Origin: Spirochaetia bacterium
Lineage (GTDB): Bacteria; Spirochaetota; Spirochaetia; DSM-2461
Length of the DNA: 64,000 nt
NCBI GenBank assembly: GCA_963668315.1
Contig: OY764216.1
Span: forward strand, 320,001 to 384,000
Direction: 5' to 3'
Shown: positions 1-64,000 of the stretch, in pieces
How the letters are laid out: every line of letters begins with the position of its first letter
Position numbering within the stretch: the first letter of the stretch is position 1
The notes under the pieces: model-generated
Seen by the model: only the letters and a program-made list of their open reading frames with translations
Database searches by the model: none
Told to the model about the DNA's origin: nothing
Position numbers and translations under genes: made by a program

Positions 1-399
1 GACGAGATGGCCCAGCGTCCTCCTCTGGGAGGCCTCCACGCCGGATCTTCTCAGAAGAGCTCTGACCCGGGCCAGCAGCTCGGGGGCCTCAAAAGGCTTG
101 ACCAGATAATCGTCGCCCCCCAGTTCCAGCCCCTTGACCTTGTCTACCGTCTGACCTTTGGCGGAAAGCATGAGGAGGGGAAAATCCCACATCGCCCTTA
201 TCCGCCGGCAGAGTTCCCAGCCGTCCATACGGGGCATCATGATATCCAGAACAGCCAGAGAGACACTCACTTCGTCCAGCAGGGCCAGAGCCTCTTCCCC
301 GTCGCAGGCGGTAAGCACCTCGAATCCGGCGGTGCTCAGGACATGGGAGACAAGCTGCCGGATATGTTCGTCATCGTCGACAATCAGTATGCGCGTCAT
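1..399 (-). CDS. OmpR-family response regulator (3' end runs off the window)
   Basis: Not in the ORF track. Read manually from ATG at 399: MTRILIVDDDEHIRQLV...LDIMMPRMDGWELC...MLSAKG...DDYLVKPF...ELLARVRALLRR, a receiver domain plus OmpR linker. Starts 10 bp after the ABC exporter stop. Confidence 0.93.
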   Translation of the reverse strand, partial: MTRILIVDDDEHIRQLVSHVLSTAGFEVLTACDGEEALALLDEVSVSLAVLDIMMPRMDGWELCRRIRAMWDFPLLMLSAKGQTVDKVKGLELGGDDYLVKPFEAPELLARVRALLRRSGVEASQRRTLGHLV

Positions 400-409
400 A
401 ATTTTCAGT

Positions 410-2191
410 TTACATGACCGGAAGGGCGGAACGCAACTGATGCTCTGCGTATCGGCGGTATGTTCTGTGATAATCCATCAGCTCCTCATGACTGCCGGTT
501 CCGGAGAGACGGCCGTCCTCGACAAAGAGAATCTGATCCGCATCGACTACGGTGGAGAGTCTGTGGGCGATTATGAGAACGGTTCTCCCCTTCATAAGGT
601 TCTTTAAAGCCTCTTGTACCCAGATTTCCGAATCACTGTCCAGGCTGGCCGTCGCCTCATCAAGCATCAGAATCTCCGGCTGTCTGAGAAACGCCCGGGC
701 TATGGCGATACGCTGCCTCTGGCCGCCGGAAAGTTTTATCCCCCGCTCTCCCACCCGGGTCTCATACCCCTCGGGGAAGGCGGAGATAAAATCATGGGCA
801 TAGGCCATCTTAGCCGCCTCCCGGAGCGGCTCTTCTCCGACAGGCCCGGACAGGCCGTAGATAATATTCTCCCTCACGGTTCCGTCGATCATGGAAGTGT
901 CCTGGCTCACATAGCCGATTTTCGATCGCCAGGAATCCAGGGCTATATCGCCGATATTGCGGCACCCCAGAAGAATCTCCCCTTTATCGGGATTGTAGAA
1001 TCGCTCGATGAGGGAGAACAAGGTGGTTTTTCCTCCTCCCGATGGGCCGACGATCGCCGTGACCTCCCCCGGCTCCAGGGAAAAATCCATATCCCTGATC
1101 AGGGGAGCATCGGGGGAATAGGAGAAGTCCACTCCGTTGAAACTCAACCGATATGACGCCGAATCAACGGCCTCTCCCGACCGCCCTTCCTCTTCGGTAC
1201 CGAGAATGGCGATAATACTTTCCGTAGCTCCTCTGGCCTTACTGAACTGGGTAGAGAACATGGTCACCTGTGTCATGGGCATGATAATCTGTATAAGATA
1301 GAGAATGAAGGCAACCAGATCCCCCGCCGTCAGCGTTCCCGTTGAGACCCGGTATCCGCCGTAGCCTATGATGGCGACAAGCAGAGCCATCATAACAAAG
1401 GACATAAGAGGACTGATCAGCGCCTGGACCTTTCCTTCCTTCAGTCCGAAGCGGAAAAGGTTGCCTATTTTTTCCTCTCCCCTTTTATATTCGTAATCCT
1501 CCGCACCGGATGCTTTGACCAGCCGGATCTCTCCCAGCACCTGGGTGAGGACGGCGGTGAAACGGGCGTTCTCGTTCATCGTATCCCGGGCGATATGATG
1601 CATCCGCCTGCCCATGGGCATCAGAATCGCCAGGGCCAGGGGAACGGAAGCTGTCATAAGCAGGGACATTTTCCAGTCCAGGCAGATAAGGAGAACAGCC
1701 GCTCCGGCGATAGATATGATTCCCGTAACAAAACCGGTCAGATTCGTAGTGATCAGTTCCCTGATTACGGCCGTATCGTTTATCATACGGGATATCATAT
1801 CTCCCGAGCTGTGGGCATCGAAATAGGATACGGGAAGGGATATCTGCTTTCTCCAGAGGAGCTGCCTCATCGAGGCGACGATTTTCTGTCCCGTGTAGTT
1901 GAGGATGTAAGCAGCCAGGGCGGAAAGAATCATCTGCAGAAGAAAAGCACCCGCCAGAAGAAAAATCCGGGACATATCGAGGGACGACAGGGCGAACCCA
2001 TCGACCAGATCCTTGGTAAACAGGGGAACGACCAGCTGGGCCGCCGTATTCATCAGGCTGAAAAACAGGGCGATACCGATAAGGACGACAGGCGGTTCCG
2101 TCCTGGCGATAAGTCCCGTGAAATGGGACAGGGTGAAGTTTTTTCCGTCATCGGCCGGTTTGTAATCGGCCGTTTCATAACCGTGCGGCAT
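410..2191 (-). CDS. ABC exporter, fused permease/ATPase (Sav1866/BmrA-like)
   Basis: N-terminal TM domain, Walker A GPSGGGKT, LSGGQ, Walker B LDEAT, IAHRL. Start placed at ATG 2191 behind AAGGAGG; the ORF is open to 2233. Confidence 0.93.
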   Translation of the reverse strand: MPHGYETADYKPADDGKNFTLSHFTGLIARTEPPVVLIGIALFFSLMNTAAQLVVPLFTKDLVDGFALSSLDMSRIFLLAGAFLLQMILSALAAYILNYTGQKIVASMRQLLWRKQISLPVSYFDAHSSGDMISRMINDTAVIRELITTNLTGFVTGIISIAGAAVLLICLDWKMSLLMTASVPLALAILMPMGRRMHHIARDTMNENARFTAVLTQVLGEIRLVKASGAEDYEYKRGEEKIGNLFRFGLKEGKVQALISPLMSFVMMALLVAIIGYGGYRVSTGTLTAGDLVAFILYLIQIIMPMTQVTMFSTQFSKARGATESIIAILGTEEEGRSGEAVDSASYRLSFNGVDFSYSPDAPLIRDMDFSLEPGEVTAIVGPSGGGKTTLFSLIERFYNPDKGEILLGCRNIGDIALDSWRSKIGYVSQDTSMIDGTVRENIIYGLSGPVGEEPLREAAKMAYAHDFISAFPEGYETRVGERGIKLSGGQRQRIAIARAFLRQPEILMLDEATASLDSDSEIWVQEALKNLMKGRTVLIIAHRLSTVVDADQILFVEDGRLSGTGSHEELMDYHRTYRRYAEHQLRSALPVM

Positions 2192-2251
2192 ATTTTCCTC
2201 CTTTACTGGGGTAAGCGCAGGACGCTTCGCCATTTCGCTTTACCCGGGGAC

Positions 2252-2284
2252 AGAATAAAAGAGGAATGTAAACTCAGTGTAAAC
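2252..2284 (-). promoter_or_regulatory. Promoter with a tandem GTTTACA-N4-GTTTACA repeat over the -35 region (OmpR-type box)
   Basis: TGTAAAC at 2267-2273 and 2278-2284 (11-bp period). -10-like TATTCT on the minus strand at 2252-2257. Confidence 0.65.
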
Positions 2285-2285
2285 G

Positions 2286-2316
2286 AAAAAAAAGCGCTGC
2301 CGGGGCAGCGCTTTTT
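2286..2316 (-). terminator. Intrinsic terminator, potentially bidirectional
   Basis: AAAAAAAAGCGCTGC-CGGG-GCAGCGCTTTTT, directly after the stop of the minus-strand lipoprotein gene. Confidence 0.9.
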
Positions 2317-2321
2317 CTGGA

Positions 2322-2900
2322 CTATTCCTGAACCGGGGGAGCGGCCGCCGGTCCTGCGGGAACCGTGGTCTGCAGCTGGGGAGCCTCCGCCGCGGCTGCC
2401 TGTTCCGCTGCCGCCTGCTCCTTCATCCGTTCCTCCGCCATTTTCTGCAGAGCTTCATTAACATCGTAAGCCGTTCCGTCCGCCACAAGGTCGGACACTT
2501 CCTGGGTGTTGTTATCAAAAGAAAAAGCCAGTTCGGTTACCGACGATCCCGCCAGAGTCAGATCAAAGATCATGGCCCCTTCCTGGGTTACGTTAACCGT
2601 ACCGCTCATACCGGACAGGGGAAGCCCCTCCAGATCCTCGGGAGAAGCCCCCATGGCGCTCAGGGCATCGGCCACCACGTAATCCGTATAGGTAACGACG
2701 GCCTGTGTCTGGTCTTCACTTACTTCGATGGCGGCATTCTCAACGGGCATACCGTAAAGAAGCATCATAAAAGACATGGACTGGATACCAAATACATTGC
2801 CCACCAGTTCCGCCATTTCCTCTTCCTTGCCGCCCTTCTCACAGGATACGGCAAAAAGCAGAATAAGCCCCAGAAACAGGGCAGAGATTTTCTTAAACAT
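2322..2900 (-). CDS. Hypothetical lipoprotein
   Basis: MFKKISALFLGLILLFAVS-C lipobox. GGGAGG SD before ATG 2900. Ala/Gln/Pro-rich tail. Confidence 0.8.
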   Translation of the reverse strand: MFKKISALFLGLILLFAVSCEKGGKEEEMAELVGNVFGIQSMSFMMLLYGMPVENAAIEVSEDQTQAVVTYTDYVVADALSAMGASPEDLEGLPLSGMSGTVNVTQEGAMIFDLTLAGSSVTELAFSFDNNTQEVSDLVADGTAYDVNEALQKMAEERMKEQAAAEQAAAAEAPQLQTTVPAGPAAAPPVQE

Positions 2901-2949
2901 TATACTACCTCCCGAAAACACACTCTCGGGAGAGTACGCATTCCGAACC

Positions 2950-2978
2950 ATTCTAGTGGGATATGATTCTTCTGTCAA
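2950..2978 (-). promoter_or_regulatory. Sigma70-type promoter of the lipoprotein gene
   Basis: TTGACA (2973-2978), 17 bp, TAGAAT (2950-2955) on the minus strand. Confidence 0.8.
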
Positions 2979-3002
2979 CGAAAGATTCGGGCCGGAGCCG
3001 TT

Positions 3003-4676
3003 CTACAGAGAGAAAATGGCCGCCTCCCAGGGACGCAGCCGCCGGCAGCCCGGTTTCTCCCAGCCGGGATAGTTCCCCAGAAGGCGCGTTCCCGCAGCGG
3101 CTTTGAGCTTTCGGGGCAGCCGGAAATATTTTCTCCTCGATGTAAAATTCAAGACAACAAGGAGAGTTTCTCCCTCCTGGGAGCGGGTATAGGCGACGAC
3201 AGGCTTATCCGGGGAGGTGAGCAATTCATATTCGCCGTAGACCATGGCGGGATGCTTCTTTCTCAGGGAGATCAGTTCCCGGTAGAAGTACCATATGGAA
3301 TTCCCGTCCTTCCGGGCCCTTTCCACATTGATCTCTGCATAATTGGGGTTCACCCTGATCCAGGGAGTTCCCGTGGTAAAACCCGCATGGGCGGAATCGT
3401 CCCACTGCATGGGAGTCCGGGCATTCTCCCGTGTCCATTTCCGCCAGCGGGACAGAAAGCTCTCTTCCGACTCCCCCTGGGCGGCACATTTCGCCCAGTC
3501 ATTCCTGAGGGCGACATCATTGATATCATCCATCCGCTCGAAGGGAACATTCGTCATTCCGATCTCCTCCCCCTGGTAGATATAGGGGGAACCGGGCATG
3601 GTATGAAGATAGGCACCCAGCAGCTTGGCCGATTCGATCCGGTACTCGGCGTCATCTCCCCAGACGGAAACCTGCCGGGGAAGATCGTGATTATTGAAGA
3701 ACTGACTGTTCCAGCCCCTGCCCCAGGTCGCATCATACCATCTCTGCTGAATACGGTTGAGCTGCCCGATTCTCTTCTTTGAGGGGAATTGCCGGGGCAG
3801 GCCGCAAATCTCAAAGTGAAAGATCATATTGAGTTCCTCCCTTTCGGGAGCGACGTAATCGCAGGCCATGGCCGGGGTGGTCATATTCATCTCGGCCACA
3901 GTCATCACATCGTATCGGGATAGAGCCTTTTGATACATCTCGTGGAAAATACCGTGCAGACCGGGGTTATGGGAGTATAGCTCCTCGTCCAGCACATAGC
4001 CGTCCTGATGGGTCGGAGCCTTTTTCGAATCGGGGAAGCCCTCGGGTTTCTGCATCAGATGCACCGCGTCCATGCGGAATCCATCGATTCCCTTGTCGAG
4101 CCACCACGTCATCATATTCAGGATTTCGCTTCTCAGCCCGGGGCAGTCCCAGTTCAGATCGGGCTGCTTCCGGCTGAAGAAATGCAGGTAATACTCGCCT
4201 GTGGCCTCATCATACTCCCAGGCGGAACCGTGGAAGAGAGATTCCCAGTTATTGGGGGGCCGTCTCTTACCATCTTCCATCCGGCCCGGCCGCCATACAT
4301 AATAGTCCCGGAAGGGGTTATCCAGGCTCTTCCGGGATTCAACGAACCAGGGATGCTCATCGGATGAGTGGTTTACTACCAGGTCCATAATCAGCTTGAT
4401 ACCCCGGCGATGGCACTGTTCAAGGAGTGTTTCCCAGTCCTCCATCGTGCCGAACTCATCCATTATATCCCGGTAATCGGAGATATCGTAGCCATTATCG
4501 TCGTTGGGCGATTTGTAGACCGGATTCAGCCAGATCACATCAATGCCCAGATCTTTAAGATAATCAAGCCGGGAAATCACACCGGGAATATCACCGATCC
4601 CGTCTCCGTCGGAATCCATAAAACTCCGTACATAAACCTGATATATAACCGCTTCTTTCCACCATGCTTTTTCCAA
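3003..4676 (-). CDS. GH13 alpha-glucosidase (oligo-1,6-glucosidase-like subfamily)
   Basis: WWKEAVIYQVY, DNGYDISDY, DLVVNH, QPDLN, catalytic GFRMDAV / TVAE / NNHD, YQGEEIGM, RTPMQW. TTG start with AGGAG SD. Confidence 0.95.
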   Translation of the reverse strand: MEKAWWKEAVIYQVYVRSFMDSDGDGIGDIPGVISRLDYLKDLGIDVIWLNPVYKSPNDDNGYDISDYRDIMDEFGTMEDWETLLEQCHRRGIKLIMDLVVNHSSDEHPWFVESRKSLDNPFRDYYVWRPGRMEDGKRRPPNNWESLFHGSAWEYDEATGEYYLHFFSRKQPDLNWDCPGLRSEILNMMTWWLDKGIDGFRMDAVHLMQKPEGFPDSKKAPTHQDGYVLDEELYSHNPGLHGIFHEMYQKALSRYDVMTVAEMNMTTPAMACDYVAPEREELNMIFHFEICGLPRQFPSKKRIGQLNRIQQRWYDATWGRGWNSQFFNNHDLPRQVSVWGDDAEYRIESAKLLGAYLHTMPGSPYIYQGEEIGMTNVPFERMDDINDVALRNDWAKCAAQGESEESFLSRWRKWTRENARTPMQWDDSAHAGFTTGTPWIRVNPNYAEINVERARKDGNSIWYFYRELISLRKKHPAMVYGEYELLTSPDKPVVAYTRSQEGETLLVVLNFTSRRKYFRLPRKLKAAAGTRLLGNYPGWEKPGCRRLRPWEAAIFSL

Positions 4677-4723
4677 GGAAGACTCCTCTCTCTTATGAAA
4701 TGCCGAATTATGGCAATACCTTC

Positions 4724-4762
4724 AGTATAAAAGAGGATTTCAGATTACGCAATCGTTTGCAT
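4724..4762 (-). promoter_or_regulatory. Glucosidase promoter with overlapping LacI-family operator
   Basis: TTGCGT (4747-4752), 17 bp, TATACT (4724-4729). Near-palindrome ATGCAAACGATTGCGT (4747-4762) with central CG, typical of LacI/GalR operators. Confidence 0.7.
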
Positions 4763-4788
4763 AAGAAATGGAAAGAGTACCGGGAAGA

Positions 4789-4819
4789 TAAAGAAAAGGG
4801 CCTGCAACGCAGGCCCTTT
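4789..4819 (-). terminator. Intrinsic terminator
   Basis: AAAGGGCCTGC-AAC-GCAGGCCCTTT (4795-4819) preceded by an A-rich run, which is a U-tract on the minus strand. Confidence 0.85.
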
Positions 4820-4904
4820 AAGGAGGGAGTTCTTATGAAAAAAAAGTTCACATTCTAGTTAAATGTTGTTCTTTTCCGGGACATTGTCCCTGTGCTGTTG
4901 AGAT
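4790..4904 (-). ncRNA. Candidate trans-acting small RNA with anti-SD/anti-AUG tract
   Basis: Minus-strand -10-like TAGATT/TATATT at 4906-4916, 5' hairpin GGGAC-AAT-GTCCC, unpaired UUUUUUUUCAUAAGAACUCCCUCCUU, then a terminator with a U-tract. No ORF on this strand. Ends are approximate. Confidence 0.6.
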
Positions 4905-4983
4905 AAATATAATCTATGAGCCTTTCCCCAACATTACCGTACCGTTACATTGATGTAATATTCTTTTGATAATGTCACAAAGG

Positions 4984-6185
4984 TTTGACATAATTTTCTG
5001 AAATATCGGGTTTTCCCCTCAAAAAATCCTCCCTTCTATTAGTGACTTGAAAGAAGGAGGTTCACATTGTCCAATCAGATTTACTGCCCTAATCCGAAGT
5101 GCGTTAATCATCCTCATACATCTGAAAGCAATTCCTGGATACGTAAGAAGGGCTTTGTAAAAACAAAGAGGGATGGCATGGTTCAACGTTATCAATGCAA
5201 GGACTGTTTATCCACATTCTCTCTATCTTATTTCACAATAGACCATTATGTTCAAAAGAAGCTTTCTTATCCCACCCTTCTGAACCATCTTGTCAGCGGT
5301 TCAGGCATCAGAGATATGGCGCGGGCCATGCATTCCTCACCCAGTATCATCACGAACCGCATTCAACGTCTGTCGAAGAGAATAACTTCTGTATGTCCTA
5401 AGGAAATCCATGATTTGGAGCTCAGTGAATCGGTGGCCGCCGACGGGTTGGAAAACTTCATTCTCTCCCAGTATTTCCCGACCAATGTAAATATCCTGGC
5501 CGGTCAACGATCCCAATTTATCTACACCTTCAATGCCTACCACTTTAAACGTAAGGGAGCCTGCACAGAAGAACAGAAAAAAAGAAAATCAGAGCTCTAT
5601 GAATCAGCCTTGTTTGAGAAGGGAGCTGCCTCCCGGAGTTTCAGGGAGATACTGCGCTTTCTTTCGGAAAAATCAGAAAAATCTTCCTTGCCCTCAGTTA
5701 TTCTTGATACGGATGAACACCCCATCTATCGCCATCAGTTTGAACAATACGAATTTCTTTCACACAAAATACGCCACAGAAGGACGAACTCCCGAATAGA
5801 ACGGAATTATCAAAACAAATTATTTCCCTGCAACTATATAGACAGACAGATAAGAAAGGATTTAGCCGAATATATACGGGAGACGGTTCAGTTTGGAAGA
5901 AATATGAATAACAGTATGGACAGATTTTCCTGCTACTGCTTCTGGCATAATTTCCTTAAACCTTTTCGAATAAATAAAAGGAACAGAAAATACCTTACAC
6001 ATAGTCACGCTGCGGGTTTTACACCGGAAAAAAACAGGGAGATAATTAACGAGGTTTTCCATGGATGCAGAAAAAGAGAAGAGGATTTTATGGAGTATCT
6101 TACGGATTTTCAGAAAGCTCACTGGAAGAGAACTCTTCTGAATCCGTTAAATAAAAAAGCGGTCTAGGAACGAATTGATGTCAAA
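4984..6185 (+). mobile_element. Putative IS1-like insertion element (ends tentative)
   Basis: Visibly AT-richer than the flanks and contains a single transposase-like ORF. Imperfect inverted ends TTTGACAT-AATT (4984) and AATTGATGTCAAA (to 6185). No clear target duplication. Confidence 0.5.
5067..6167 (+). CDS. IS1-like transposase (zinc ribbon + HTH + DDE-like core)
   Basis: CPNPKC...QRYQCKDC..TF zinc ribbon, GIRDMARAM HTH, ADGLENF, DTDEHPIY, NYIDRQIRK.L....RETVQF (compare IS1 IERxNxxxRxxLxRxxRxTxxF). TTG start with AAGGAGG SD. Confidence 0.75.
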   Translation: MSNQIYCPNPKCVNHPHTSESNSWIRKKGFVKTKRDGMVQRYQCKDCLSTFSLSYFTIDHYVQKKLSYPTLLNHLVSGSGIRDMARAMHSSPSIITNRIQRLSKRITSVCPKEIHDLELSESVAADGLENFILSQYFPTNVNILAGQRSQFIYTFNAYHFKRKGACTEEQKKRKSELYESALFEKGAASRSFREILRFLSEKSEKSSLPSVILDTDEHPIYRHQFEQYEFLSHKIRHRRTNSRIERNYQNKLFPCNYIDRQIRKDLAEYIRETVQFGRNMNNSMDRFSCYCFWHNFLKPFRINKRNRKYLTHSHAAGFTPEKNREIINEVFHGCRKREEDFMEYLTDFQKAHWKRTLLNPLNKKAV

Positions 6186-6328
6186 GAATAAGAACATTAA
6201 GAAAGATGCTCTCCAATTGTTCTTTCCCTTGACCATAAGGCAATTTCAGGTTTACCATTTTTCCATCACCTGCGGATCTCCCGATCTATCCTTGCACGCC
6301 GTATGCGGCATCATACCCGGAGGGGTAC

Positions 6329-8122
6329 ATGAAACAAACGACAGAAAAAAACGCCCCCGTTATTATAAGACTCTTCAGAATGATTGGGCCCAGCCGTTTT
6401 ATCTTCCTGGGCGCCATGGCGGCCCTGGCATTCTCCATTGCCTTCGAAGCGAGCGGAACCCTTATCATCCGCCATGTGGTGGATAATGTGCTGGGTTCCG
6501 GCGGTGGAGTGAAAAGCATTGCCTTCTGGGCCGCGGTCTATATGGGCACGGCCCTGATGAGGGGTATTCTGAATTTCCTCCAGGGACTGGGCAAATCGAA
6601 AACCTCGGAGAAAATCGCCCGGACGATCAGAAACAGGGTGTACGACCATCTGCAGAGGCTCTCTTTCCGCTATCACGACGAGAACAAGACCGGAGAGCTG
6701 ATTCAGCGTTCTACCAGTGACGTGGATACGGTGCGCCGCTTTTATGCCGATCAGATCCCCGGACTCTGCAACACCACGTTTCTCTTTCTCATCAACTTCA
6801 CCCTCCTCCTCACGCTGGAGTGGCGTCTGGCCCTTTTTTCCGTCATAGCCATCCCGGTCATCATACTGCTCTCCTGGCTCTTCTTCGGCAAGATATTCTC
6901 TGCCTATGACAAGTTCCAGGATCACGAAGGGGACATGACGGCCCGAATCCAGGAGAACCTCAACGGAATCCGCGTGGTAAGGGCCTTTGCCCGGCAGGAC
7001 TGGGAAAAGGAGAATTTCAGGAGAATCAACAGCAAACAGCTGGAACTGGGGTATAAGCTGAATTTCTGGGACAGCTTCTACTGGCCCTTCGGCCATGCGG
7101 TCTGCGGTTTCCAGTTCGCCGCCACTCTGTTCGTGGGGGGAATTATGGCCATCAACGGCAGAATCACCGCCGGTACGTTCATCGCCTTTTCCTCCATGAT
7201 AAACGCCCTCATCTGGCCTATGCAGGAACTGGGACGGGCCCTTAAGGAAGTCTCGAAAAGCTATGTTTCCTTTGCGAGAATATCGGAGATTCTCGATGAG
7301 GATCAGGAAGATCTGGTGGAGGCGGAACTGCCCATTGATATGTCTATTAAAGGAAAGGTGGAATTCCGGGACGTCTCTTTTCATTACGTGAAGGGCGTGC
7401 CCGTACTGGACAACATCAGCTTCACCTGCGAACCGGGCATGAAGATCGCCCTTCTGGGGGCAACCGGCTCGGGAAAGACATCCCTGGTCAATCTGCTGCC
7501 CCGCTTCTATGAATACACGGGGGGTGAGATTCTGCTGGACGACAGTCCCCTGACCCACTACAGCCGCCACACCCTGAGAAAGAATATCGGAATCGTGGAG
7601 CAGGAGCCCTTCCTCTTCTCCATGACCGTCAGGGAGAACATCACCTACAGCCTGGAGCGGGACGTCACCCAGGAAGAGGTGGAGCAGGTGGCCAGAGCCG
7701 CGGCGATTCACGACTCCATCATGTCCTTTCCCAAGGGGTATGATACCATGGTGGGGGAAAAGGGTGTCAGCCTGTCGGGAGGGCAGAAACAGCGCCTTAC
7801 CATCGCGCGGACACTGCTCAAGAACCCCCGGATACTTATTCTGGACGATTCAACTTCGGCGGTGGACGCCGATACGGAAGACAAGATAAAGAGCGCCCTG
7901 GAATCGCTGATGGAAAAACGGACCACCTTCATCATCGCCCACCGCATACAGACGCTTCAGAGGGCGGATATGATCTTCGTCCTCAAGGAGGGGCGGATTG
8001 TACAGAGCGGCTCCCACAGAGAGCTGATTGGAAAAGAGGGCTTCTATAAGGATGTCTTCGATCTGCAGACCCGCATGGAGCAGGAACTGCAGGATGAACT
8101 AACCGCCGCCGGAGCGGTATAG
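6329..8122 (+). CDS. Heterodimeric ABC exporter subunit A (TM287/EfrA-like)
   Basis: TM domain, GATGSGKT, LSGGQ, degenerate Walker B ILDDST. Confidence 0.93.
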   Translation: MKQTTEKNAPVIIRLFRMIGPSRFIFLGAMAALAFSIAFEASGTLIIRHVVDNVLGSGGGVKSIAFWAAVYMGTALMRGILNFLQGLGKSKTSEKIARTIRNRVYDHLQRLSFRYHDENKTGELIQRSTSDVDTVRRFYADQIPGLCNTTFLFLINFTLLLTLEWRLALFSVIAIPVIILLSWLFFGKIFSAYDKFQDHEGDMTARIQENLNGIRVVRAFARQDWEKENFRRINSKQLELGYKLNFWDSFYWPFGHAVCGFQFAATLFVGGIMAINGRITAGTFIAFSSMINALIWPMQELGRALKEVSKSYVSFARISEILDEDQEDLVEAELPIDMSIKGKVEFRDVSFHYVKGVPVLDNISFTCEPGMKIALLGATGSGKTSLVNLLPRFYEYTGGEILLDDSPLTHYSRHTLRKNIGIVEQEPFLFSMTVRENITYSLERDVTQEEVEQVARAAAIHDSIMSFPKGYDTMVGEKGVSLSGGQKQRLTIARTLLKNPRILILDDSTSAVDADTEDKIKSALESLMEKRTTFIIAHRIQTLQRADMIFVLKEGRIVQSGSHRELIGKEGFYKDVFDLQTRMEQELQDELTAAGAV

Positions 8123-8131
8123 GATAGGAAA

Positions 8132-9928
8132 ATGAGCGATTCATCAAAACTGGAAAACATGAACTTCACCGGAGACTTCTCCGGCAAGACCATAGGGCGG
8201 ATATTCAAGCTGACCCTGCCCCACTGGCGCCTCCTGGCCGGATTCTCCCTCTGCATTGCCCTGACGGCTCTGACCGACGCAACGGGAACATACCTCTCCA
8301 AGCTGATCATAGACGACGGCATTCTGGCCCGGGATTATCCGCAGCTCCTCAGGCTGACCTTACTCCATGTGGGGCTTTTCGCCGCCGCCGGCCTTTTCGT
8401 CTTCGGGTTCATCTACTCCGCCGGAAGGCTGGGCCAGCAGCTCCAGTTCGACCTGAGGGAGAAGCTGTTCAACCACCTGCAGGAACTCTCCTTCTCCTTT
8501 TTCGACAGGAACTCCTCCGGCTGGCTTCTGGCCCGTGTGACAAGCGACACCAGAAGGATTGCCGAACTGGCGAGCTGGATGCTTCTTGATATCATCTGGG
8601 CGATATTCAATATCTCCTTTTCCCTGATTTTCATGAGCACCATCAACTACAAGCTGGCCCTGATGATGCTAATCATCGTCCCCCTGCTGGCCGTCGCCGC
8701 GGTGAAGTTCAAATCCTACATCATCAAGGAATTCAGAAAAGTGCGGTCCATTAACTCCCGCATCACATCGGCCTACAGCGAGAATATCAACGGAGTCCGC
8801 ATCGTCAAAGCCCTGACAAGGGAGAAAAAGAACGCCCGTATATTCGGGGACCTGACGGGAGAGATGTATCAGGCATCCTTCAGGGCGGCCTGGCTGTCCG
8901 GGCTCTTCATGCCCGTCGTCCAGTTAATCACCTCTCTGGCCCTGGGAGTCATCATCCTCTACGGTGGCTGGGAGATAACCCTGGGAGGAATGACCATCGG
9001 CGGTTTCAGGGCTTTCATCGGCTTCGTAACCTTCATGGTTTATCCCATCCAGGACCTCGCCCGGGTATTCAGCGAAATGCAGCAGGCCATCGCCAGCGCC
9101 GAGAGGGTCTTCGCCCTTCTGGATATGAAACCGGACATTGAAGACTCCCCCGATGCTCTGGAAGAAGCCTCTTTCAAAGGGAAGATCGAGTTCCGCGACG
9201 TGGACTTTCACTATGTTTCCGAAGCCCCCATCCTCTCGGGATTCAACCTGACGATCAAAGAGGGAGAGACCCTCGCCATTGTCGGCCCCACCGGCGGCGG
9301 AAAAACAACCCTGGCGAGCCTCATTTCCCGTTACTACGACCCACAGAAAGGCACGATTTATCTGGACGGCAAGGATTTCCGCCGGTATACACAGAAAGCC
9401 CTTCAGGGAAGGATTGGCGTCGTTCTGCAGACGCCCCACCTCTTCTCGGGAACCATATGGGAGAATATCAAATACGGGGCCCCCGACGCCTCCGAAGAGG
9501 ATATCATTGCCGCGTCCAAAAAGGCCCATGCCCACGGGATGATTCTGAATCTTCCCGGCGGATACGAAGAGCAGGTGGGAGAAGAGGGGACCCTCCTCTC
9601 TCTGGGGCAGAAGCAGCTGATCAGTCTGGCCAGGACGATACTGGCGAATCCGGATATTATCATCATGGACGAAGCCACCAGTTCCATCGACACTCTGACG
9701 GAACAGAATATTCAGCAGGGCATGGAGGAACTCCTGAAAAACAGAACCAGCGTGATCATCGCCCACAGACTGTCCACGATCAGAGAAGCGGATCGAATAG
9801 TTGTGATTGAAGGCGGCAAAATCCGTGAAGAGGGGAACCACAGGGAACTTCTGCGTCAGAAAGGACACTATTATCACTTGTACACGAGCCAGTTCCGAAA
9901 GGAGAACGCCTCTTCCATGTTGGCATAA
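8132..9928 (+). CDS. Heterodimeric ABC exporter subunit B (TM288/EfrB-like)
   Basis: TM domain, GPTGGGKT, degenerate signature LSLGQ, intact MDEATSS and IAHRL. Starts 9 bp after subunit A. Confidence 0.93.
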   Translation: MSDSSKLENMNFTGDFSGKTIGRIFKLTLPHWRLLAGFSLCIALTALTDATGTYLSKLIIDDGILARDYPQLLRLTLLHVGLFAAAGLFVFGFIYSAGRLGQQLQFDLREKLFNHLQELSFSFFDRNSSGWLLARVTSDTRRIAELASWMLLDIIWAIFNISFSLIFMSTINYKLALMMLIIVPLLAVAAVKFKSYIIKEFRKVRSINSRITSAYSENINGVRIVKALTREKKNARIFGDLTGEMYQASFRAAWLSGLFMPVVQLITSLALGVIILYGGWEITLGGMTIGGFRAFIGFVTFMVYPIQDLARVFSEMQQAIASAERVFALLDMKPDIEDSPDALEEASFKGKIEFRDVDFHYVSEAPILSGFNLTIKEGETLAIVGPTGGGKTTLASLISRYYDPQKGTIYLDGKDFRRYTQKALQGRIGVVLQTPHLFSGTIWENIKYGAPDASEEDIIAASKKAHAHGMILNLPGGYEEQVGEEGTLLSLGQKQLISLARTILANPDIIIMDEATSSIDTLTEQNIQQGMEELLKNRTSVIIAHRLSTIREADRIVVIEGGKIREEGNHRELLRQKGHYYHLYTSQFRKENASSMLA

Positions 9929-9954
9929 AACTCATAAAAATTATAATTTTCACC

Positions 9955-9983
9955 TTGACCATAGCGGTGATTCCTATTACATT
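9955..9983 (+). promoter_or_regulatory. Sigma70-type promoter of znuACB
   Basis: TTGACC (9955-9960), 17 bp, TACATT (9978-9983). Confidence 0.75.
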
Positions 9984-9995
9984 AGGTAGGACTAA

Positions 9996-10012
9996 GTAAT
10001 ACATTGTATTAC
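9996..10012. promoter_or_regulatory. Perfect palindromic operator GTAATACA-T-TGTATTAC
   Basis: 8-1-8 inverted repeat between the -10 box and the AAGGAG SD (10014-10019) of znuA. Confidence 0.8.
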
Positions 10013-10025
10013 CAAGGAGTTTTTT

Positions 10026-10991
10026 ATGTCACACAAAAAAAAAGGAATCATAACACTGCTTATTATGGCCCTCTCCCTTGCTATTCTGCCGGCAAACGGA
10101 AAAGCTGAGGAGAGCTCCAGTAAGAAAACCTACTTCGTATCCATTGTCCCGCAGGCATATATGCTGGAAAGAATAGTCGGCGAAGATATAGATGTGGCGG
10201 TAATGGTTCCCCCGGGAAAGAATCCCGCCACCTACGAACCCACACCCCGGCAAATGATGGAACTGGGCGAAGCTGAAGCTTTCTTCACCATCGGCGTTCC
10301 CTTTGAGAAAGCCTTCATTCCCACCGTGGAAAGCTCTCTCCCCAACCTGCCCCTTGTTGATGCGGCGAAAGGCATTGAGAGGCGTACGCTCGAAGCTCAC
10401 GATCACCATGAAGAAGGAGAAGATCATGCGAATGAAAAACACGACGAAGCTGATCATGAGGAGAACGGAGAAGCGGACAACGACGAAGAACACGATCACG
10501 AAGCAGGAACCCCTGACCCCCATGTATGGCTCTCTCCCATCCTGGCAAAGACCCTGTCTGAAAACATGGCAGCCTACCTGATCCAGTCAGATCCGGAAGG
10601 AAAGGAAACCTATGAAGCCAACCTGGCATCCCTTCTCTCCGACCTGGACGATCTGGACAATGAATTAGCCGGTGTTCTCGCTCCCCTCAAGGGAGAAACT
10701 CTCTTCGTCTATCATCCCGCCTTCGGATATTTTGCCGACCGCTACGGGATGCATCAGGAAGCCATTGAAACGGGAGGAAAAGAGCCCTCAGCCGCCGATC
10801 TGGAAAGGATTATCGACGAAGCGAAGGAAGACGGCGTTAAGGTGATTCTCGTCCAGCCCGAATTCTCCCAGTCCAGCGCCAAGGCGGTAGCTCAGGCGAT
10901 CGGAGGAGCCGTAATTTCCGTGGCGCCCCTTGAGAAGGATTATATAAACAATCTGAGAAACCTTGCCACACAGTTGAAGGAAAGCTTATAA
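10026..10991 (+). CDS. znuA: Zinc (metal) ABC transporter substrate-binding protein
   Basis: Signal peptide, P.TYEPTP, long His/acidic loop, DPHVWLSP, YHPAFGYFA. Confidence 0.9.
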   Translation: MSHKKKGIITLLIMALSLAILPANGKAEESSSKKTYFVSIVPQAYMLERIVGEDIDVAVMVPPGKNPATYEPTPRQMMELGEAEAFFTIGVPFEKAFIPTVESSLPNLPLVDAAKGIERRTLEAHDHHEEGEDHANEKHDEADHEENGEADNDEEHDHEAGTPDPHVWLSPILAKTLSENMAAYLIQSDPEGKETYEANLASLLSDLDDLDNELAGVLAPLKGETLFVYHPAFGYFADRYGMHQEAIETGGKEPSAADLERIIDEAKEDGVKVILVQPEFSQSSAKAVAQAIGGAVISVAPLEKDYINNLRNLATQLKESL

Positions 10992-10998
10992 TAGGGAA

Positions 10999-11784
10999 AT
11001 GGATTTAAAACCAGTAATAGAAATGGAAGATATCTCCTTCTCATATGGAGATACTTCCATATTCACCGGCATTAATGCCTGTTTTCACCGTGGTGATTAC
11101 GCAGCTATAGTTGGACCGAACGGCGGAGGAAAGTCGACTTTCATCAAGTTGATTACCGGTCTGCTGCCCCCCTCTTCGGGAAAGCTATATGTCTGCGGAG
11201 AGCTCCAGAAGCCTGAATCCCGAACCAACCTCTTCAAGATAGGCTATGTACCCCAATACGTCAATTTTGATACCCTTTTCCCCTCCACAGTCCTGGAAGC
11301 GGTTATTACCGGAACTCTGAGTAGAGGCTGGGGGTTTTACAAAAAACAGGACAGGGAAAGGGCCATGGAAGCCCTGAGGCTTGTGAATCTGGAGGATTTT
11401 GCCCATCGATCCTTCTCGGCCATATCCGGAGGGCAGAGGCAGCGAACCCTCATTGCCCGGGCCCTGGCATCCCGCCCGGAAATACTGATTCTCGACGAAC
11501 CCACAGCCAACGTCGACAAAGAAGTTGAAAGGCAATTCCGGGAACTCCTTTCCCGTTTAAATGAAAAATTAACGATCATACTCGTGACCCATGATTTCGG
11601 CTTTGTGGATCAGGATGTAAACCGGGTCTTCTGCATCAATAAGGATGTGGTAGAGCATCCCGTAGAACATGCGGGAGATCACTTGATTAATCACAGCTAC
11701 GGTCGCACGGTCAAAGCCATACGCCATGGCGATGCCGTAGAGCCCCATCACCACAAGCACAACAACGGAGGAACCGGAGAATGA
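10999..11784 (+). CDS. znuC: Metal ABC transporter ATP-binding protein
   Basis: GPNGGGKST, IGYVPQ, ISGGQRQR, LDEPT, VTHD. His-rich C-terminus. Confidence 0.92.
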   Translation: MDLKPVIEMEDISFSYGDTSIFTGINACFHRGDYAAIVGPNGGGKSTFIKLITGLLPPSSGKLYVCGELQKPESRTNLFKIGYVPQYVNFDTLFPSTVLEAVITGTLSRGWGFYKKQDRERAMEALRLVNLEDFAHRSFSAISGGQRQRTLIARALASRPEILILDEPTANVDKEVERQFRELLSRLNEKLTIILVTHDFGFVDQDVNRVFCINKDVVEHPVEHAGDHLINHSYGRTVKAIRHGDAVEPHHHKHNNGGTGE

Positions 11785-12614
11785 GCTCTTTTATTTCCGC
11801 CCTTTTAAATCCGGCGGTTCCCTTTATCCGATACGCCCTCATTGCCGGCATCCTGGCCAGCGCCTCCTTCGGCACGGTAGGCTCCCTGGTTGTTGTCAAG
11901 CGGATTTCCTACATAGCCGGAGCCATAAGCCACGCCTCCCTGGCAGGACTGGGCGTTGTCATGTACTTGAACGAGACGGCTGGCACGGCCCTGTCGCCTA
12001 TTGTAGGCGCCGTGGCTGCCGCCCTGTTAGCAGCGCTCATCATCGCCCGCATCACCCGGTCGGGACGGGAACGCTCAGATACGGTGATCGGAACGGTGTG
12101 GGCCGTGGGAATGGGTATCGGACTCCTGTTCGTCGCGAAAACGCCGGGCTATACCGACCCTATGAGTTATATCTTCGGAAATATTCTATTGCTGCAAAAA
12201 TCAGATCTGGTATTAATCACCGTTATGGATGTCCTGGTACTGGCTTCCATCGTTTTTTTCTACAGAGCCTTCCATGCGGTGGCTTTCGACGAAGAGTTCG
12301 CCCGGACCAGGGGATTGAATACGAATTTCTACGAAACTTTCCTTATTATCCTCACCGCCCTGACCGTAGTGCTCATGGTATCCACGGTGGGAATCGTCAT
12401 GGTAATAGCTCTTCTGACCATACCCGCTGCTATAAGCGGGATTTTCACGGGCAAACTCTGGCAAATGATGATAGGGGCTGTCATAGTCGGCATCATCCTG
12501 AACTCGACGGGCCTCTTCATCAGCTACAGCCTTAACCTGCCCACAGGCTCTACGACGATTGTGCTGGCAGGGGCGGTCTATCTGGTTCTCAAGGGTATGA
12601 AACGCAGATCATGA
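11781..12614 (+). CDS. znuB: Metal ABC transporter permease
   Basis: AISHASLAG, YIFGNIL, AFDEEFA, VGIVMVIALL.IPA (ABC-3 family). ATGA overlap with znuC. Confidence 0.92.
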   Translation: MSSFISALLNPAVPFIRYALIAGILASASFGTVGSLVVVKRISYIAGAISHASLAGLGVVMYLNETAGTALSPIVGAVAAALLAALIIARITRSGRERSDTVIGTVWAVGMGIGLLFVAKTPGYTDPMSYIFGNILLLQKSDLVLITVMDVLVLASIVFFYRAFHAVAFDEEFARTRGLNTNFYETFLIILTALTVVLMVSTVGIVMVIALLTIPAAISGIFTGKLWQMMIGAVIVGIILNSTGLFISYSLNLPTGSTTIVLAGAVYLVLKGMKRRS

Positions 12615-12624
12615 GAACAGACGG

Positions 12625-12891
12625 TTACTCCTCATCCTTTACATGGCAGACGATATGAACCGCATGGCAGTCCTCGCAAACCTCCACTTCGTGGGTCCGG
12701 GTAAATTCATCCCAGTGATGTTTCTGCTGGGGTGTGATAATCCCCGTTCCCAGGCAGAGGGGGCAGGTATTGTCCAGAGCGTTCAGAAGCGCTTTGCGGA
12801 TAAACTCGGACCGGTTGGGGATTTCCCGGATGATCTTCCCCAGCTGCCCGTCAACCTTAAAGGAGATAACCTCCTGTTTCGTCTCTTTCAT
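12625..12891 (-). CDS. Ribbon-helix-helix (CopG-like) regulator with Cys/His-rich C-terminal domain
   Basis: VISFKVD strand, helix, NRSEFIRKAL RHH motif, then CPLC..HH..H..CEDCH..H..CH. Has its own TTGACA-16-TAGAAT promoter. Confidence 0.8.
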   Translation of the reverse strand: MKETKQEVISFKVDGQLGKIIREIPNRSEFIRKALLNALDNTCPLCLGTGIITPQQKHHWDEFTRTHEVEVCEDCHAVHIVCHVKDEE

Positions 12892-12897
12892 CCCTCC

Positions 12898-12960
12898 ATT
12901 CTAGAGACCCTGTATATTTTGTCAAGAACGATTGATGTTATCCCTTACCCGTGGCATACT
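12898..12960. promoter_or_regulatory. Back-to-back promoters, both apparently leaderless
   Basis: Minus: TTGACA (12920-25)-16-TAGAAT (12898-903)-6 nt-ATG. Plus: TTGATG (12932-37)-17-CATACT (12955-60)-7 nt-ATG 12968. Confidence 0.7.
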
Positions 12961-12967
12961 GGAAGAT

Positions 12968-13825
12968 ATGTCATATACCATTGTCATTCATAGCGGAAAA
13001 GCCCATATGGACGAGCTGCTCGCCTCATCCCTTCTCCGTCTCCATAAGGGAGAACCGCCGGAAAAGGTGGAAAGGATTTTTTCCGACGAAGCGGCACAGC
13101 GGGTCCGGGAGGGAAAAACCGGAAAGGATATCTATTACCTTGACTGCGGCCTGGTCCACGATCCGGAACGCAATCTTTTCGACCATCATCAGGACCGGAA
13201 TCTGGACAGTGCCGCAGCGCTTGTCTTCAGGGAATTCTTTCCCGACAAGAGAGAGACCGAACTATACGATTATATAAAGCTGATTTCCCGCGTGGATAAC
13301 GGAGGGGCCAAAAGCCTTAATGACTTCGATCTTCTGGACGAGAGCCGGTTCTACTTTCTCACGGGGCAGAAGCTCATGCTCAAGGGGTTCGAATCGGATC
13401 CGGCCGGCATGATCGAGCTCCTTGCCTCGGCCCTGGAGGACAATCTGGCCTTCGAAGAACAGAAGGCCCTGGGCCGGGAATGGATAGAGAACAAGGACAA
13501 CGTAACCATAAAAATGATCCACGGCTGCCTGGCCCTGCAGTTCAACAAACGCCCCCCCACCGAACTGATCGTTCCCGTCAGGGCCGTCGATGACGAGATT
13601 GTCGACAAGCACAAGGTGGAGGTCATCTACTCCTTCGACGACCGGGACGAGACGGCCCGCACCCTTTTCCGGACCTTCCACGGTCACGAGAAGCTGGACT
13701 TCACCCGGTCCCGCCCCCGGAATCTGCAATTCTGCCACCAGAGCGGTTTTCTCATGAAGTTCGTCCCCGCCTCTGAGGAGGAGTGGATAGAACTGGTAAA
13801 ACAGTCCCTGGAGGAAGGGGAATGA
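12968..13825 (+). CDS. MYG1-like metal-dependent hydrolase (DHH superfamily)
   Basis: IHSGKAHMDE..A, LDCG..HD.....FDHHQ, SAA.LV, VDNG motifs. Confidence 0.75.
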   Translation: MSYTIVIHSGKAHMDELLASSLLRLHKGEPPEKVERIFSDEAAQRVREGKTGKDIYYLDCGLVHDPERNLFDHHQDRNLDSAAALVFREFFPDKRETELYDYIKLISRVDNGGAKSLNDFDLLDESRFYFLTGQKLMLKGFESDPAGMIELLASALEDNLAFEEQKALGREWIENKDNVTIKMIHGCLALQFNKRPPTELIVPVRAVDDEIVDKHKVEVIYSFDDRDETARTLFRTFHGHEKLDFTRSRPRNLQFCHQSGFLMKFVPASEEEWIELVKQSLEEGE

Positions 13826-14631
13826 AACGGGATCCCCAGGTAGGCTACCCCCTCGTGGAAGGGCTTTTTTATCCCGCCGACAAGGACGCTCTCTCAGAAA
13901 AGATCGATTCCCTTCTCAAAGGGGAAAAGGGCGATTCTCCCGCTGTCATTCTGCCCCATGCCGCTTACGAGATTACGGGAGAGGCCTGCGGCCGGGCGTT
14001 CTGTGGCTGCTCGGAAAGAAAGGTATCCCGTATTCTGATTCTGGCCCCCGCACACAGGGAGCCTGAGCCCCGGGCGGCTCTTCCCGGTTACAAAAGCTTT
14101 TCCACACCCCTGGGAGAGATTTTCACCGATGAAGAAATGCTGGAAAAACTCAAAGCGGCCACGCCCCTTTTCAGGGAAGATCCCATGCCCTTTGAAGAGG
14201 AGCACAGCCTGGAACTCATCTATCCCTTTCTCATTAAAATGTTTCCCGGAGTTCCGGTCGTTCCCGTTCTGCTGGGTAGCGTGAAAAAGGAAGGGATGAA
14301 GGAGCTGGCAAAGAGCCTGCGCGAAACTTTCCTGCCTGAAAAATCCGGACTCCTCACTGTTATTTCCTCGAACATGAGCCGCTTCATCACCCCCTCTGCC
14401 GCCGAAAGGGAAGCGGACAGTTTTACAAAGTTTGTGACGGACGCCCCTCTTTCAGAAAAGGAGCGGCAGGAAATATCGGCCTGCGGCATGAACTGTGTTG
14501 ATCTCTTCAGCAAAGCCGGTCTTTACGAAGGCCGATTCCGTGAAGGAGAACGGTTCTTCAAGACGGCAAGGGAAAACAGAAAAGAAGCGGCCGTGCATTA
14601 CGGTACGTTTCTCTATAGCGAAAATACCTAG
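13822..14631 (+). CDS. amrB: AmmeMemoRadiSam protein B (MEMO1 family)
   Basis: G.FYP, LPHAAY, LAPAH, TPLG, EEHSLE..PFL, ACG. ATGA overlap with the MYG1-like gene. Confidence 0.85.
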   Translation: MKRDPQVGYPLVEGLFYPADKDALSEKIDSLLKGEKGDSPAVILPHAAYEITGEACGRAFCGCSERKVSRILILAPAHREPEPRAALPGYKSFSTPLGEIFTDEEMLEKLKAATPLFREDPMPFEEEHSLELIYPFLIKMFPGVPVVPVLLGSVKKEGMKELAKSLRETFLPEKSGLLTVISSNMSRFITPSAAEREADSFTKFVTDAPLSEKERQEISACGMNCVDLFSKAGLYEGRFREGERFFKTARENRKEAAVHYGTFLYSENT

Positions 14632-17309
14632 AGCAGCCTCTGGTTGCCCGGTCCGAATAGACCGTTGCGCCCGTTGTGCTTCGCCATGTAAGCCCGCCCG
14701 TCCGCCGCATTGAAGATGGATGAAACCGAACGGAGCCTGTCTTCACAGGAGTGGGCGGCTCCGGCGCTTATTCTGAGCTTGATGGGCCTGACAAATACTT
14801 TTTTCCCTATCCGGGCCATGATTTCCGTACGGATACGGTCAGTGGTCAGATTATCCATCTGAAGGGAAAGGAAAAGATCGACAATAAGGGAAAACTCCTT
14901 GTCTACGGTGGTAAATATCTTATTTTTCTGAATCTTTTTCGTCACGGTATCCAGAAAATAGGAAACAACAGCTCCGTCTCCCCTATCCAGGTCTTCTGCG
15001 GTCACACCGTCTATTTCACGGCGATAATACTCGTACAGCCGGATCAGCCTCTCCCTGGGCGGGGCGCCCTTCTTTTCCGTATATTCCAGGCCGCCGCCCC
15101 GGACTCCCCCCACGTCTGGCCTGAGAAGCCGGTGGAGAAAGGAGATGCAATTGATTTCGAAGCCATCCCCGACGGACCGGTCGTCAAGAAAAAAACTTGT
15201 CTTCAGCTCCTGATCCCGGATGGCGGAGAACAGATCACAGACCTGCTCCTGGAACACGTCCATACTCTTTTCCCTTACGGCGAAGCAGAATTCATCACCG
15301 CCGAAACGGCCCGCCAGAGTTTCCGCTTCCATGGGGCTGCTTTTCTCAAGCATGATGGAGGCTAGCTCCATAAGCAGCTTATCTCCGAAGGAGTGACTGA
15401 CGGCATCGTTATAGATCTTGAATGTATCCATATCGATAAACATCAGCCCGAAAGCCTCTCCCCTATCAAAAAGAAAGTCGAGACGCTTGCTGAATGTCTG
15501 CCTGTTGTAGAGACCGGTCAGCCTATCCCGGGAGCCTCTCATTGCCGTTATGCCCGACTCAAGATTCTGGTCCAGAGAAAATATCAGATCAAAAAAGAGG
15601 GAGAAATACTTAACCATCCTCCCTACTATCTTGGGAACGGAACCGGTGGCGATCCATTCATCATCGTGGGAGAGACGGGTGACCAGATCATTGGTAATCA
15701 TACCTGTGTTGCCCGATAAACTCCACAGGGCGATTCTGTCCAGACCCCTGTGGGGCCAGCGGAGCCCGTATTGAAGAAAAACGGTCCGGACAATCCGTTC
15801 TACCGCCGTTCCTCCCAGATACCCTTCCTCTTCCCTTTCCATGGGAATCTTGAAATAGAAGCGGATATCTTCCCCTATCTGCTCAAGGATTCTGAACTCG
15901 ATATAATTCCCTTCCATCTTGGACTCCTTCGTCAGGGGGGTGTCCACGAGGGTATAGAGATCGGATTCATCCTGATCAAGGTCCTTGAAGATTCTGAGCA
16001 TTTTGGTAAAATCCGAATCTCCCGCATAAACGACCGCATCCCGGATAGAGTAGATCCACTTGATCACCGACAGAGACTGATTGATGATCCGGTTGATATT
16101 CTCTCCGGAGTTTCTATTCCTGATGCGGAGAGCTTCCAGGAAAAGATGGCGCTTAAGCGCCCGGTTGGCCTCTTCCATCTGCAGAATGGGTATGACGGTC
16201 TCGATAACACGGGCCAGAGACTCTTTGAGCATTTTAATAAAACTGTGGAGGAGCACACTGGTGCGCGGGTCGATATTGTTAACGCTCCTGCTTCTCATAT
16301 AGATGTCCATGGTAATGGGCTCACCGGAAAACTGGCTGTATACGAGCTGAACGTTCCGGGCCAGGAATTCCCGGGAAAGATCGAAAACCGGGGGCAGCTC
16401 TTCGGTATAATCCCTGTAGGACCAGGAGGGCTCGCCCGTATCGCCGAGATGGCAGCTGAAGGAGCCCTGGGCAAAGCGGTACTCTCCCTCCTGGGAGTGG
16501 ATCTGAAGGGAAAAATAGTCAAGGTCGAAGAGGGACCATGTATCGCTGAAAAGATTCTCCAGTATCTCCGTGAAATTCTTGCGCCTGTCCTGCCCTTTCT
16601 GCCAGACCTCCCGCTCTATGGAAAAGGAGGAAATAATCTGAAAGAAATTCTCCATCTGCTCCTGATATATCAGCGTCAGCCTGAGCTGGATGAGCTCCAG
16701 AAGTTCCTGGGAGGGAATATAGAAAAAATCGACATAGAGGAAGCGGTTGCCTATACGGAAGATATAATCCCGGGATGACCGGGTTACCTGGGGAACCGGC
16801 TGGGCCCGCTTATCGTAGAGCAGGTAGGCCTCCCGGGAGGTCCAGTTACCCTCGCCGTCCTTCCCTACTTCCAGTTCCCGTTTAAGCAGCCTGTCCAGAC
16901 CGTTGAAAACAATCCTTTCAAAATCACGGCTGCGTCCCAGAATGAAATCGTCGAATGAGGTGACAAGAGTCTTGGTCTTGAAACGGATATGACCTTTTTT
17001 GGACTCGGCGTAACCATACTCCCTGAGCAGTTCGAATACTTCCTGCGCCCGGGAGCCGAAAAGACGTGATAAATCGGCCGTGCTGAAGAGATTATCCCTC
17101 TTTCTCTTATTGAAATCCAGTGAATACCGTTTGATCTCTTTCAGCTCAATGTAACTGCCGTAGTGAATAACATTATATTCCCTGATAACATCGATCTGAG
17201 GGATGGTGCGAAGAAGCTGTTCAATGGTATAGCTCCTTTCTCCGCTTAATGAAAGAACTTCCTCAGGCTTTTCCTGGTCGTCTAATATGATGTTTTCCTG
17301 ATCACCCAC
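14628..17309 (-). CDS. Large soluble GGDEF-domain protein with an insertion in the cyclase domain
   Basis: DRLTGLYNR, FIDMDTFK.YND..SH..GD, RFGGDEF, ISAG, AD..AY.AK..GRN. The N-terminal ~590 aa are unrecognised. Confidence 0.85.
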   Translation of the reverse strand: MGDQENIILDDQEKPEEVLSLSGERSYTIEQLLRTIPQIDVIREYNVIHYGSYIELKEIKRYSLDFNKRKRDNLFSTADLSRLFGSRAQEVFELLREYGYAESKKGHIRFKTKTLVTSFDDFILGRSRDFERIVFNGLDRLLKRELEVGKDGEGNWTSREAYLLYDKRAQPVPQVTRSSRDYIFRIGNRFLYVDFFYIPSQELLELIQLRLTLIYQEQMENFFQIISSFSIEREVWQKGQDRRKNFTEILENLFSDTWSLFDLDYFSLQIHSQEGEYRFAQGSFSCHLGDTGEPSWSYRDYTEELPPVFDLSREFLARNVQLVYSQFSGEPITMDIYMRSRSVNNIDPRTSVLLHSFIKMLKESLARVIETVIPILQMEEANRALKRHLFLEALRIRNRNSGENINRIINQSLSVIKWIYSIRDAVVYAGDSDFTKMLRIFKDLDQDESDLYTLVDTPLTKESKMEGNYIEFRILEQIGEDIRFYFKIPMEREEEGYLGGTAVERIVRTVFLQYGLRWPHRGLDRIALWSLSGNTGMITNDLVTRLSHDDEWIATGSVPKIVGRMVKYFSLFFDLIFSLDQNLESGITAMRGSRDRLTGLYNRQTFSKRLDFLFDRGEAFGLMFIDMDTFKIYNDAVSHSFGDKLLMELASIMLEKSSPMEAETLAGRFGGDEFCFAVREKSMDVFQEQVCDLFSAIRDQELKTSFFLDDRSVGDGFEINCISFLHRLLRPDVGGVRGGGLEYTEKKGAPPRERLIRLYEYYRREIDGVTAEDLDRGDGAVVSYFLDTVTKKIQKNKIFTTVDKEFSLIVDLFLSLQMDNLTTDRIRTEIMARIGKKVFVRPIKLRISAGAAHSCEDRLRSVSSIFNAADGRAYMAKHNGRNGLFGPGNQRLL

Positions 17310-17408
17310 TGAAACAGTATAGAGTATTGTCTTTTTTTTTTCGACATATTTTATTTTTTTCTTACGTATACTTTAAAAAAACAGTATTATATACCCAGAG
17401 GTTTTTTA

Positions 17409-18794
17409 ATGGCGAAAATTGAGATACTGGCGAAAGAGAACTCTCTGTGGGATATCAGGGTGGATGGAATAGAGAAAACCGCACTGGCGACCGGAGTCCC
17501 GAACCGGGTATTCCAGGGAACAGATATGAGCCGCCTGAGAAGCCTGCCCGGCTATCTGTGGCATTCAGACAGGGGTATAGAGCCCTGGCCCATAGAAGGA
17601 ATGGCGGAGGAGGAGAACCAGATTATTTTCTGGGGCGGCAAACTGTCACTCAAACCGGTTGATACTTCGTCCCCCTTTTCGGCGGAGGAGCTGTCCGGCC
17701 TCACCGGTCTCTTCCTTCTTTTCAAAGAGAAAAACGCCGATCCCGCTTTCAGTACCGACGGCTTTTTCCGGACCGACGGCGGGGGGATTTTCTGCTTTCC
17801 CCTGAATCTGATGGAGTTCATACACAGCCGTCAATCAAAAGAACTTCTCATGAGCCGGGAAATATACAACCATCCCGGTCTCAAGGGAGAGGAACGTCTC
17901 TCCCACACGCTGGCGGTGCTCTCCTTTCAGAGCCTGACGGGGGAACTCCCCTTTACCCGGACCGGCGGCTACGAATGGATACATGAGGAGATGAGAAATA
18001 AAAAACTCCCTTCCCTTGTACAGAACGGGATACCCGAAAGCGATCTCACCCGCTATATAGACAGAGCTCTGGCAGGAAAATCATACGCCTCTCTTGAAGA
18101 GTGGGCCAGCCTCTGGGAAACCGCGCCCTCCCTTCCGGGAGCCATGACCGATGCGTTCAGGGAACAGATGACAAAATATGAGGACAGCTTCGTAAAGAGT
18201 TTCCACAGAAGGAAAAACCAGCTGAAAATCATTCTGGTTATCATTCTCGCCGCCGTGGTCATAGGTGCGGGAATCAGCGGAGTCCGCAGCTATCTGGCAC
18301 CTCCCTACACCTTTGAGATGACGCCCCGGGAGGTGGTTGACTCATACTACGATGCCATCAATGACCTGGACTCCATGGGAATAGACGGTACAACGGAGAA
18401 AAAAGCGGGCAAGGCCATATCCAACCAGGTGGCGACGATGTTCGTACTGTCCAAGAACAGAGAAGCCTACTCACAGGGAGACACGATCTCTCCGGAAGAG
18501 TGGAAGGAACAGGGATACCCAGACCTTCCTTCGGGCTACAGCGTATACGGGGTGGGCGATCTGGCTATCCAGGATCTCGGGGAGAACCGTTTCCGGGCGG
18601 ATTACCTGGCCTGGTATCCACCGACGGGCGATCCGGAGAATCCCGGCTACTACAAAGATCCCTTTGAGATTTACAGGAAAACGGAGATTCTTACTCTGAT
18701 CAGGGACAAAAGGGACCGCTCCTGGATTATCGGTGCCATTGAGGAAATCAGTAACGAGCCGGTTCCCTCTTCAGAAGTCCTGCCTAAAAAGTAA
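17409..18794 (+). CDS. Hypothetical bitopic membrane protein with a degenerate kinase-like region
   Basis: 461-aa ORF with a single TM (LKIILVIILAAVVIGAGI). LAVLSFQSLTGELPF resembles kinase subdomain IX. Confidence 0.7.
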   Translation: MAKIEILAKENSLWDIRVDGIEKTALATGVPNRVFQGTDMSRLRSLPGYLWHSDRGIEPWPIEGMAEEENQIIFWGGKLSLKPVDTSSPFSAEELSGLTGLFLLFKEKNADPAFSTDGFFRTDGGGIFCFPLNLMEFIHSRQSKELLMSREIYNHPGLKGEERLSHTLAVLSFQSLTGELPFTRTGGYEWIHEEMRNKKLPSLVQNGIPESDLTRYIDRALAGKSYASLEEWASLWETAPSLPGAMTDAFREQMTKYEDSFVKSFHRRKNQLKIILVIILAAVVIGAGISGVRSYLAPPYTFEMTPREVVDSYYDAINDLDSMGIDGTTEKKAGKAISNQVATMFVLSKNREAYSQGDTISPEEWKEQGYPDLPSGYSVYGVGDLAIQDLGENRFRADYLAWYPPTGDPENPGYYKDPFEIYRKTEILTLIRDKRDRSWIIGAIEEISNEPVPSSEVLPKK

Positions 18795-18806
18795 CGTTAT
18801 GTCGTC

Positions 18807-19787
18807 TCAGGGTTCGGCAAAGGGATCCTGAGACCAGGTGTAGGCATAGATCCCGCCGCCGATGGTCAGATTAAAAAGGCTGAATCCGGCCAGAGCATTA
18901 CCCAGATCGCCCGCACCGGCCATATAAGCTACGGCACTTGCCGTCATGGAGAGTCCTCCCAGCACAAAGGCGGCCTTGCCGGTGTCCAGCAAGCGGTTCC
19001 AGTCCCTGTCGGACGGCATATCCATCTCAACTTTCACGGAACCTTCCTCGTCGGCGACCGCTTCTTCCTGGCCGAGATCGGCTATAACCGCTTTCTCATC
19101 GCCATAGGCTTCCCCCGTAAAGGGATGGGCTTTCCAGTATCCGGCATAATCGGCATCAAAAAGAGAGGGGATAAGGGGAAGATCCCTTTCCCAGCTGGAG
19201 GCCACGACCATCTCTCCCGTATCGATGAGAACCGGCTCCCTGTACTCCACCCTCTTATCTTCGATGAGAGGAGAGATATTCCTCTTCTGCATTACCTCAA
19301 CGGGGCCATCAAGGGAGTAGATCCGCGTTAAAACCTCCGGCTGGTCCAGAGTCATATCGTAATCCAGGTTAATCCCCATTTCGCCGCCTCTAAGCCGGCC
19401 GACGGTGTCTTCACTGCCAATCCAGAAATCACCCTCCGCCCGGTCATCCATTCGTCCGTGTACATGGCCGTAGGAAAGGGTCAGAAGACTTCCCTGCCTG
19501 AGATCCAGAGATTCCACGGCCAGGGCGCTGTTCTCGGCCACCATCAGACGGACGCCCCCCGAACCCAGTTCCAGAAAGGTCCCCTCCCCGGTGATCAGGA
19601 AGTCGCCTTCCCCGATGAGAAGGGATGGCAGATCCAGAGTGTTGACATCCATCTCCTGCCTGACATCTCCCCGCACGAGGGAAAAGGACGCGCCTTCCCC
19701 AGAGACTATATGGAAATAATCCTCCCCGAAAAGGGAAAGAGAAATACTCAGAATCATTATGGTCAGGGGTAAAAAGTATCTGTTCAT
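18807..19787 (-). CDS. Hypothetical exported protein, FecR-like N-terminal region
   Basis: Signal peptide, GD.L.TG.G...EL......V.ENS.L and V..LDG.VEV patterns, C-terminal hydrophobic segments. Confidence 0.65.
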   Translation of the reverse strand: MNRYFLPLTIMILSISLSLFGEDYFHIVSGEGASFSLVRGDVRQEMDVNTLDLPSLLIGEGDFLITGEGTFLELGSGGVRLMVAENSALAVESLDLRQGSLLTLSYGHVHGRMDDRAEGDFWIGSEDTVGRLRGGEMGINLDYDMTLDQPEVLTRIYSLDGPVEVMQKRNISPLIEDKRVEYREPVLIDTGEMVVASSWERDLPLIPSLFDADYAGYWKAHPFTGEAYGDEKAVIADLGQEEAVADEEGSVKVEMDMPSDRDWNRLLDTGKAAFVLGGLSMTASAVAYMAGAGDLGNALAGFSLFNLTIGGGIYAYTWSQDPFAEP

Positions 19788-19798
19788 GGGAACCTCAC

Positions 19799-20641
19799 TT
19801 ATTTAACAGGCATATCCTTCCATACACCGTCGAGGAGGAGACGGACGTCTTCATAACCCGCCTCTTCAATAATCCTGCCGGCCTCTTCATAGTAGAAATC
19901 CAGATTCTCGGGAGAGTGGGCATCGGCATTCAGCTGAACGGGAATATCCCTTTTGCGCGCCTCTTCCAGAATCCAGGGAGAGGGGTAAACGGTATCGGTA
20001 TAACCACGGCAGATACCGCCGGTATTGACTTCAAGAATAATCCCGCTGTCCTTCAGGGTATCCAGGGTGGCAAGGACCTCTTCCCTGTACCAGGAAGCCT
20101 CCTCGGAAAAATAGGCGTCGTCCCGGTTATGTTTCTTTATCAGATCCATATGCCCCAGAATATCAATATGCCCTATCCCTATCATTTCCCGAATATGTCC
20201 GTAATACCGGCGGACCAGGTTTTCCGTAATGCCTCCGCACATATCATTAACAATATGCTTGAACTCTTCAACAGGTCCGTCGATGGCATACCACTTATTT
20301 TCCACCTCATCCCAGAGAGAGTGAAGGGAACCGATTCTATACTCCAGGGGAAGGGTGTCGTAATATTCGTCGGCCGCGGAAGACATCCCGGGGAAATACT
20401 CAATCTCCAGCCCCAGGTAAATATCCAGCTTCCCCGCATACTGTTCTTTAAGGGACTGAATTTCCTTTATATATTTGGGAACGGCCCTCTCTTTGATACC
20501 GCAGCTCGAATCGGGCCAGGGTGAATGGGATGAAAAGCCCAGGGCGTCAAAGCCTTTCTCCAGGGCGGCTTCGGCGTAAGCCCTGGGCTTACCCTTTCCG
20601 TCACAATAATGGTTATGCGTATGGTAACAGGTCTTAATCAT
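19799..20641 (-). CDS. hisJ: Histidinol-phosphatase, HisJ/PHP family
   Basis: YHTHNHYCDG, GFSSH, GLEIEY, IGSLH, GHMD, LEVNT, ADAH. Confidence 0.88.
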   Translation of the reverse strand: MIKTCYHTHNHYCDGKGKPRAYAEAALEKGFDALGFSSHSPWPDSSCGIKERAVPKYIKEIQSLKEQYAGKLDIYLGLEIEYFPGMSSAADEYYDTLPLEYRIGSLHSLWDEVENKWYAIDGPVEEFKHIVNDMCGGITENLVRRYYGHIREMIGIGHIDILGHMDLIKKHNRDDAYFSEEASWYREEVLATLDTLKDSGIILEVNTGGICRGYTDTVYPSPWILEEARKRDIPVQLNADAHSPENLDFYYEEAGRIIEEAGYEDVRLLLDGVWKDMPVK

Positions 20642-21102
20642 GCTCTCACTAAAAGGCCGTGCTTAAGGGCCAGATCATTCTCCGGGATCCGGGTGTGCTT
20701 CCTGGTTCCGTCGGGATACTCTAATCTAAGCTTCTCTACCAGCGTGTTAAGCAGTTCCACGTTGTCCTTGAAAATATGGGACATCATCTTCCGGTACAAA
20801 AGCTCCTCCTCCGCCATGGCGTGTCTGCTTCTGTGAAAAGGGGAGATCATCAAAGCCTCGTCTATGCGATGCAGCACTTTTTTTCTGACCTGCTCCTTAA
20901 AACTCACCAGCTCCGCCACGCCGTCCTCCATAAATGGCTTATCATCCACATAGGTCTGGGCGTCCTGTAAAAAATAACGGATTTCCCGGCAATTGTCCAC
21001 TAAACATCTTTCCATGGCCGTAGAGATGACAGGCTTAAAGAAAAAATCTTCCAAAAGGCGGTTAACTTCAATGATGGTTTCAAGAACCTGTTTTTTGTCC
21101 AT
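20638..21102 (-). CDS. Hypothetical protein
   Basis: ATG 21102 with GGGAG SD. ATGA overlap with the phosphatase gene. Confidence 0.65.
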   Translation of the reverse strand: MDKKQVLETIIEVNRLLEDFFFKPVISTAMERCLVDNCREIRYFLQDAQTYVDDKPFMEDGVAELVSFKEQVRKKVLHRIDEALMISPFHRSRHAMAEEELLYRKMMSHIFKDNVELLNTLVEKLRLEYPDGTRKHTRIPENDLALKHGLLVRA

Positions 21103-21297
21103 GACATTCTCCCTTCCTCCCATAATCGGCAGAAAGGGGAAGTCCGTTTAATTTTCCCTGTTCTTTTCCCCTTTTTCCTCCGAATCGAGAGGCTCCGGAA
21201 TCTTTCGGTTGCCAAATTCCTGTAAAAGAGTTATAAAAACTATAAGCCCCTCTACCGTAAGGCCGGGAGCAGAGATATCCAGAGAAAGAGGTTCACA

Positions 21298-21729
21298 GTG
21301 AGCGAAACAGTTATGATTTGTACCGATTTTGGTAAGGTTAGCGACAGAGTAATACAGAAGGGAGTCGAATTAGCAGTCAAGCTGCAGGCCCCGGTCAGGC
21401 TCGTTCATGTCATATCAGCCGACAAAGCCGCACCCCACGCCGCTCCCAACGCCACAGATTCCATTGCGAAAGAGAGAATTCAGAAACAGAACAAACTGGA
21501 GCGGGCGAAGGAAAAACTGCGCGATTCGGGATGCCCCTTTTCCACGGCCACTCCCGCCGGGGACGTTATCGAAGAACTGAAAAAAGAGATCCATGAGCAC
21601 AATCCCTATGTCCTGGTCATGGGCGCCTTAAACAATACGGCTATCCATCACGTCGTATCGGGCAGCGTGGCGGGAACCATCCTTAACAGTACAAACTGCC
21701 AGGTTCTCCTGGTACCGGAGGAAAAATAA
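21298..21729 (+). CDS. Universal stress protein
   Basis: ICTDF, LVHV, LVMG......GSVA..IL....C.VLLVP. Confidence 0.9.
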   Translation: MSETVMICTDFGKVSDRVIQKGVELAVKLQAPVRLVHVISADKAAPHAAPNATDSIAKERIQKQNKLERAKEKLRDSGCPFSTATPAGDVIEELKKEIHEHNPYVLVMGALNNTAIHHVVSGSVAGTILNSTNCQVLLVPEEK

Positions 21730-21737
21730 CCCGATAC

Positions 21738-23138
21738 ATGGAAAAGCGTATTGTCTGTAAATTCGGCGGCTCAAACTTCAAATCCCGGGAAAGCGTCAGG
21801 GCTATCATCGATGCGGTTTCTCTCTATGACAAACCCCTCATTCTGGTCGTATCCGCTTTCTACGGTATAACCAATTACCTGACAGAGGGAATTGAAACGG
21901 TCCAGCATAATGAAAACTATGTCCAGAAGCTCATCTCCACCATCAAGGAAAAGAAGATGGAAAGCATCGACTTCTCCATTTCCGACGAAAAGATCCGCCG
22001 GGAAACATATAAAATGGTGGATGCCAGACTAGATGAGCTTCAGAGATACCTTCTGGGTGTTCACTACATAGGGGAACTCCCCCATTCCGTCAAGGACCGC
22101 ATTCTCAGTTACGGGGAAAGACTCAGCTCCCTTATTCTGACGCAGACCCTCATTTCCTGCGGGTTTGATGCCGAAGAAGCCCTGCCCGAGGATCTCGGGC
22201 TCATCACAGACGGAGAGTTCAGTTCCGCCTCGGTGGATTTCCGCGAATCGGAGAAAAATATCTCCCGGAACCTGGGAAACAGACAGATCTATGTGGTTCC
22301 CGGTTTTTACGGCATCTCTCCCGATGGACAGATAAACCTGCTCGGACGGGGAGGCAGCGACTACTCGGCTGCGGCGATCGCCAGGGCGGCAGGAGCCGAA
22401 TCGCTGGATATATGGAAGGACGTGGACGGTTTTATGACCGCCAACCCCAAGATTATTCCCGCAGCCCGTCCCTTGCCCTCCCTCTCCTACCGGGAGGCGG
22501 CGGAGCTCTCCTATTTCGGAGCGAGCATACTCCATCCCCGGACGGTCGAACCTCTGCAGGACAGGAATATTCCCATTAGAATATTGAATATCGAGGCCGA
22601 TCTCTCCAGCCTGAATCCCCTGACGATTATAGACGACAGCAAGCAGGATGGCTCCCATCCCGCCCGCAGTGTCACCTACAGCGATGATTTTGCCATTCTG
22701 CGCGTTACAGGACCGGGCGTGGGGATCAAAGGGGGCATCCTGGGAAAAATAACCACGACCCTCGACAGCCGCGGCATCAACATAAAATCGGTAGTCACGT
22801 CCCAGACATCCATAAATCTCTACCTGGGCGCCGACGACCTCAACCGCTCCGTCCGTGTCATGGAGGAGCTGAAATTATCCACCGTCACCAGGCTGACTCC
22901 CATGAGCGGGATTTCCATTATCGCCCTGGTGGGGGAAGGACTTCTGGATCATCCGGATCTGGCAGGACGGATCGTAGCGCCGCTGGTAAAGGAGGGCATC
23001 AAAATGCCCATCGTATCCCTGGGTGCTTCCGAGGGAACGGCTTACTTCGTCGTATCCCAGGCAGAAAGGGACAGAGCACTCAGAATCATACATAAAAACT
23101 TTTTCGAAAAAGACGATTTCGAATCTACCGGAAAATAG
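21738..23138 (+). CDS. Aspartate kinase with ACT domains
   Basis: KFGGS, VVSA..G.TN, SYGE.LS, LGRGGSDYSA, DVDG..TANP, EA.ELS.FGA.ILHP. Confidence 0.95.
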   Translation: MEKRIVCKFGGSNFKSRESVRAIIDAVSLYDKPLILVVSAFYGITNYLTEGIETVQHNENYVQKLISTIKEKKMESIDFSISDEKIRRETYKMVDARLDELQRYLLGVHYIGELPHSVKDRILSYGERLSSLILTQTLISCGFDAEEALPEDLGLITDGEFSSASVDFRESEKNISRNLGNRQIYVVPGFYGISPDGQINLLGRGGSDYSAAAIARAAGAESLDIWKDVDGFMTANPKIIPAARPLPSLSYREAAELSYFGASILHPRTVEPLQDRNIPIRILNIEADLSSLNPLTIIDDSKQDGSHPARSVTYSDDFAILRVTGPGVGIKGGILGKITTTLDSRGINIKSVVTSQTSINLYLGADDLNRSVRVMEELKLSTVTRLTPMSGISIIALVGEGLLDHPDLAGRIVAPLVKEGIKMPIVSLGASEGTAYFVVSQAERDRALRIIHKNFFEKDDFESTGK

Positions 23139-23148
23139 GATATCACCC

Positions 23149-23904
23149 GTGAAATATGAACTGGAAACAATCCCCGTCTGGGACGCCATGAAGGAGGGCG
23201 GGGAGTGCCTTTTCTGCGAGCTCCAGGAGAAGTCCCGAAACTATTACCTGGACTTTTACCTGGGAAGCTCGGTCATGAACCCCGAAACCCGGCTGCGGGT
23301 TAACCAGAGCGGCTTCTGCCCCGCCCATTATGCCGAACTGACGGCGCGCCGCAAGGCCCACGGCCTGGGCCTGATGACCCATACCTATCTTATGGAGCGG
23401 CAGAAGGAGTGGATTCCCCAGATGGAAAAGCTTCAGAAAAAATGCCGGGCCCTGGGAGAGAAAAAACTTCTCCCCCTTATTCCGAAGGATATCAGGAAGG
23501 AACAGGAGTCACTGATCCGGATGATACAGGAAAAGGAGTGTTCCTGCCTTATCTGCGATGACCTGGCGCGAAGCATGAACCGCTACTACTACACCCTTGC
23601 CTACCTCTGGCGCAAGGATGAGGAGTTCCGCCAGGCCTTCAGGGAGTCGAAAGGCCTCTGCCTTCATCATATGTACGGACTCCTTCCCCTGGCGGAGGAA
23701 GCTCTCAAGCCGTCGGAGTACCTTATTTTCCTCGACGAGCTGATGGAACTGCAGAAGGGGAATCTTTCACGCCTGGAGGGGGAGCTTCATTGGTTTACCC
23801 AGAAATTCGACTCCCAGAATAACGCCAAACCCTGGGGAGATTCAAAGAACGCCCATAAACGGACGATTCAGAAGCTCACGGGAAAAGTCTTCGAACTGGA
23901 TTAA
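23149..23904 (+). CDS. DUF6062-like Cys/His protein
   Basis: Two C..C ... C..H repeats (ECLFC, GFCPAH, CLIC, GLCLHH). GTG start 10 bp after the kinase stop. Confidence 0.72.
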   Translation: MKYELETIPVWDAMKEGGECLFCELQEKSRNYYLDFYLGSSVMNPETRLRVNQSGFCPAHYAELTARRKAHGLGLMTHTYLMERQKEWIPQMEKLQKKCRALGEKKLLPLIPKDIRKEQESLIRMIQEKECSCLICDDLARSMNRYYYTLAYLWRKDEEFRQAFRESKGLCLHHMYGLLPLAEEALKPSEYLIFLDELMELQKGNLSRLEGELHWFTQKFDSQNNAKPWGDSKNAHKRTIQKLTGKVFELD

Positions 23905-25734
23905 TCAGGCCAGTCCCAGATCGGTCTCTCCCTCAAGAAGGCGGGAGTTGACCGTTTCCACCCTGTTGCGTCCCCTGCTTTTCGCCAGATAGAGCGCCAT
24001 GTCGGCGCGGCGGATCAATTCATCGGCATTCATAACCGGTTCTTTTCCGGGAATCATAAACTCCACTCCCACACTGATCGTGACATAGGGAGAACAGGGT
24101 GAGTCGGGATGGGGAATCTGCAGATGTTCAACAGCCTCTCTCAGATGCTCTCCGATCGTGACCATATTGGCCAGGGAATCCACTCCCTGTACAACGACAA
24201 TAAACTCCTCTCCCCCGTAACGGGCGATGAAATCCTGATTCCTTTTAAGGCTTCCCGAAAGAGCTTTGGCCACTTCGACCAGGCAGGTATCGCCTTCCTT
24301 ATGCCCGAGAGCATCATTATAGTTTTTAAACTTATCGATATCCACCATAATAATCCCGATCCCCTGTTCAAGGGTGGAGACCATTTCCCAGCTCTTCTTC
24401 AGGTAACTGTCCAGGGACCGGCGATTCTTGACCCGGGTCAGATGGTCCATGAGGGCCTGATTTTCATACTGGTCCTTCTGGCTGCGGAGCGTTCTGTTCC
24501 GTTCGGACAGAACCTTGACCATAAGATAGTTCTTGCTGGCAAATCGAGCCTGCAGTACGGTCTGAAACAGACAGAAGCAGAAAAAGTAAACCGCCAGGCC
24601 GGTATCATTCATGGGGACAGAGTTATCTACCATACTGAAGACCACGGCGAGGAAAAGCAGAATATCCCCCGTCAGAGCCAAGAACGCATCGAGAGTTCTG
24701 TTTTCGGCAACATCCCGTATCAAAACAAAGATAATGTACAGGGACAGGATCAGCGCATGGATAACGAATACCAGTTCAAACCGGGTATAGAGCGATTTGG
24801 GAGCGATCAGCAGAAAGAGAGAGAAAAGAGCGACTATCACGCTGTCGACCTTCCCGATGAATCTGTTGATTCTGATTTCTTGCTTGCTGCTGTACTGCTT
24901 GTACGTGAAATAGGGGTAACACAGCAGAACAAGATAGATGATTTTGGAACGGATTTCCCCTCCCGTACTGGGATAAAGGTCCATCAGCACCAGCGGCCCT
25001 TTGACCGCGGTGTAAAGAACGGCGGACTGAATCACCATTCCCAGCCAGAAAGTGCTTTGCTCCTCCCGGTTGTAAAGAAAGGAGAAGAAGAGAAAAAAGC
25101 TCAGAAGAACCATGGCTCCGATAAATAGCGATTCCCTTATCTTTTCCCTCATAAGGTCCTGAAGCACCATCTCATACCGTCCCAGAACGGGAAGGCGGAA
25201 AATTCCCGGCTTGTTGGTGTGCCAGTTGCTCATGGTGACAATGATATCAATACGGCCCTCAATAACACTCAGGGGGACGACGACGGAGACATTTCCCGGA
25301 CGGGAAAGGGAACGGGATTCATTGGGCGAGCCGCTTTGGTAAGCCCGCTTCCCATTCACATATAAAATATAATTGGGATTGAGATTGGTCAGCTTGATTC
25401 CTAATAACTCGCTCTCCTCGTCAGCCAGTATCGTCAGGGAGTAGACGGCCGTTCCGAAAGAAGGATAGGACTCCTCAACGGAATTCCAGTGCTGGGGGAC
25501 TTTTATATAGCTGGCAGCCCGTTCTGTAACAAAATTCCCTGTGGTATCGGAATAGGCAAAGCGATCCCAGAAGAAGGCCCAATCCCCCCGGAGAGGGACA
25601 ACCCAGTTTTCCTGGAGATTCTGTCCCCGTAAATCGAGCACACCCTTTTCAACAGAAAAATTGTCATGAATAATTACATGGGAACAGGAAGAAAGCAGTA
25701 TGATAAGAATTAACAGGGAAGCTGCTCTTTTCAT
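23905..25734 (-). CDS. Membrane diguanylate cyclase (extracellular sensor + 7TM-DISM-like + GGEEF)
   Basis: GVLDL..LRGDW.F.W sensor, ~7 TMs, DIDKFK.YND.LGH..GD, RNQD I-site, RYGGEEF. Confidence 0.92.
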   Translation of the reverse strand: MKRAASLLILIILLSSCSHVIIHDNFSVEKGVLDLRGQNLQENWVVPLRGDWAFFWDRFAYSDTTGNFVTERAASYIKVPQHWNSVEESYPSFGTAVYSLTILADEESELLGIKLTNLNPNYILYVNGKRAYQSGSPNESRSLSRPGNVSVVVPLSVIEGRIDIIVTMSNWHTNKPGIFRLPVLGRYEMVLQDLMREKIRESLFIGAMVLLSFFLFFSFLYNREEQSTFWLGMVIQSAVLYTAVKGPLVLMDLYPSTGGEIRSKIIYLVLLCYPYFTYKQYSSKQEIRINRFIGKVDSVIVALFSLFLLIAPKSLYTRFELVFVIHALILSLYIIFVLIRDVAENRTLDAFLALTGDILLFLAVVFSMVDNSVPMNDTGLAVYFFCFCLFQTVLQARFASKNYLMVKVLSERNRTLRSQKDQYENQALMDHLTRVKNRRSLDSYLKKSWEMVSTLEQGIGIIMVDIDKFKNYNDALGHKEGDTCLVEVAKALSGSLKRNQDFIARYGGEEFIVVVQGVDSLANMVTIGEHLREAVEHLQIPHPDSPCSPYVTISVGVEFMIPGKEPVMNADELIRRADMALYLAKSRGRNRVETVNSRLLEGETDLGLA

Positions 25735-25740
25735 AGAGCT

Positions 25741-26016
25741 TTAACGCTTGCCGGTAACTTTAATAACATGCCACCCGAACTGGGTGTTCACAGGATCGGA
25801 AACGGAACCGACCCCCAGCCTTTTGACGGCGTTCTCGAAGGCGGGAACCATTTTACCCGGGCCGAACCAGCCCAGATCCCCGCCGGAAGACTTGCTCGGA
25901 CAAGTGGAATAGCGGCGGGCTAACTCCTCAAAGCGGGCGCCCTGTTTAATATCGCGGCTCAGCTTCTGAGCCAGCGCCCGATCATTTACAAGAATATGAC
26001 TTGCCTTCCATTCCAT
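25741..26016 (-). CDS. ppiC: Parvulin-type peptidyl-prolyl isomerase
   Basis: ASHILV, F.ELA..YS.CPS...GGDLG.F..G.MV..FE, TQFGWH.I. Confidence 0.95.
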   Translation of the reverse strand: MEWKASHILVNDRALAQKLSRDIKQGARFEELARRYSTCPSKSSGGDLGWFGPGKMVPAFENAVKRLGVGSVSDPVNTQFGWHVIKVTGKR

Positions 26017-26106
26017 AAGATCCCTCCCCGATTCAGAATAATATAGGCCAATATGCCTTATTTTTCAAGATTCGGAAAGGGATTAGAACAATGTTCTTTT
26101 ATGGCT

Positions 26107-27102
26107 TTAGATCTGGATACGGGCGTTAAGCGCCGCCCCCAGACTGCCGCTGGACACATTGTACATGGCTGTAAGATCAAGCTTCAACACAACGATATTG
26201 AAACTGCATCCGCCCCAGACTCTCAGAGAGCCGCCGTTGGCTTCGGAAATGATGCTGAATCCGGAATTGGAAATATCCATATCCAGGGCATCCTCTATGG
26301 CTGAAATCTGAGAATCAGTCAAAGGAGTCGTTCCATCGGAGGTGACACTGGCATCGATACCGCCGCCGGCGGAAGAGAAACCGTAGGAGTAGCCCACACC
26401 CACGCTGGGAGTGAGGATCAGGAAGCTCTTGCTGGCCTGGGCCTTCACATCGATAATGTTGGCGCTCCAGTTATAGTACATATCTCCTTCACTCAAGGTA
26501 ATATCAGTTACTCCATTATAGTTGGCTCCTCCAAAATCAATAGTCCTGCTCGGAGTAATCCCATCCATATAGATACCGCCCGTCAGGTAGTTATACCCCA
26601 CACCAACAGAAACGGAAGGAAGAATCAGACCGCCCTTCACGACACCCCAGCGGACATCTCCCCCGAGCATCATATAGTCGATTCCCACGCCGCCGGTCAT
26701 ATCTTCCAGCATGCCGGGACTAAGAAATCCGCCTTTCACTCCCACGTCGATGGGCAGAATGGGAATTCCCACCCGGGCATCGACGGTATAGGCGGGAAGG
26801 GGTACCCCCAGGCTTCCCGTCACAAAAGAGGGCAGATCCACCCCGAGCTGTGTTGCCACCGCTTCGAAAGAGTCGGAAGGAAGGGAGACGAAACCCGTCG
26901 TCAGCCCGACGCCGAAATGGGGAAAACCTCCCAGATAGGCATCGCTCCAATTCAATCCCAGCGTGCTGGCGTAGGGAAGAGCCCCTGCCATATCGTCGGA
27001 AAAATCCTTGAAATCAGATTCCAGACTGCTGTACGTAATTTGAGCTGTAGCAAAACCTGCAGCCATCATCATAATCATTAATGTTAGTAGTAATTTTTTC
27101 AT
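26107..27102 (-). CDS. Putative outer-membrane beta-barrel protein
   Basis: Signal peptide MKKLLL...ATA. Gly/aromatic-rich alternating strands ending in ALNARIQI. Confidence 0.65.
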   Translation of the reverse strand: MKKLLLTLMIMMMAAGFATAQITYSSLESDFKDFSDDMAGALPYASTLGLNWSDAYLGGFPHFGVGLTTGFVSLPSDSFEAVATQLGVDLPSFVTGSLGVPLPAYTVDARVGIPILPIDVGVKGGFLSPGMLEDMTGGVGIDYMMLGGDVRWGVVKGGLILPSVSVGVGYNYLTGGIYMDGITPSRTIDFGGANYNGVTDITLSEGDMYYNWSANIIDVKAQASKSFLILTPSVGVGYSYGFSSAGGGIDASVTSDGTTPLTDSQISAIEDALDMDISNSGFSIISEANGGSLRVWGGCSFNIVVLKLDLTAMYNVSSGSLGAALNARIQI

Positions 27103-27177
27103 GATTATTACCTCCGGTCTTATAAATTATATAGCCGGAACAGGAAATTTCCAGCCTTTTTTCTGTAGTTCTTGTGA

Positions 27178-27597
27178 TCAGCCGAAGGATGCGATGGCTT
27201 CCACGCCGTTTTCCTTGAGGATTTTCAACCCCAGATCGATGTCCTCCACGCGAAAAATCACCACGGCCTGCCCCTGATCGCACATCAGCGTGGAGTAGCA
27301 GTACTCGATGTTCACGCCGTTTTTCTCGAACAATTCCATGATATCGGCCAGCCCGCCGGGCTCGTCGGTCAGCTTGACGCCGATGACTTCCGTCACCCTC
27401 GCGGTAAAGCCCGCCTCCTTCAGAGCGAGCAGAGCTTCCTTGGGCTGCTCGCAGATAATGCGGAGTATGCCGAAGTCGGCCGTGTCGGCGATGGTGGCCG
27501 CCCGCATGTTGATTCCGGCGTTTCCCATGGCCCGGGTCACCTGGGCCAGCCTTCCGTTGGTATTCTCTATAAAAACTGATAACTGCTTTACTTTCAT
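27178..27597 (-). CDS. Tandem ACT-domain protein
   Basis: KQLSVF.EN..GRL, IADT.DFGILR, D.PGGL, NIEY.Y. This family is commonly adjacent to paaK. Confidence 0.9.
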   Translation of the reverse strand: MKVKQLSVFIENTNGRLAQVTRAMGNAGINMRAATIADTADFGILRIICEQPKEALLALKEAGFTARVTEVIGVKLTDEPGGLADIMELFEKNGVNIEYCYSTLMCDQGQAVVIFRVEDIDLGLKILKENGVEAIASFG

Positions 27598-27614
27598 GTT
27601 AGGTCTCCTTGATC

Positions 27615-28916
27615 CTACAGGTTTCTCTTGTCGATAACGCGTTTGGCCTTGCCCATGCTGCGCTCTATCGATTTGGGCTCAACCAGCTTGATGTTCACAT
27701 TAATCTGCAGCTCCTGCTTCATGGCCTGGGCGATCTTGGCCCTGATCCTTTCCAGCTCCTTCGTCTCGTCGGAGAAGAAAGCCTCTTCCACTTCCACCTG
27801 GAGCTCCACGTCATCCAGCTGGGACCGGTCCCTGTCGATGATGATCTGATAGTGGGGCTGGGTCTCCTCGATCTGCATGAGCACGTTCTCAATCTGACTG
27901 GGGAAGACATTGACTCCCCGCAGGATAAGCATATCGTCGGTCCGTCCCAGCAGGCGGTGCATTTTCACCAGAGTCCGTCCGCAGGAACAGGTTTCCCGCC
28001 AGAGATAGGTGATGTCCCTGGTCCGGTAGCGGATGATCGGCGTCCCCTGCCTCGTCAGGGAAGTGAAAACCAGCTCCCCCTTCTCGCCGTCGGGCAGGAC
28101 TTCTCCCGTCTCGGGATTGATGATCTCGGGATAGAAATGGTCTTCGTTCACATGGAGTCCGTTGTGGGCTTCGCATTCGTTGGAAACGCCGGGGCCGATG
28201 ATCTCGGTCAGGCCGTACACGTCAAAGGCCTTGAGGTTCAGCTTCTCTTCTATCTCCTTGCGCATATTGTCGCTCCAGGGCTCGGCCCCGAAGACGCCCG
28301 CCTTCAGATGGAGTTCCTTGAAGTCGATGCCTATCTCTTTGGCCACTTCGGCCATGTAGAGAGCGTAGGAGGGAGTACAGGTCAGAATGGTGCTCTTGAA
28401 ATCGCGCATGAGCATAAGCTGACGCTTGGTATTTCCCGAGGCGGCGGGGATGGTGTTGCATCCCATTTTCTGGGCCCCGTGATGGACACCCAGACCGCCG
28501 GTGAACATGCCGTAGCCGTAGGCGTTCTGCACGACATCGGAGGGAGAGCCTCCGGACATGCCGAGACAGCGGGCCATCACTTCGCCCCACATATCCAGGT
28601 CTTTCCTCGTGTAACCTCCCAGCACGGGAGTTCCCGTCGTTCCCGATGAGGTATGGATCTCCACCAGATCCTCCTCGGGACAGGCCAGCAGGCCGTAGGG
28701 ATAGGTTTCTCTCAACTCATCCTTCGTGGTAAAGGGAAGCTTGGAAATATCCTCGATGGAGTTGATGTCCGCAGGGGACACGCCCAGATCATCCATCTTT
28801 TTCCTGTAGAAAGCCACATTCTCATAGAGATGGGTCACCTGCTTTTTCAGGTTGTATCCCTGAAGCAGTCTGCGCTGATCGGCCGATTCGCACTCGGCTT
28901 CCCTATTCCATATCAT
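27615..28916 (-). CDS. paaK: Phenylacetate--CoA ligase
   Basis: LPFTTK, SSGTTG, YG.FTGG.G.H, GAEPW, YGLTE..GPG, RYRTRD, GRTDDM...RGVNVFP, GKAKRV.D.R. Confidence 0.93.
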   Translation of the reverse strand: MIWNREAECESADQRRLLQGYNLKKQVTHLYENVAFYRKKMDDLGVSPADINSIEDISKLPFTTKDELRETYPYGLLACPEEDLVEIHTSSGTTGTPVLGGYTRKDLDMWGEVMARCLGMSGGSPSDVVQNAYGYGMFTGGLGVHHGAQKMGCNTIPAASGNTKRQLMLMRDFKSTILTCTPSYALYMAEVAKEIGIDFKELHLKAGVFGAEPWSDNMRKEIEEKLNLKAFDVYGLTEIIGPGVSNECEAHNGLHVNEDHFYPEIINPETGEVLPDGEKGELVFTSLTRQGTPIIRYRTRDITYLWRETCSCGRTLVKMHRLLGRTDDMLILRGVNVFPSQIENVLMQIEETQPHYQIIIDRDRSQLDDVELQVEVEEAFFSDETKELERIRAKIAQAMKQELQINVNIKLVEPKSIERSMGKAKRVIDKRNL

Positions 28917-28945
28917 TACATTCCCCCGTTGAGTTTTGTAAAAAT

Positions 28946-28974
28946 ATTGTAAACCGGGATCTCCCGTTTGGCAA
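28946..28974 (-). promoter_or_regulatory. Sigma70-type promoter of paaK
   Basis: TTGCCA (28969-74), 17 bp, TACAAT (28946-51). Confidence 0.75.
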
Positions 28975-28984
28975 GACGAAAGGA

Positions 28985-29130
28985 ACCGGTCTCCGCGGCG
29001 CTGTTCCGAAAGCCGGCAAGGCAGGGATTGTACCGGAAATGAGCCCGGCGGGCCCGGTGAGAACCGGGAGGAGCCCGCAGGTAGAGCGAATTGGAGGGGA
29101 AAGCCCGGCCCGCGAAGCGGGAGCCTCCCG
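28985..29130. repeat. GC-rich multi-hairpin intergenic element (REP/MITE-like or ncRNA)
   Basis: CCCGGT-GAGA-ACCGGG, CCCGC-GAA-GCGGG nested in GGAGG/CCTCC, and a repeated ATTG...GGAAA..GCCCGGC module. Confidence 0.45.
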
Positions 29131-29194
29131 AAAAAAGAGAAAAAAGTGTTTTACTTTATAGGCCTATATGACCATAATGATAGTAGGTAGAAAG

Positions 29195-29851
29195 ATGGAA
29201 AATACAAAAAGACTTCAAATGACCCTGATCACGGTCCTCATATTTCTCATGATAGCGGGCGTGACCTTTCTTTTTATAAGAAGAGAGCTCAATACCATGC
29301 CCCGTTACCATCGCTACTCCTCGCCCCTCGCGTCTTCTCTGGCGGAGAAACCGGCGGAAACGGCCCAGCCGGCCGAAGCCGTTCCTGCGGAAAAAGAGAG
29401 CGAAGCTTATGAGAATATTTCCACCCTGCCCGCCTCCCTTTCCCGTTATGTGGTGGACAAGCACACGGTGGAATGGGGCGAGTGCTTTTCCCTTATTACC
29501 GGGGATTACTGGGGAGATATGTTCCTGTGGCCCGATCTGTACATGCTTAACGATATGAAGAGCGGCGACCCCGATCTGATCTACCCGAATGAAGTGGTGG
29601 AGATCTTCAATCGCCTGGGAGAGGGAAACAATTTCAGCAGCCTCGAAAAGGACACCATTCTCGAGGCTTACATTGACGTATACGATATCTATAAAAAGCT
29701 GGGCGACGAGAAGAACAACTCGGCCTGGAGCCTTCTGTGGTGCGCCGCCAAGTACGATCCGGACTTCCTGAATAAATACGCCAGCCGCATCGATCCGGCG
29801 GACCGGGCCATGGCTCAGAAGTATATCGACGAGAAGGGCATCATCGAGTAG
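29195..29851 (+). CDS. Membrane-anchored LysM-like protein
   Basis: N-terminal TM. HTVEWGECFS.I...YWG....WP.LY..N....PDLIYP...V.I matches the LysM pattern. Confidence 0.75.
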   Translation: MENTKRLQMTLITVLIFLMIAGVTFLFIRRELNTMPRYHRYSSPLASSLAEKPAETAQPAEAVPAEKESEAYENISTLPASLSRYVVDKHTVEWGECFSLITGDYWGDMFLWPDLYMLNDMKSGDPDLIYPNEVVEIFNRLGEGNNFSSLEKDTILEAYIDVYDIYKKLGDEKNNSAWSLLWCAAKYDPDFLNKYASRIDPADRAMAQKYIDEKGIIE

Positions 29852-29867
29852 AAGCCTGTCCGCGGGG

Positions 29868-30701
29868 TCAGGCTGTGATCAGTTCCCGGGGACAGTAATT
29901 ATCCTTCTGGGGGCAGATGACTTCCTGAGCCTGAATATGGAACATTTCAATGTTGTCGTGGGTGAAAAAGATCTTTTCCCAGGGATTCTTGTCCACAAAG
30001 GCCGTCTGAAGAAAGGAGAAGACGGGATTATTCCCTGAAATCCGGTATATCAGCCCTTTCAGGACGGTAAAATTCCAGAAGACGGCCGTTTCGAAGGAAA
30101 ACTCTCCCCGGTGATCTATGGTAAAGGTACAATCCCTGTTCTTCTCGATGTTATCGGATTTGAAAGAACCTTTGTGGGAGATAATAAAAACATCATCCCC
30201 TTTTGTGGCAAGATAGGCCATGATGGAGGAATGGGGAACTTCCGGAGCGGTTGTTACAAAAACCCCGACTTTATTGTTATCGATGATAAGCTTATCCCTG
30301 ATATCCGTCATGACAAGGGGGGTTTCCGGCAGGGTGATGGCCTCCCGGTGATCATTCGGATGGGAATATCCCTCCTTCGAGAACCGTTCCACAATTGTCG
30401 TTCCATAGAACAATTCATAGAAACAGATATCGGCGACGATATAATCGCTCTGCCTTTGGATGACGGTTCCCTTGACGGCGACTCTGTAAATGTTCAGGTT
30501 GGAGTCAAATTCATCCACCCCTGTCCTGTTATCGATGTATACGGATATTTTCTGCCCCGGGGAGAAGAATGTTCCCTTGGGAAAATGGATTATCACGGTC
30601 CGGTCAATTTTCGAAGTCACTCCCATCTCTGTCACAACGGTATTATCAATATAACCGGAAACAATCGCATAGGATTTATGGGAGATATATTCGTTAATCA
30701 T
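29868..30701 (-). CDS. Pyridoxamine 5'-phosphate oxidase-like (split-barrel) protein
   Basis: C-terminal VGVFVT.....PH.S.M......IISH..SFK..NI..N....F.I pattern. Lies downstream of the MarR gene. Confidence 0.6.
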   Translation of the reverse strand: MINEYISHKSYAIVSGYIDNTVVTEMGVTSKIDRTVIIHFPKGTFFSPGQKISVYIDNRTGVDEFDSNLNIYRVAVKGTVIQRQSDYIVADICFYELFYGTTIVERFSKEGYSHPNDHREAITLPETPLVMTDIRDKLIIDNNKVGVFVTTAPEVPHSSIMAYLATKGDDVFIISHKGSFKSDNIEKNRDCTFTIDHRGEFSFETAVFWNFTVLKGLIYRISGNNPVFSFLQTAFVDKNPWEKIFFTHDNIEMFHIQAQEVICPQKDNYCPRELITA

Positions 30702-30724
30702 TTTTACATTACCTCGCTTGTTAC

Positions 30725-31207
30725 TTATGATAAATTCTCGTTAATATAATCGCTGCAGCAGAAATACATTCTCTTGAGCACCCGGATAAACTCGTTGACC
30801 TCATCCTCATCCATTTCCGTAGAGAGAAGATTTGTCCAGAGATCGAGTTTCTCATAGATAAAGGGCAGAAGCCGCCTCCCCTCCCCGGTCAGACGGACAA
30901 TTACGGCCCGCCCGTCCTTTTCGCAGGGCTTCCGCCGGACAAGGCCCTTTTCTTCCAGCCGTTTCATGACCCGGGTTGTTTCGGCCTGATTTATCATCAG
31001 CTCCCGGCTCAGGGCCTTGAGGTTGACCCCGTCCTTCTCTCCCAGGGTCACCAGATAGATGTACTCGGAAGAGCTTATCCCGTATTCCCTGAACTCATTG
31101 TTTATATACATCTGGAACTCTCTGTAAAGAGCCGATATCCATCTTCCTATGTTTACTCTTTCTTCATTTCCCAAAGGCGTACTCGCAGACCGCAATATAT
31201 TTGACAA
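30725..31207 (-). CDS. MarR-family transcriptional regulator
   Basis: L..EL.I.....TR..KRLEEKGLV.R.....D.R...V.LT.EG. Start codon uncertain. Confidence 0.9.
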   Translation of the reverse strand: MSNILRSASTPLGNEERVNIGRWISALYREFQMYINNEFREYGISSSEYIYLVTLGEKDGVNLKALSRELMINQAETTRVMKRLEEKGLVRRKPCEKDGRAVIVRLTGEGRRLLPFIYEKLDLWTNLLSTEMDEDEVNEFIRVLKRMYFCCSDYINENLS

Positions 31208-31242
31208 CTCAAGTAAATACTATATTTTAATTGAGTTGTCAA
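31201..31242. promoter_or_regulatory. Double MarR-type operator
   Basis: TTGACAACTCAA-N18-TTGAGTTGTCAA: a perfect 12-bp inverted repeat in which each half is TTGA-N4-TCAA. Confidence 0.7.
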
Positions 31243-31280
31243 TTACTTTCAGAGAGGAGAGGCGGGTACTGCCCCTGGAA

Positions 31281-31766
31281 TCACAGATCCTCAGAGCGGA
31301 TAATCCCGCACCCTTTACTCTCATAGTACCGCAGCATTTCGTCAATTTTCCTTTTATCATAGCTGGTAACACAATCGGAGAGCACATGAACGGAGTAACC
31401 TGCCTTGCGTAAGTTGTAGCAGGTGGATTTGACGCATAGGGCCGCATCGGCTCCTGCTATGAAAAAATCATCGATTCCCTTCCTGCCGATGAAGTCCGTA
31501 AACTCTACGCTGCTCAGGGCGTTTCCTTTATTTTTAGTAAAAATGTTCTCCGACGCGATTCTCAGATCCGAAGCCAGCTCAGCCCCCTTTGTTCCGGGTT
31601 TGAAATTCCTTGTCCCGGCCGATAGATTTTCATGCCTTATATAGATGACATGAAAACGGCTGCTCACAGCCCGATCTACCGCATTATTGATATTGCCAAT
31701 AACGTCCTTGTAATTCTTCGTGATGTCATTCTGAATATCGATTATGACTAAGGCCTTGTTCTGCAT
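31281..31766 (-). CDS. Cysteine hydrolase (isochorismatase family)
   Basis: ALVIIDIQND, F.K....A, AG.....CV.ST. ATG 31766 with GGAGG SD. Confidence 0.9.
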   Translation of the reverse strand: MQNKALVIIDIQNDITKNYKDVIGNINNAVDRAVSSRFHVIYIRHENLSAGTRNFKPGTKGAELASDLRIASENIFTKNKGNALSSVEFTDFIGRKGIDDFFIAGADAALCVKSTCYNLRKAGYSVHVLSDCVTSYDKRKIDEMLRYYESKGCGIIRSEDL

Positions 31767-31803
31767 AGTGTTTCCTCCTGACCGGCAGATTGCTTTATTC
31801 TCT

Positions 31804-31842
31804 ATTATACCCGCCGATTGTTGACAACAGTATGGCAACAAT
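31804..31842 (-). promoter_or_regulatory. Hydrolase promoter with a palindrome replacing the -35 (likely WYL-regulator site)
   Basis: ATTGTTGACA-N6-TGGCAACAAT (31817-31842). TATAAT on the minus strand at 31804-31809. Confidence 0.65.
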
Positions 31843-31879
31843 ATATAAAAAAAGTAGAAATTCCCCAGGCGGTCATCCG

Positions 31880-32836
31880 ATGAAAGTGGACAGACTTGTA
31901 AGCATTATCATGGTGCTTCTTGATAAAAAGCGCATAGGAGCCCAGGAGCTGGCAGATATGTTTGAAGTCTCCCCCCGTACCATCTACCGCGATATAGACG
32001 CGATCGGCATGGCAGGGATCCCTGTCCGCGGGGCCTCGGGAGTGGGCGGCGGTTTTGAAATTATGGAGGAGTACAGGATTGACAGAAAGTTTTTTTCACC
32101 TGCCGACCTTTCCGCCATTCTGATGGGGCTCTCCGGCCTTTCCGCCATGATGCGGGGAGATGAACTGGTCAGCGCCCTTGCCAAGGTGAAAAGCTTTATC
32201 CCCGCCGACAGAGCGAAAGATATAGAGGTAAGGGCCAATCAGATATTGATTGATCTGCACCCCTGGATGGGGAACAGGAACATACAGCCCTATCTGGAAA
32301 CCATCAAGACGGCACTGCAGGAAAACAGGCTGCTTTCCTTCGACTATTCAGACCGCCACGGCAATAAAACGGCCCGTTCAGCCGAACCGTATCAGCTGGT
32401 CTTGAAAAGCAGCCATTGGTATTGGCAGGGGTATTGCCGCGTAAGGGATGATTTCCGCCTGTTTAAACTCTCCCGGATGACGAACCTTCGCTTAGAGGAG
32501 GAAATTTTCATGCCCCGTGAATATCAAAAACCGATGCTTGATTTTTCAGAAATGCTGGCGACTGTAGAGAGAGAGATCAAAATAAGGATTCATAAATCCG
32601 TGATGGACCGGGTGCTGGATTTCTGCTCCTTCGATCACTTTCTGCCCGAAGGGGATGAGCATTTCATTGTATCCTTTCCCTTTGTTGAGAATGATTTCTA
32701 CTACAATATTCTCCTCGGTTTGGGAAAAGAATGCGAATGCCTGGGGCCTGAACATATCCGCAGGGAAATGAAGCGCAGGATTCACACCCTGGCGGCCCTA
32801 TACGAGAATGACGAGAATCGGAATAGGGGCCGTTGA
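31880..32836 (+). CDS. YafY-family HTH-WYL-WCX transcriptional regulator
   Basis: ELA..FEVS.RTIYRDI, G..GG, R..EPY.L.....WY..GYC..R..FR.FKLSR, C-terminal L.P...R. Confidence 0.93.
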   Translation: MKVDRLVSIIMVLLDKKRIGAQELADMFEVSPRTIYRDIDAIGMAGIPVRGASGVGGGFEIMEEYRIDRKFFSPADLSAILMGLSGLSAMMRGDELVSALAKVKSFIPADRAKDIEVRANQILIDLHPWMGNRNIQPYLETIKTALQENRLLSFDYSDRHGNKTARSAEPYQLVLKSSHWYWQGYCRVRDDFRLFKLSRMTNLRLEEEIFMPREYQKPMLDFSEMLATVEREIKIRIHKSVMDRVLDFCSFDHFLPEGDEHFIVSFPFVENDFYYNILLGLGKECECLGPEHIRREMKRRIHTLAALYENDENRNRGR

Positions 32837-32853
32837 CGGTATGCCCCCGTTCC

Positions 32854-34119
32854 TCAGGTGATAAACTCCATCGGGTTTTCCCGGGCGATAAAATCCATCT
32901 CCCTTCCGAAGTAGTTGCAGAAGCGGTCGTAATAGTAGGTCAGTTCTTTCTCCATGAGATAGAGCATGTAAAAGTCCGATCCGTAAAGGACTCTTCTCTT
33001 CTGCGACCGGGACATCCTGTTATATATCTTTTCCCTCACATCCTGCAGCATATCGCGCCCGGTCCCTGTGTTATGGAAATGACTCATATCCACTCTCACC
33101 CGGGAGTAATCGGCCAGGAACTCCAGGGCGGCTTGGGTCCAGAATCCCCGGGGGTCCTTGTTTATATAGAGAGGGACCTGATCAAACCCTCCCATATGGG
33201 CGAAATTTATCTTCAGCCGGGGGTAGGTCTCCAGCACTTTACGCCAGAGAAGAGGGTGGTTAAGCTTTAGCTGCCGCTCCTCAACCACATCGGAAAAGGG
33301 ATGGCGCCAGAATTTTTTCTGAAACGTCATCAGTCCCCCCTCATAGAGGTCCTCACCGGGGACGATACATCCCGCCTCGGGAAAATACACATCCCCCTTG
33401 ATGACCACCGAGTCGTTTATATGGGAAAAACCGGTATGGGAAAAATGCACCGTAAGGGGAATCCCGTTTTTCTGGCACCAATGATAAAGGGTCTCTTTTT
33501 TCCTGTCCCGGCTGTAGAGAAAGGGATGGGTGGGGGAATATCCCAGGGCGGCATAGAGCTTTATCCCCGAAAATGTTTTTCCCTTACCCACGCGGTCTTT
33601 CACCAGATCCATCAGGACATCCTTCAGATCGTTGTCATTCCGCCGGGGATCGATCCCCAGAAAGGGATAAAGATTATCGGGATAGGTCTTCTTCAGCCTC
33701 TTCAGCTCATTGATCTGGGTGGTGAAATTATTGGCAAAGGGATCTTTCTTTCCATGGGCCAACTGAGGCTCGGGGACCTTGCTGCGCAGGTGGGACAGGG
33801 GCTGCTTTAGCTGTTCCCCGATACGGTGGAGCACCGAAGAGTTCTCGAAATCATCTCCCGCCCTGTTGGTAACATAGGTCCCGTCCATCATCAGGGGAAC
33901 GGCGACATAATCCTCACCGTAGGTTTCCCGCATTTTCAGGAAGAGCGCTTCCGCCTGGTAGTTGAGCATGTGGTCCATAAATTTCAGGAGACGCTCAGAT
34001 CCGCCCCTCCCTTCGGGCAGGGGGATATCCTGTATTTTTTTTACCAGATGGCTTGCCGTGCGGTAATCATGGGTGAGATCGTTTTTTGAAAAAATATGAC
34101 AATGGCAATCTACGATCAT
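32854..34119 (-). CDS. Amidohydrolase-family (TIM barrel) metallohydrolase
   Basis: IVDCHCHIF, GIDPRR, GIKLY, P.TVH, NFAHMGG, LYGSDF. Confidence 0.85.
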   Translation of the reverse strand: MIVDCHCHIFSKNDLTHDYRTASHLVKKIQDIPLPEGRGGSERLLKFMDHMLNYQAEALFLKMRETYGEDYVAVPLMMDGTYVTNRAGDDFENSSVLHRIGEQLKQPLSHLRSKVPEPQLAHGKKDPFANNFTTQINELKRLKKTYPDNLYPFLGIDPRRNDNDLKDVLMDLVKDRVGKGKTFSGIKLYAALGYSPTHPFLYSRDRKKETLYHWCQKNGIPLTVHFSHTGFSHINDSVVIKGDVYFPEAGCIVPGEDLYEGGLMTFQKKFWRHPFSDVVEERQLKLNHPLLWRKVLETYPRLKINFAHMGGFDQVPLYINKDPRGFWTQAALEFLADYSRVRVDMSHFHNTGTGRDMLQDVREKIYNRMSRSQKRRVLYGSDFYMLYLMEKELTYYYDRFCNYFGREMDFIARENPMEFIT

Positions 34120-34208
34120 CGTTTTCTCCCGGAATTAGTATAACACAAAGGAACGACAAGAAAAACATCCTTGATTTTTCCAATCCATCCACCGTAAAGT
34201 AAGGGGAA

Positions 34209-35117
34209 ATGAAAAAAAGAACCATTAAGAAAATAACCTTTCTGGGAGGGATTCTCATCCTTGCCGCAGCCCTTATCCCCTCCAACCTTCCCTTTCTCAT
34301 CTACATCAAACGCCTTGCCGGCCGGGGAAACGGGGAGGCGCTGAGGCTCTTTTCTGCATCCGGGGAAATTTCCGTTCTCCCCCTGTCCCTCTGGGGCCGT
34401 TTTTTCTTTACCTTCTTTCCTTTCATTCTGCTGCTGGCCGTGCTTTTTCTGGTCTGGAAGCTGCTGCACGGCAAATCCGTCCTTTCCCTCATAACAGGTT
34501 CGGACCGTTTCCGCATTCATCTCTTCCTCAGGGGCCTGGTCACCTGGATAATCCTCTCGGCGGCGGCCGATGCGGTTCAGTTTTTTTTCCACAGGGGTTA
34601 TTACACTTTCTCCTTCAATCCCGTAGAATGGCTCAAGCTCCTGCCCGCTGCTCTGATCTTCATACTTCCCCAGATCATGCTTGAGGAAACCTTCTTCCGG
34701 GGTTACCTCATCAAGGGAGGCACACTTTTCACGGGCAAGCCCCTTATTCCCCTGCTCGCCGTATCCCTCCTCTTCGGCCTGCTCCACAGCGCCAACCCCG
34801 AAGTCACCCGTTACGGAGCCGCGATCATGATGCCCCAATACATAGGAATGGGCCTTTTTCTGGCTTACCTGAGCTGGAGAACCGACGGACTGGAACTGTC
34901 CATGGGGGTCCACATGGCCAATAACAGCTGGGGTCTTCTTATGGTAAATTCCGGGGGAACAGCGTTTCAAACTCCCGCTCCCTTTACCATGACGAGCTGG
35001 GATCCCCTGTCCAGCCTCATAGCTCTGGCAGCCGGAACGGTTCTGTTTCTTCTTATTTTCAGACAAAATGATTTTTTTCTGGTAAATAATGAAAAACGGT
35101 ATTATTATGGCTACTAG
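34209..35117 (+). CDS. CPBP (CAAX/Rce1-like) intramembrane metalloprotease
   Basis: EE..FRG, FGLLH and H..NN motifs, multiple TMs. Confidence 0.9.
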   Translation: MKKRTIKKITFLGGILILAAALIPSNLPFLIYIKRLAGRGNGEALRLFSASGEISVLPLSLWGRFFFTFFPFILLLAVLFLVWKLLHGKSVLSLITGSDRFRIHLFLRGLVTWIILSAAADAVQFFFHRGYYTFSFNPVEWLKLLPAALIFILPQIMLEETFFRGYLIKGGTLFTGKPLIPLLAVSLLFGLLHSANPEVTRYGAAIMMPQYIGMGLFLAYLSWRTDGLELSMGVHMANNSWGLLMVNSGGTAFQTPAPFTMTSWDPLSSLIALAAGTVLFLLIFRQNDFFLVNNEKRYYYGY

Positions 35118-35195
35118 GCTTTTTTTGTTTTTTATAAATTTAAAAATAGAAATTCCTTGTATTCGGGGAGAAATTCTATAGAATTAAAAGCAGTT

Positions 35196-35561
35196 ATGGC
35201 AAAAACAATTTTAGTAGCAGAAGATGAAAGAATAATTAGAAATCTCGCTGAAATCACTTTAAAAAAAGCGGGATACCAGGTAATCACAGCCAACGACGGA
35301 CAGGAAGCTGTAGATATATTCAAGGAAAACGCGGGGACCATCGATCTGCTCCTTCTGGATATCATGATGCCCAATAAAAACGGCTGGGAAGCCTATATGG
35401 AAATAAGAGAAGAGAACAAGGATATTCCTGTCGTTTTCTGCAGCGGATACTCCGATGATGTTCTTATGGAGGAGTATCTCCATGAGACTCCGGCCGATAT
35501 TATTCAAAAACCCTACAGGCTCAACACTCTCCTGGAAAAAATAGAGTCCGTCCTCTCCTAA
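35196..35561 (+). CDS. Single-domain response regulator
   Basis: ILVAEDE, LLDIMMP..NG, SGY, QKPY. Confidence 0.92.
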   Translation: MAKTILVAEDERIIRNLAEITLKKAGYQVITANDGQEAVDIFKENAGTIDLLLLDIMMPNKNGWEAYMEIREENKDIPVVFCSGYSDDVLMEEYLHETPADIIQKPYRLNTLLEKIESVLS

Positions 35562-36388
35562 TCACCATCAAAAGTTCGAAGAAAAACTCCCAGCTCCCGG
35601 TTCAGCGGATCGTCAAGGAACAGTTTTTCGGCTGTTTCGCGGATCCATGCATCGAAGGCTTTTGAGTATCCGGGAAATTCGTCGTCCAGAAGGGAAACCG
35701 CATCACCGTAGCAGGTGGCGATAAGATCCCAGGCCCCGTAGGAAATAACCTTCTCCCCGCCGTCCCCTCCCCTCCCCGGGGCAAGGGCGCGTACGGCGCC
35801 GTCGGAAAAAGCCAGATAGAGATACCCCCGGGAATCGGCGGATGCCATCAGGGCCGTACCGTCAAGAGCGGCCCGCTTCAGAACGGCGCCCTCACCGTCA
35901 TAGCAGAAAAAATCCCCCCCGTTCCCCAGCCAGAAGACATTCCTTCCGGTCTCGAAGAACATAAGGATCCCCGACGGGCGTTCTTCGAGAAGCAGGGTTT
36001 CTTTCCTTTCTCCGATACGGGTCACCCTGTCCGGAGAAAGGGGCGAATAGGAAAGGGAGCCGCCGCGCCAGGGCCGGGAAAACACGGCCCCTCCCGCTGG
36101 CCGGGAAGGACTTGTCCCGGCAAGAGTCTCTCCGGTACGGCGGGCATCGAAAAAGAACTGAACGAGAGTCCTTCCGGACGGCTGGAAACCGGAGGATAGA
36201 ATATACGACCAGTCCCCGTAATCCAGAACGATCCCCTCCTCCCCGCCGGTCAGATTCCGGGGGACCGGATCGGCGGCGGAGAAAAAGAACTCCCCCGCCC
36301 CGCCGGGACGGAAAAGGAGGGTCTCCTGGGCCTCTAGCGAAACGGTGCCCAGAAAGAGGAGCGCCAGCCCCGTCAGGATCCCCCTCAA
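35558..36388 (-). CDS. Hypothetical exported protein
   Basis: Signal-peptide-like N-terminus. Start overlaps the murE stop. Confidence 0.6.
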   Translation of the reverse strand: MRGILTGLALLFLGTVSLEAQETLLFRPGGAGEFFFSAADPVPRNLTGGEEGIVLDYGDWSYILSSGFQPSGRTLVQFFFDARRTGETLAGTSPSRPAGGAVFSRPWRGGSLSYSPLSPDRVTRIGERKETLLLEERPSGILMFFETGRNVFWLGNGGDFFCYDGEGAVLKRAALDGTALMASADSRGYLYLAFSDGAVRALAPGRGGDGGEKVISYGAWDLIATCYGDAVSLLDDEFPGYSKAFDAWIRETAEKLFLDDPLNRELGVFLRTFDGD

Positions 36389-37908
36389 TAACCTCTCTCC
36401 CTGAGCAGTTCCTCTAGTACGGCCTGCTCGTTCCAGGGATGGGGTCCGTCGGAGTAGATAATGGATGATTCATGTCCCTTGCCCAGGGCGACAACCATGT
36501 CTCCCTCTCCCGCCAGATCCAGAGCCTTTTTCAAAGCCTTCCTCCGATCGGGAATAAGGAAAAGAGTTTCGTCCCTAACCTTGTCATTTATGCCGAAGGC
36601 GATATCTTCCAGAATGGCCATGGGGTCTTCCAGACGGGGATCCTCATCGGCCAGAATGATGATGTCGCCAAAATCATCGGCAATCTCACCCTGGTCGCTT
36701 CTCTTCTCCACATCCCTCTCTCCGGCCGAACCGAAGACAATAATCATCTTTCCTTCGGTCAGCTTCTTGAGCGCGGGAAGCACCTTCTCGAAAGAACCGG
36801 GAGAATGGGCGTAATCCACTATGACATCGTAGGGCTGTTTGCCCTTCAGCCGGGTCATCCGGCCCTTCACACCCTTCAGCTTGGCCACATGGGGCGCCAG
36901 ATCCAGAACCTCGATGCCCAGGATTTCGGCGGAAACCATCATGGCGGCCATAAGATTTTCTATATTGACCAGGGAAGGAACATTCAAAGTCAGTTTCTTC
37001 TTCTCGCCCGGCGTATGAAGCATAAAGGTCGTCCCGTCCACACCGGCGTCAAAGCCGTCGGCGTATACATCGGAATCCTTGTTCTTCATACTGTAAAGGT
37101 AAATGGGAACTTCCCCGGCGGCTTTGATAAAGAAGTCGCTGTTGGGATCGTCCCTGTTCACCACGCCGAACAGAAAGGAATCGTCCGTATACCGGTCGGA
37201 GAGCATGCGGAACAGGGTGCACTTATCTTCCCGGTACTGCTCGAAGGTTCCGTGGAACTCCAGATGCTCATGGGTCAGATTGGTAAAGACCGCCGCATCG
37301 AACTCCACATCGCCCAGACGGTTGTTCCTCGGACTCAGGCCGTGACTCGTCGCTTCGATAACGGCATATTCCATGCCGTTGTCCACCATCTCCCGCATGA
37401 TGCGCTGAATCTCCGGCGCTTCGGGGGTGGACTGGCGGAAGGGATTGGCCACCACGTCCCCGCCGGCCTTATAACAGACGGTGGAAAGAAACCCGCAGGA
37501 CTCCCCCTCGGCCTCGATCAGCTGCTGAACAAAGGATACGGTGGTGCTTTTCCCGTCGGTTCCCGTAACGCCGATCACACTCATCTCCCGGCTGGGATAA
37601 TCATAGAAGGCGGCGGAAAAGGGAGAAAGAGCCTTGCGGGTGTCCTTGACCCGCACGTAATAGGGCCCGGGTTTTCTCTCCATACCGGGGTCGGAATACA
37701 CAATGACCGACGCCCCCAGCTCAATGGCCATGTCCAGATAGTTATGGCCGTCCGTATGTACCCCTTTCAGGGCGAAAAAGGCGAAATCCTTATCCACGTG
37801 CCGGCTGTCATATACGATGCCCCTTATTTCGGGATCGCCCGTCCCCAGAATCTCGATTACGTCGATACTGTCCTGGATCTGGGATAATTTTTTTATTCTC
37901 TCACTCAT
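36385..37908 (-). CDS. murE: UDP-MurNAc-tripeptide synthetase
   Basis: YDSR, GVTGTDGKST, TPE, EATSHGL, FTNLTHEHL.FH, VDYAH, GERD..KR, GKGHE. Has DEDPR in place of the DAP-type DNPR, so amino-acid specificity is uncertain. Confidence 0.95.
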   Translation of the reverse strand: MSERIKKLSQIQDSIDVIEILGTGDPEIRGIVYDSRHVDKDFAFFALKGVHTDGHNYLDMAIELGASVIVYSDPGMERKPGPYYVRVKDTRKALSPFSAAFYDYPSREMSVIGVTGTDGKSTTVSFVQQLIEAEGESCGFLSTVCYKAGGDVVANPFRQSTPEAPEIQRIMREMVDNGMEYAVIEATSHGLSPRNNRLGDVEFDAAVFTNLTHEHLEFHGTFEQYREDKCTLFRMLSDRYTDDSFLFGVVNRDDPNSDFFIKAAGEVPIYLYSMKNKDSDVYADGFDAGVDGTTFMLHTPGEKKKLTLNVPSLVNIENLMAAMMVSAEILGIEVLDLAPHVAKLKGVKGRMTRLKGKQPYDVIVDYAHSPGSFEKVLPALKKLTEGKMIIVFGSAGERDVEKRSDQGEIADDFGDIIILADEDPRLEDPMAILEDIAFGINDKVRDETLFLIPDRRKALKKALDLAGEGDMVVALGKGHESSIIYSDGPHPWNEQAVLEELLRERGY

Positions 37909-37961
37909 TCTCTATTTCTACCATGAAATCGGCCAAAACACAAGGAAAGCCTTACATCCGA

Positions 37962-38162
37962 CACGTATATTCCGCACCAACGCCGGGATTGGGGGGCTTC
38001 CCCCTCAGGGGGAACCGGGCCGCCGCTTGTACTCCTCGGCCGGCGAGCCGCCCTGCGGGGTGGCCGCTCTGTCCCTGCCCCGGACGCATGGGCGAGCAGC
38101 AAACCGGGCACGGTTTGTGACCAGCCCCGGACGCATGGGCGAGCAGCAAACCGGGCACGTAT
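37962..38162. repeat. GC-rich palindromic intergenic element containing two identical 36-bp direct repeats
   Basis: GCCCCGGACGCATGGGCGAGCAGCAAACCGGGCACG at 38077-38112 and 38124-38159, plus the hairpins CCCC-TCA-GGGG and CCGCCC-TGCG-GGGTGG. Confidence 0.75.
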
Positions 38163-38211
38163 GGATTTTCCGGAAGAACGGGGCTATAGTATAATAAAAG
38201 AAGGATCACCA

Positions 38212-38910
38212 ATGAAACTTCTCAAACCCCGGGTTTATCTGTTCCTCACCCTCTTGATCGGTGTCACGGCACTCCTGCTTGTTCTGACCCTGAAAAGGCC
38301 GGCGACACCGGAACCCGACCTCCTCGGCATCATTCTCTGGACAATCGTCGCCGTATTGAGCGAATCCCTGTCCGTGTACTACGTTAACGGAACGTTCTTC
38401 GTCTCCCCCATCGAAGCGGTCTTCTATGCCGCCTACCTCTCCTGCGGCCCCCTCACAGCGGCCGTTTCCATCTCCCTGACGTTTCTCCTGATCGTGACCC
38501 GAGACGAAAACCGCTACCGCCACATATTCAACACTCCCCTCCGGTATATTCTCTTCAATATCTTCCACTTCATGCTCATCATGCTTATCCTTGACGGCTT
38601 TCTTACTCTCTCCCAAGCCCTTCTCCCCTCCCTGCGGATTCTACCGGTCCTTGCGGCGGCCCCCCTCTTCTTCACTCTGTCCTGCCTGATTAACGCCGCC
38701 CTGTACAAGGTGGAAGACGGCGAATCTTTTACCGCCGCCTTCAAAGAGATGTTTGATCCCTATTACCAGACAGCCTTTCCCGCCAGCCTGGCGGCAGTCA
38801 TAATCGGATTCGCCTATCTGCGGTACGGACTGCTTTCCATCCTCATCATGATCACTCCCCTCCTCGTTACCCTGATTACGATTAAAGCCCAGGTACGGGA
38901 CAGCCGATGA
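38212..38910 (+). CDS. Hypothetical polytopic membrane protein (MASE-like sensor module)
   Basis: About 7 hydrophobic segments. AAGGA SD before ATG 38212. No cytoplasmic output domain. Confidence 0.7.
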   Translation: MKLLKPRVYLFLTLLIGVTALLLVLTLKRPATPEPDLLGIILWTIVAVLSESLSVYYVNGTFFVSPIEAVFYAAYLSCGPLTAAVSISLTFLLIVTRDENRYRHIFNTPLRYILFNIFHFMLIMLILDGFLTLSQALLPSLRILPVLAAAPLFFTLSCLINAALYKVEDGESFTAAFKEMFDPYYQTAFPASLAAVIIGFAYLRYGLLSILIMITPLLVTLITIKAQVRDSR

Positions 38911-40748
38911 TACTCCTTCTGGTGCTCTACACATCACTGCCCGTTCTTCTCACAGCCCTATCCATCGGAAATACAGGCACAGCCTTCTACGGCGGATTGG
39001 GCCTCTTTCTTTTACAGACAACGGCGGAGGTCCTCATTTTCCGGTCGAGAAACAGACGCCGGCTCATTCCGGGAGCGGTTCTCTTTTTTACCATCCTAGC
39101 AGGAGCCGTTACTGTTGCCGCCATGAGACTTGACCCGTCCTATCTGCTCCTTCTCCTAGACCTCTATCCCGGCCCTCTGCTTACGGTGTCCTATGTCATT
39201 ATCTACAAGATTTCCCGTCCCCGGGACTTCGGGAAGATTTCCCCGGGATTCAACCGCATCATCATCCTCCTTATTTCCTACGCCGCCTTGCTCCTCATGC
39301 TCCGGTTCCGCAGGATAATTACGGCAACCCCTGCCCCCTCCGTCCGGGATATATTCTTCGCCTTCTACGGAGCCGTGAATCTCCTCCCCCCCATCTACTT
39401 TCTCAGGACGCTGAGAGACAGCTCCCTCACGCGGATTTACAGAAAAGAAGGGAGGATATGGCTCCGGAACGAGGAGATAACCTCCCTTTTCAGCCGGACG
39501 GAGCTCTCCCTCCTGAACCGGGCGTTCAAAGGAGACGGCCGGATTCTCTGCCGGGATCTGGTAGAGGATCTAAACGGCGGGGAGTCTCCGGGAAAATATC
39601 TCTGCCGACCGGGAGAGTGCAAGGCATCCCTCTGCCCGGCCTATGCCGCCATCTACCGCCATATAAAAAGCTTAGACAGGAAAATGGAGAATCTGGGCCT
39701 CGGCATGCTTATGCCCCCGGAAAATAAAAGGGATATCATAACGGAGGGCTGGCTTTTTATCAGGAACAAGGAAGTTCGGATAATGAGAAAACGTTCCTTT
39801 CCCCTGAAGATTCCCGCCGCATACAGCCCGGAGAACAAAACGGAAAAAAGTAAGTTCAGCGCGGCTCTCCCTTTACTTCTCGCCATAGCTTTCACCGGAG
39901 CCTTTGCCCTCTGCTCAGAAGGATTATCCCTGGCCGGTCTCCTTCCGGCACCTCAGCTGCTTTTCCCCCTCACACTTACCACGGCATGCTGTCTGCTTTG
40001 TCCCCTGATGGGACAGCCGAAATGGTCACGGTTCATCCCCACATTGATCCTCCCGCTCCTTTCCTTAAGCCTTATCGGCCCGGCGGGGGAAGCCCAGGCC
40101 CTCTTCCTCTCACTGAAGTCAATCGTCCTATTCATCATCTGCTTTCTAATCCGATTTCCCGCTCTTGAGACTCAGCTCGATTCGGCCCTGCTAAAAGAGC
40201 AAGCTCCCAACGCCCTTTTCTGGCTTATCTGGTTCTACATGATCCTTCTCTCCCTTTTCATTGATCCCCTTTTCACCGATGCGTCGCTTCTCCGAAACAG
40301 CGAAGCTCTGCCCCCGAGCCCTCCGGTTTCGGAACGGCTTCTGCTCTTTCTTCTCTTTGCCCTTTCGGCCGGTTTTTTCAGTTTGTCCCGTAAGGCACTT
40401 ATCGTAAAACAGGAGAAGATTGAATTTAACGGCCGGGTTCTGCCCGAAGGACTGGGGAAAACGGACAGAATAATTTTTCGGGAGTTTATTCAGCGGCGAA
40501 GGCGGCCTTTACACTGCTATGAGATTCTCGAACTGATCAGCCCGGGGAAAAAAGCAAACAGCGGCGATGACTGCAAGCCCAGCTCCTGCCCGTCTTATCA
40601 GAAGATCTACAAAAGAATCCAGACCATAAGAAAATATCTCCAGACAACGGGAATCGGCACGATAGCCAGCCCGGAACGCAAAGTCTCCTCTCACAAGGAG
40701 GGATGGCGCCTGATCCTGTTCGATGACGTTTTCATAAAAAACGATTAA
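38907..40748 (+). CDS. Membrane protein with two Cys-containing winged-helix-like domains
   Basis: Architecture is [~5 TM + soluble domain] x2. Both soluble domains share C...CK.S.CP.Y..IY..I......L/M...G.G....PE.K......EGW. Confidence 0.72.
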   Translation: MILLLVLYTSLPVLLTALSIGNTGTAFYGGLGLFLLQTTAEVLIFRSRNRRRLIPGAVLFFTILAGAVTVAAMRLDPSYLLLLLDLYPGPLLTVSYVIIYKISRPRDFGKISPGFNRIIILLISYAALLLMLRFRRIITATPAPSVRDIFFAFYGAVNLLPPIYFLRTLRDSSLTRIYRKEGRIWLRNEEITSLFSRTELSLLNRAFKGDGRILCRDLVEDLNGGESPGKYLCRPGECKASLCPAYAAIYRHIKSLDRKMENLGLGMLMPPENKRDIITEGWLFIRNKEVRIMRKRSFPLKIPAAYSPENKTEKSKFSAALPLLLAIAFTGAFALCSEGLSLAGLLPAPQLLFPLTLTTACCLLCPLMGQPKWSRFIPTLILPLLSLSLIGPAGEAQALFLSLKSIVLFIICFLIRFPALETQLDSALLKEQAPNALFWLIWFYMILLSLFIDPLFTDASLLRNSEALPPSPPVSERLLLFLLFALSAGFFSLSRKALIVKQEKIEFNGRVLPEGLGKTDRIIFREFIQRRRRPLHCYEILELISPGKKANSGDDCKPSSCPSYQKIYKRIQTIRKYLQTTGIGTIASPERKVSSHKEGWRLILFDDVFIKND

Positions 40749-40865
40749 ACCGCTCCGAAAACAACTCGTTTCCGTACGATTTCCTGCCCCTCCGACTTGT
40801 TTTTCAAGGGATGATAGGAAACCGGTGCTATGTTGGAAACAGAAATAGTACAAGGCGGTTTAGTT

Positions 40866-42257
40866 ATGAATAAAAAGAAATCCAGCTTAATCCTCGCCAT
40901 TACAGGGGCTTTCTTCCTGGCCGGCTGCCCCGACGGAACATCGACCACGGAACAGCCGGAGCAGAACAATAGCGGCGAGATCACAGACATAACCGAGGAA
41001 AACATTAAAGATATGATTGTTCTTTTTCAGGAATGCACGGAGTGTAAAGAAGTTCATGACGATGCACTCGTCCCCGGTTCGGGAGTGGCCTACAATCAGA
41101 CGACAGAAACCCTTACTTACACCAGCTACGATATATCGGGGCTCTCCTTTAACACGACCGGATTCCAGACTCTCTCGGGAACCGTCTCCCTAAACGGCCC
41201 CGGAGGGGATCTGGCGTTCGACCTGACGGTTACGGGCGCCGTAACCTGGCATATTCAGTTTATCCTGGAAGACTCGAATCCCCTGACTGTCACCATTAAC
41301 GGCACGGTATATAAGATCGATTTTTACGTGGAAGAAGAACCGCAAGAGATGCCGGAGAACTGGTACAACGGTAACGAGGCCCATACGAGCTCGGTGGTTC
41401 ATACGCCCCGCTGGCCCGACGTAAGCCAAAGGATCAGCGTTCCCTCCGACAGCGCCTATTGCTCGGCTTCAAGCGGAGAAGCCCTGGTAGCAAGCGAAAC
41501 CCCCTACGCTGCGGATTTTTCCTACAACGGAAAATCCTACCCCTTCTCCTGCAAGGGATGGGCCGATGTCAATTCCTCCGGTCCGGGAAACGTCTCCATG
41601 CAAGCCGGCTCCCGGCTGAACGTGACGGGCATAAACTTTCTCAACGCCTCTTCGGACATGGAATACCAGGCCTTCGGAACGGCGTTCTATGACGCCTACT
41701 TCTCCGTCCTCTCGGACAATCCGGAAACAACCCGGGTAAAGATGACCTTCTCCGTTTCCTCCGGAGCGCACCTGACCTACTCCATTGACGAAACGAACCA
41801 TTACGCCACGTCCTTCACGTCCTTGACCGCCGACGCCGATATTTACAGAATGGCCTGGAGGAACAGAGAGACGGGCGGCTACTGGTGGGGACCGACGGAC
41901 CACATCGCCGGCGGGGGCTCCGGGGAAGCGGCCGGTTACGCCGTCATAGGATTTACCGATTATTACGGGGGGAGGGGCACGGGAATGTTTCAGGGGCAGA
42001 TAGAGGCCGACAGCGATGACGTCACCGTTACGGGAACGGAAGTCCTGACCTGCGTAATTACCCCCGAAACGGAAATGTTCAGCCTCAGCCTGAGCATCAT
42101 GGCCCGCTCGATTTCGGAATTCACGGGCATACACACCGGCCTGGAAGGGGAAGCCGTAGCAGTTTGCGAAAACGCCGAAATGTCCTACACCTATACAGCC
42201 GTCGATCCGGACCACCCCGATGCGAACATTACCGTAAAGTTCTACCCCGCCCCCTGA
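40866..42257 (+). CDS. Hypothetical lipoprotein
   Basis: MNKKKSSLILAITGAFFLAG-C lipobox. Ser/Thr/Gly-rich beta-type sequence. Confidence 0.8.
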   Translation: MNKKKSSLILAITGAFFLAGCPDGTSTTEQPEQNNSGEITDITEENIKDMIVLFQECTECKEVHDDALVPGSGVAYNQTTETLTYTSYDISGLSFNTTGFQTLSGTVSLNGPGGDLAFDLTVTGAVTWHIQFILEDSNPLTVTINGTVYKIDFYVEEEPQEMPENWYNGNEAHTSSVVHTPRWPDVSQRISVPSDSAYCSASSGEALVASETPYAADFSYNGKSYPFSCKGWADVNSSGPGNVSMQAGSRLNVTGINFLNASSDMEYQAFGTAFYDAYFSVLSDNPETTRVKMTFSVSSGAHLTYSIDETNHYATSFTSLTADADIYRMAWRNRETGGYWWGPTDHIAGGGSGEAAGYAVIGFTDYYGGRGTGMFQGQIEADSDDVTVTGTEVLTCVITPETEMFSLSLSIMARSISEFTGIHTGLEGEAVAVCENAEMSYTYTAVDPDHPDANITVKFYPAP

Positions 42258-42266
42258 GAATTCCCC

Positions 42267-42296
42267 GGCGGGAGCCCCTCCTCCGGGTTCCCCGCC
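42267..42296 (+). terminator. GC-rich hairpin after the lipoprotein gene (weak U-tract)
   Basis: GGCGGGAGCCC-CTCCTCC-GGGTTCCCCGCC followed by ATTT. Confidence 0.5.
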
Positions 42297-42298
42297 AT

Positions 42299-42327
42299 TT
42301 GACACAACCCCCGGGAAATAATAAAAT
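42299..42327 (+). promoter_or_regulatory. Sigma70-type promoter
   Basis: TTGACA (42299-304), 17 bp, TAAAAT (42322-27). ATG follows 10 nt later. Confidence 0.75.
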
Positions 42328-42337
42328 GAACCTGCCT

Positions 42338-43519
42338 ATGAAAGACACCTCACACAAGGGTTTAACTGCGGGAATCGCCCGCTTCTTTTTTATTGTTCCC
42401 CTCCTGTTTCTCGCATCATGCGGGAGCGACAAATTCACCACCCTTGTGAGAAAGGACCTTTTTTCCCTCTCCCTGGGAGTAATGGAAGACGAACTGGACT
42501 ACTATTTCCAGGAAGACCACTTCCTCCCCGGCCGGGGAGATCTCTTCATGAGCGACGGTCTTTTTTATATCAGTTCCTCTTCGATGAGTAAAATCATGGG
42601 TTTCAATTCCTATGGCGACCTCCTGTTCCTTCTCATGGACGATACGAAGAACCCCCCTCCCGAACTGGGAGAAAACGGACGGAATTCCAATAAGCAGTAT
42701 GCCTCCTGGCCTTTCCGCGAAATCGGTCAGATTGCCCTGAACGGAGACACCTTCCTGGTGGAAGACCAGGTCTCCGAAGATAAAAGGGTGTACGATAACG
42801 ACCTTGAATCGCTCTGCTCCCGCATCGTCCTCCGTTTCGACAGAGACGGGAACTACCTGGATTTCCTGGGAAAGGAAGGGATCGGCGGCACGCCGTTCCC
42901 CTACATCAAAGACATTCGGGTAAGGAAAAACGGCGAGTTCCTCGTCCTGTGCCAGGTCAGTCTGGGACAGCAGGTCTTCTGGTACTCCTCCGAGGGCGAG
43001 CTCCTTTACCACATCATCATCGATAACGACAACCTTCCCATGTATGAAGAGGGCTACTGGGGATCTCTGGTCGGCCTGTCCTGCCACCCCGATCAGTATA
43101 AACTCTATATCCTGGCCGATTATTATCCCGATAACCTCGAACTGGTGGAGGACAATTCGGTCCGCCGCCTTTACACCCTTAATCTTGCCGACCAGAAATA
43201 TGACGGGGGCATACGGATCCCGGAAATGATCGTCAGGGCGGAGGGTCAGGAAATAAGATATATCTACGATCTTCTGGGAACAACCGACCAGGGCGTCCAC
43301 CTGCTGCTCTCCAAAACGGGTACGGCGGCCAACTCCCTCATAGCCATCAACGAAGAGGGAAAGATTCTCTTCAACCGGAGCCTGGAGCTTTTCGACAAAC
43401 CGGAACTCTTCACATCCTACTTTCTCTCCGACGAGGGGATGCTCATGGGGCTGACTTTTCTCAATACCGAGGCTCCCGTCTCCTGGTGGAGAAGCGATAA
43501 GCTCCTGAACAGGGACTGA
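42338..43519 (+). CDS. Spirochaete lipoprotein, LIC_12708-like
   Basis: LFLAS-C lipobox. LF.L..G..EDE, KIM.FNSYGDLL and G.EG.GGTPF are recalled motifs of this family. Confidence 0.7.
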   Translation: MKDTSHKGLTAGIARFFFIVPLLFLASCGSDKFTTLVRKDLFSLSLGVMEDELDYYFQEDHFLPGRGDLFMSDGLFYISSSSMSKIMGFNSYGDLLFLLMDDTKNPPPELGENGRNSNKQYASWPFREIGQIALNGDTFLVEDQVSEDKRVYDNDLESLCSRIVLRFDRDGNYLDFLGKEGIGGTPFPYIKDIRVRKNGEFLVLCQVSLGQQVFWYSSEGELLYHIIIDNDNLPMYEEGYWGSLVGLSCHPDQYKLYILADYYPDNLELVEDNSVRRLYTLNLADQKYDGGIRIPEMIVRAEGQEIRYIYDLLGTTDQGVHLLLSKTGTAANSLIAINEEGKILFNRSLELFDKPELFTSYFLSDEGMLMGLTFLNTEAPVSWWRSDKLLNRD

Positions 43520-43521
43520 CG

Positions 43522-44103
43522 GTGAGAAGGAAGAAGCAGCCCGATCCGGTAGACGACTATCTCAAGGCGGAAGGGTTCTTCTACGGCGAAAAAGCCAGAC
43601 GGGAGAGAGAGAGGAATCTCGGCCGCCCTCCGGTGAATACGGTCAGATACGAGCGCTCCGAAAGAAGCCGCCGCCTTGTCTACATGGATCTTATCATTAT
43701 CCTCATCATGATGGGCATCCTGATCCCCTTCGCTCAGAATTATCTGCAGAACCGGGAGAACTACTACGGATACAAGCTGGACTGGGATTACAATTTCGGG
43801 CGCGACCGGGTATACCACACCCTGACGATTAAAGCGCCCGCCGAAGAACCCGATGCGTCCCTGAACGGGGAAAATATAGTAGAAGCGGTTTTCACGGCAA
43901 CGGGAGGAGCGGATCAAACCCTGACGGATCTTCTCCCCTCCCCCGGCGGCGTCAGAATCCTGACGGCCGAAATCCCCCTGGAAAAACTTCCCGACTACGT
44001 CGGCTGTACCGTAAAACTGGGAGACAAGGAGAAGAGCTGGAAAGTCTATACGGGAAAAGTCCGCTACCTGCCCCCTCTCAAAAGACCGGGGGCAGAAGAA
44101 TAG
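43522..44103 (+). CDS. Hypothetical single-pass membrane protein
   Basis: FFY....RER, D..II.I TM. Starts 2 bp after the upstream stop. Confidence 0.7.
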   Translation: MRRKKQPDPVDDYLKAEGFFYGEKARRERERNLGRPPVNTVRYERSERSRRLVYMDLIIILIMMGILIPFAQNYLQNRENYYGYKLDWDYNFGRDRVYHTLTIKAPAEEPDASLNGENIVEAVFTATGGADQTLTDLLPSPGGVRILTAEIPLEKLPDYVGCTVKLGDKEKSWKVYTGKVRYLPPLKRPGAEE

Positions 44104-44156
44104 AAAAGAGGTTCCTTCTCTTGTTTGCTTAGGCCGAATTGTTTATATTAAAATTT

Positions 44157-46559
44157 ATGATTCATCACAAAGAACTGAAACCGGAAGAACTCCGGATAAA
44201 TATCGATCTTTCAGAAAGTATATCAGAAGATTACAGCGACAACAGCTGGGGCGTCATAGGTCAGCCCCGGGCCGTACAGGCCCTGGAAATGGGGCTCTCC
44301 ATAAATGCCAAGGGCTATAATATTTTCGTAACCGGCGAGAGCGGTACAGGCCGCTACACCGCGGTCATGGAGATACTCAAAAAATACAAAGAGAAAAAAG
44401 AACCTCTGGAAGATGTGGCCTATGTCTTCAACTTCGACAAACCGGAAAATCCCCGGGTGATGTATTTTCCCGAGGGTCAGGCCCGTCTTTTCAGGGATAC
44501 CCTGACCTCCCTGGTCGAGCGGATGAAACTGCTCATAGGGGAGAAGCTTAAAAGTGTCGCCTATACCGAGAAAAGAGATAATCTGATCGGAGAAACGGAA
44601 AAAAACGAGAACCGTCAACTGAAAGAGTTCGAAGATGTTCTCGCCAAAGCCGGTTTCTGCACGGTTCAGCTGGGAAATGAAGACGACGGGGATGACCTTT
44701 CTGCCGATCTGGTTCCGGTCTACAAGGACGAGCCCCTGACCTTTGACGAGCTGCACGACCTTATCGGCCAGGAAGGGGAGGAAGGAGAGGAAGTCACCGA
44801 AGAGTTCTGGATGAAAAAGCGGGAGATCTACTTCGGCCTGGTGGACAGGATGAAGGGACTTTACGAAAAACTCCAGAAAGCCCGCCGGACGCTCCAGGAG
44901 AATCTGGAAGAGCTTCAGTCCGAACTGATCGGCCCGGCCCTCAAGCACGAAATGGACATGATCCGTCTGGACTGGAAGGGTGAACAGTACGGCACCTATC
45001 TGAACGGCATGGAAAAGGATATCCTCGCCAACCTCGACATTTTCACCCTGGACGAGGAGGAGGATGAGGAGGAATTGACCGAGGAACTCCGCCGTTACTC
45101 CCTCAATATCATCGTGGACAACAGCAAAACGAAGGAGAGGCCGGTGATCAGGGAAACCAATCCGACCCGCTCCAATCTGTTCGGAACCATCGAGGCCCGT
45201 ACGGAAATTTCCGGCGACACCAAAACCAACTTCACCATGATCCGGGCGGGCTCTCTCCTCAAGGCACGGGGAGGCGTCATCATCCTCCGCGCCGATGACC
45301 TGATTCAGCAGGACAGCGTCTGGAACGATATCAAACGGGTCATCGATACGGGGCAGATAGAACTGGAACTTCCCCCCAATCCGCTCGGGCCTCCCACCGC
45401 GGGAATGAAACCTGAGCCGGTGAACTTCAATACCAAGATCATTCTCATCGGCCAGGAGCGCCTCTACGATATCCTTTCCGCCATAGACGGGGACCTGAGA
45501 AAGTACTTCAAGATACCCGCCGAATTCAATTCCTGGATGCCCCGGTCTGATAAGACGACCGAGGAGTATGTCCGCTTTATCCGCTCCTTCGTGGAAAAAT
45601 ACGGTCTCTGCGAAGTGACGGTTAACGGCCTAAAGGAGATTATCCGCTATGGAATCCTGCTGGCTGAACGGCAGGATCAGCTCTCGACGCGGTTCTCCCT
45701 CATCTCGGATCTGATACGGGAAGCCGACTACTGGGCCAAACAGAACGGCAAGGATAAAATCGACGGAGAAGCGGTTCAGAAAGCTATGGAGTGCCGTCAG
45801 TACCTCTACGATCTCCCTGAGGAAACCATGCTGGAACAGGTGGAAAAGGGAACCCTTCTCATCAGCGTGGAAGGGAAAGAGATCGGTTCGGTGAACGGAC
45901 TGGCCGTTCTGGAAAGGGGAAATTTTTTCTCCTTCGGCTGCACCATGAAAATTACCGCCACCGTGGGAGCCGGTAAAGAGGGAATAATCAACATAGAGAG
46001 GGAAGCCGGCCTTTCCGGAGACATACACAGCAAGGGTATACTTATTCTCGAAGGATACCTCCGGAACCGTTATGCCCGGAATCTGCCCCTCTCCCTGTAT
46101 GCGGGAATCTGCGTGGAACAGAACTATTACGAAATTGAGGGCGACTCGGCCTCTTCTACGGAGCTCTACGCCCTCCTCTCAGCCATCGCCGGAGTTCCCC
46201 TGCGCCAGGACATGGCGGTAACCGGATCGGTGAATCAGTTCGGCGTGATTCAGCCCGTCGGGGGAGTCACCGAGAAAGTGGAAGGGTTCTTCCGGATCTG
46301 CTGCCTCAAAGGTCTGTCGGGAGAACAGGGAGTGATTATCCCCAAACAGAACGTGGAGAATCTGCTGCCTTCGGAAGAGCTTCTGCAGGCCATTGAGAAG
46401 GGGATTTTCCATATCTATCCTGTTACGACAATAGACGAGGGAATGGAGATTCTCACCGGTTATCCTTCGGGCTCTCCCGACAACGGCAAAAGGAAAAACA
46501 GGGGATCGCTTTACGAATTAATCCGGGAGGAACTTATCCATCTGAACAAAATTTCCTGA
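44157..46559 (+). CDS. Lon-like protease (LonC/LonB-type, S16 domain)
   Basis: IGQPRA, YNIFV.G.SGTGR, G.L.KA.GG, NGLAV, catalytic EGDSAS ... EKVEGF dyad. Confidence 0.92.
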   Translation: MIHHKELKPEELRINIDLSESISEDYSDNSWGVIGQPRAVQALEMGLSINAKGYNIFVTGESGTGRYTAVMEILKKYKEKKEPLEDVAYVFNFDKPENPRVMYFPEGQARLFRDTLTSLVERMKLLIGEKLKSVAYTEKRDNLIGETEKNENRQLKEFEDVLAKAGFCTVQLGNEDDGDDLSADLVPVYKDEPLTFDELHDLIGQEGEEGEEVTEEFWMKKREIYFGLVDRMKGLYEKLQKARRTLQENLEELQSELIGPALKHEMDMIRLDWKGEQYGTYLNGMEKDILANLDIFTLDEEEDEEELTEELRRYSLNIIVDNSKTKERPVIRETNPTRSNLFGTIEARTEISGDTKTNFTMIRAGSLLKARGGVIILRADDLIQQDSVWNDIKRVIDTGQIELELPPNPLGPPTAGMKPEPVNFNTKIILIGQERLYDILSAIDGDLRKYFKIPAEFNSWMPRSDKTTEEYVRFIRSFVEKYGLCEVTVNGLKEIIRYGILLAERQDQLSTRFSLISDLIREADYWAKQNGKDKIDGEAVQKAMECRQYLYDLPEETMLEQVEKGTLLISVEGKEIGSVNGLAVLERGNFFSFGCTMKITATVGAGKEGIINIEREAGLSGDIHSKGILILEGYLRNRYARNLPLSLYAGICVEQNYYEIEGDSASSTELYALLSAIAGVPLRQDMAVTGSVNQFGVIQPVGGVTEKVEGFFRICCLKGLSGEQGVIIPKQNVENLLPSEELLQAIEKGIFHIYPVTTIDEGMEILTGYPSGSPDNGKRKNRGSLYELIREELIHLNKIS

Positions 46560-46644
46560 TTTTATTTTTTCCTCTTTAATTTTGGTATATATTATACTAT
46601 TATTAAACCTGATTATTAAGATAGAATAAAGTTCGGAGACATAC

Positions 46645-48126
46645 ATGCCAGCTGCTCAATTACACGAAAAAGTCAAGAAAGCGATAAGACTCTCTTTTCC
46701 TCTTACCATAACATCTTACAAGCTCCCCCGGGAGACGGAGGAGCAGCTGGAAGAAATACTGGGGATGTATCTGAGAGAATTGGGTCTTGAGGATTACAAG
46801 GATCCTCTGGCTTACTGCATGAAAGAGCTGGCGGTAAACGCGAAAAAAGCCAACACCAAGCGGGTCTATTTCGAAGAGAGAGATCTGGACATAGGCGACA
46901 AGATCGATTACCAGAGAGGGATGGTGGACTTCAAAGAGGAAACCCTGAGCAATCTGGACCACTACCTTACTCTACAGAAAGAGAAAGGGTACTATATCAA
47001 GTTTACCTTCACCGTCGCCGGCGGCATGTTCAAACTGACCATCAGGAATAATGTGGAAATCAACCGGACCGAGCAGATGAGAGTGTACGACAGAATCGCC
47101 CGGGCCCGGGCCTTCAACTCTCTGGAAGAGGCCTTCGCCGAAGTTCTCGACGATTCGGAAGGAGCCGGACTGGGTATCGTCATACTGGTCCTCATGCTCA
47201 AAAAGATGGGCTTTGACGAGGAAGCCTTCGAAATCGACGGAGAGGGGGGCGAAACCGTCGCTTCGCTGCTCATTCCTCTGACGGGCGAGCGCTACTCCGC
47301 TCTGGACACCATTGTTGACGAAATCGTCGGCGCCATAGACAAACTGCCCCAGTTCCCTGAAAACATAACGGAAGTGCAGCGCCTTATCAATGATCCCGAT
47401 TCTGAGATAGAAGATATCGCCCGTCGCATCAATTCCGACCCGGCTCTGGCGGCGGACCTTCTCAAAACCGTCAATTCCGCCCAGTTTATGCTGCCCAACA
47501 GGGTCAGCAATATTCCCGATGCGGTCATGCTCCTGGGATTCCGGGGAATAAAGAATATGCTCTACTCCTACGGAACGGAGAAAATCCTCAATATATCCGA
47601 TCATGAGAGCTATATGTGGGACCATGCCCACCGGGTGGGATTTTACGCCTACACCCTGGCCCGTAACATTACCAAGAAAAAAGATGTCATTGACGACGCC
47701 TACCTGGGAGGAATTCTCCACGACATAGGATTGATAGTCCTTCAGGGAATCCGTCCGGAGCTGATCGAGCATATCCGTGACTTCTCCGTGGAAAAAGGCC
47801 TTTCCGCCCAGCTACTGGAAGATATGGCCGCCGGATACAACCATTCGGAAGTGGGATCGCGGATCGCGGAAAAATGGAATTTTCCCCCCTCCCTGGTGGA
47901 TGCGATCAGATACCATCATGTTCCCCTCCAGTGCCGTTCACAGAACAAGGCCGTTGTCTACTGCATATACCTGGCGAACTGCCTGGCCAACATAGAGACG
48001 GGCTCCTACTCCTTTGAACAGCTGGAGAAAAAGATTCTGGATCTGTTCAAAATAAGCAATGAAAGCCGGTTTACCGAACTGCTGAATCGCCTGTCTGCCG
48101 ATTATGAAGCGGAAAGAAAACTCTAA
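46645..48126 (+). CDS. HDOD-domain protein with N-terminal HATPase-like region
   Basis: EL.VNA.KAN and GAGLG boxes. LP.FP, DP.L...LLK.VNS, LHDIG, H..VG..IA.KWNFP, YHH. Confidence 0.88.
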   Translation: MPAAQLHEKVKKAIRLSFPLTITSYKLPRETEEQLEEILGMYLRELGLEDYKDPLAYCMKELAVNAKKANTKRVYFEERDLDIGDKIDYQRGMVDFKEETLSNLDHYLTLQKEKGYYIKFTFTVAGGMFKLTIRNNVEINRTEQMRVYDRIARARAFNSLEEAFAEVLDDSEGAGLGIVILVLMLKKMGFDEEAFEIDGEGGETVASLLIPLTGERYSALDTIVDEIVGAIDKLPQFPENITEVQRLINDPDSEIEDIARRINSDPALAADLLKTVNSAQFMLPNRVSNIPDAVMLLGFRGIKNMLYSYGTEKILNISDHESYMWDHAHRVGFYAYTLARNITKKKDVIDDAYLGGILHDIGLIVLQGIRPELIEHIRDFSVEKGLSAQLLEDMAAGYNHSEVGSRIAEKWNFPPSLVDAIRYHHVPLQCRSQNKAVVYCIYLANCLANIETGSYSFEQLEKKILDLFKISNESRFTELLNRLSADYEAERKL

Positions 48127-48187
48127 AACTTATTCTTTCATGCCTCTTGGGTTTGAAAAAAAAACGGTTCTCCATTAAAGTTAATTT

Positions 48188-50758
48188 GTGAAACACTGGA
48201 AAAGTCATTTCCTGATCATTCTCCTCTTCTTCTCTTTCACTGTCTTCGGCCAGGAGACAGGGCCTGCGTCAGGAGTGCTGACCCTGGAAAGCGATGTTCT
48301 ATCTGAACCGGTGTCCCTGGCGGGCGAATGGGATTTCTATCCGGGAATACTCTCTTCCGAGCCCTGGGAAAGGGAAAGCCCCCTGAAGGTGACCCTCCCC
48401 GATAACTGGGATGAATACAACGGCAGTCACTTCGGTGCGGGAACCTACCGCCTGCATATTATTCTGCATCAGAAGCAGAACCTGATGGCTCTCTGGGTAC
48501 GGGAGAATGTCCAGGCCATGAGAATCAATATCGACGGAGAAAATATCTACGCCACCGGCAGAGTCAGCCCGGACGGCAAAGACGCCTACCCCGGGATGAA
48601 CGGGCGGCTGGCCATATTCCATCCACCGGCAAATGAATTTGACCTGACGATAGAAGTGTCCAACTGGCATCACAGACTCAGCGGCCTGAATATGCCCATC
48701 TTTCTGGGCACCTACGATGTTCTTTCCAGACATTTTGCCAAACTGGCCTCGCTGGATATATTCATCATGGGTATTGCCTTCTCCTTCTTCTTCCTCTATC
48801 TCTCTTTTTATATTAAAAGGCCGGAGAACAGGGTCACCCTCTGGTTCGCCCTCCTCTGCCTGTCCATGGGGATCCGCATCGGCCTGACCAATACATCCCA
48901 GCTTGAATCGTTCCTGGGAGAGGGCTGGGTGATCATCAGCAAGAAGACCGAATATCTGACTTTCCTGGGAGCCGTTTTCTTCTTCGTTTACTATATCGAA
49001 TCCCTCCTGACGAAATTCAAAGTAAGCTGGTTTGCCACCATCTTCATGATCCCTCTCTATTTCTACGCCCTGATTATTATCTTCACGCCCATGACGGTTT
49101 ACTCCTTTCTCCTGCCCTTTTTTCAGTTCTACTCGCTTATCTTCGTTTTTTACCTGATGTTTATACTCTTCAAGGCAAGGAAGAATCCCAGCGGCACGTC
49201 ATACCGTCTCTTCGGAGAGTGTCTCTTTATGATTGCCTGCCTCGTTTACGATGTTCTGTTCTATAACGGGTTCTTTAAAAGGGGTCCCATAGCCAGCTAT
49301 ACCCTATTCACGGTCATCTTTATGGAAGGCCTGTTCCAGGCGGGTTTTCTCTCAAAAATCCTGAACAGGCTGGAGATTCTCACGGAGAAATACCGCAGAA
49401 GCATAGAAGAGATAAGCCAGAGCCGGCTGGAGATTGAGCAGCAGAGCAAACAGCTGAACTGGCTCGCCCTTTACGATCAGCTCACCGGGCTGCCCAATCG
49501 GTATAACCTGACGGAAGTACTGAAGATAGGCATATCGCGGGCCGAAAGAAATAGAACCAAAATAGCCGTTCTCTATATGGACCTTGATAATTTCAAGGAT
49601 ATCAACGATTCGCTGGGCCATAACCGGGGCGATGAACTCCTGCGCCTTGTCTCCGAAAGATTCCAGAACAGCATCCGGAAGGTGGACTCCCTGTTTAGAA
49701 TGGGGGGAGATGAGTTCGCCCTGGTCTGTTCTGACCTGGCGGCCAAAGAGCAGGTGGAAAGCATTCAGGATAAGCTGATTAAGGCCCTTAAGGACCCCTT
49801 TCTCATCAAAGACCAGCCGCTGAAGATCTCCCTGAGCATAGGTGCCGCCTTCTTTCCCGACGACGGGGATAATATGGATATCCTCATAAAGAATGCCGAA
49901 CTGGCCATGTACCAGGCCAAGAATCATGGGAAAAACCATTTCGTCCCCTACAATGATAATATCCATAACAACAGACTCTCCCGCATCAATCTGGCGAATA
50001 AAATGAAGAGAGCCCTGGAAGTGGGCCACTACAAGCTCTACTATCAGGCCCAGATAGACGGCTCCACCGGCAAGCTCTACGGCTTTGAAGCGCTGATACG
50101 CTGGATCGATCCGGAAAACGGGATTGTCCCCCCCGACAAATTCATTCCCATCGCGGAAGAGAACGGCTTTATAGCCCAGATAGGCCGCTGGACTCTCCAG
50201 GAAGCCTGCCGCCAGATAAAGGAGTGGAGGGACAGGGGGTTCAGCGGCTTTACCGTGTCGGTGAATATTTCGGCCTACCAGTTCGGGCTGGACCATTTTA
50301 TCTTCGATTTCCGGGAGATTCTGGAGAAAAGCAAAATCGATCCCTCCTTCCTAAAAGTGGAACTGACGGAGACTCTGCTCATGGCCAACCCCCATCTGGC
50401 CCAGAGAAAGATGGAACAGCTTCAGGAGATGGGCGTGAATATCGCCCTGGACGACTTCGGAACGGGATACTCCAGCCTAAGCTATCTGAATATTTTCCCG
50501 GTGAACTACCTGAAAATTGACAAGGCCTTTATTCGGGATGTCCACAAAGACGGTTTTAACAAAAAGCTCACCACGAGCATCATTTCCCTGGCGAAAAACC
50601 TCGAGCTCGAACTTATCGCCGAAGGTGTGGAAACGGAAGAGGAGAAGAATTTTGTCGTGGAACAGGGCTGCCACATCATTCAGGGATATGTCTATTCCAA
50701 ACCGGTCCCGGCCCAGAGGGCTGAGCTCTTCTTCACCACAGCGGCCGCGATCTCCTGA
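48188..50758 (+). CDS. Membrane GGDEF-EAL protein (sensor + 7TM-DISM-like)
   Basis: L.GEW.FY sensor, ~7 TMs, YDQLTGLPNR, RMGGDEF, FEALIRW, DDFGTGYSSL, KIDKAF, AEGVE, QGY. Confidence 0.95.
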   Translation: MKHWKSHFLIILLFFSFTVFGQETGPASGVLTLESDVLSEPVSLAGEWDFYPGILSSEPWERESPLKVTLPDNWDEYNGSHFGAGTYRLHIILHQKQNLMALWVRENVQAMRINIDGENIYATGRVSPDGKDAYPGMNGRLAIFHPPANEFDLTIEVSNWHHRLSGLNMPIFLGTYDVLSRHFAKLASLDIFIMGIAFSFFFLYLSFYIKRPENRVTLWFALLCLSMGIRIGLTNTSQLESFLGEGWVIISKKTEYLTFLGAVFFFVYYIESLLTKFKVSWFATIFMIPLYFYALIIIFTPMTVYSFLLPFFQFYSLIFVFYLMFILFKARKNPSGTSYRLFGECLFMIACLVYDVLFYNGFFKRGPIASYTLFTVIFMEGLFQAGFLSKILNRLEILTEKYRRSIEEISQSRLEIEQQSKQLNWLALYDQLTGLPNRYNLTEVLKIGISRAERNRTKIAVLYMDLDNFKDINDSLGHNRGDELLRLVSERFQNSIRKVDSLFRMGGDEFALVCSDLAAKEQVESIQDKLIKALKDPFLIKDQPLKISLSIGAAFFPDDGDNMDILIKNAELAMYQAKNHGKNHFVPYNDNIHNNRLSRINLANKMKRALEVGHYKLYYQAQIDGSTGKLYGFEALIRWIDPENGIVPPDKFIPIAEENGFIAQIGRWTLQEACRQIKEWRDRGFSGFTVSVNISAYQFGLDHFIFDFREILEKSKIDPSFLKVELTETLLMANPHLAQRKMEQLQEMGVNIALDDFGTGYSSLSYLNIFPVNYLKIDKAFIRDVHKDGFNKKLTTSIISLAKNLELELIAEGVETEEEKNFVVEQGCHIIQGYVYSKPVPAQRAELFFTTAAAIS

Positions 50759-50842
50759 TCGGACATAATCCATCGGGGCAAAAGGGGCCCATGCGATTGA
50801 CAAGTCTTCCTTTTTCCGGGAGAATAGATTGTCTACGCCCCT

Positions 50843-53800
50843 ATGGATATGAAGACACTTTACCTGCCCGAAATCGATACATTAAGTAAACCGGATAACC
50901 TGGATGAACTCAAAACACTTCTTTCCCAGAACAGATTATACAATCTGAAGAGCGGAGAGAACCGTCATTCGGCCTACATCCTGCCCCCCCGCAAACCTCT
51001 TCCTCTCCATATTACATCGGATTTTCACAGCAATAGAATAGAATGGGACTGCGAATGCGGCAGCGAATCCCCCTGCGAACACTGGTGGATGCTGATTCTC
51101 AGACTGCACGGAGAGGGAAAACTCGCCGACGAGGACGCCGGACGGCTGATCGAGGATAAACTTGAGGACAAACCGTCCCGGGAGCAGGAGAACGATCTCT
51201 TCGAAGGACTGTCGCTGTTCTCCGGCATGGATCTCTTTTCCCGGGAGGAAGAGAAGGACAGCTACCATCTGCTGTTTCAGCTGTACGAAGATTCCGAGGA
51301 CGGCGTTCTTCTCATAAGGCCGGTTCTCTGCCATCTCCTCCCCGACGGCCGGGAGGGCAATATCTCTCCCTGGAAAAGGGATAAACTGACCCGGCCCCTG
51401 TCTGAACAGGAAGAGGCCCTCGTCTATCGTCTTACCAAGGAAGCAGATGACGGGCTGGGTGTTCCGGCACGGGATATCATGGACGACTGGGAGAATATTC
51501 CCCTCTGCTTCGGGACAAGGGGCGTTCCTGTCAAACCCGTCAAATTCGATAATCTCACCATCACATTCAAGCTGAATAACTATATTCCCGACCGGGGTGT
51601 CATCTTTCTGCCCCTATTTACGCTGCGCCAGGGAACCCGCAATGTGACGTCTCCCCTTTCCCGGGAAAAACTGGAGATTTCCGGCGGAGCCATTCTTCAT
51701 CTTTCCGAAAACCGGCAGAATCTCTTCTATTTTCCCGAGCAGAAGGAGAGTTCCTACTTCATCAAACTCCTCCTCTCCCGGACGGGCGGTTTTCTCGAAA
51801 AGGACCTGAAAGGGCTCAACGCCATGGCTGCGAAACTGGGAATTAACTCCATAGCACTGGACCTGGATCATCTGTCCACCGAAATCCGGGAAGAGGCCCC
51901 CAAGCCCATTCTTAAGATCCGGAACCGGTCGGACAGAACGGAAATCTTTTTCTACTTCCGTTACGGCGATCAGGAACTCCCCTCACAGATGCTTGAGAAC
52001 TACAAAACGGTTCAAACCGCCGACAACATCATTATATACCGGAGAAACAGAACGGCCGAGAAGGAGTTCCTTACCATCCTCACCAATATCCTTGAAGGGG
52101 AGCTGCAATACGAGCGGGGTTATTATTCCGGTTTTATGGCGGGAGAGGAGTCGGAGGACCTTCGTCTGAGTATCGATGTGCCCGCTTTTCTGACCTGGTA
52201 CGGAGCGGAACTGAAGAACGCCGGCGCGGAAGTGCAGCTGGAAAACCGCCCCGTCACCCTGGGCGGCTCCCTCTCTTTCCAGATAAAAAGGGAAAGCGAC
52301 CTCCTCAAAGTGAATGCCGAGGTCACAATTGACGATGAAACGGCCCAGATCATGCTTGACGAGTATTACTCCGAAATGGGTCTGATCAGAGCGGGAAACA
52401 ACTATGTCGTCCTGGACGAAGACGCTATGGAACAGCTGGATAAGCTCCGCAGGCAGGGGCTGAACGAAGAGGGAGACCTGGAAACGTCCCTCTCCAATAT
52501 TCCCGTGCTGGAAACCCTCTCCCAGGCCACAGGCCATGAAGAGAGGCTGATAGAGGAGAATTTGAGTACCCTCCGCAGTCTGGAAAGCGTCAGCACCATA
52601 GAGGACACCCCCCTTCCCCTGCGCTTTAAAACGGAATTGCGCCATTACCAGGTCCACGGCTACAACTGGCTCAACTTCCTCCATAACTACGGTCTGAACG
52701 GCTGCCTCGCCGATGACATGGGACTGGGGAAGACCATACAGACCCTTGCTTTTCTGCAAGGCCTCAAGGAGAAGGGCGAACTGGGCACCTCCCTCCTCAT
52801 CACTCCCGTGGTCACCCTGCCTAACTGGGAGGGGGAAATAAGCAAATTCGCCCCGGAAATAGAGTACACACGCCATTCAGGACGCAACCGGGCCGATCAC
52901 TCCGATTATTTCAAAGGACTGGACCTGGTCATCGTAAGCTACCAGACCATCCGCTACGACATAGAGCTCTTCCTGGACAGGGAGTACGATTACGTGATCC
53001 TCGACGAAGGCCACTATATCAAGAACGCCACATCCCAGACCTTCAAGTCTATCTCCCGCCTTAAGAGCCGCCACCGGCTCTCCCTGACCGGTACGCCCAT
53101 AGAGAACAACACCTCCGAACTCTGGTCGCAGATGACCTTTCTGAATCCGGGACTTCTGGGCACCATGAGGGAGTTTCAGGAAAGGTTCGCCATCCCCATA
53201 GAAAAACAACACGATGAGGATGCGGCCGTACTGCTGAGAAAGACCGTTTTCCCCTTCATTCTCCGCCGTAAAAAGGAAGAAGTCGCCACCGATCTGCCCC
53301 CCCGGGAGGAGATACTCCACTATCTGGATATGTCCTCCGAGCAGGAAGAGGTCTATAATCGCCAGAAAGACTTTTACCGGGCCCTTGTCGACGGCCTTCT
53401 GGAGCGGGAAGGGCTTAATAAGGCCTCCATCGAGATCTTCTCCTACATACTTAAAATGAGACAGCTTGCCATTCACCCCCCCATGATGGGCGAGGATTAC
53501 AAGCACATACCCTCCTGCAAGATGGATTCCCTTATCAACCTGCTGGACAAGCTCAAGGGTGAGGATCACAAGGTCCTCATCTTCTCCCAGTTCCTGGGGA
53601 CCCTGGAGTACCTGAGAAGGCTGTGCGAAAGCAGGAACTGGCTCTATTCGCATATTACGGGAGAAACGGAGGACCGGCGTGTAGAGATAGACCGTTTCCA
53701 GAACAATCCGGATGTGCGCATCTTCCTCTTAAGTCTCAAGGCGGGAGGAATCGGCATTAACTTGACAGCCGCGGACTACGTTATCCTCTTCGACCCCTGG

Positions 53801-54019
53801 TGGAATCCCGCGGTGGAACAGCAGGCGGTGGACAGGGCCTACCGCATAGGTCAAACCAGAAAGGTCATAACCTACAAGTTCATAACGCGCAACACCATAG
53901 AAGAGAAAATCCTGGCCATGCAGGAAGAGAAGAAAGACCTGGCCGATAAGATCATTACCGAAGAGCAGGGCTTTGTGAAAAACCTCACCGGACGGGAGAT
54001 TCTGGATCTGTTCCTATGA
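50843..54019 (+). CDS. SNF2-family helicase with SWIM zinc finger
   Basis: CEC.....CEH, LRHYQ, LADDMGLGKT, LDEGH, LTGTPIEN, QAVDRAYRIGQ. Confidence 0.95.
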   Translation: MDMKTLYLPEIDTLSKPDNLDELKTLLSQNRLYNLKSGENRHSAYILPPRKPLPLHITSDFHSNRIEWDCECGSESPCEHWWMLILRLHGEGKLADEDAGRLIEDKLEDKPSREQENDLFEGLSLFSGMDLFSREEEKDSYHLLFQLYEDSEDGVLLIRPVLCHLLPDGREGNISPWKRDKLTRPLSEQEEALVYRLTKEADDGLGVPARDIMDDWENIPLCFGTRGVPVKPVKFDNLTITFKLNNYIPDRGVIFLPLFTLRQGTRNVTSPLSREKLEISGGAILHLSENRQNLFYFPEQKESSYFIKLLLSRTGGFLEKDLKGLNAMAAKLGINSIALDLDHLSTEIREEAPKPILKIRNRSDRTEIFFYFRYGDQELPSQMLENYKTVQTADNIIIYRRNRTAEKEFLTILTNILEGELQYERGYYSGFMAGEESEDLRLSIDVPAFLTWYGAELKNAGAEVQLENRPVTLGGSLSFQIKRESDLLKVNAEVTIDDETAQIMLDEYYSEMGLIRAGNNYVVLDEDAMEQLDKLRRQGLNEEGDLETSLSNIPVLETLSQATGHEERLIEENLSTLRSLESVSTIEDTPLPLRFKTELRHYQVHGYNWLNFLHNYGLNGCLADDMGLGKTIQTLAFLQGLKEKGELGTSLLITPVVTLPNWEGEISKFAPEIEYTRHSGRNRADHSDYFKGLDLVIVSYQTIRYDIELFLDREYDYVILDEGHYIKNATSQTFKSISRLKSRHRLSLTGTPIENNTSELWSQMTFLNPGLLGTMREFQERFAIPIEKQHDEDAAVLLRKTVFPFILRRKKEEVATDLPPREEILHYLDMSSEQEEVYNRQKDFYRALVDGLLEREGLNKASIEIFSYILKMRQLAIHPPMMGEDYKHIPSCKMDSLINLLDKLKGEDHKVLIFSQFLGTLEYLRRLCESRNWLYSHITGETEDRRVEIDRFQNNPDVRIFLLSLKAGGIGINLTAADYVILFDPWWNPAVEQQAVDRAYRIGQTRKVITYKFITRNTIEEKILAMQEEKKDLADKIITEEQGFVKNLTGREILDLFL

Positions 54020-55810
54020 CAAAGCCTTTTTCTCAACGATGGTGAAGTAACCGACACTGTTATGGATCTCTTCGATATTCTCCACGACGCCCCGGACGCG
54101 ATCAAAAATAGAGGATACGCTCAGCTGAACATCACGTGTACCGACCCCGATCTCTTCGACAGCCTGCTGTACCTGGGCGGAGATTCCTTCGGTATTGAGA
54201 ACATGCCTTTCCACGTCCTTACTGACCTTCTTCATGTTGTCCGTCGCATCTCCGACCCTGGAACTGACTTCGGACAGATGCGTCACAACCAGGGATAGTT
54301 CAGAAGTTCCCGCGCTCATCTCTTCCATCTTCTTATTGATCTCTGTGAAAGTTGTCAGAACATTGGCCACCTCAGAGCCAATGGCATTGAAAGCGTCGGT
54401 CGCCTGGGCGGTCTCCTCTTCCATTGATTGGATCTGCTTTACAGCCTGATTGATGATATCCCTGATGAGGACGGCATTTTTATTCGTATCTTCCGCCAGT
54501 TTACGCATCTCATCGGCCACAACCGCAAATCCCCCTCCCTGCTGACCGGCATGGGCCGCCTCGATGGCCGCATTCATGGAAAGCAGAGAGGATTTACCGC
54601 TTACCGCAGAAATCAGCTTGGTTATGGAATTCATATACTCAATATATTCGCCGAGTTTCTCGGCTGTCCCGGCAGAGGCAGCCAATTTATCCCGGCCCGT
54701 TTCAAATACCTCTTCCAGCACCTTGGCCGATTCACTTCTGGAATGGGTGGTCCTTGTGACAATATCTATCGAATGGAGCATCTTATCAACCGACGCGGAA
54801 GACTGTGTCACGGCGCTGATCTGCTGTGAGACATGACCGTCCAGGGTATCGGCGGTGGTGGAAATTTCCTGAGCGGAAACGGTAAGCTCCTTGATCATAT
54901 CCTCTAGCGAAACCGTCTGGGAACGTATCGAATCCAGATTGGCCCCAATCTCTGTTAAGGCGGCCTGAGTCTCTTCCGTGGCTTCCGTCAGCCCCTCCTG
55001 GACCTGCTCGCTGTTGCTGGAGATCTCCTCGGAAACATTCAGTATTTTGCTGATTACCGCGCTGAGGGATTCAATAAGGTGATTGATGGCGGAACTGAGG
55101 TACTCTATCTCGATAAACCGGGAATCGGGAAGGGAATGATCCAGATTCCCGTCGGCGACCGAAAGGGCGATAGAACTGAGCCCCTCGATAGGACGGGACA
55201 GCAATGATGTGGAGAACAGGGCAAAAAGAGTTGAAAGGACAACAGATACGGAGATGGCAATGAGAGAGATTCTGTTTATCAGCTGCAGATCCCTGTGGAT
55301 TTCAAAGGAACTGAGGGAGACCAGATCCGAAGCGGCGGAGCGCATATCTTCTACGAGTTCCGATGCCTCCTCGGCCAGAGCCCCGAAATCCTCCAGGAGA
55401 TAATACCCTTCATCCATATCGCCCGTGCCGAACAGGTCGGCCATATCAAGGCCCGCCTCATACATCTCACCGGTAAGACTTAACAGTTCATCCAATTCTG
55501 TAATCTGCTCATCGCTGGACTGTTGTTTCAGACTTTGAATAAACTGGCGGATATCGCTGTAAATCTGATCTGCCCTGTCGATCCCGAAGGAATCGCCCGT
55601 CAGGGCGGAATCCAGCAGCCAACGCTGGATGGTTATGAGAGAAACCGCAATTTCTTCGAGCCGCCGTGCCCGGGGCAATTTCTCGCTCTGGATGGATTCT
55701 GTAATAATTATGCTTTTCTGATTGAACAGGACGGTAAATATGGCGCTAGAGGAAAAAAGTATGATTATAACAGCCGAAGACAAGAGAAGCCTGTTTCTTA
55801 TTTTTGTCAA
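54014..55810 (-). CDS. Methyl-accepting chemotaxis protein
   Basis: Two TMs, HAMP, LLSMNAAIEAAHAG..G.GFAVVADEMRKLAE. Confidence 0.95.
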   Translation of the reverse strand: MTKIRNRLLLSSAVIIILFSSSAIFTVLFNQKSIIITESIQSEKLPRARRLEEIAVSLITIQRWLLDSALTGDSFGIDRADQIYSDIRQFIQSLKQQSSDEQITELDELLSLTGEMYEAGLDMADLFGTGDMDEGYYLLEDFGALAEEASELVEDMRSAASDLVSLSSFEIHRDLQLINRISLIAISVSVVLSTLFALFSTSLLSRPIEGLSSIALSVADGNLDHSLPDSRFIEIEYLSSAINHLIESLSAVISKILNVSEEISSNSEQVQEGLTEATEETQAALTEIGANLDSIRSQTVSLEDMIKELTVSAQEISTTADTLDGHVSQQISAVTQSSASVDKMLHSIDIVTRTTHSRSESAKVLEEVFETGRDKLAASAGTAEKLGEYIEYMNSITKLISAVSGKSSLLSMNAAIEAAHAGQQGGGFAVVADEMRKLAEDTNKNAVLIRDIINQAVKQIQSMEEETAQATDAFNAIGSEVANVLTTFTEINKKMEEMSAGTSELSLVVTHLSEVSSRVGDATDNMKKVSKDVERHVLNTEGISAQVQQAVEEIGVGTRDVQLSVSSIFDRVRGVVENIEEIHNSVGYFTIVEKKALS

Positions 55811-55834
55811 TTTGGATCTCCGTTTTTACTGATT

Positions 55835-56515
55835 TCAGCCAGTGATGAGATCGGAAAGATTTCCGATCAGGTCCTGCAGCTCCTGAACGGAACTCACAAC
55901 CTTGCCTGCGTTCTCCCTTTTAATGGCACTCTCCAGCTCTTCCATGGCGTCATCAATCTCTTCGGACAGGGGATCTATACCGCTGACGGATGAGTAGTTC
56001 TCAAATATTTCCTCCCAGAACTCCTCAATCTCTTCCAGTTCATCCTCGGCACCTTCCCACTCACCCTCTTCGAGTACCTCTTCCTTCAACTCATCCAGCT
56101 GTCTATCGATAAAATCAAGCAGCGGAGGAGTCCGGTAGCTAAAGGCATCCATTATCCTGAAGAGAGCCATGGAAAGTTCAATTCTCCTCTCTTCAAAGTC
56201 CTCACTGTCCGGTTTGTTCTGCCGGAGATCGGACGCATAATCGGAAAGATCAGCCTGCAGTCCGGACAGCAGTCCGCTCACTCCGGCGGCATTCAGCTCA
56301 CCGGCAATACTTTCCAGCCCGTCCTGCATTTTCTCAATGCTTTCAAGGGCTTCATCAAACTCACCCTCATCATGGGATTCCTCAAGAATCCGGATGTTCT
56401 CCGAAATGTATCTGAGATTACGGGGAGGCCTTGGTTTTGAGCCCGACTGGGCCGTAATTCCAGAGGCGGACAACAGAAAAATCGAAAGAATTACTATTAA
56501 TTTACTGGTGTTCAT
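55835..56515 (-). CDS. Hypothetical exported acidic helical protein
   Basis: Signal peptide. Lies 24 bp upstream of the MCP gene on the same strand. Confidence 0.7.
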   Translation of the reverse strand: MNTSKLIVILSIFLLSASGITAQSGSKPRPPRNLRYISENIRILEESHDEGEFDEALESIEKMQDGLESIAGELNAAGVSGLLSGLQADLSDYASDLRQNKPDSEDFEERRIELSMALFRIMDAFSYRTPPLLDFIDRQLDELKEEVLEEGEWEGAEDELEEIEEFWEEIFENYSSVSGIDPLSEEIDDAMEELESAIKRENAGKVVSSVQELQDLIGNLSDLITG

Positions 56516-56599
56516 AAATTCATTCTAATTCATCAATAAACCAGTTTTCAAGAAAATAGATGAAATATTTTCATTAACTTACTGTCAATGAATAATTTA

Positions 56600-56989
56600 T
56601 CAGGGACGGCAATCGTTTAATAGTATTTCCAGCGCCCCGATGGACATGCTGACTTCCTTGATGGAGAGGCCGAGGGAGACCAGAAGACAGACCAGACTGA
56701 CGGCGAAGGTAATCTCTCCTAAGGTTACCAGATGAAGAAAAATCAGCAGCATCGTGGCTACACAGAGGAAAAAGGCAACGACACCGAAGATCTGCATATT
56801 GCGGATAAGATAAATACGGGAGCGCAGGTTCTTTATCTGAAGGCTCAGACCGTCATCCTCCCCTTCTCCCCCCTTCCTGTGCAGATCCCGTATTAGTCCG
56901 GCTATGGTCAGATAGCGGTTAGTGTAGGCAAGGAGCAGAAGGGATATGGCAGGAAAAAGCAAAGCCGGCGTTGTCAGTGTAAAATCCAT
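56600..56989 (-). CDS. DUF2721-like small membrane protein
   Basis: TPALLFPAISLLLLAYTNR..., QI..LR.R..LI..MQ, three TMs. Confidence 0.8.
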   Translation of the reverse strand: MDFTLTTPALLFPAISLLLLAYTNRYLTIAGLIRDLHRKGGEGEDDGLSLQIKNLRSRIYLIRNMQIFGVVAFFLCVATMLLIFLHLVTLGEITFAVSLVCLLVSLGLSIKEVSMSIGALEILLNDCRP

Positions 56990-57009
56990 AGGTTCCTCCC
57001 CTGTGCCAT

Positions 57010-57972
57010 CTAATAGCTGAATCGATAGGTAAAGCGTCCTTTGATGGGTTCATCCGTCTTACTGTAGTAAGAGGATTGTTCAAAGGCAAAAAGAACCGCC
57101 TCATCAATATCTTCGTAGCCGGAAGATCTGACCAGTTCCAGATTGTCCAGTTTATTCGCGACAGTGCTACCCGAAGGTATTACGGAAAAATTAATCGTCA
57201 CAGGCAGGAGCGTCCGGGTTGTTTTATACTCGGGAGAACGCATGTCATAGCCGGCTCTTTCGAGAATAGCCCATAGATCAGGCCTCTCCATCATGGGGAC
57301 CGGCCTGGAAAGCTCCAGCACTCCCCCGGCCTTTTTATCGTAGTATTTCAGCAGAAGAGTTCTGTTCTGTTCCGCCGTATAAAGATCGAAGGCATCGGGC
57401 TGCACCGAATTCAAAAGGCTTTCCAGACCGCCGTCTGCGGTAATAATCTTCTCGATGGTACGGGGCAGAGGCATATACTGGGCAATGGGGACCCATAAAC
57501 TGCGGCCGATCTCTCCCCCTTCGCTGTTCAGCTCGTAATTATTGCCCTTATCGCTTCCCCTTATCGGTTCAGGGGGGGCTGGCGGCGCGGTTTTTACTGC
57601 CGGCTTTTCAGAAGGCGTCGGCTCGGGAGTATCGGGAGTTACCTTTTCAGCGGGAAGAGTCGGCTCTACCGCGGGTTGCTCCACGGGAGCTATCTCGGGC
57701 TCCGGTTCAGTCTGGGGCTGAGTTTCTTCCGGTTCGGGAGGAGTTTCCTCGGGTGTCTCCCGGGGAGGAACGGGCTGCGGCACGTCTGCTCCTTCCGGTT
57801 CGCCGAGCCGGATGAGAACCGGTCCCTGGCTCATGCTGATATCCTTTCTTACAAAATGCTCCCAGGCCCAGTAACCCGAAATCAGGATAAGGTAAATGAG
57901 GAGAGCCGATCCCCAGGAGGTCAAGGTTCGTTTTCGATTTTCCCTGCGGACATATTCCGATTCCCTGGCCAT
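57010..57972 (-). CDS. TonB-like energy transducer
   Basis: N-terminal TM, Pro/Glu-rich linker, C-terminal SSG...ID.AV..A. Follows exbBD. Confidence 0.75.
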   Translation of the reverse strand: MARESEYVRRENRKRTLTSWGSALLIYLILISGYWAWEHFVRKDISMSQGPVLIRLGEPEGADVPQPVPPRETPEETPPEPEETQPQTEPEPEIAPVEQPAVEPTLPAEKVTPDTPEPTPSEKPAVKTAPPAPPEPIRGSDKGNNYELNSEGGEIGRSLWVPIAQYMPLPRTIEKIITADGGLESLLNSVQPDAFDLYTAEQNRTLLLKYYDKKAGGVLELSRPVPMMERPDLWAILERAGYDMRSPEYKTTRTLLPVTINFSVIPSGSTVANKLDNLELVRSSGYEDIDEAVLFAFEQSSYYSKTDEPIKGRFTYRFSY

Positions 57973-57976
57973 GATT

Positions 57977-58384
57977 TTACTCCGGGGGAAGGGTAATCAG
58001 ATTTGCCGCGGCGATTTCCCGAGCTCTCAGCATATCAAGAATCTGTATAAGCAGTTGGTAAGGAGCGTCGCTGTCCCCTTCCACAATTACCGGCTTTTCC
58101 TGATCCCTGAGGATGGGCGCCAGATTGTCCAGTTCTTCCTCAAGGGACGAAAGGGAGTGGAGATCTTCATTCAAATAGATCTCATCCTCGGAAACGAAGG
58201 TAATGCGCACCTGATCCACTTTGACGGAAACGGCCGTGGAGGACTCCGGCAGATTAAGCTCTATACCGGGGGCCGTATTGAAGGTGGTGGAGATCATAAA
58301 GAAAATCACCAGCTGGAATACCACGTCAATCAGCGGAGTAAGGTCAAGAGAGATCTGCGGCTTTAGTCGCCTGGCCAGTCTCAT
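57977..58384 (-). CDS. exbD: ExbD/TolR biopolymer transporter
   Basis: LTPLIDVVFQL.IFFM, LP.S, V.V.GD...PY. Confidence 0.92.
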   Translation of the reverse strand: MRLARRLKPQISLDLTPLIDVVFQLVIFFMISTTFNTAPGIELNLPESSTAVSVKVDQVRITFVSEDEIYLNEDLHSLSSLEEELDNLAPILRDQEKPVIVEGDSDAPYQLLIQILDMLRAREIAAANLITLPPE

Positions 58385-59088
58385 ATCTCGGAACCTCCCT
58401 TACGGGGCTCGCCGGTAACGGGCCTTTCGGGGCGGACCGGCCGGGACGCCGCCTGCCTCTGAGCGGTACGCCGTGATTCGGCGGCACCGGCATCCTTGAG
58501 CAGGAGAATCATGTCGTTTACCTGATTCTCCATCTTTACGAGGATATTATTGATTTTCGTCACGAAAAAATTGTAGAAGATGACAGCCGGAATGGAGACG
58601 ATTAAACCGGCGGCCGTGGTGATAAGCGCTTCGGAAATACCCCGGGCCAGAACGGAAGGATCACTGACCGAACCGAAAGACCCCAGAACCCCGAAGGCAT
58701 TGATATTACCGGTTACCGTACCCAGAAGCCCCAGAAGAGGGGAAATGTGGGCGATAGTTCCCAGATTGGACAGATTTTTCTCGAGCAGAGGAGTCTGCTG
58801 GCTGGCAGCGTCCTTCAGGGTTTCCTTGAGGGCATAGGGCTCTTCCTCCCTGTGCTCAATCGCAGCTTTCATGATCCCCGTGATGGGAGAGAGATTGCTT
58901 TCGCACATGAACAGGGCTTCGTCGAAATGCCCCTTTTCCAGGGCCGCCTTGACGCGCAGGAACAGCTTCTCCTCATCAACCTTGATTTTTCTCAGGTAAA
59001 GAATACGCTCGATAATGATGACAAGGGCCAAAAATGACAGGCCTATGATGATCCATAAAATAGGGCCGCCCTTCTGCAGCAAATCCAT
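58381..59088 (-). CDS. exbB: ExbB/MotA/TolQ proton channel
   Basis: PLLGLLGTV.G, GISEALITTAAGL.V.IPA. ATG 59088 with GAGGAGG SD. Confidence 0.92.
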   Translation of the reverse strand: MDLLQKGGPILWIIIGLSFLALVIIIERILYLRKIKVDEEKLFLRVKAALEKGHFDEALFMCESNLSPITGIMKAAIEHREEEPYALKETLKDAASQQTPLLEKNLSNLGTIAHISPLLGLLGTVTGNINAFGVLGSFGSVSDPSVLARGISEALITTAAGLIVSIPAVIFYNFFVTKINNILVKMENQVNDMILLLKDAGAAESRRTAQRQAASRPVRPERPVTGEPRKGGSEI

Positions 59089-59194
59089 GGAAACCTCCTC
59101 AAATGGAAAATCGGGCCGCCCGGAAGGAACGGGCCGATCCACTAAACTAAGATAGCACAGTTTAACCAGGGAAACAATATGGCCTATCTCAAGG

Positions 59195-60259
59195 TTACAG
59201 CCATTTCTTCCTTTTAAACACAAACAGCATGGCGCCGGCCAGGGCGAGAATAATCCCCCACAGCATAAGGTAGCCATACCGGAAATGAAGCTCCGGAATA
59301 TAATCAAAGTTGGTCCCGTATATTCCTGCAATAAAGGTAAGGGGGATGAAAATAACGGAGAAGATGGTCAGGATCTTCATGATATCATTCAGCCGGTTTC
59401 CGATGAGGGAATTATATGTATCGAGCTGCTCCGACAGCATTTCCCGGTAGGTATCGATTGCTTCGGAAACCTGCCGTATATTCGCAAAAAGATCATTGAT
59501 GAAAGGTTCAGTGCTCTCCCGGATGAGGGGATTTTCGCATTTGGTCAGGAACTGAACGGCCTCGATGACGGGTCTGATCGTTTTTCTCAGATAGATAATC
59601 TCCCGCTTCAGCATGATGATTCTTTCCATAACTTCAGGAGTGGCATTAACCAGAAGCGCCTCTTCGTTATTTTCGATCTGTTCCCCGATTCTCTCGACGA
59701 TTGAGATATAATTATCGATAATGGAATCCATCATGCAGTAAGCCAGATAATCCAGACCGGCGGTCCTGATCCTTCCTTTTCCCGCCCGTAATCTTTCCCT
59801 TATCGGATCAAAGACATCCCCGGGATACTCCTGAAAGGTAAGAAGTATGTCATCCCTGAGTATCATACTGAACTGTTCCGACATGACTTTCTTATCCGAT
59901 TCGCTGTAGCGGAGCATCTTCAGGACGAAAAATATCCCCCCCTCAATCTCCTCTATCTTGGGCCTGAGGGCCGTATTCACGATATCCGCCATGACAAGAG
60001 GATGAAGTTCAAAACGCTCTTCTATTCTGTCCATCCGGTTTAAATCATGAAGTCCGTCGAAATTCAGCCAGAGGCTTGTGGAGGGATTTTCAAGATCCTT
60101 ATCGGCGGGAAGATCGCTCCATACATCTTCGCGTATCCCCTTCTCGCTGTAATCTATCAGAGAGGTCCTGATCTCTTCCTTGTCATGGGAGCCGATAAAG
60201 ACAAGCTCCCCCGGTTTTCTGCCCAGTCCCTGAGTCCTGCTTTTGAAATATCTCGCCAT
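59195..60259 (-). CDS. corA: CorA-family Mg/Co transporter
   Basis: LHPL...DI.....RPK, N.IMK.LT....IF.PLTFIAGIYGTNF..IPEL. Confidence 0.93.
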   Translation of the reverse strand: MARYFKSRTQGLGRKPGELVFIGSHDKEEIRTSLIDYSEKGIREDVWSDLPADKDLENPSTSLWLNFDGLHDLNRMDRIEERFELHPLVMADIVNTALRPKIEEIEGGIFFVLKMLRYSESDKKVMSEQFSMILRDDILLTFQEYPGDVFDPIRERLRAGKGRIRTAGLDYLAYCMMDSIIDNYISIVERIGEQIENNEEALLVNATPEVMERIIMLKREIIYLRKTIRPVIEAVQFLTKCENPLIRESTEPFINDLFANIRQVSEAIDTYREMLSEQLDTYNSLIGNRLNDIMKILTIFSVIFIPLTFIAGIYGTNFDYIPELHFRYGYLMLWGIILALAGAMLFVFKRKKWL

Positions 60260-60275
60260 GATAATCCCTCCTTCA

Positions 60276-61598
60276 CTAGGGAACGGGCGGAGCGGAGAAG
60301 TTTCTTAATCCGTCCGAGCGGGAAAGGTGAACCCAGTCCTCCCCGTAAGTATGGAGGAAGACTTCCAGAGAGGTCCATTCCCCCGATTGAAAAACGTCGC
60401 AGATAAAATCCCCCTCCCCGGAAAAACGGGGAACAAAAAGGGCTGTATGGAAATACTGCCACAGGGTGACGCTCTCTCCTTCGGGAAGCCAGGGGGAACT
60501 CACGGCGCCCCAGTATATACGCCCCGGGCGGTCCACGGCCAGAAGATAAAGAATCGTATCAAGATCTTCCGCCGGATAGCCCACATCGGCTTTATAATCA
60601 TAAAAGGGAACCCTGTCCACATCCATCTCGCCGTAATCCGTATCGATTCCCGTAAAGGCCTTTCGCAGCCGGCTGGCAATATTCCTGGTCCAGTCCAGTC
60701 CGAATCGGGGATCGCGGTAGCCGAAATTTCTGTCCCAGGAACTCTCTTTATCCCGCCAGGTTTCGGGCAGGTATAACAGATCGGCAAATGTCAGATAATT
60801 TCCCTCTCCGTAGGGGGCTTTGGCATAGAAGCCGTCGGCCACCCACTTGAGAAATCCGGAGCAATTGACCCCGACCGGCTGGACGGTCTGCGGCAGACCG
60901 GTCTCGATATAGACCCAGTCACCCTGTTCATCCATAGCCCCGTCATCGGCGTAATCCAGCCGGGCTGTTCCCTTCTCCAGTTCGAAACTCAGATTCCCCA
61001 ATATCCGCCACTCTTCATAGGAGCAGTCTGTGAGCAGACCGTTCCAGTCAATAATATTTTCCGTTATGGAAAGAATCCGGGCGAAGGGACTTAAGACCAG
61101 CTCGTCAAAGGCGACGGAAAGGGGGATGTTTTCATAGATGCGGCGGCCGTACAGATAAATATCCAGGTAGGAGCGTCCTTCGCCGGGAAACAGGCGGACA
61201 AAGGTATCCGCATCGTTCTGAAGAAAGATCTTTGCCTGAACAAAATCCCCCGTCCTGATATCTCTCTTAATGACCCAGTTTCCCCGGCCCATGGTGGGGA
61301 ACTTCCCGTCACGCTCGTTGAGAAAGAGCATATAGAAGGACGTTTCCGCCCTTCGAAGCTCAAACTTCACATCCCTTTCCGACACGACCTGACCGGAGAC
61401 AGCAGCGGGAACATGCATAACCGTATAGTAGGGGGCCATGATGCTTTCGGAGTATTTTTGGCGGATTTCCCAGTTCTCCGTGAAACCTGCCTGCGTCAGT
61501 TTCTCCTCATATTCATCCAGGGAAGACTGCGCTCCCAGGGAAAAAAAAGCCAGAAGAGTCAGCAGGACAGGCAGCAGGGGAAATCCCTTCACGGTCAA
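60276..61598 (-). CDS. Hypothetical exported protein
   Basis: Signal peptide. G.NCSGF.KW and H motifs are loosely NlpC/P60-like. Start overlaps the der stop. Confidence 0.7.
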   Translation of the reverse strand: MTVKGFPLLPVLLTLLAFFSLGAQSSLDEYEEKLTQAGFTENWEIRQKYSESIMAPYYTVMHVPAAVSGQVVSERDVKFELRRAETSFYMLFLNERDGKFPTMGRGNWVIKRDIRTGDFVQAKIFLQNDADTFVRLFPGEGRSYLDIYLYGRRIYENIPLSVAFDELVLSPFARILSITENIIDWNGLLTDCSYEEWRILGNLSFELEKGTARLDYADDGAMDEQGDWVYIETGLPQTVQPVGVNCSGFLKWVADGFYAKAPYGEGNYLTFADLLYLPETWRDKESSWDRNFGYRDPRFGLDWTRNIASRLRKAFTGIDTDYGEMDVDRVPFYDYKADVGYPAEDLDTILYLLAVDRPGRIYWGAVSSPWLPEGESVTLWQYFHTALFVPRFSGEGDFICDVFQSGEWTSLEVFLHTYGEDWVHLSRSDGLRNFSAPPVP

Positions 61599-62947
61599 TA
61601 CTCCTTTTTCGCGCTCTGCTTCAATTCCATCTCAATGGGAACTGAAGAGAACCGAAACTCCTTGCGGATCTGATTCTGAATATAGCGCGTATAGGACTCG
61701 GGGAAGCTCTCCTTCCTGTTCACAAAAAGCAGGAAATGGGGAGGCGCCGTATCAACCTGTGTCAGATATTTCACCTTCAGAGCTCTTCCCGAAACATAGG
61801 GAAGGGGATTGTAATCCACCCACTCCCTGAGGGCCTCATTGAGCTGGGCGGTGTTGATGCGCTGATTCATCTGCTTCTGAACGGACACAACGGCATTGAG
61901 AAGGGCATCGAGATTCGTGCCGTCCTTCGCCGAGATATTCACCAGGGGAGCAAAGGACAGAACCGGGAAGAGAAAGCGGACCTTATCCTCCAGTTCTTCA
62001 ATCCTCTCCTTGTCGCCTTTCATTTCATCGATCTTGTTCAGGGCCATGACAACACCGGTCCCTTTTTTCACGATCTGGGCGGTGATTTTCTTATCCTGCT
62101 CGGTAAGGCCTTCCAGGGAATCCATAAGAAGAACGACCACATCGGCTTCCTCGATGGTTTTCAGGGCTCTGTTGACCGAGTAATACTCAACATTCTCCTT
62201 AACCATCTTCTTGCGGCGGATTCCCGCGGTGTCTATCAGACGCACGCTTTTGCCCTTATACCGGAAATACCCGTCGATAATGTCACGGGTCGTACCGGCG
62301 ATGGGAGAAACGAGAGCTCGCTCATCCTTCAGAAGACGGTTGAGCAGGGTCGATTTTCCCGCATTGGGCTTTCCCAGTATGGCGATAGTCAGATCGGGAA
62401 TGATCTCGGCCCTTTCCTTGCCCTCCTTGGCCAGCTCGTTAAGCCGCTTGACCATGGTCTCTTTCAGTTCGGCCAGATTTCTGTTGTGGGCGGCGGAGAC
62501 ACCGATGACATGCTCGAATCCAAGGGAATAGAATTCCCAGACCAGGGGCTCCTTCTCGGGAGTATCCACCTTATTCACCACAATGATAAGCCGATCCGTG
62601 TAGGGACGGACCATCTTGACCATGGCTTCGTCTTCGGCGGTCATTTCACCCGCCTCCAGTACGAGCAGTATCAGGGAAGCCCTGTCCAGCTGCTCCACGC
62701 TGCGTTCCGCCACGATGCTGTCAAAACGGTCATCCCGCTCCAGTTTATAGCCACCCGTATCAACGAGCAGCACATCCTTACCGGCGACGGTACAAGCTTC
62801 CTCTATCGCATCCCTCGTCACACCGGGGGTCGGATCCGTTATGGATCTTCTTTTTCCGTACAGCCGGTTGAAAAGGGTTGATTTCCCCACATTGGGTCTG
62901 CCGACTACAGCGACGACCGGTAGGGTTCTGTTATCCTGAATTGCCAA
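61595..62947 (-). CDS. der: Ribosome biogenesis GTPase Der (EngA)
   Basis: Two G domains (GRPNVGKS..GVTRD..DTGG..NKVD and GKPNAGKS..GTTRD..DTAG..NKID) plus a KH-like tail. Confidence 0.97.
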   Translation of the reverse strand: MAIQDNRTLPVVAVVGRPNVGKSTLFNRLYGKRRSITDPTPGVTRDAIEEACTVAGKDVLLVDTGGYKLERDDRFDSIVAERSVEQLDRASLILLVLEAGEMTAEDEAMVKMVRPYTDRLIIVVNKVDTPEKEPLVWEFYSLGFEHVIGVSAAHNRNLAELKETMVKRLNELAKEGKERAEIIPDLTIAILGKPNAGKSTLLNRLLKDERALVSPIAGTTRDIIDGYFRYKGKSVRLIDTAGIRRKKMVKENVEYYSVNRALKTIEEADVVVLLMDSLEGLTEQDKKITAQIVKKGTGVVMALNKIDEMKGDKERIEELEDKVRFLFPVLSFAPLVNISAKDGTNLDALLNAVVSVQKQMNQRINTAQLNEALREWVDYNPLPYVSGRALKVKYLTQVDTAPPHFLLFVNRKESFPESYTRYIQNQIRKEFRFSSVPIEMELKQSAKKEY

Positions 62948-64000
62948 ATCTTTTCTCCATCCAGAGCCGGGTAAAATCGTTAATTTCTTTGTATGAGTGC
63001 ATTTCGAGTATCATACCCAGCAGTTCTTCCGACTCCGTAATGGATACGGACCGGATAATTTTCTTAATCTCCGGCAAACTATAAGCGCTCATACTGATTT
63101 CGTCCAGCCCTAAGCCCAGCAGAATCGCCGTATAAAGCGGCTCTCCTCCCATCTCACCGCATAGACTGACCGGAATGCCGTGCTTATGGGCGTTCTGAAC
63201 CACCATGTGTATCATACGGATCAGACCCGGATGAAGGGGCTGATACATGTGAGCGACCTTTTCATTACCCCGGTCTATCGCAATGGAGTACTGAATCAGG
63301 TCATTCGTTCCGATGGAGAGAAAATCCGCCTTCTCCGCCAGAATATCCGATGTCATGGCCGCCGAGGGCACTTCAATCATGAGCCCGATAGGAAGGGATC
63401 CGTTAAAGGGAATGCCCTCTTCGGTCAGCTCTTTCTTAACCTCATCCACACGGTGCAGGGCTTCTTCGAACTCCTCTATGCCAGATATCATGGGAAACAT
63501 GATTTTCAGATTACCGTAGTGGGACGCTCTGAGAAGGGCCCTTATCTGGGTGTGGAAGATATCCTTTTTTTCCAGGCAGAAGCGGATGGCCCGCCAGCCG
63601 AGAAGCGGATTGGATTCGTTCATAGACTCTATCTCGGAAATGAGCTTGTCACCCCCTACATCCAGAGTCCTTATGGTTACCGATCTGTCCCCCATGGATT
63701 CAAGGACTTCCCGGTAGGCCTGAAACTGAGCCTCCTCGCTCGCCGTTTCCCGGCGGTTCATAAAGAGGAATTCGCTTCGGAAGAGCCCGACCCCTTCGGC
63801 GTTCATGTTCAGTACCTGATCGGTCTCGGCGGGAAATTCAATATTGGCATTCAGGCGGATGAGCTTCCCGTCGGTCGTTTCGGCGGGAAGATCGGTGATG
63901 TTGAAAAGCTGGGACTCCTTCTTCTCAAAGAGGGTTCGCTTGTTTCTGTAAAGCCCCAGGGTGTGCTCATCCGGGTCAATGATGACCAGCCCTTCGATTC
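62931..64000 (-). CDS. ptsP: PTS enzyme I (5' part outside the window)
   Basis: GVGLFRSEF, IRTLD.GGDK, E.NP.LGWRAIR, MIEVP, SIGTNDL.QY, CGEM. The frame stays open to the window edge. Confidence 0.97.
   Translation of the reverse strand, partial: IEGLVIIDPDEHTLGLYRNKRTLFEKKESQLFNITDLPAETTDGKLIRLNANIEFPAETDQVLNMNAEGVGLFRSEFLFMNRRETASEEAQFQAYREVLESMGDRSVTIRTLDVGGDKLISEIESMNESNPLLGWRAIRFCLEKKDIFHTQIRALLRASHYGNLKIMFPMISGIEEFEEALHRVDEVKKELTEEGIPFNGSLPIGLMIEVPSAAMTSDILAEKADFLSIGTNDLIQYSIAIDRGNEKVAHMYQPLHPGLIRMIHMVVQNAHKHGIPVSLCGEMGGEPLYTAILLGLGLDEISMSAYSLPEIKKIIRSVSITESEELLGMILEMHSYKEINDFTRLWMEKRFGNSG

Follow-up and report, generated by a model that had tools for sequence, protein, structure and literature searches.

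The window analysed here is a 64,000-nucleotide stretch of contig OY764216.1 from a Spirochaetia bacterium, and the element under study sits in a 390-nt gap within it, between a minus-strand GH13 alpha-glucosidase gene (3003..4676; Pfam Alpha-amylase, 513.7 bits), the neighbour downstream of the element's terminator, and a plus-strand insertion sequence (~4964..6201). The insertion sequence begins 15 bp upstream of the first of the promoter repeats described below; it bounds the conserved block and lies outside the RNA gene. Its transposase-like open reading frame (ORF; 5067-6167, 366 aa) found no match in Pfam, and the genome carries ten other copies, four at 97-99% and six at 71-73%. The next gene after the insertion sequence encodes an ABC exporter (6329-8122). 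A contig of a relative (run X5) spans 4200-4967, differing there at 32 letters, continues past 4967 with 13 other letters and then matches window positions 6202-6218; because it rejoins the window there, the relative must be without the insertion sequence at this site. Of the differences listed for this contig, 4677-4789 holds eight and 4794-4875 none, counts that are indicative only, as five further ones exist. In the source genome the promoter module is intact despite the adjoining insertion sequence. Inspection by eye of the stretch between the terminator and the glucosidase start also revealed a LacI-type operator-like palindrome (TTACGCAATCGTTTGCATAA, 4745-4764) and a minus-strand TTGCGT-17-TATACT promoter (~4700-4745); palindromes similar to TTACGCAATCGTTTGCATAA are present in L025 and L037 as well.

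Re-reading of the sequence gave the same letters for 4790-4899 as the first-pass annotation. On the plus strand these comprise, in order, an A-run (4790-4797), a hairpin GGGCCTGC/GCAGGCCC (4798-4816) and AAGGAGGGAGTTCTT-ATG-AAAAAAAAG with the ATG at 4835-4837, so that the strand reads, as had been described, as a hairpin, a Shine-Dalgarno (SD) sequence, an ATG and an MKKK start leading to only seven codons, the ORF ending at 4858. On the minus strand the order is a -10 box TATATT (4906..4911), about 7 nt, AACAGCAC, the hairpin GGGAC-AAU-GUCCC (4878..4890), a variable stretch, the tract GAACUUUUUUUUCAUAAGAACUCCCUCCUU, an 11-pair hairpin and UUUUCUUU. We predict here a minus-strand small-RNA gene of ~110 nt (4790..4899), its start being placed 7 nt past the -10 box and its end at the last U of the terminator tail, which scores 96.8 bits with our covariance model R1. 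The intrinsic terminator (4790..4819, minus) has a stem of 4798-4805 with 4809-4816, extended by A-U pairs, and a U-run UUUUCUUU corresponding to plus-strand 4790-4797; a terminator scan found a proper T-tail for this hairpin on the minus strand only (4819->4795, 11 pairs). The seed tract GAACUUUUUUUUCAUAAGAACUCCCUCCUU (4820..4849, minus) is the complement of the SD sequence (GGAGG, 4822-4826), the spacer, the AUG (4835-4837) and AAA codons. Upstream of the -10 box lie three direct repeats with an 11-bp period (4922..4949, minus): TGTAAC (4949-4944), GGTAAT (4938-4933) and GGAAAG (4927-4922). The minus-strand transcription proposed in the first-pass annotation agrees with the terminator T-tail, with the keeping of the -10 box on that strand and with the orientation of the promoter module, which is the same as before htrA genes.

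In the predicted fold CAUAAGAACUCCCUCCUU is unpaired, with the 5′ hairpin on one side and the terminator on the other (z -4.06), in line with the earlier proposal of an RNA made of a 5′ hairpin, an unpaired tract and a terminator. Among the six copies that we call group A, the seed tract is unpaired in all six centroid folds, the minimum-energy fold of L037 pairing part of it; the 5′ hairpin is predicted in five of them, and in L037 another hairpin occupies its place. The -10 box is TATATT in five of these copies and TATACT in one. The first 8-9 nt of the RNA (4891-4899) are conserved in group A and in the sibling group B described below (AACAGCAC, AAGAGCAAC, AUAAGCAAC), and this 5′ end might serve as a second seed or a processing signal, or might reflect the initially transcribed region.

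Using window positions 4677-4963 as BLASTN query against 41 genomes, we found matches of 71-84% to the block 4789-4963 in each of the three congeneric genomes and none at E < 1e-4 outside the genus; these matches start exactly at the hairpin (4789) and end at the insertion sequence junction. The six group-A copies are distributed over the four genomes of the genus (one in the source genome, one in G001, two each in G002 and G003), the set including two copies fetched beyond the BLASTN matches. R1 likewise returned six matches in 4/4 genus genomes, at 80.5-99.6 bits, the next best in the 38 genomes of the family standing at 45.6 bits; it found nothing comparable in the other 34 family genomes, the order-level search set being the same 38, and a sample of 150 further genomes from the class yielded no match at E ≤ 1e-5. 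A contig scan with a pattern of at least eight T returned one contig, that of a G003 copy; as copies with seven T fall outside the pattern, this result carries little information on distribution. BLASTN for paralogues within the source genome gave short pieces only; the search for paralogs and homologs that had been suggested was answered through the covariance model and a promoter regular expression, with the six copies in the genus and, in the source genome, a set of sibling sRNA-like genes.

In the six-copy alignment a core of 28 nt is near-invariant, and the hairpins vary in sequence with their pairing kept. Over the whole structure the share of paired cells is 92.6%, and double changes occur at 11 of 16 pairs, a score reached by none of 500 shuffles, these values being based on few, related sequences from a group confined to four genomes. 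The terminator carries the signal: nine of its 11 stem pairs have changed on both sides, with 98% of cells paired across nine family sequences. Covariation of the 5′ hairpin is weak (double changes in 2/5 pairs, 78% of cells paired). On sequence grounds, the element has the features of a stand-alone small-RNA gene, namely a putative promoter of its own, an intrinsic terminator, an intergenic position, conservation and an apparently non-coding nature.

The promoter follows the layout TGTAAT-N5-GGTAAT-N5-KGMAAK, 10 nt, TATATT, which is the same in 12/12 aligned promoters, and all six group-A copies as well as the group-B copies have this module upstream of the -10 box. A regular expression of two repeats plus the -10 box, derived without the genes B3, B4, E and htrA, gave eight matches in the 5.6-Mb source genome: the element, the sRNA-like genes B1-B4 and E, one HtrA/DegP protease gene and one likely chance site. 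The genome thus holds the element and five other sRNA-like genes with the module, four of the five with the same kind of anti-start core. For the one module-bearing protein gene we had guessed an HtrA-type protease beforehand from known envelope-stress regulons, and Pfam agreed, placing Trypsin_2 and two PDZ domains in a product whose N-terminus is signal-peptide-like by eye. This htrA paralogue (L063:4860-6287, plus) carries a module of 38-39 bits. A profile scan, which is partly circular because seven training sites came from the source genome, ranked seven own-genome sites at 36.6-41.2 bits and next a site of 22.4 bits, 178 nt upstream of a second HtrA/DegP paralogue (L121:5872-7428, plus). 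A PspA gene (L063:2580-3263) lies two genes from the first htrA, and a PAS-HisKA_2 kinase gene is divergent from it.

Across 38 genomes a strict version of the pattern had 22 matches, and its reversed control none. Fifteen of the matches precede htrA homologues, six precede sRNA-like genes (in genus g1 only) and one precedes a MoxR-like gene. By locus, the module stands just upstream of htrA at 15 of 19 loci in g1, g2 and g4 and at none of ten in g3 and g5. The MoxR-like gene with the strict promoter pattern encodes an AAA ATPase (L137:1501-1543 (+), genome G011, genus g4).

Direct repeats spaced by about one helical turn beside a -10 box, and common to several promoters, are the pattern that would mark a regulon of an OmpR/PhoB-type response regulator; the module shows this pattern, and the triple repeat at 4922..4949 is likely a response-regulator site. 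We found no recognisable -35 hexamer in the promoter, as would be expected if this putative promoter were activator-dependent. An ECF sigma factor in place of a response regulator is the less probable alternative, as three evenly spaced repeats fit a response regulator better.

A candidate for this regulator came from gene order. In g2 and g4 an OmpR-family regulator, a HisKA kinase, the module and htrA follow one another, and among the 20 OmpR-type regulators of the source genome the orthologue is G000:C1:4370903-4371580 (63% identical, the next paralogue 41%), which is adjoined by an intact kinase gene. The orthologue is present in the source genome and in two of three others of g1, in 14/14 genomes of g2, in 4/4 of g4 and in the single genome of g6, and is absent from 4/4 of g3 and 11/11 of g5, a spread that agrees by genus with that of the module. 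G003, 90% complete, gave no regulator match, and in the g6 genome, 74% complete, the regulator occurs with no strict motif match. With about two independent contrasts behind it, this co-occurrence is no more than suggestive; together with the synteny, it hints at the orthologous two-component system as the one that would drive the module promoters. The PAS-HisKA_2 kinase beside the first htrA was rejected for this role, as it lacks a DNA-binding partner at that place and is unlinked to htrA in other genera.

The sibling sRNA-like genes fall into several groups. Group B consists of four genes of the source genome (L064:5624-5742 (+), L065:5622-5741 (+), L066 ~6470-6635 (-) and L067:5196-5360 (-)), two of them, B3 and B4, having first been found through the promoter regular expression; they share the triple-repeat promoter of the element and have the core CUUUUUUCAUAAAACUCUCUCC, or CUUUUUCAUAAGAUUCUCUCC in B4. 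BLASTN did not find group B in the other genomes of the genus, and two weak matches in congeners were rejected, one because it is the reverse of a real gene start and the other because it is a terminator. Group C (L068:4799-4884 (+), and also L055, L058 and L060) combines UUUUUUUCAUAAAAUAAACUUCCU with a terminator behind a sigma-70-like promoter without the repeat module, and is present in 4/4 genus genomes. Group D is a minus-strand gene with UUUUUUUCAUAAGACUCCUCCUU and a terminator (L069 ~6050-6160); short BLASTN matches point to possible orthologues in G002:C233 and G003:C100. Gene E (L070 ~5330-5506, minus) has the triple-repeat promoter, two CUCUCC tracts, a terminator and no CAU, and lies just downstream of genes for a 7TM histidine kinase and a LuxR-type response regulator.

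Below the six group-A matches, R1 picked up a mixture of real gene starts and sRNA-like genes with tiny antisense ORFs. Four of the 18 weaker matches inspected were rejected as real gene starts on the other strand (ORFs of 462, 121, 338 and 341 aa), and a low model score is therefore no evidence of membership. At the htrA 3′ ends of g2 and g4, a U-run-CAU-UCUCUCC stands just before the terminator in five of 15 readable cases (L079, L083, L086, L088 and L098, within the first ~70 nt past the htrA stop codon) and in partial form in five more, by eye; the same inspection found it in 0/4 htrA 3′ ends of the source genus and in 0/4 of g3 and g5. The tract in the htrA 3′ untranslated region (3′ UTR) of G017 scores 45.6 bits with R1, and such tracts may be 3′ UTR-derived counterparts of the stand-alone RNAs. 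An UUUUUUUUCAUACAAAACUUCCUUCC tract with a terminator directly after the stop of a permease-like gene (G000:C1 ~482300-482380 (-)) may be due to chance or represent a further 3′ UTR element of the anti-start kind.

How closely the seed mirrors a translation start was measured against a profile of start sites, derived with crude gene calls from 3788 real ATG starts in the genome. The reverse complement of the seed falls at the 98.6th percentile of these starts, which bears out the earlier description of the element as the mirror image of a generic translation start, and the reverse complements of the seven anti-start cores fall at the 95.0-99.3rd percentile, so that this description is quantitatively apt. 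At a threshold of ≤ -20 kcal/mol the seed has predicted pairing with 308 of the 4751 start regions; ten shuffled seeds gave 31-115. Signal-peptide-like products, as called by a crude, home-made rule on gene calls of the same kind, made up 37 of the top 100 predicted targets vs 854 of 4751 (18%) overall (p 4e-6). This bias arises largely because the U-run (and the CAU) pairs with lysine-codon starts, and among genes starting ATGAAAAA 116 of 180 were signal-peptide-like. The target numbers show consistency and not proof, as any RNA bearing CCUCC would be predicted to pair with start regions.

Broad targeting of signal-peptide-type starts, as put forward in the first-pass annotation, is thus matched in part, the predicted targets leaning that way, and the example it had quoted is ordinary: the putative outer-membrane-protein start at 27102 (gene 26107..27102, minus) reached -15.9 kcal/mol, an unremarkable rank of 1170 among 4751. 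The genome holds no target of near-full complementarity, the best having 15 contiguous nt. Nor did we find an Hfq match above the Pfam cut-off in the genome, only a sub-threshold match of 18.6 bits inside a 700-aa frame; with no canonical Hfq encoded, pairing would therefore be Hfq-independent.

The element was also set against known systems. Rfam cmscan, a check already recommended for this locus, brought no family to its gathering score. The best match was the alphaproteobacterial family mmgR/suhB RF00519 (26.9 bits, E 0.0023, vs a gathering score of 41); it and the predicted RNA have in common a small size and, ahead of the terminator, a C/U-rich tract of anti-SD type, and no common promoter or context was seen. 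The streptococcal csRNA family RF02379 reached 22.5 bits (E 1.8) vs 57. MicA, RybB and MicL are sigma-E envelope-stress sRNAs of E. coli, and the arrangement proposed here resembles theirs in having a protease or chaperone arm beside an RNA arm that would lower envelope-protein synthesis. The E. coli envelope-stress sRNAs, however, need Hfq and use specific seeds, whereas here we see a generic SD/AUG mirror, a stand-alone gene and a genome in which Hfq was not found. E. coli CpxQ is described as being cut from the cpxP 3′ UTR (PMC4817254), to which the anti-start tract in the htrA 3′ UTR of sister genera bears a likeness; the element itself does not fit such an origin, having its own putative promoter and no gene upstream on its strand.

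The closest likeness is to the csRNAs. As Marx et al. (2010) describe them, these occur several to a genome and have an unpaired anti-SD/anti-AUG tract between two stem-loops; their genes are driven by a two-component regulator, with a CiaR box NTTAAG-N5-TTTAAG 10 nt upstream of the -10 box, and one of them is truncated by an insertion sequence (PMC3091779). The htrA gene is described as belonging to the streptococcal CiaRH regulon. The system here resembles CiaRH and the csRNAs in its sibling sRNAs, the open anti-start tract, the N5-spaced hexamer repeats of which the last lies 10 nt from the -10 box, and htrA in the regulon, and the predicted fold has the csRNA structure of an unpaired SD/AUG-complementary tract with a stem-loop on each side. 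The geometry of the CiaR box is the same, but its hexamers are not found: TGTAAC, GGTAAT and GGAAAG stand in their place. The csRNA promoters have two TTTAAG-type repeats, whereas the module here has three (TGTAAT/GGTAAT/KGMAAK), and the csRNA hosts are Streptococcus, the host here being a double-membrane member of the Spirochaetales. The likeness is best read as one of design and not of descent, which would make the element a convergent analogue of the csRNAs. The full-text literature searched held no description of such an sRNA family, or of an htrA-linked sRNA regulon, in spirochaetes.

Taken together, we consider it probable that the element is a conserved stand-alone gene, likely for a minus-strand sRNA of ~110 nt predicted to block translation starts, and that it belongs with its sibling sRNAs to an envelope-stress two-component regulon. 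Envelope or secretion stress would lead the two-component system (G000:C1:4370903-4371580 and its kinase) to activate the module promoters. HtrA would then rise and misfolded exported proteins would be cleared, and the sibling sRNAs would pair with ribosome-binding sites and start codons in competition with the 30S subunit, so blocking translation. In this way the synthesis of exported proteins, whose mRNAs typically start GGAGG..AUGAAAAAA, would be lowered, the pairing of sRNA and mRNA taking place without Hfq.

Of the other explanations the strongest, although we hold it unlikely, is that the RNA is a real stress-regulon sRNA and not a broad anti-start repressor, acting instead on a few specific targets, as a decoy or sponge, or as a protein binder, the resemblance to a start site being incidental. 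The near-invariance of the entire 28-nt core, with the spacer AAGAA and GAACUU included, goes beyond what generic pairing with SD and AUG would need and speaks for this explanation, as does the conservation of the 5′ end outside the anti-start tract (AACAGCAC in group A, AAGAGCAAC in group B). Specific targeting is, however, at odds with the absence of a near-perfect target from the genome, and a sponge for CsrA with the lack, by eye, of repeated GGA loops. Moreover, all seven sRNA-like genes mirror strong starts with different spacers, which argues that the mimicry itself has been selected.

Much less probable is a function of the plus strand, either through MKKKFTF, as a tiny translated ORF or a leader behind a strong ribosome-binding site, or, as a variant, through a peptide of the type I toxin kind that has an antisense RNA. 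The perfect SD and ATG would suit it, and a plus-strand TTGTCC-18-TATAAT was picked up by the promoter scan (4884-4913), though this lies downstream of the seven-codon ORF. The ORFs at the mirrored ATG are, however, of 7, 15, 15, 33, 50 and >59 aa in differing frames, one copy having TTG in place of the ATG; as neither length nor frame is conserved, the plus strand is therefore judged not to code, and no conserved hydrophobic peptide of the type I toxin-antitoxin kind lies opposite the RNA. In addition, the T-run of the hairpin is on the other strand, the common promoter module faces the opposite way, and the T-A...T of the -10 box is kept in 6/6 copies on the minus strand vs 3/6 on the plus strand, where the final base is T in just those three.

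Slightly less credible still is the idea that the element acts in cis, as leader or attenuator, on the GH13 glucosidase gene downstream. A glucosidase gene on the same strand does follow the element in three of the six copies, but in the other three a convergent ORF comes after the terminator, and the element is therefore not a glucosidase leader. The promoter-like and operator-like sites seen by eye past the terminator would, besides, give the glucosidase gene control of its own, and the genes of groups B-E, for which the promoter is reported as common to B-E and the anti-start core to B, C and D, lie in unrelated contexts. Least probable of all is that a gene for an exported protein decayed and left this 5′ remnant, or that the likeness is due to chance, the element in either case having no function today: the plus strand does resemble the start of a binding-protein gene in another genus (L046, 462 aa, MKKKFSF), but such decay, which the first-pass annotation had named as a possible refutation, misfits the near-invariant 28-nt core, the compensatory changes in the terminator, the conservation of repeats, -10 box and hairpins in six copies and four genomes, and the contrast in the relative's contig, among the differences listed, of eight in 4677-4789 with none in 4794-4875.

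For the probable stress-regulon sRNA that blocks translation starts, a further and more tentative proposal, which we regard as possible but somewhat doubtful, concerns the origin of this RNA arm of ‘initiation-site mimics’: the htrA 3′ UTR tract may have been copied out, with the triple-repeat promoter, into at least six stand-alone sRNAs that throttle exported-protein translation without Hfq. If true, the logic of CiaRH and the csRNAs would have been invented independently in a phylum with two membranes, and the steps leading from 3′ UTR to free gene could still be seen; a 3′ UTR element and free-standing genes of the same regulon could then be compared as a natural series. Almost no work has explored regulatory RNAs in free-living spirochaetes. 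The regulon, if true, would represent a complete stress circuit in a new phylum, comprising sensor kinase, OmpR-type regulator, DNA site, protease and sibling sRNAs, and it would be a second, independent case of start-mirroring sRNAs, bearing on the generality of this design.
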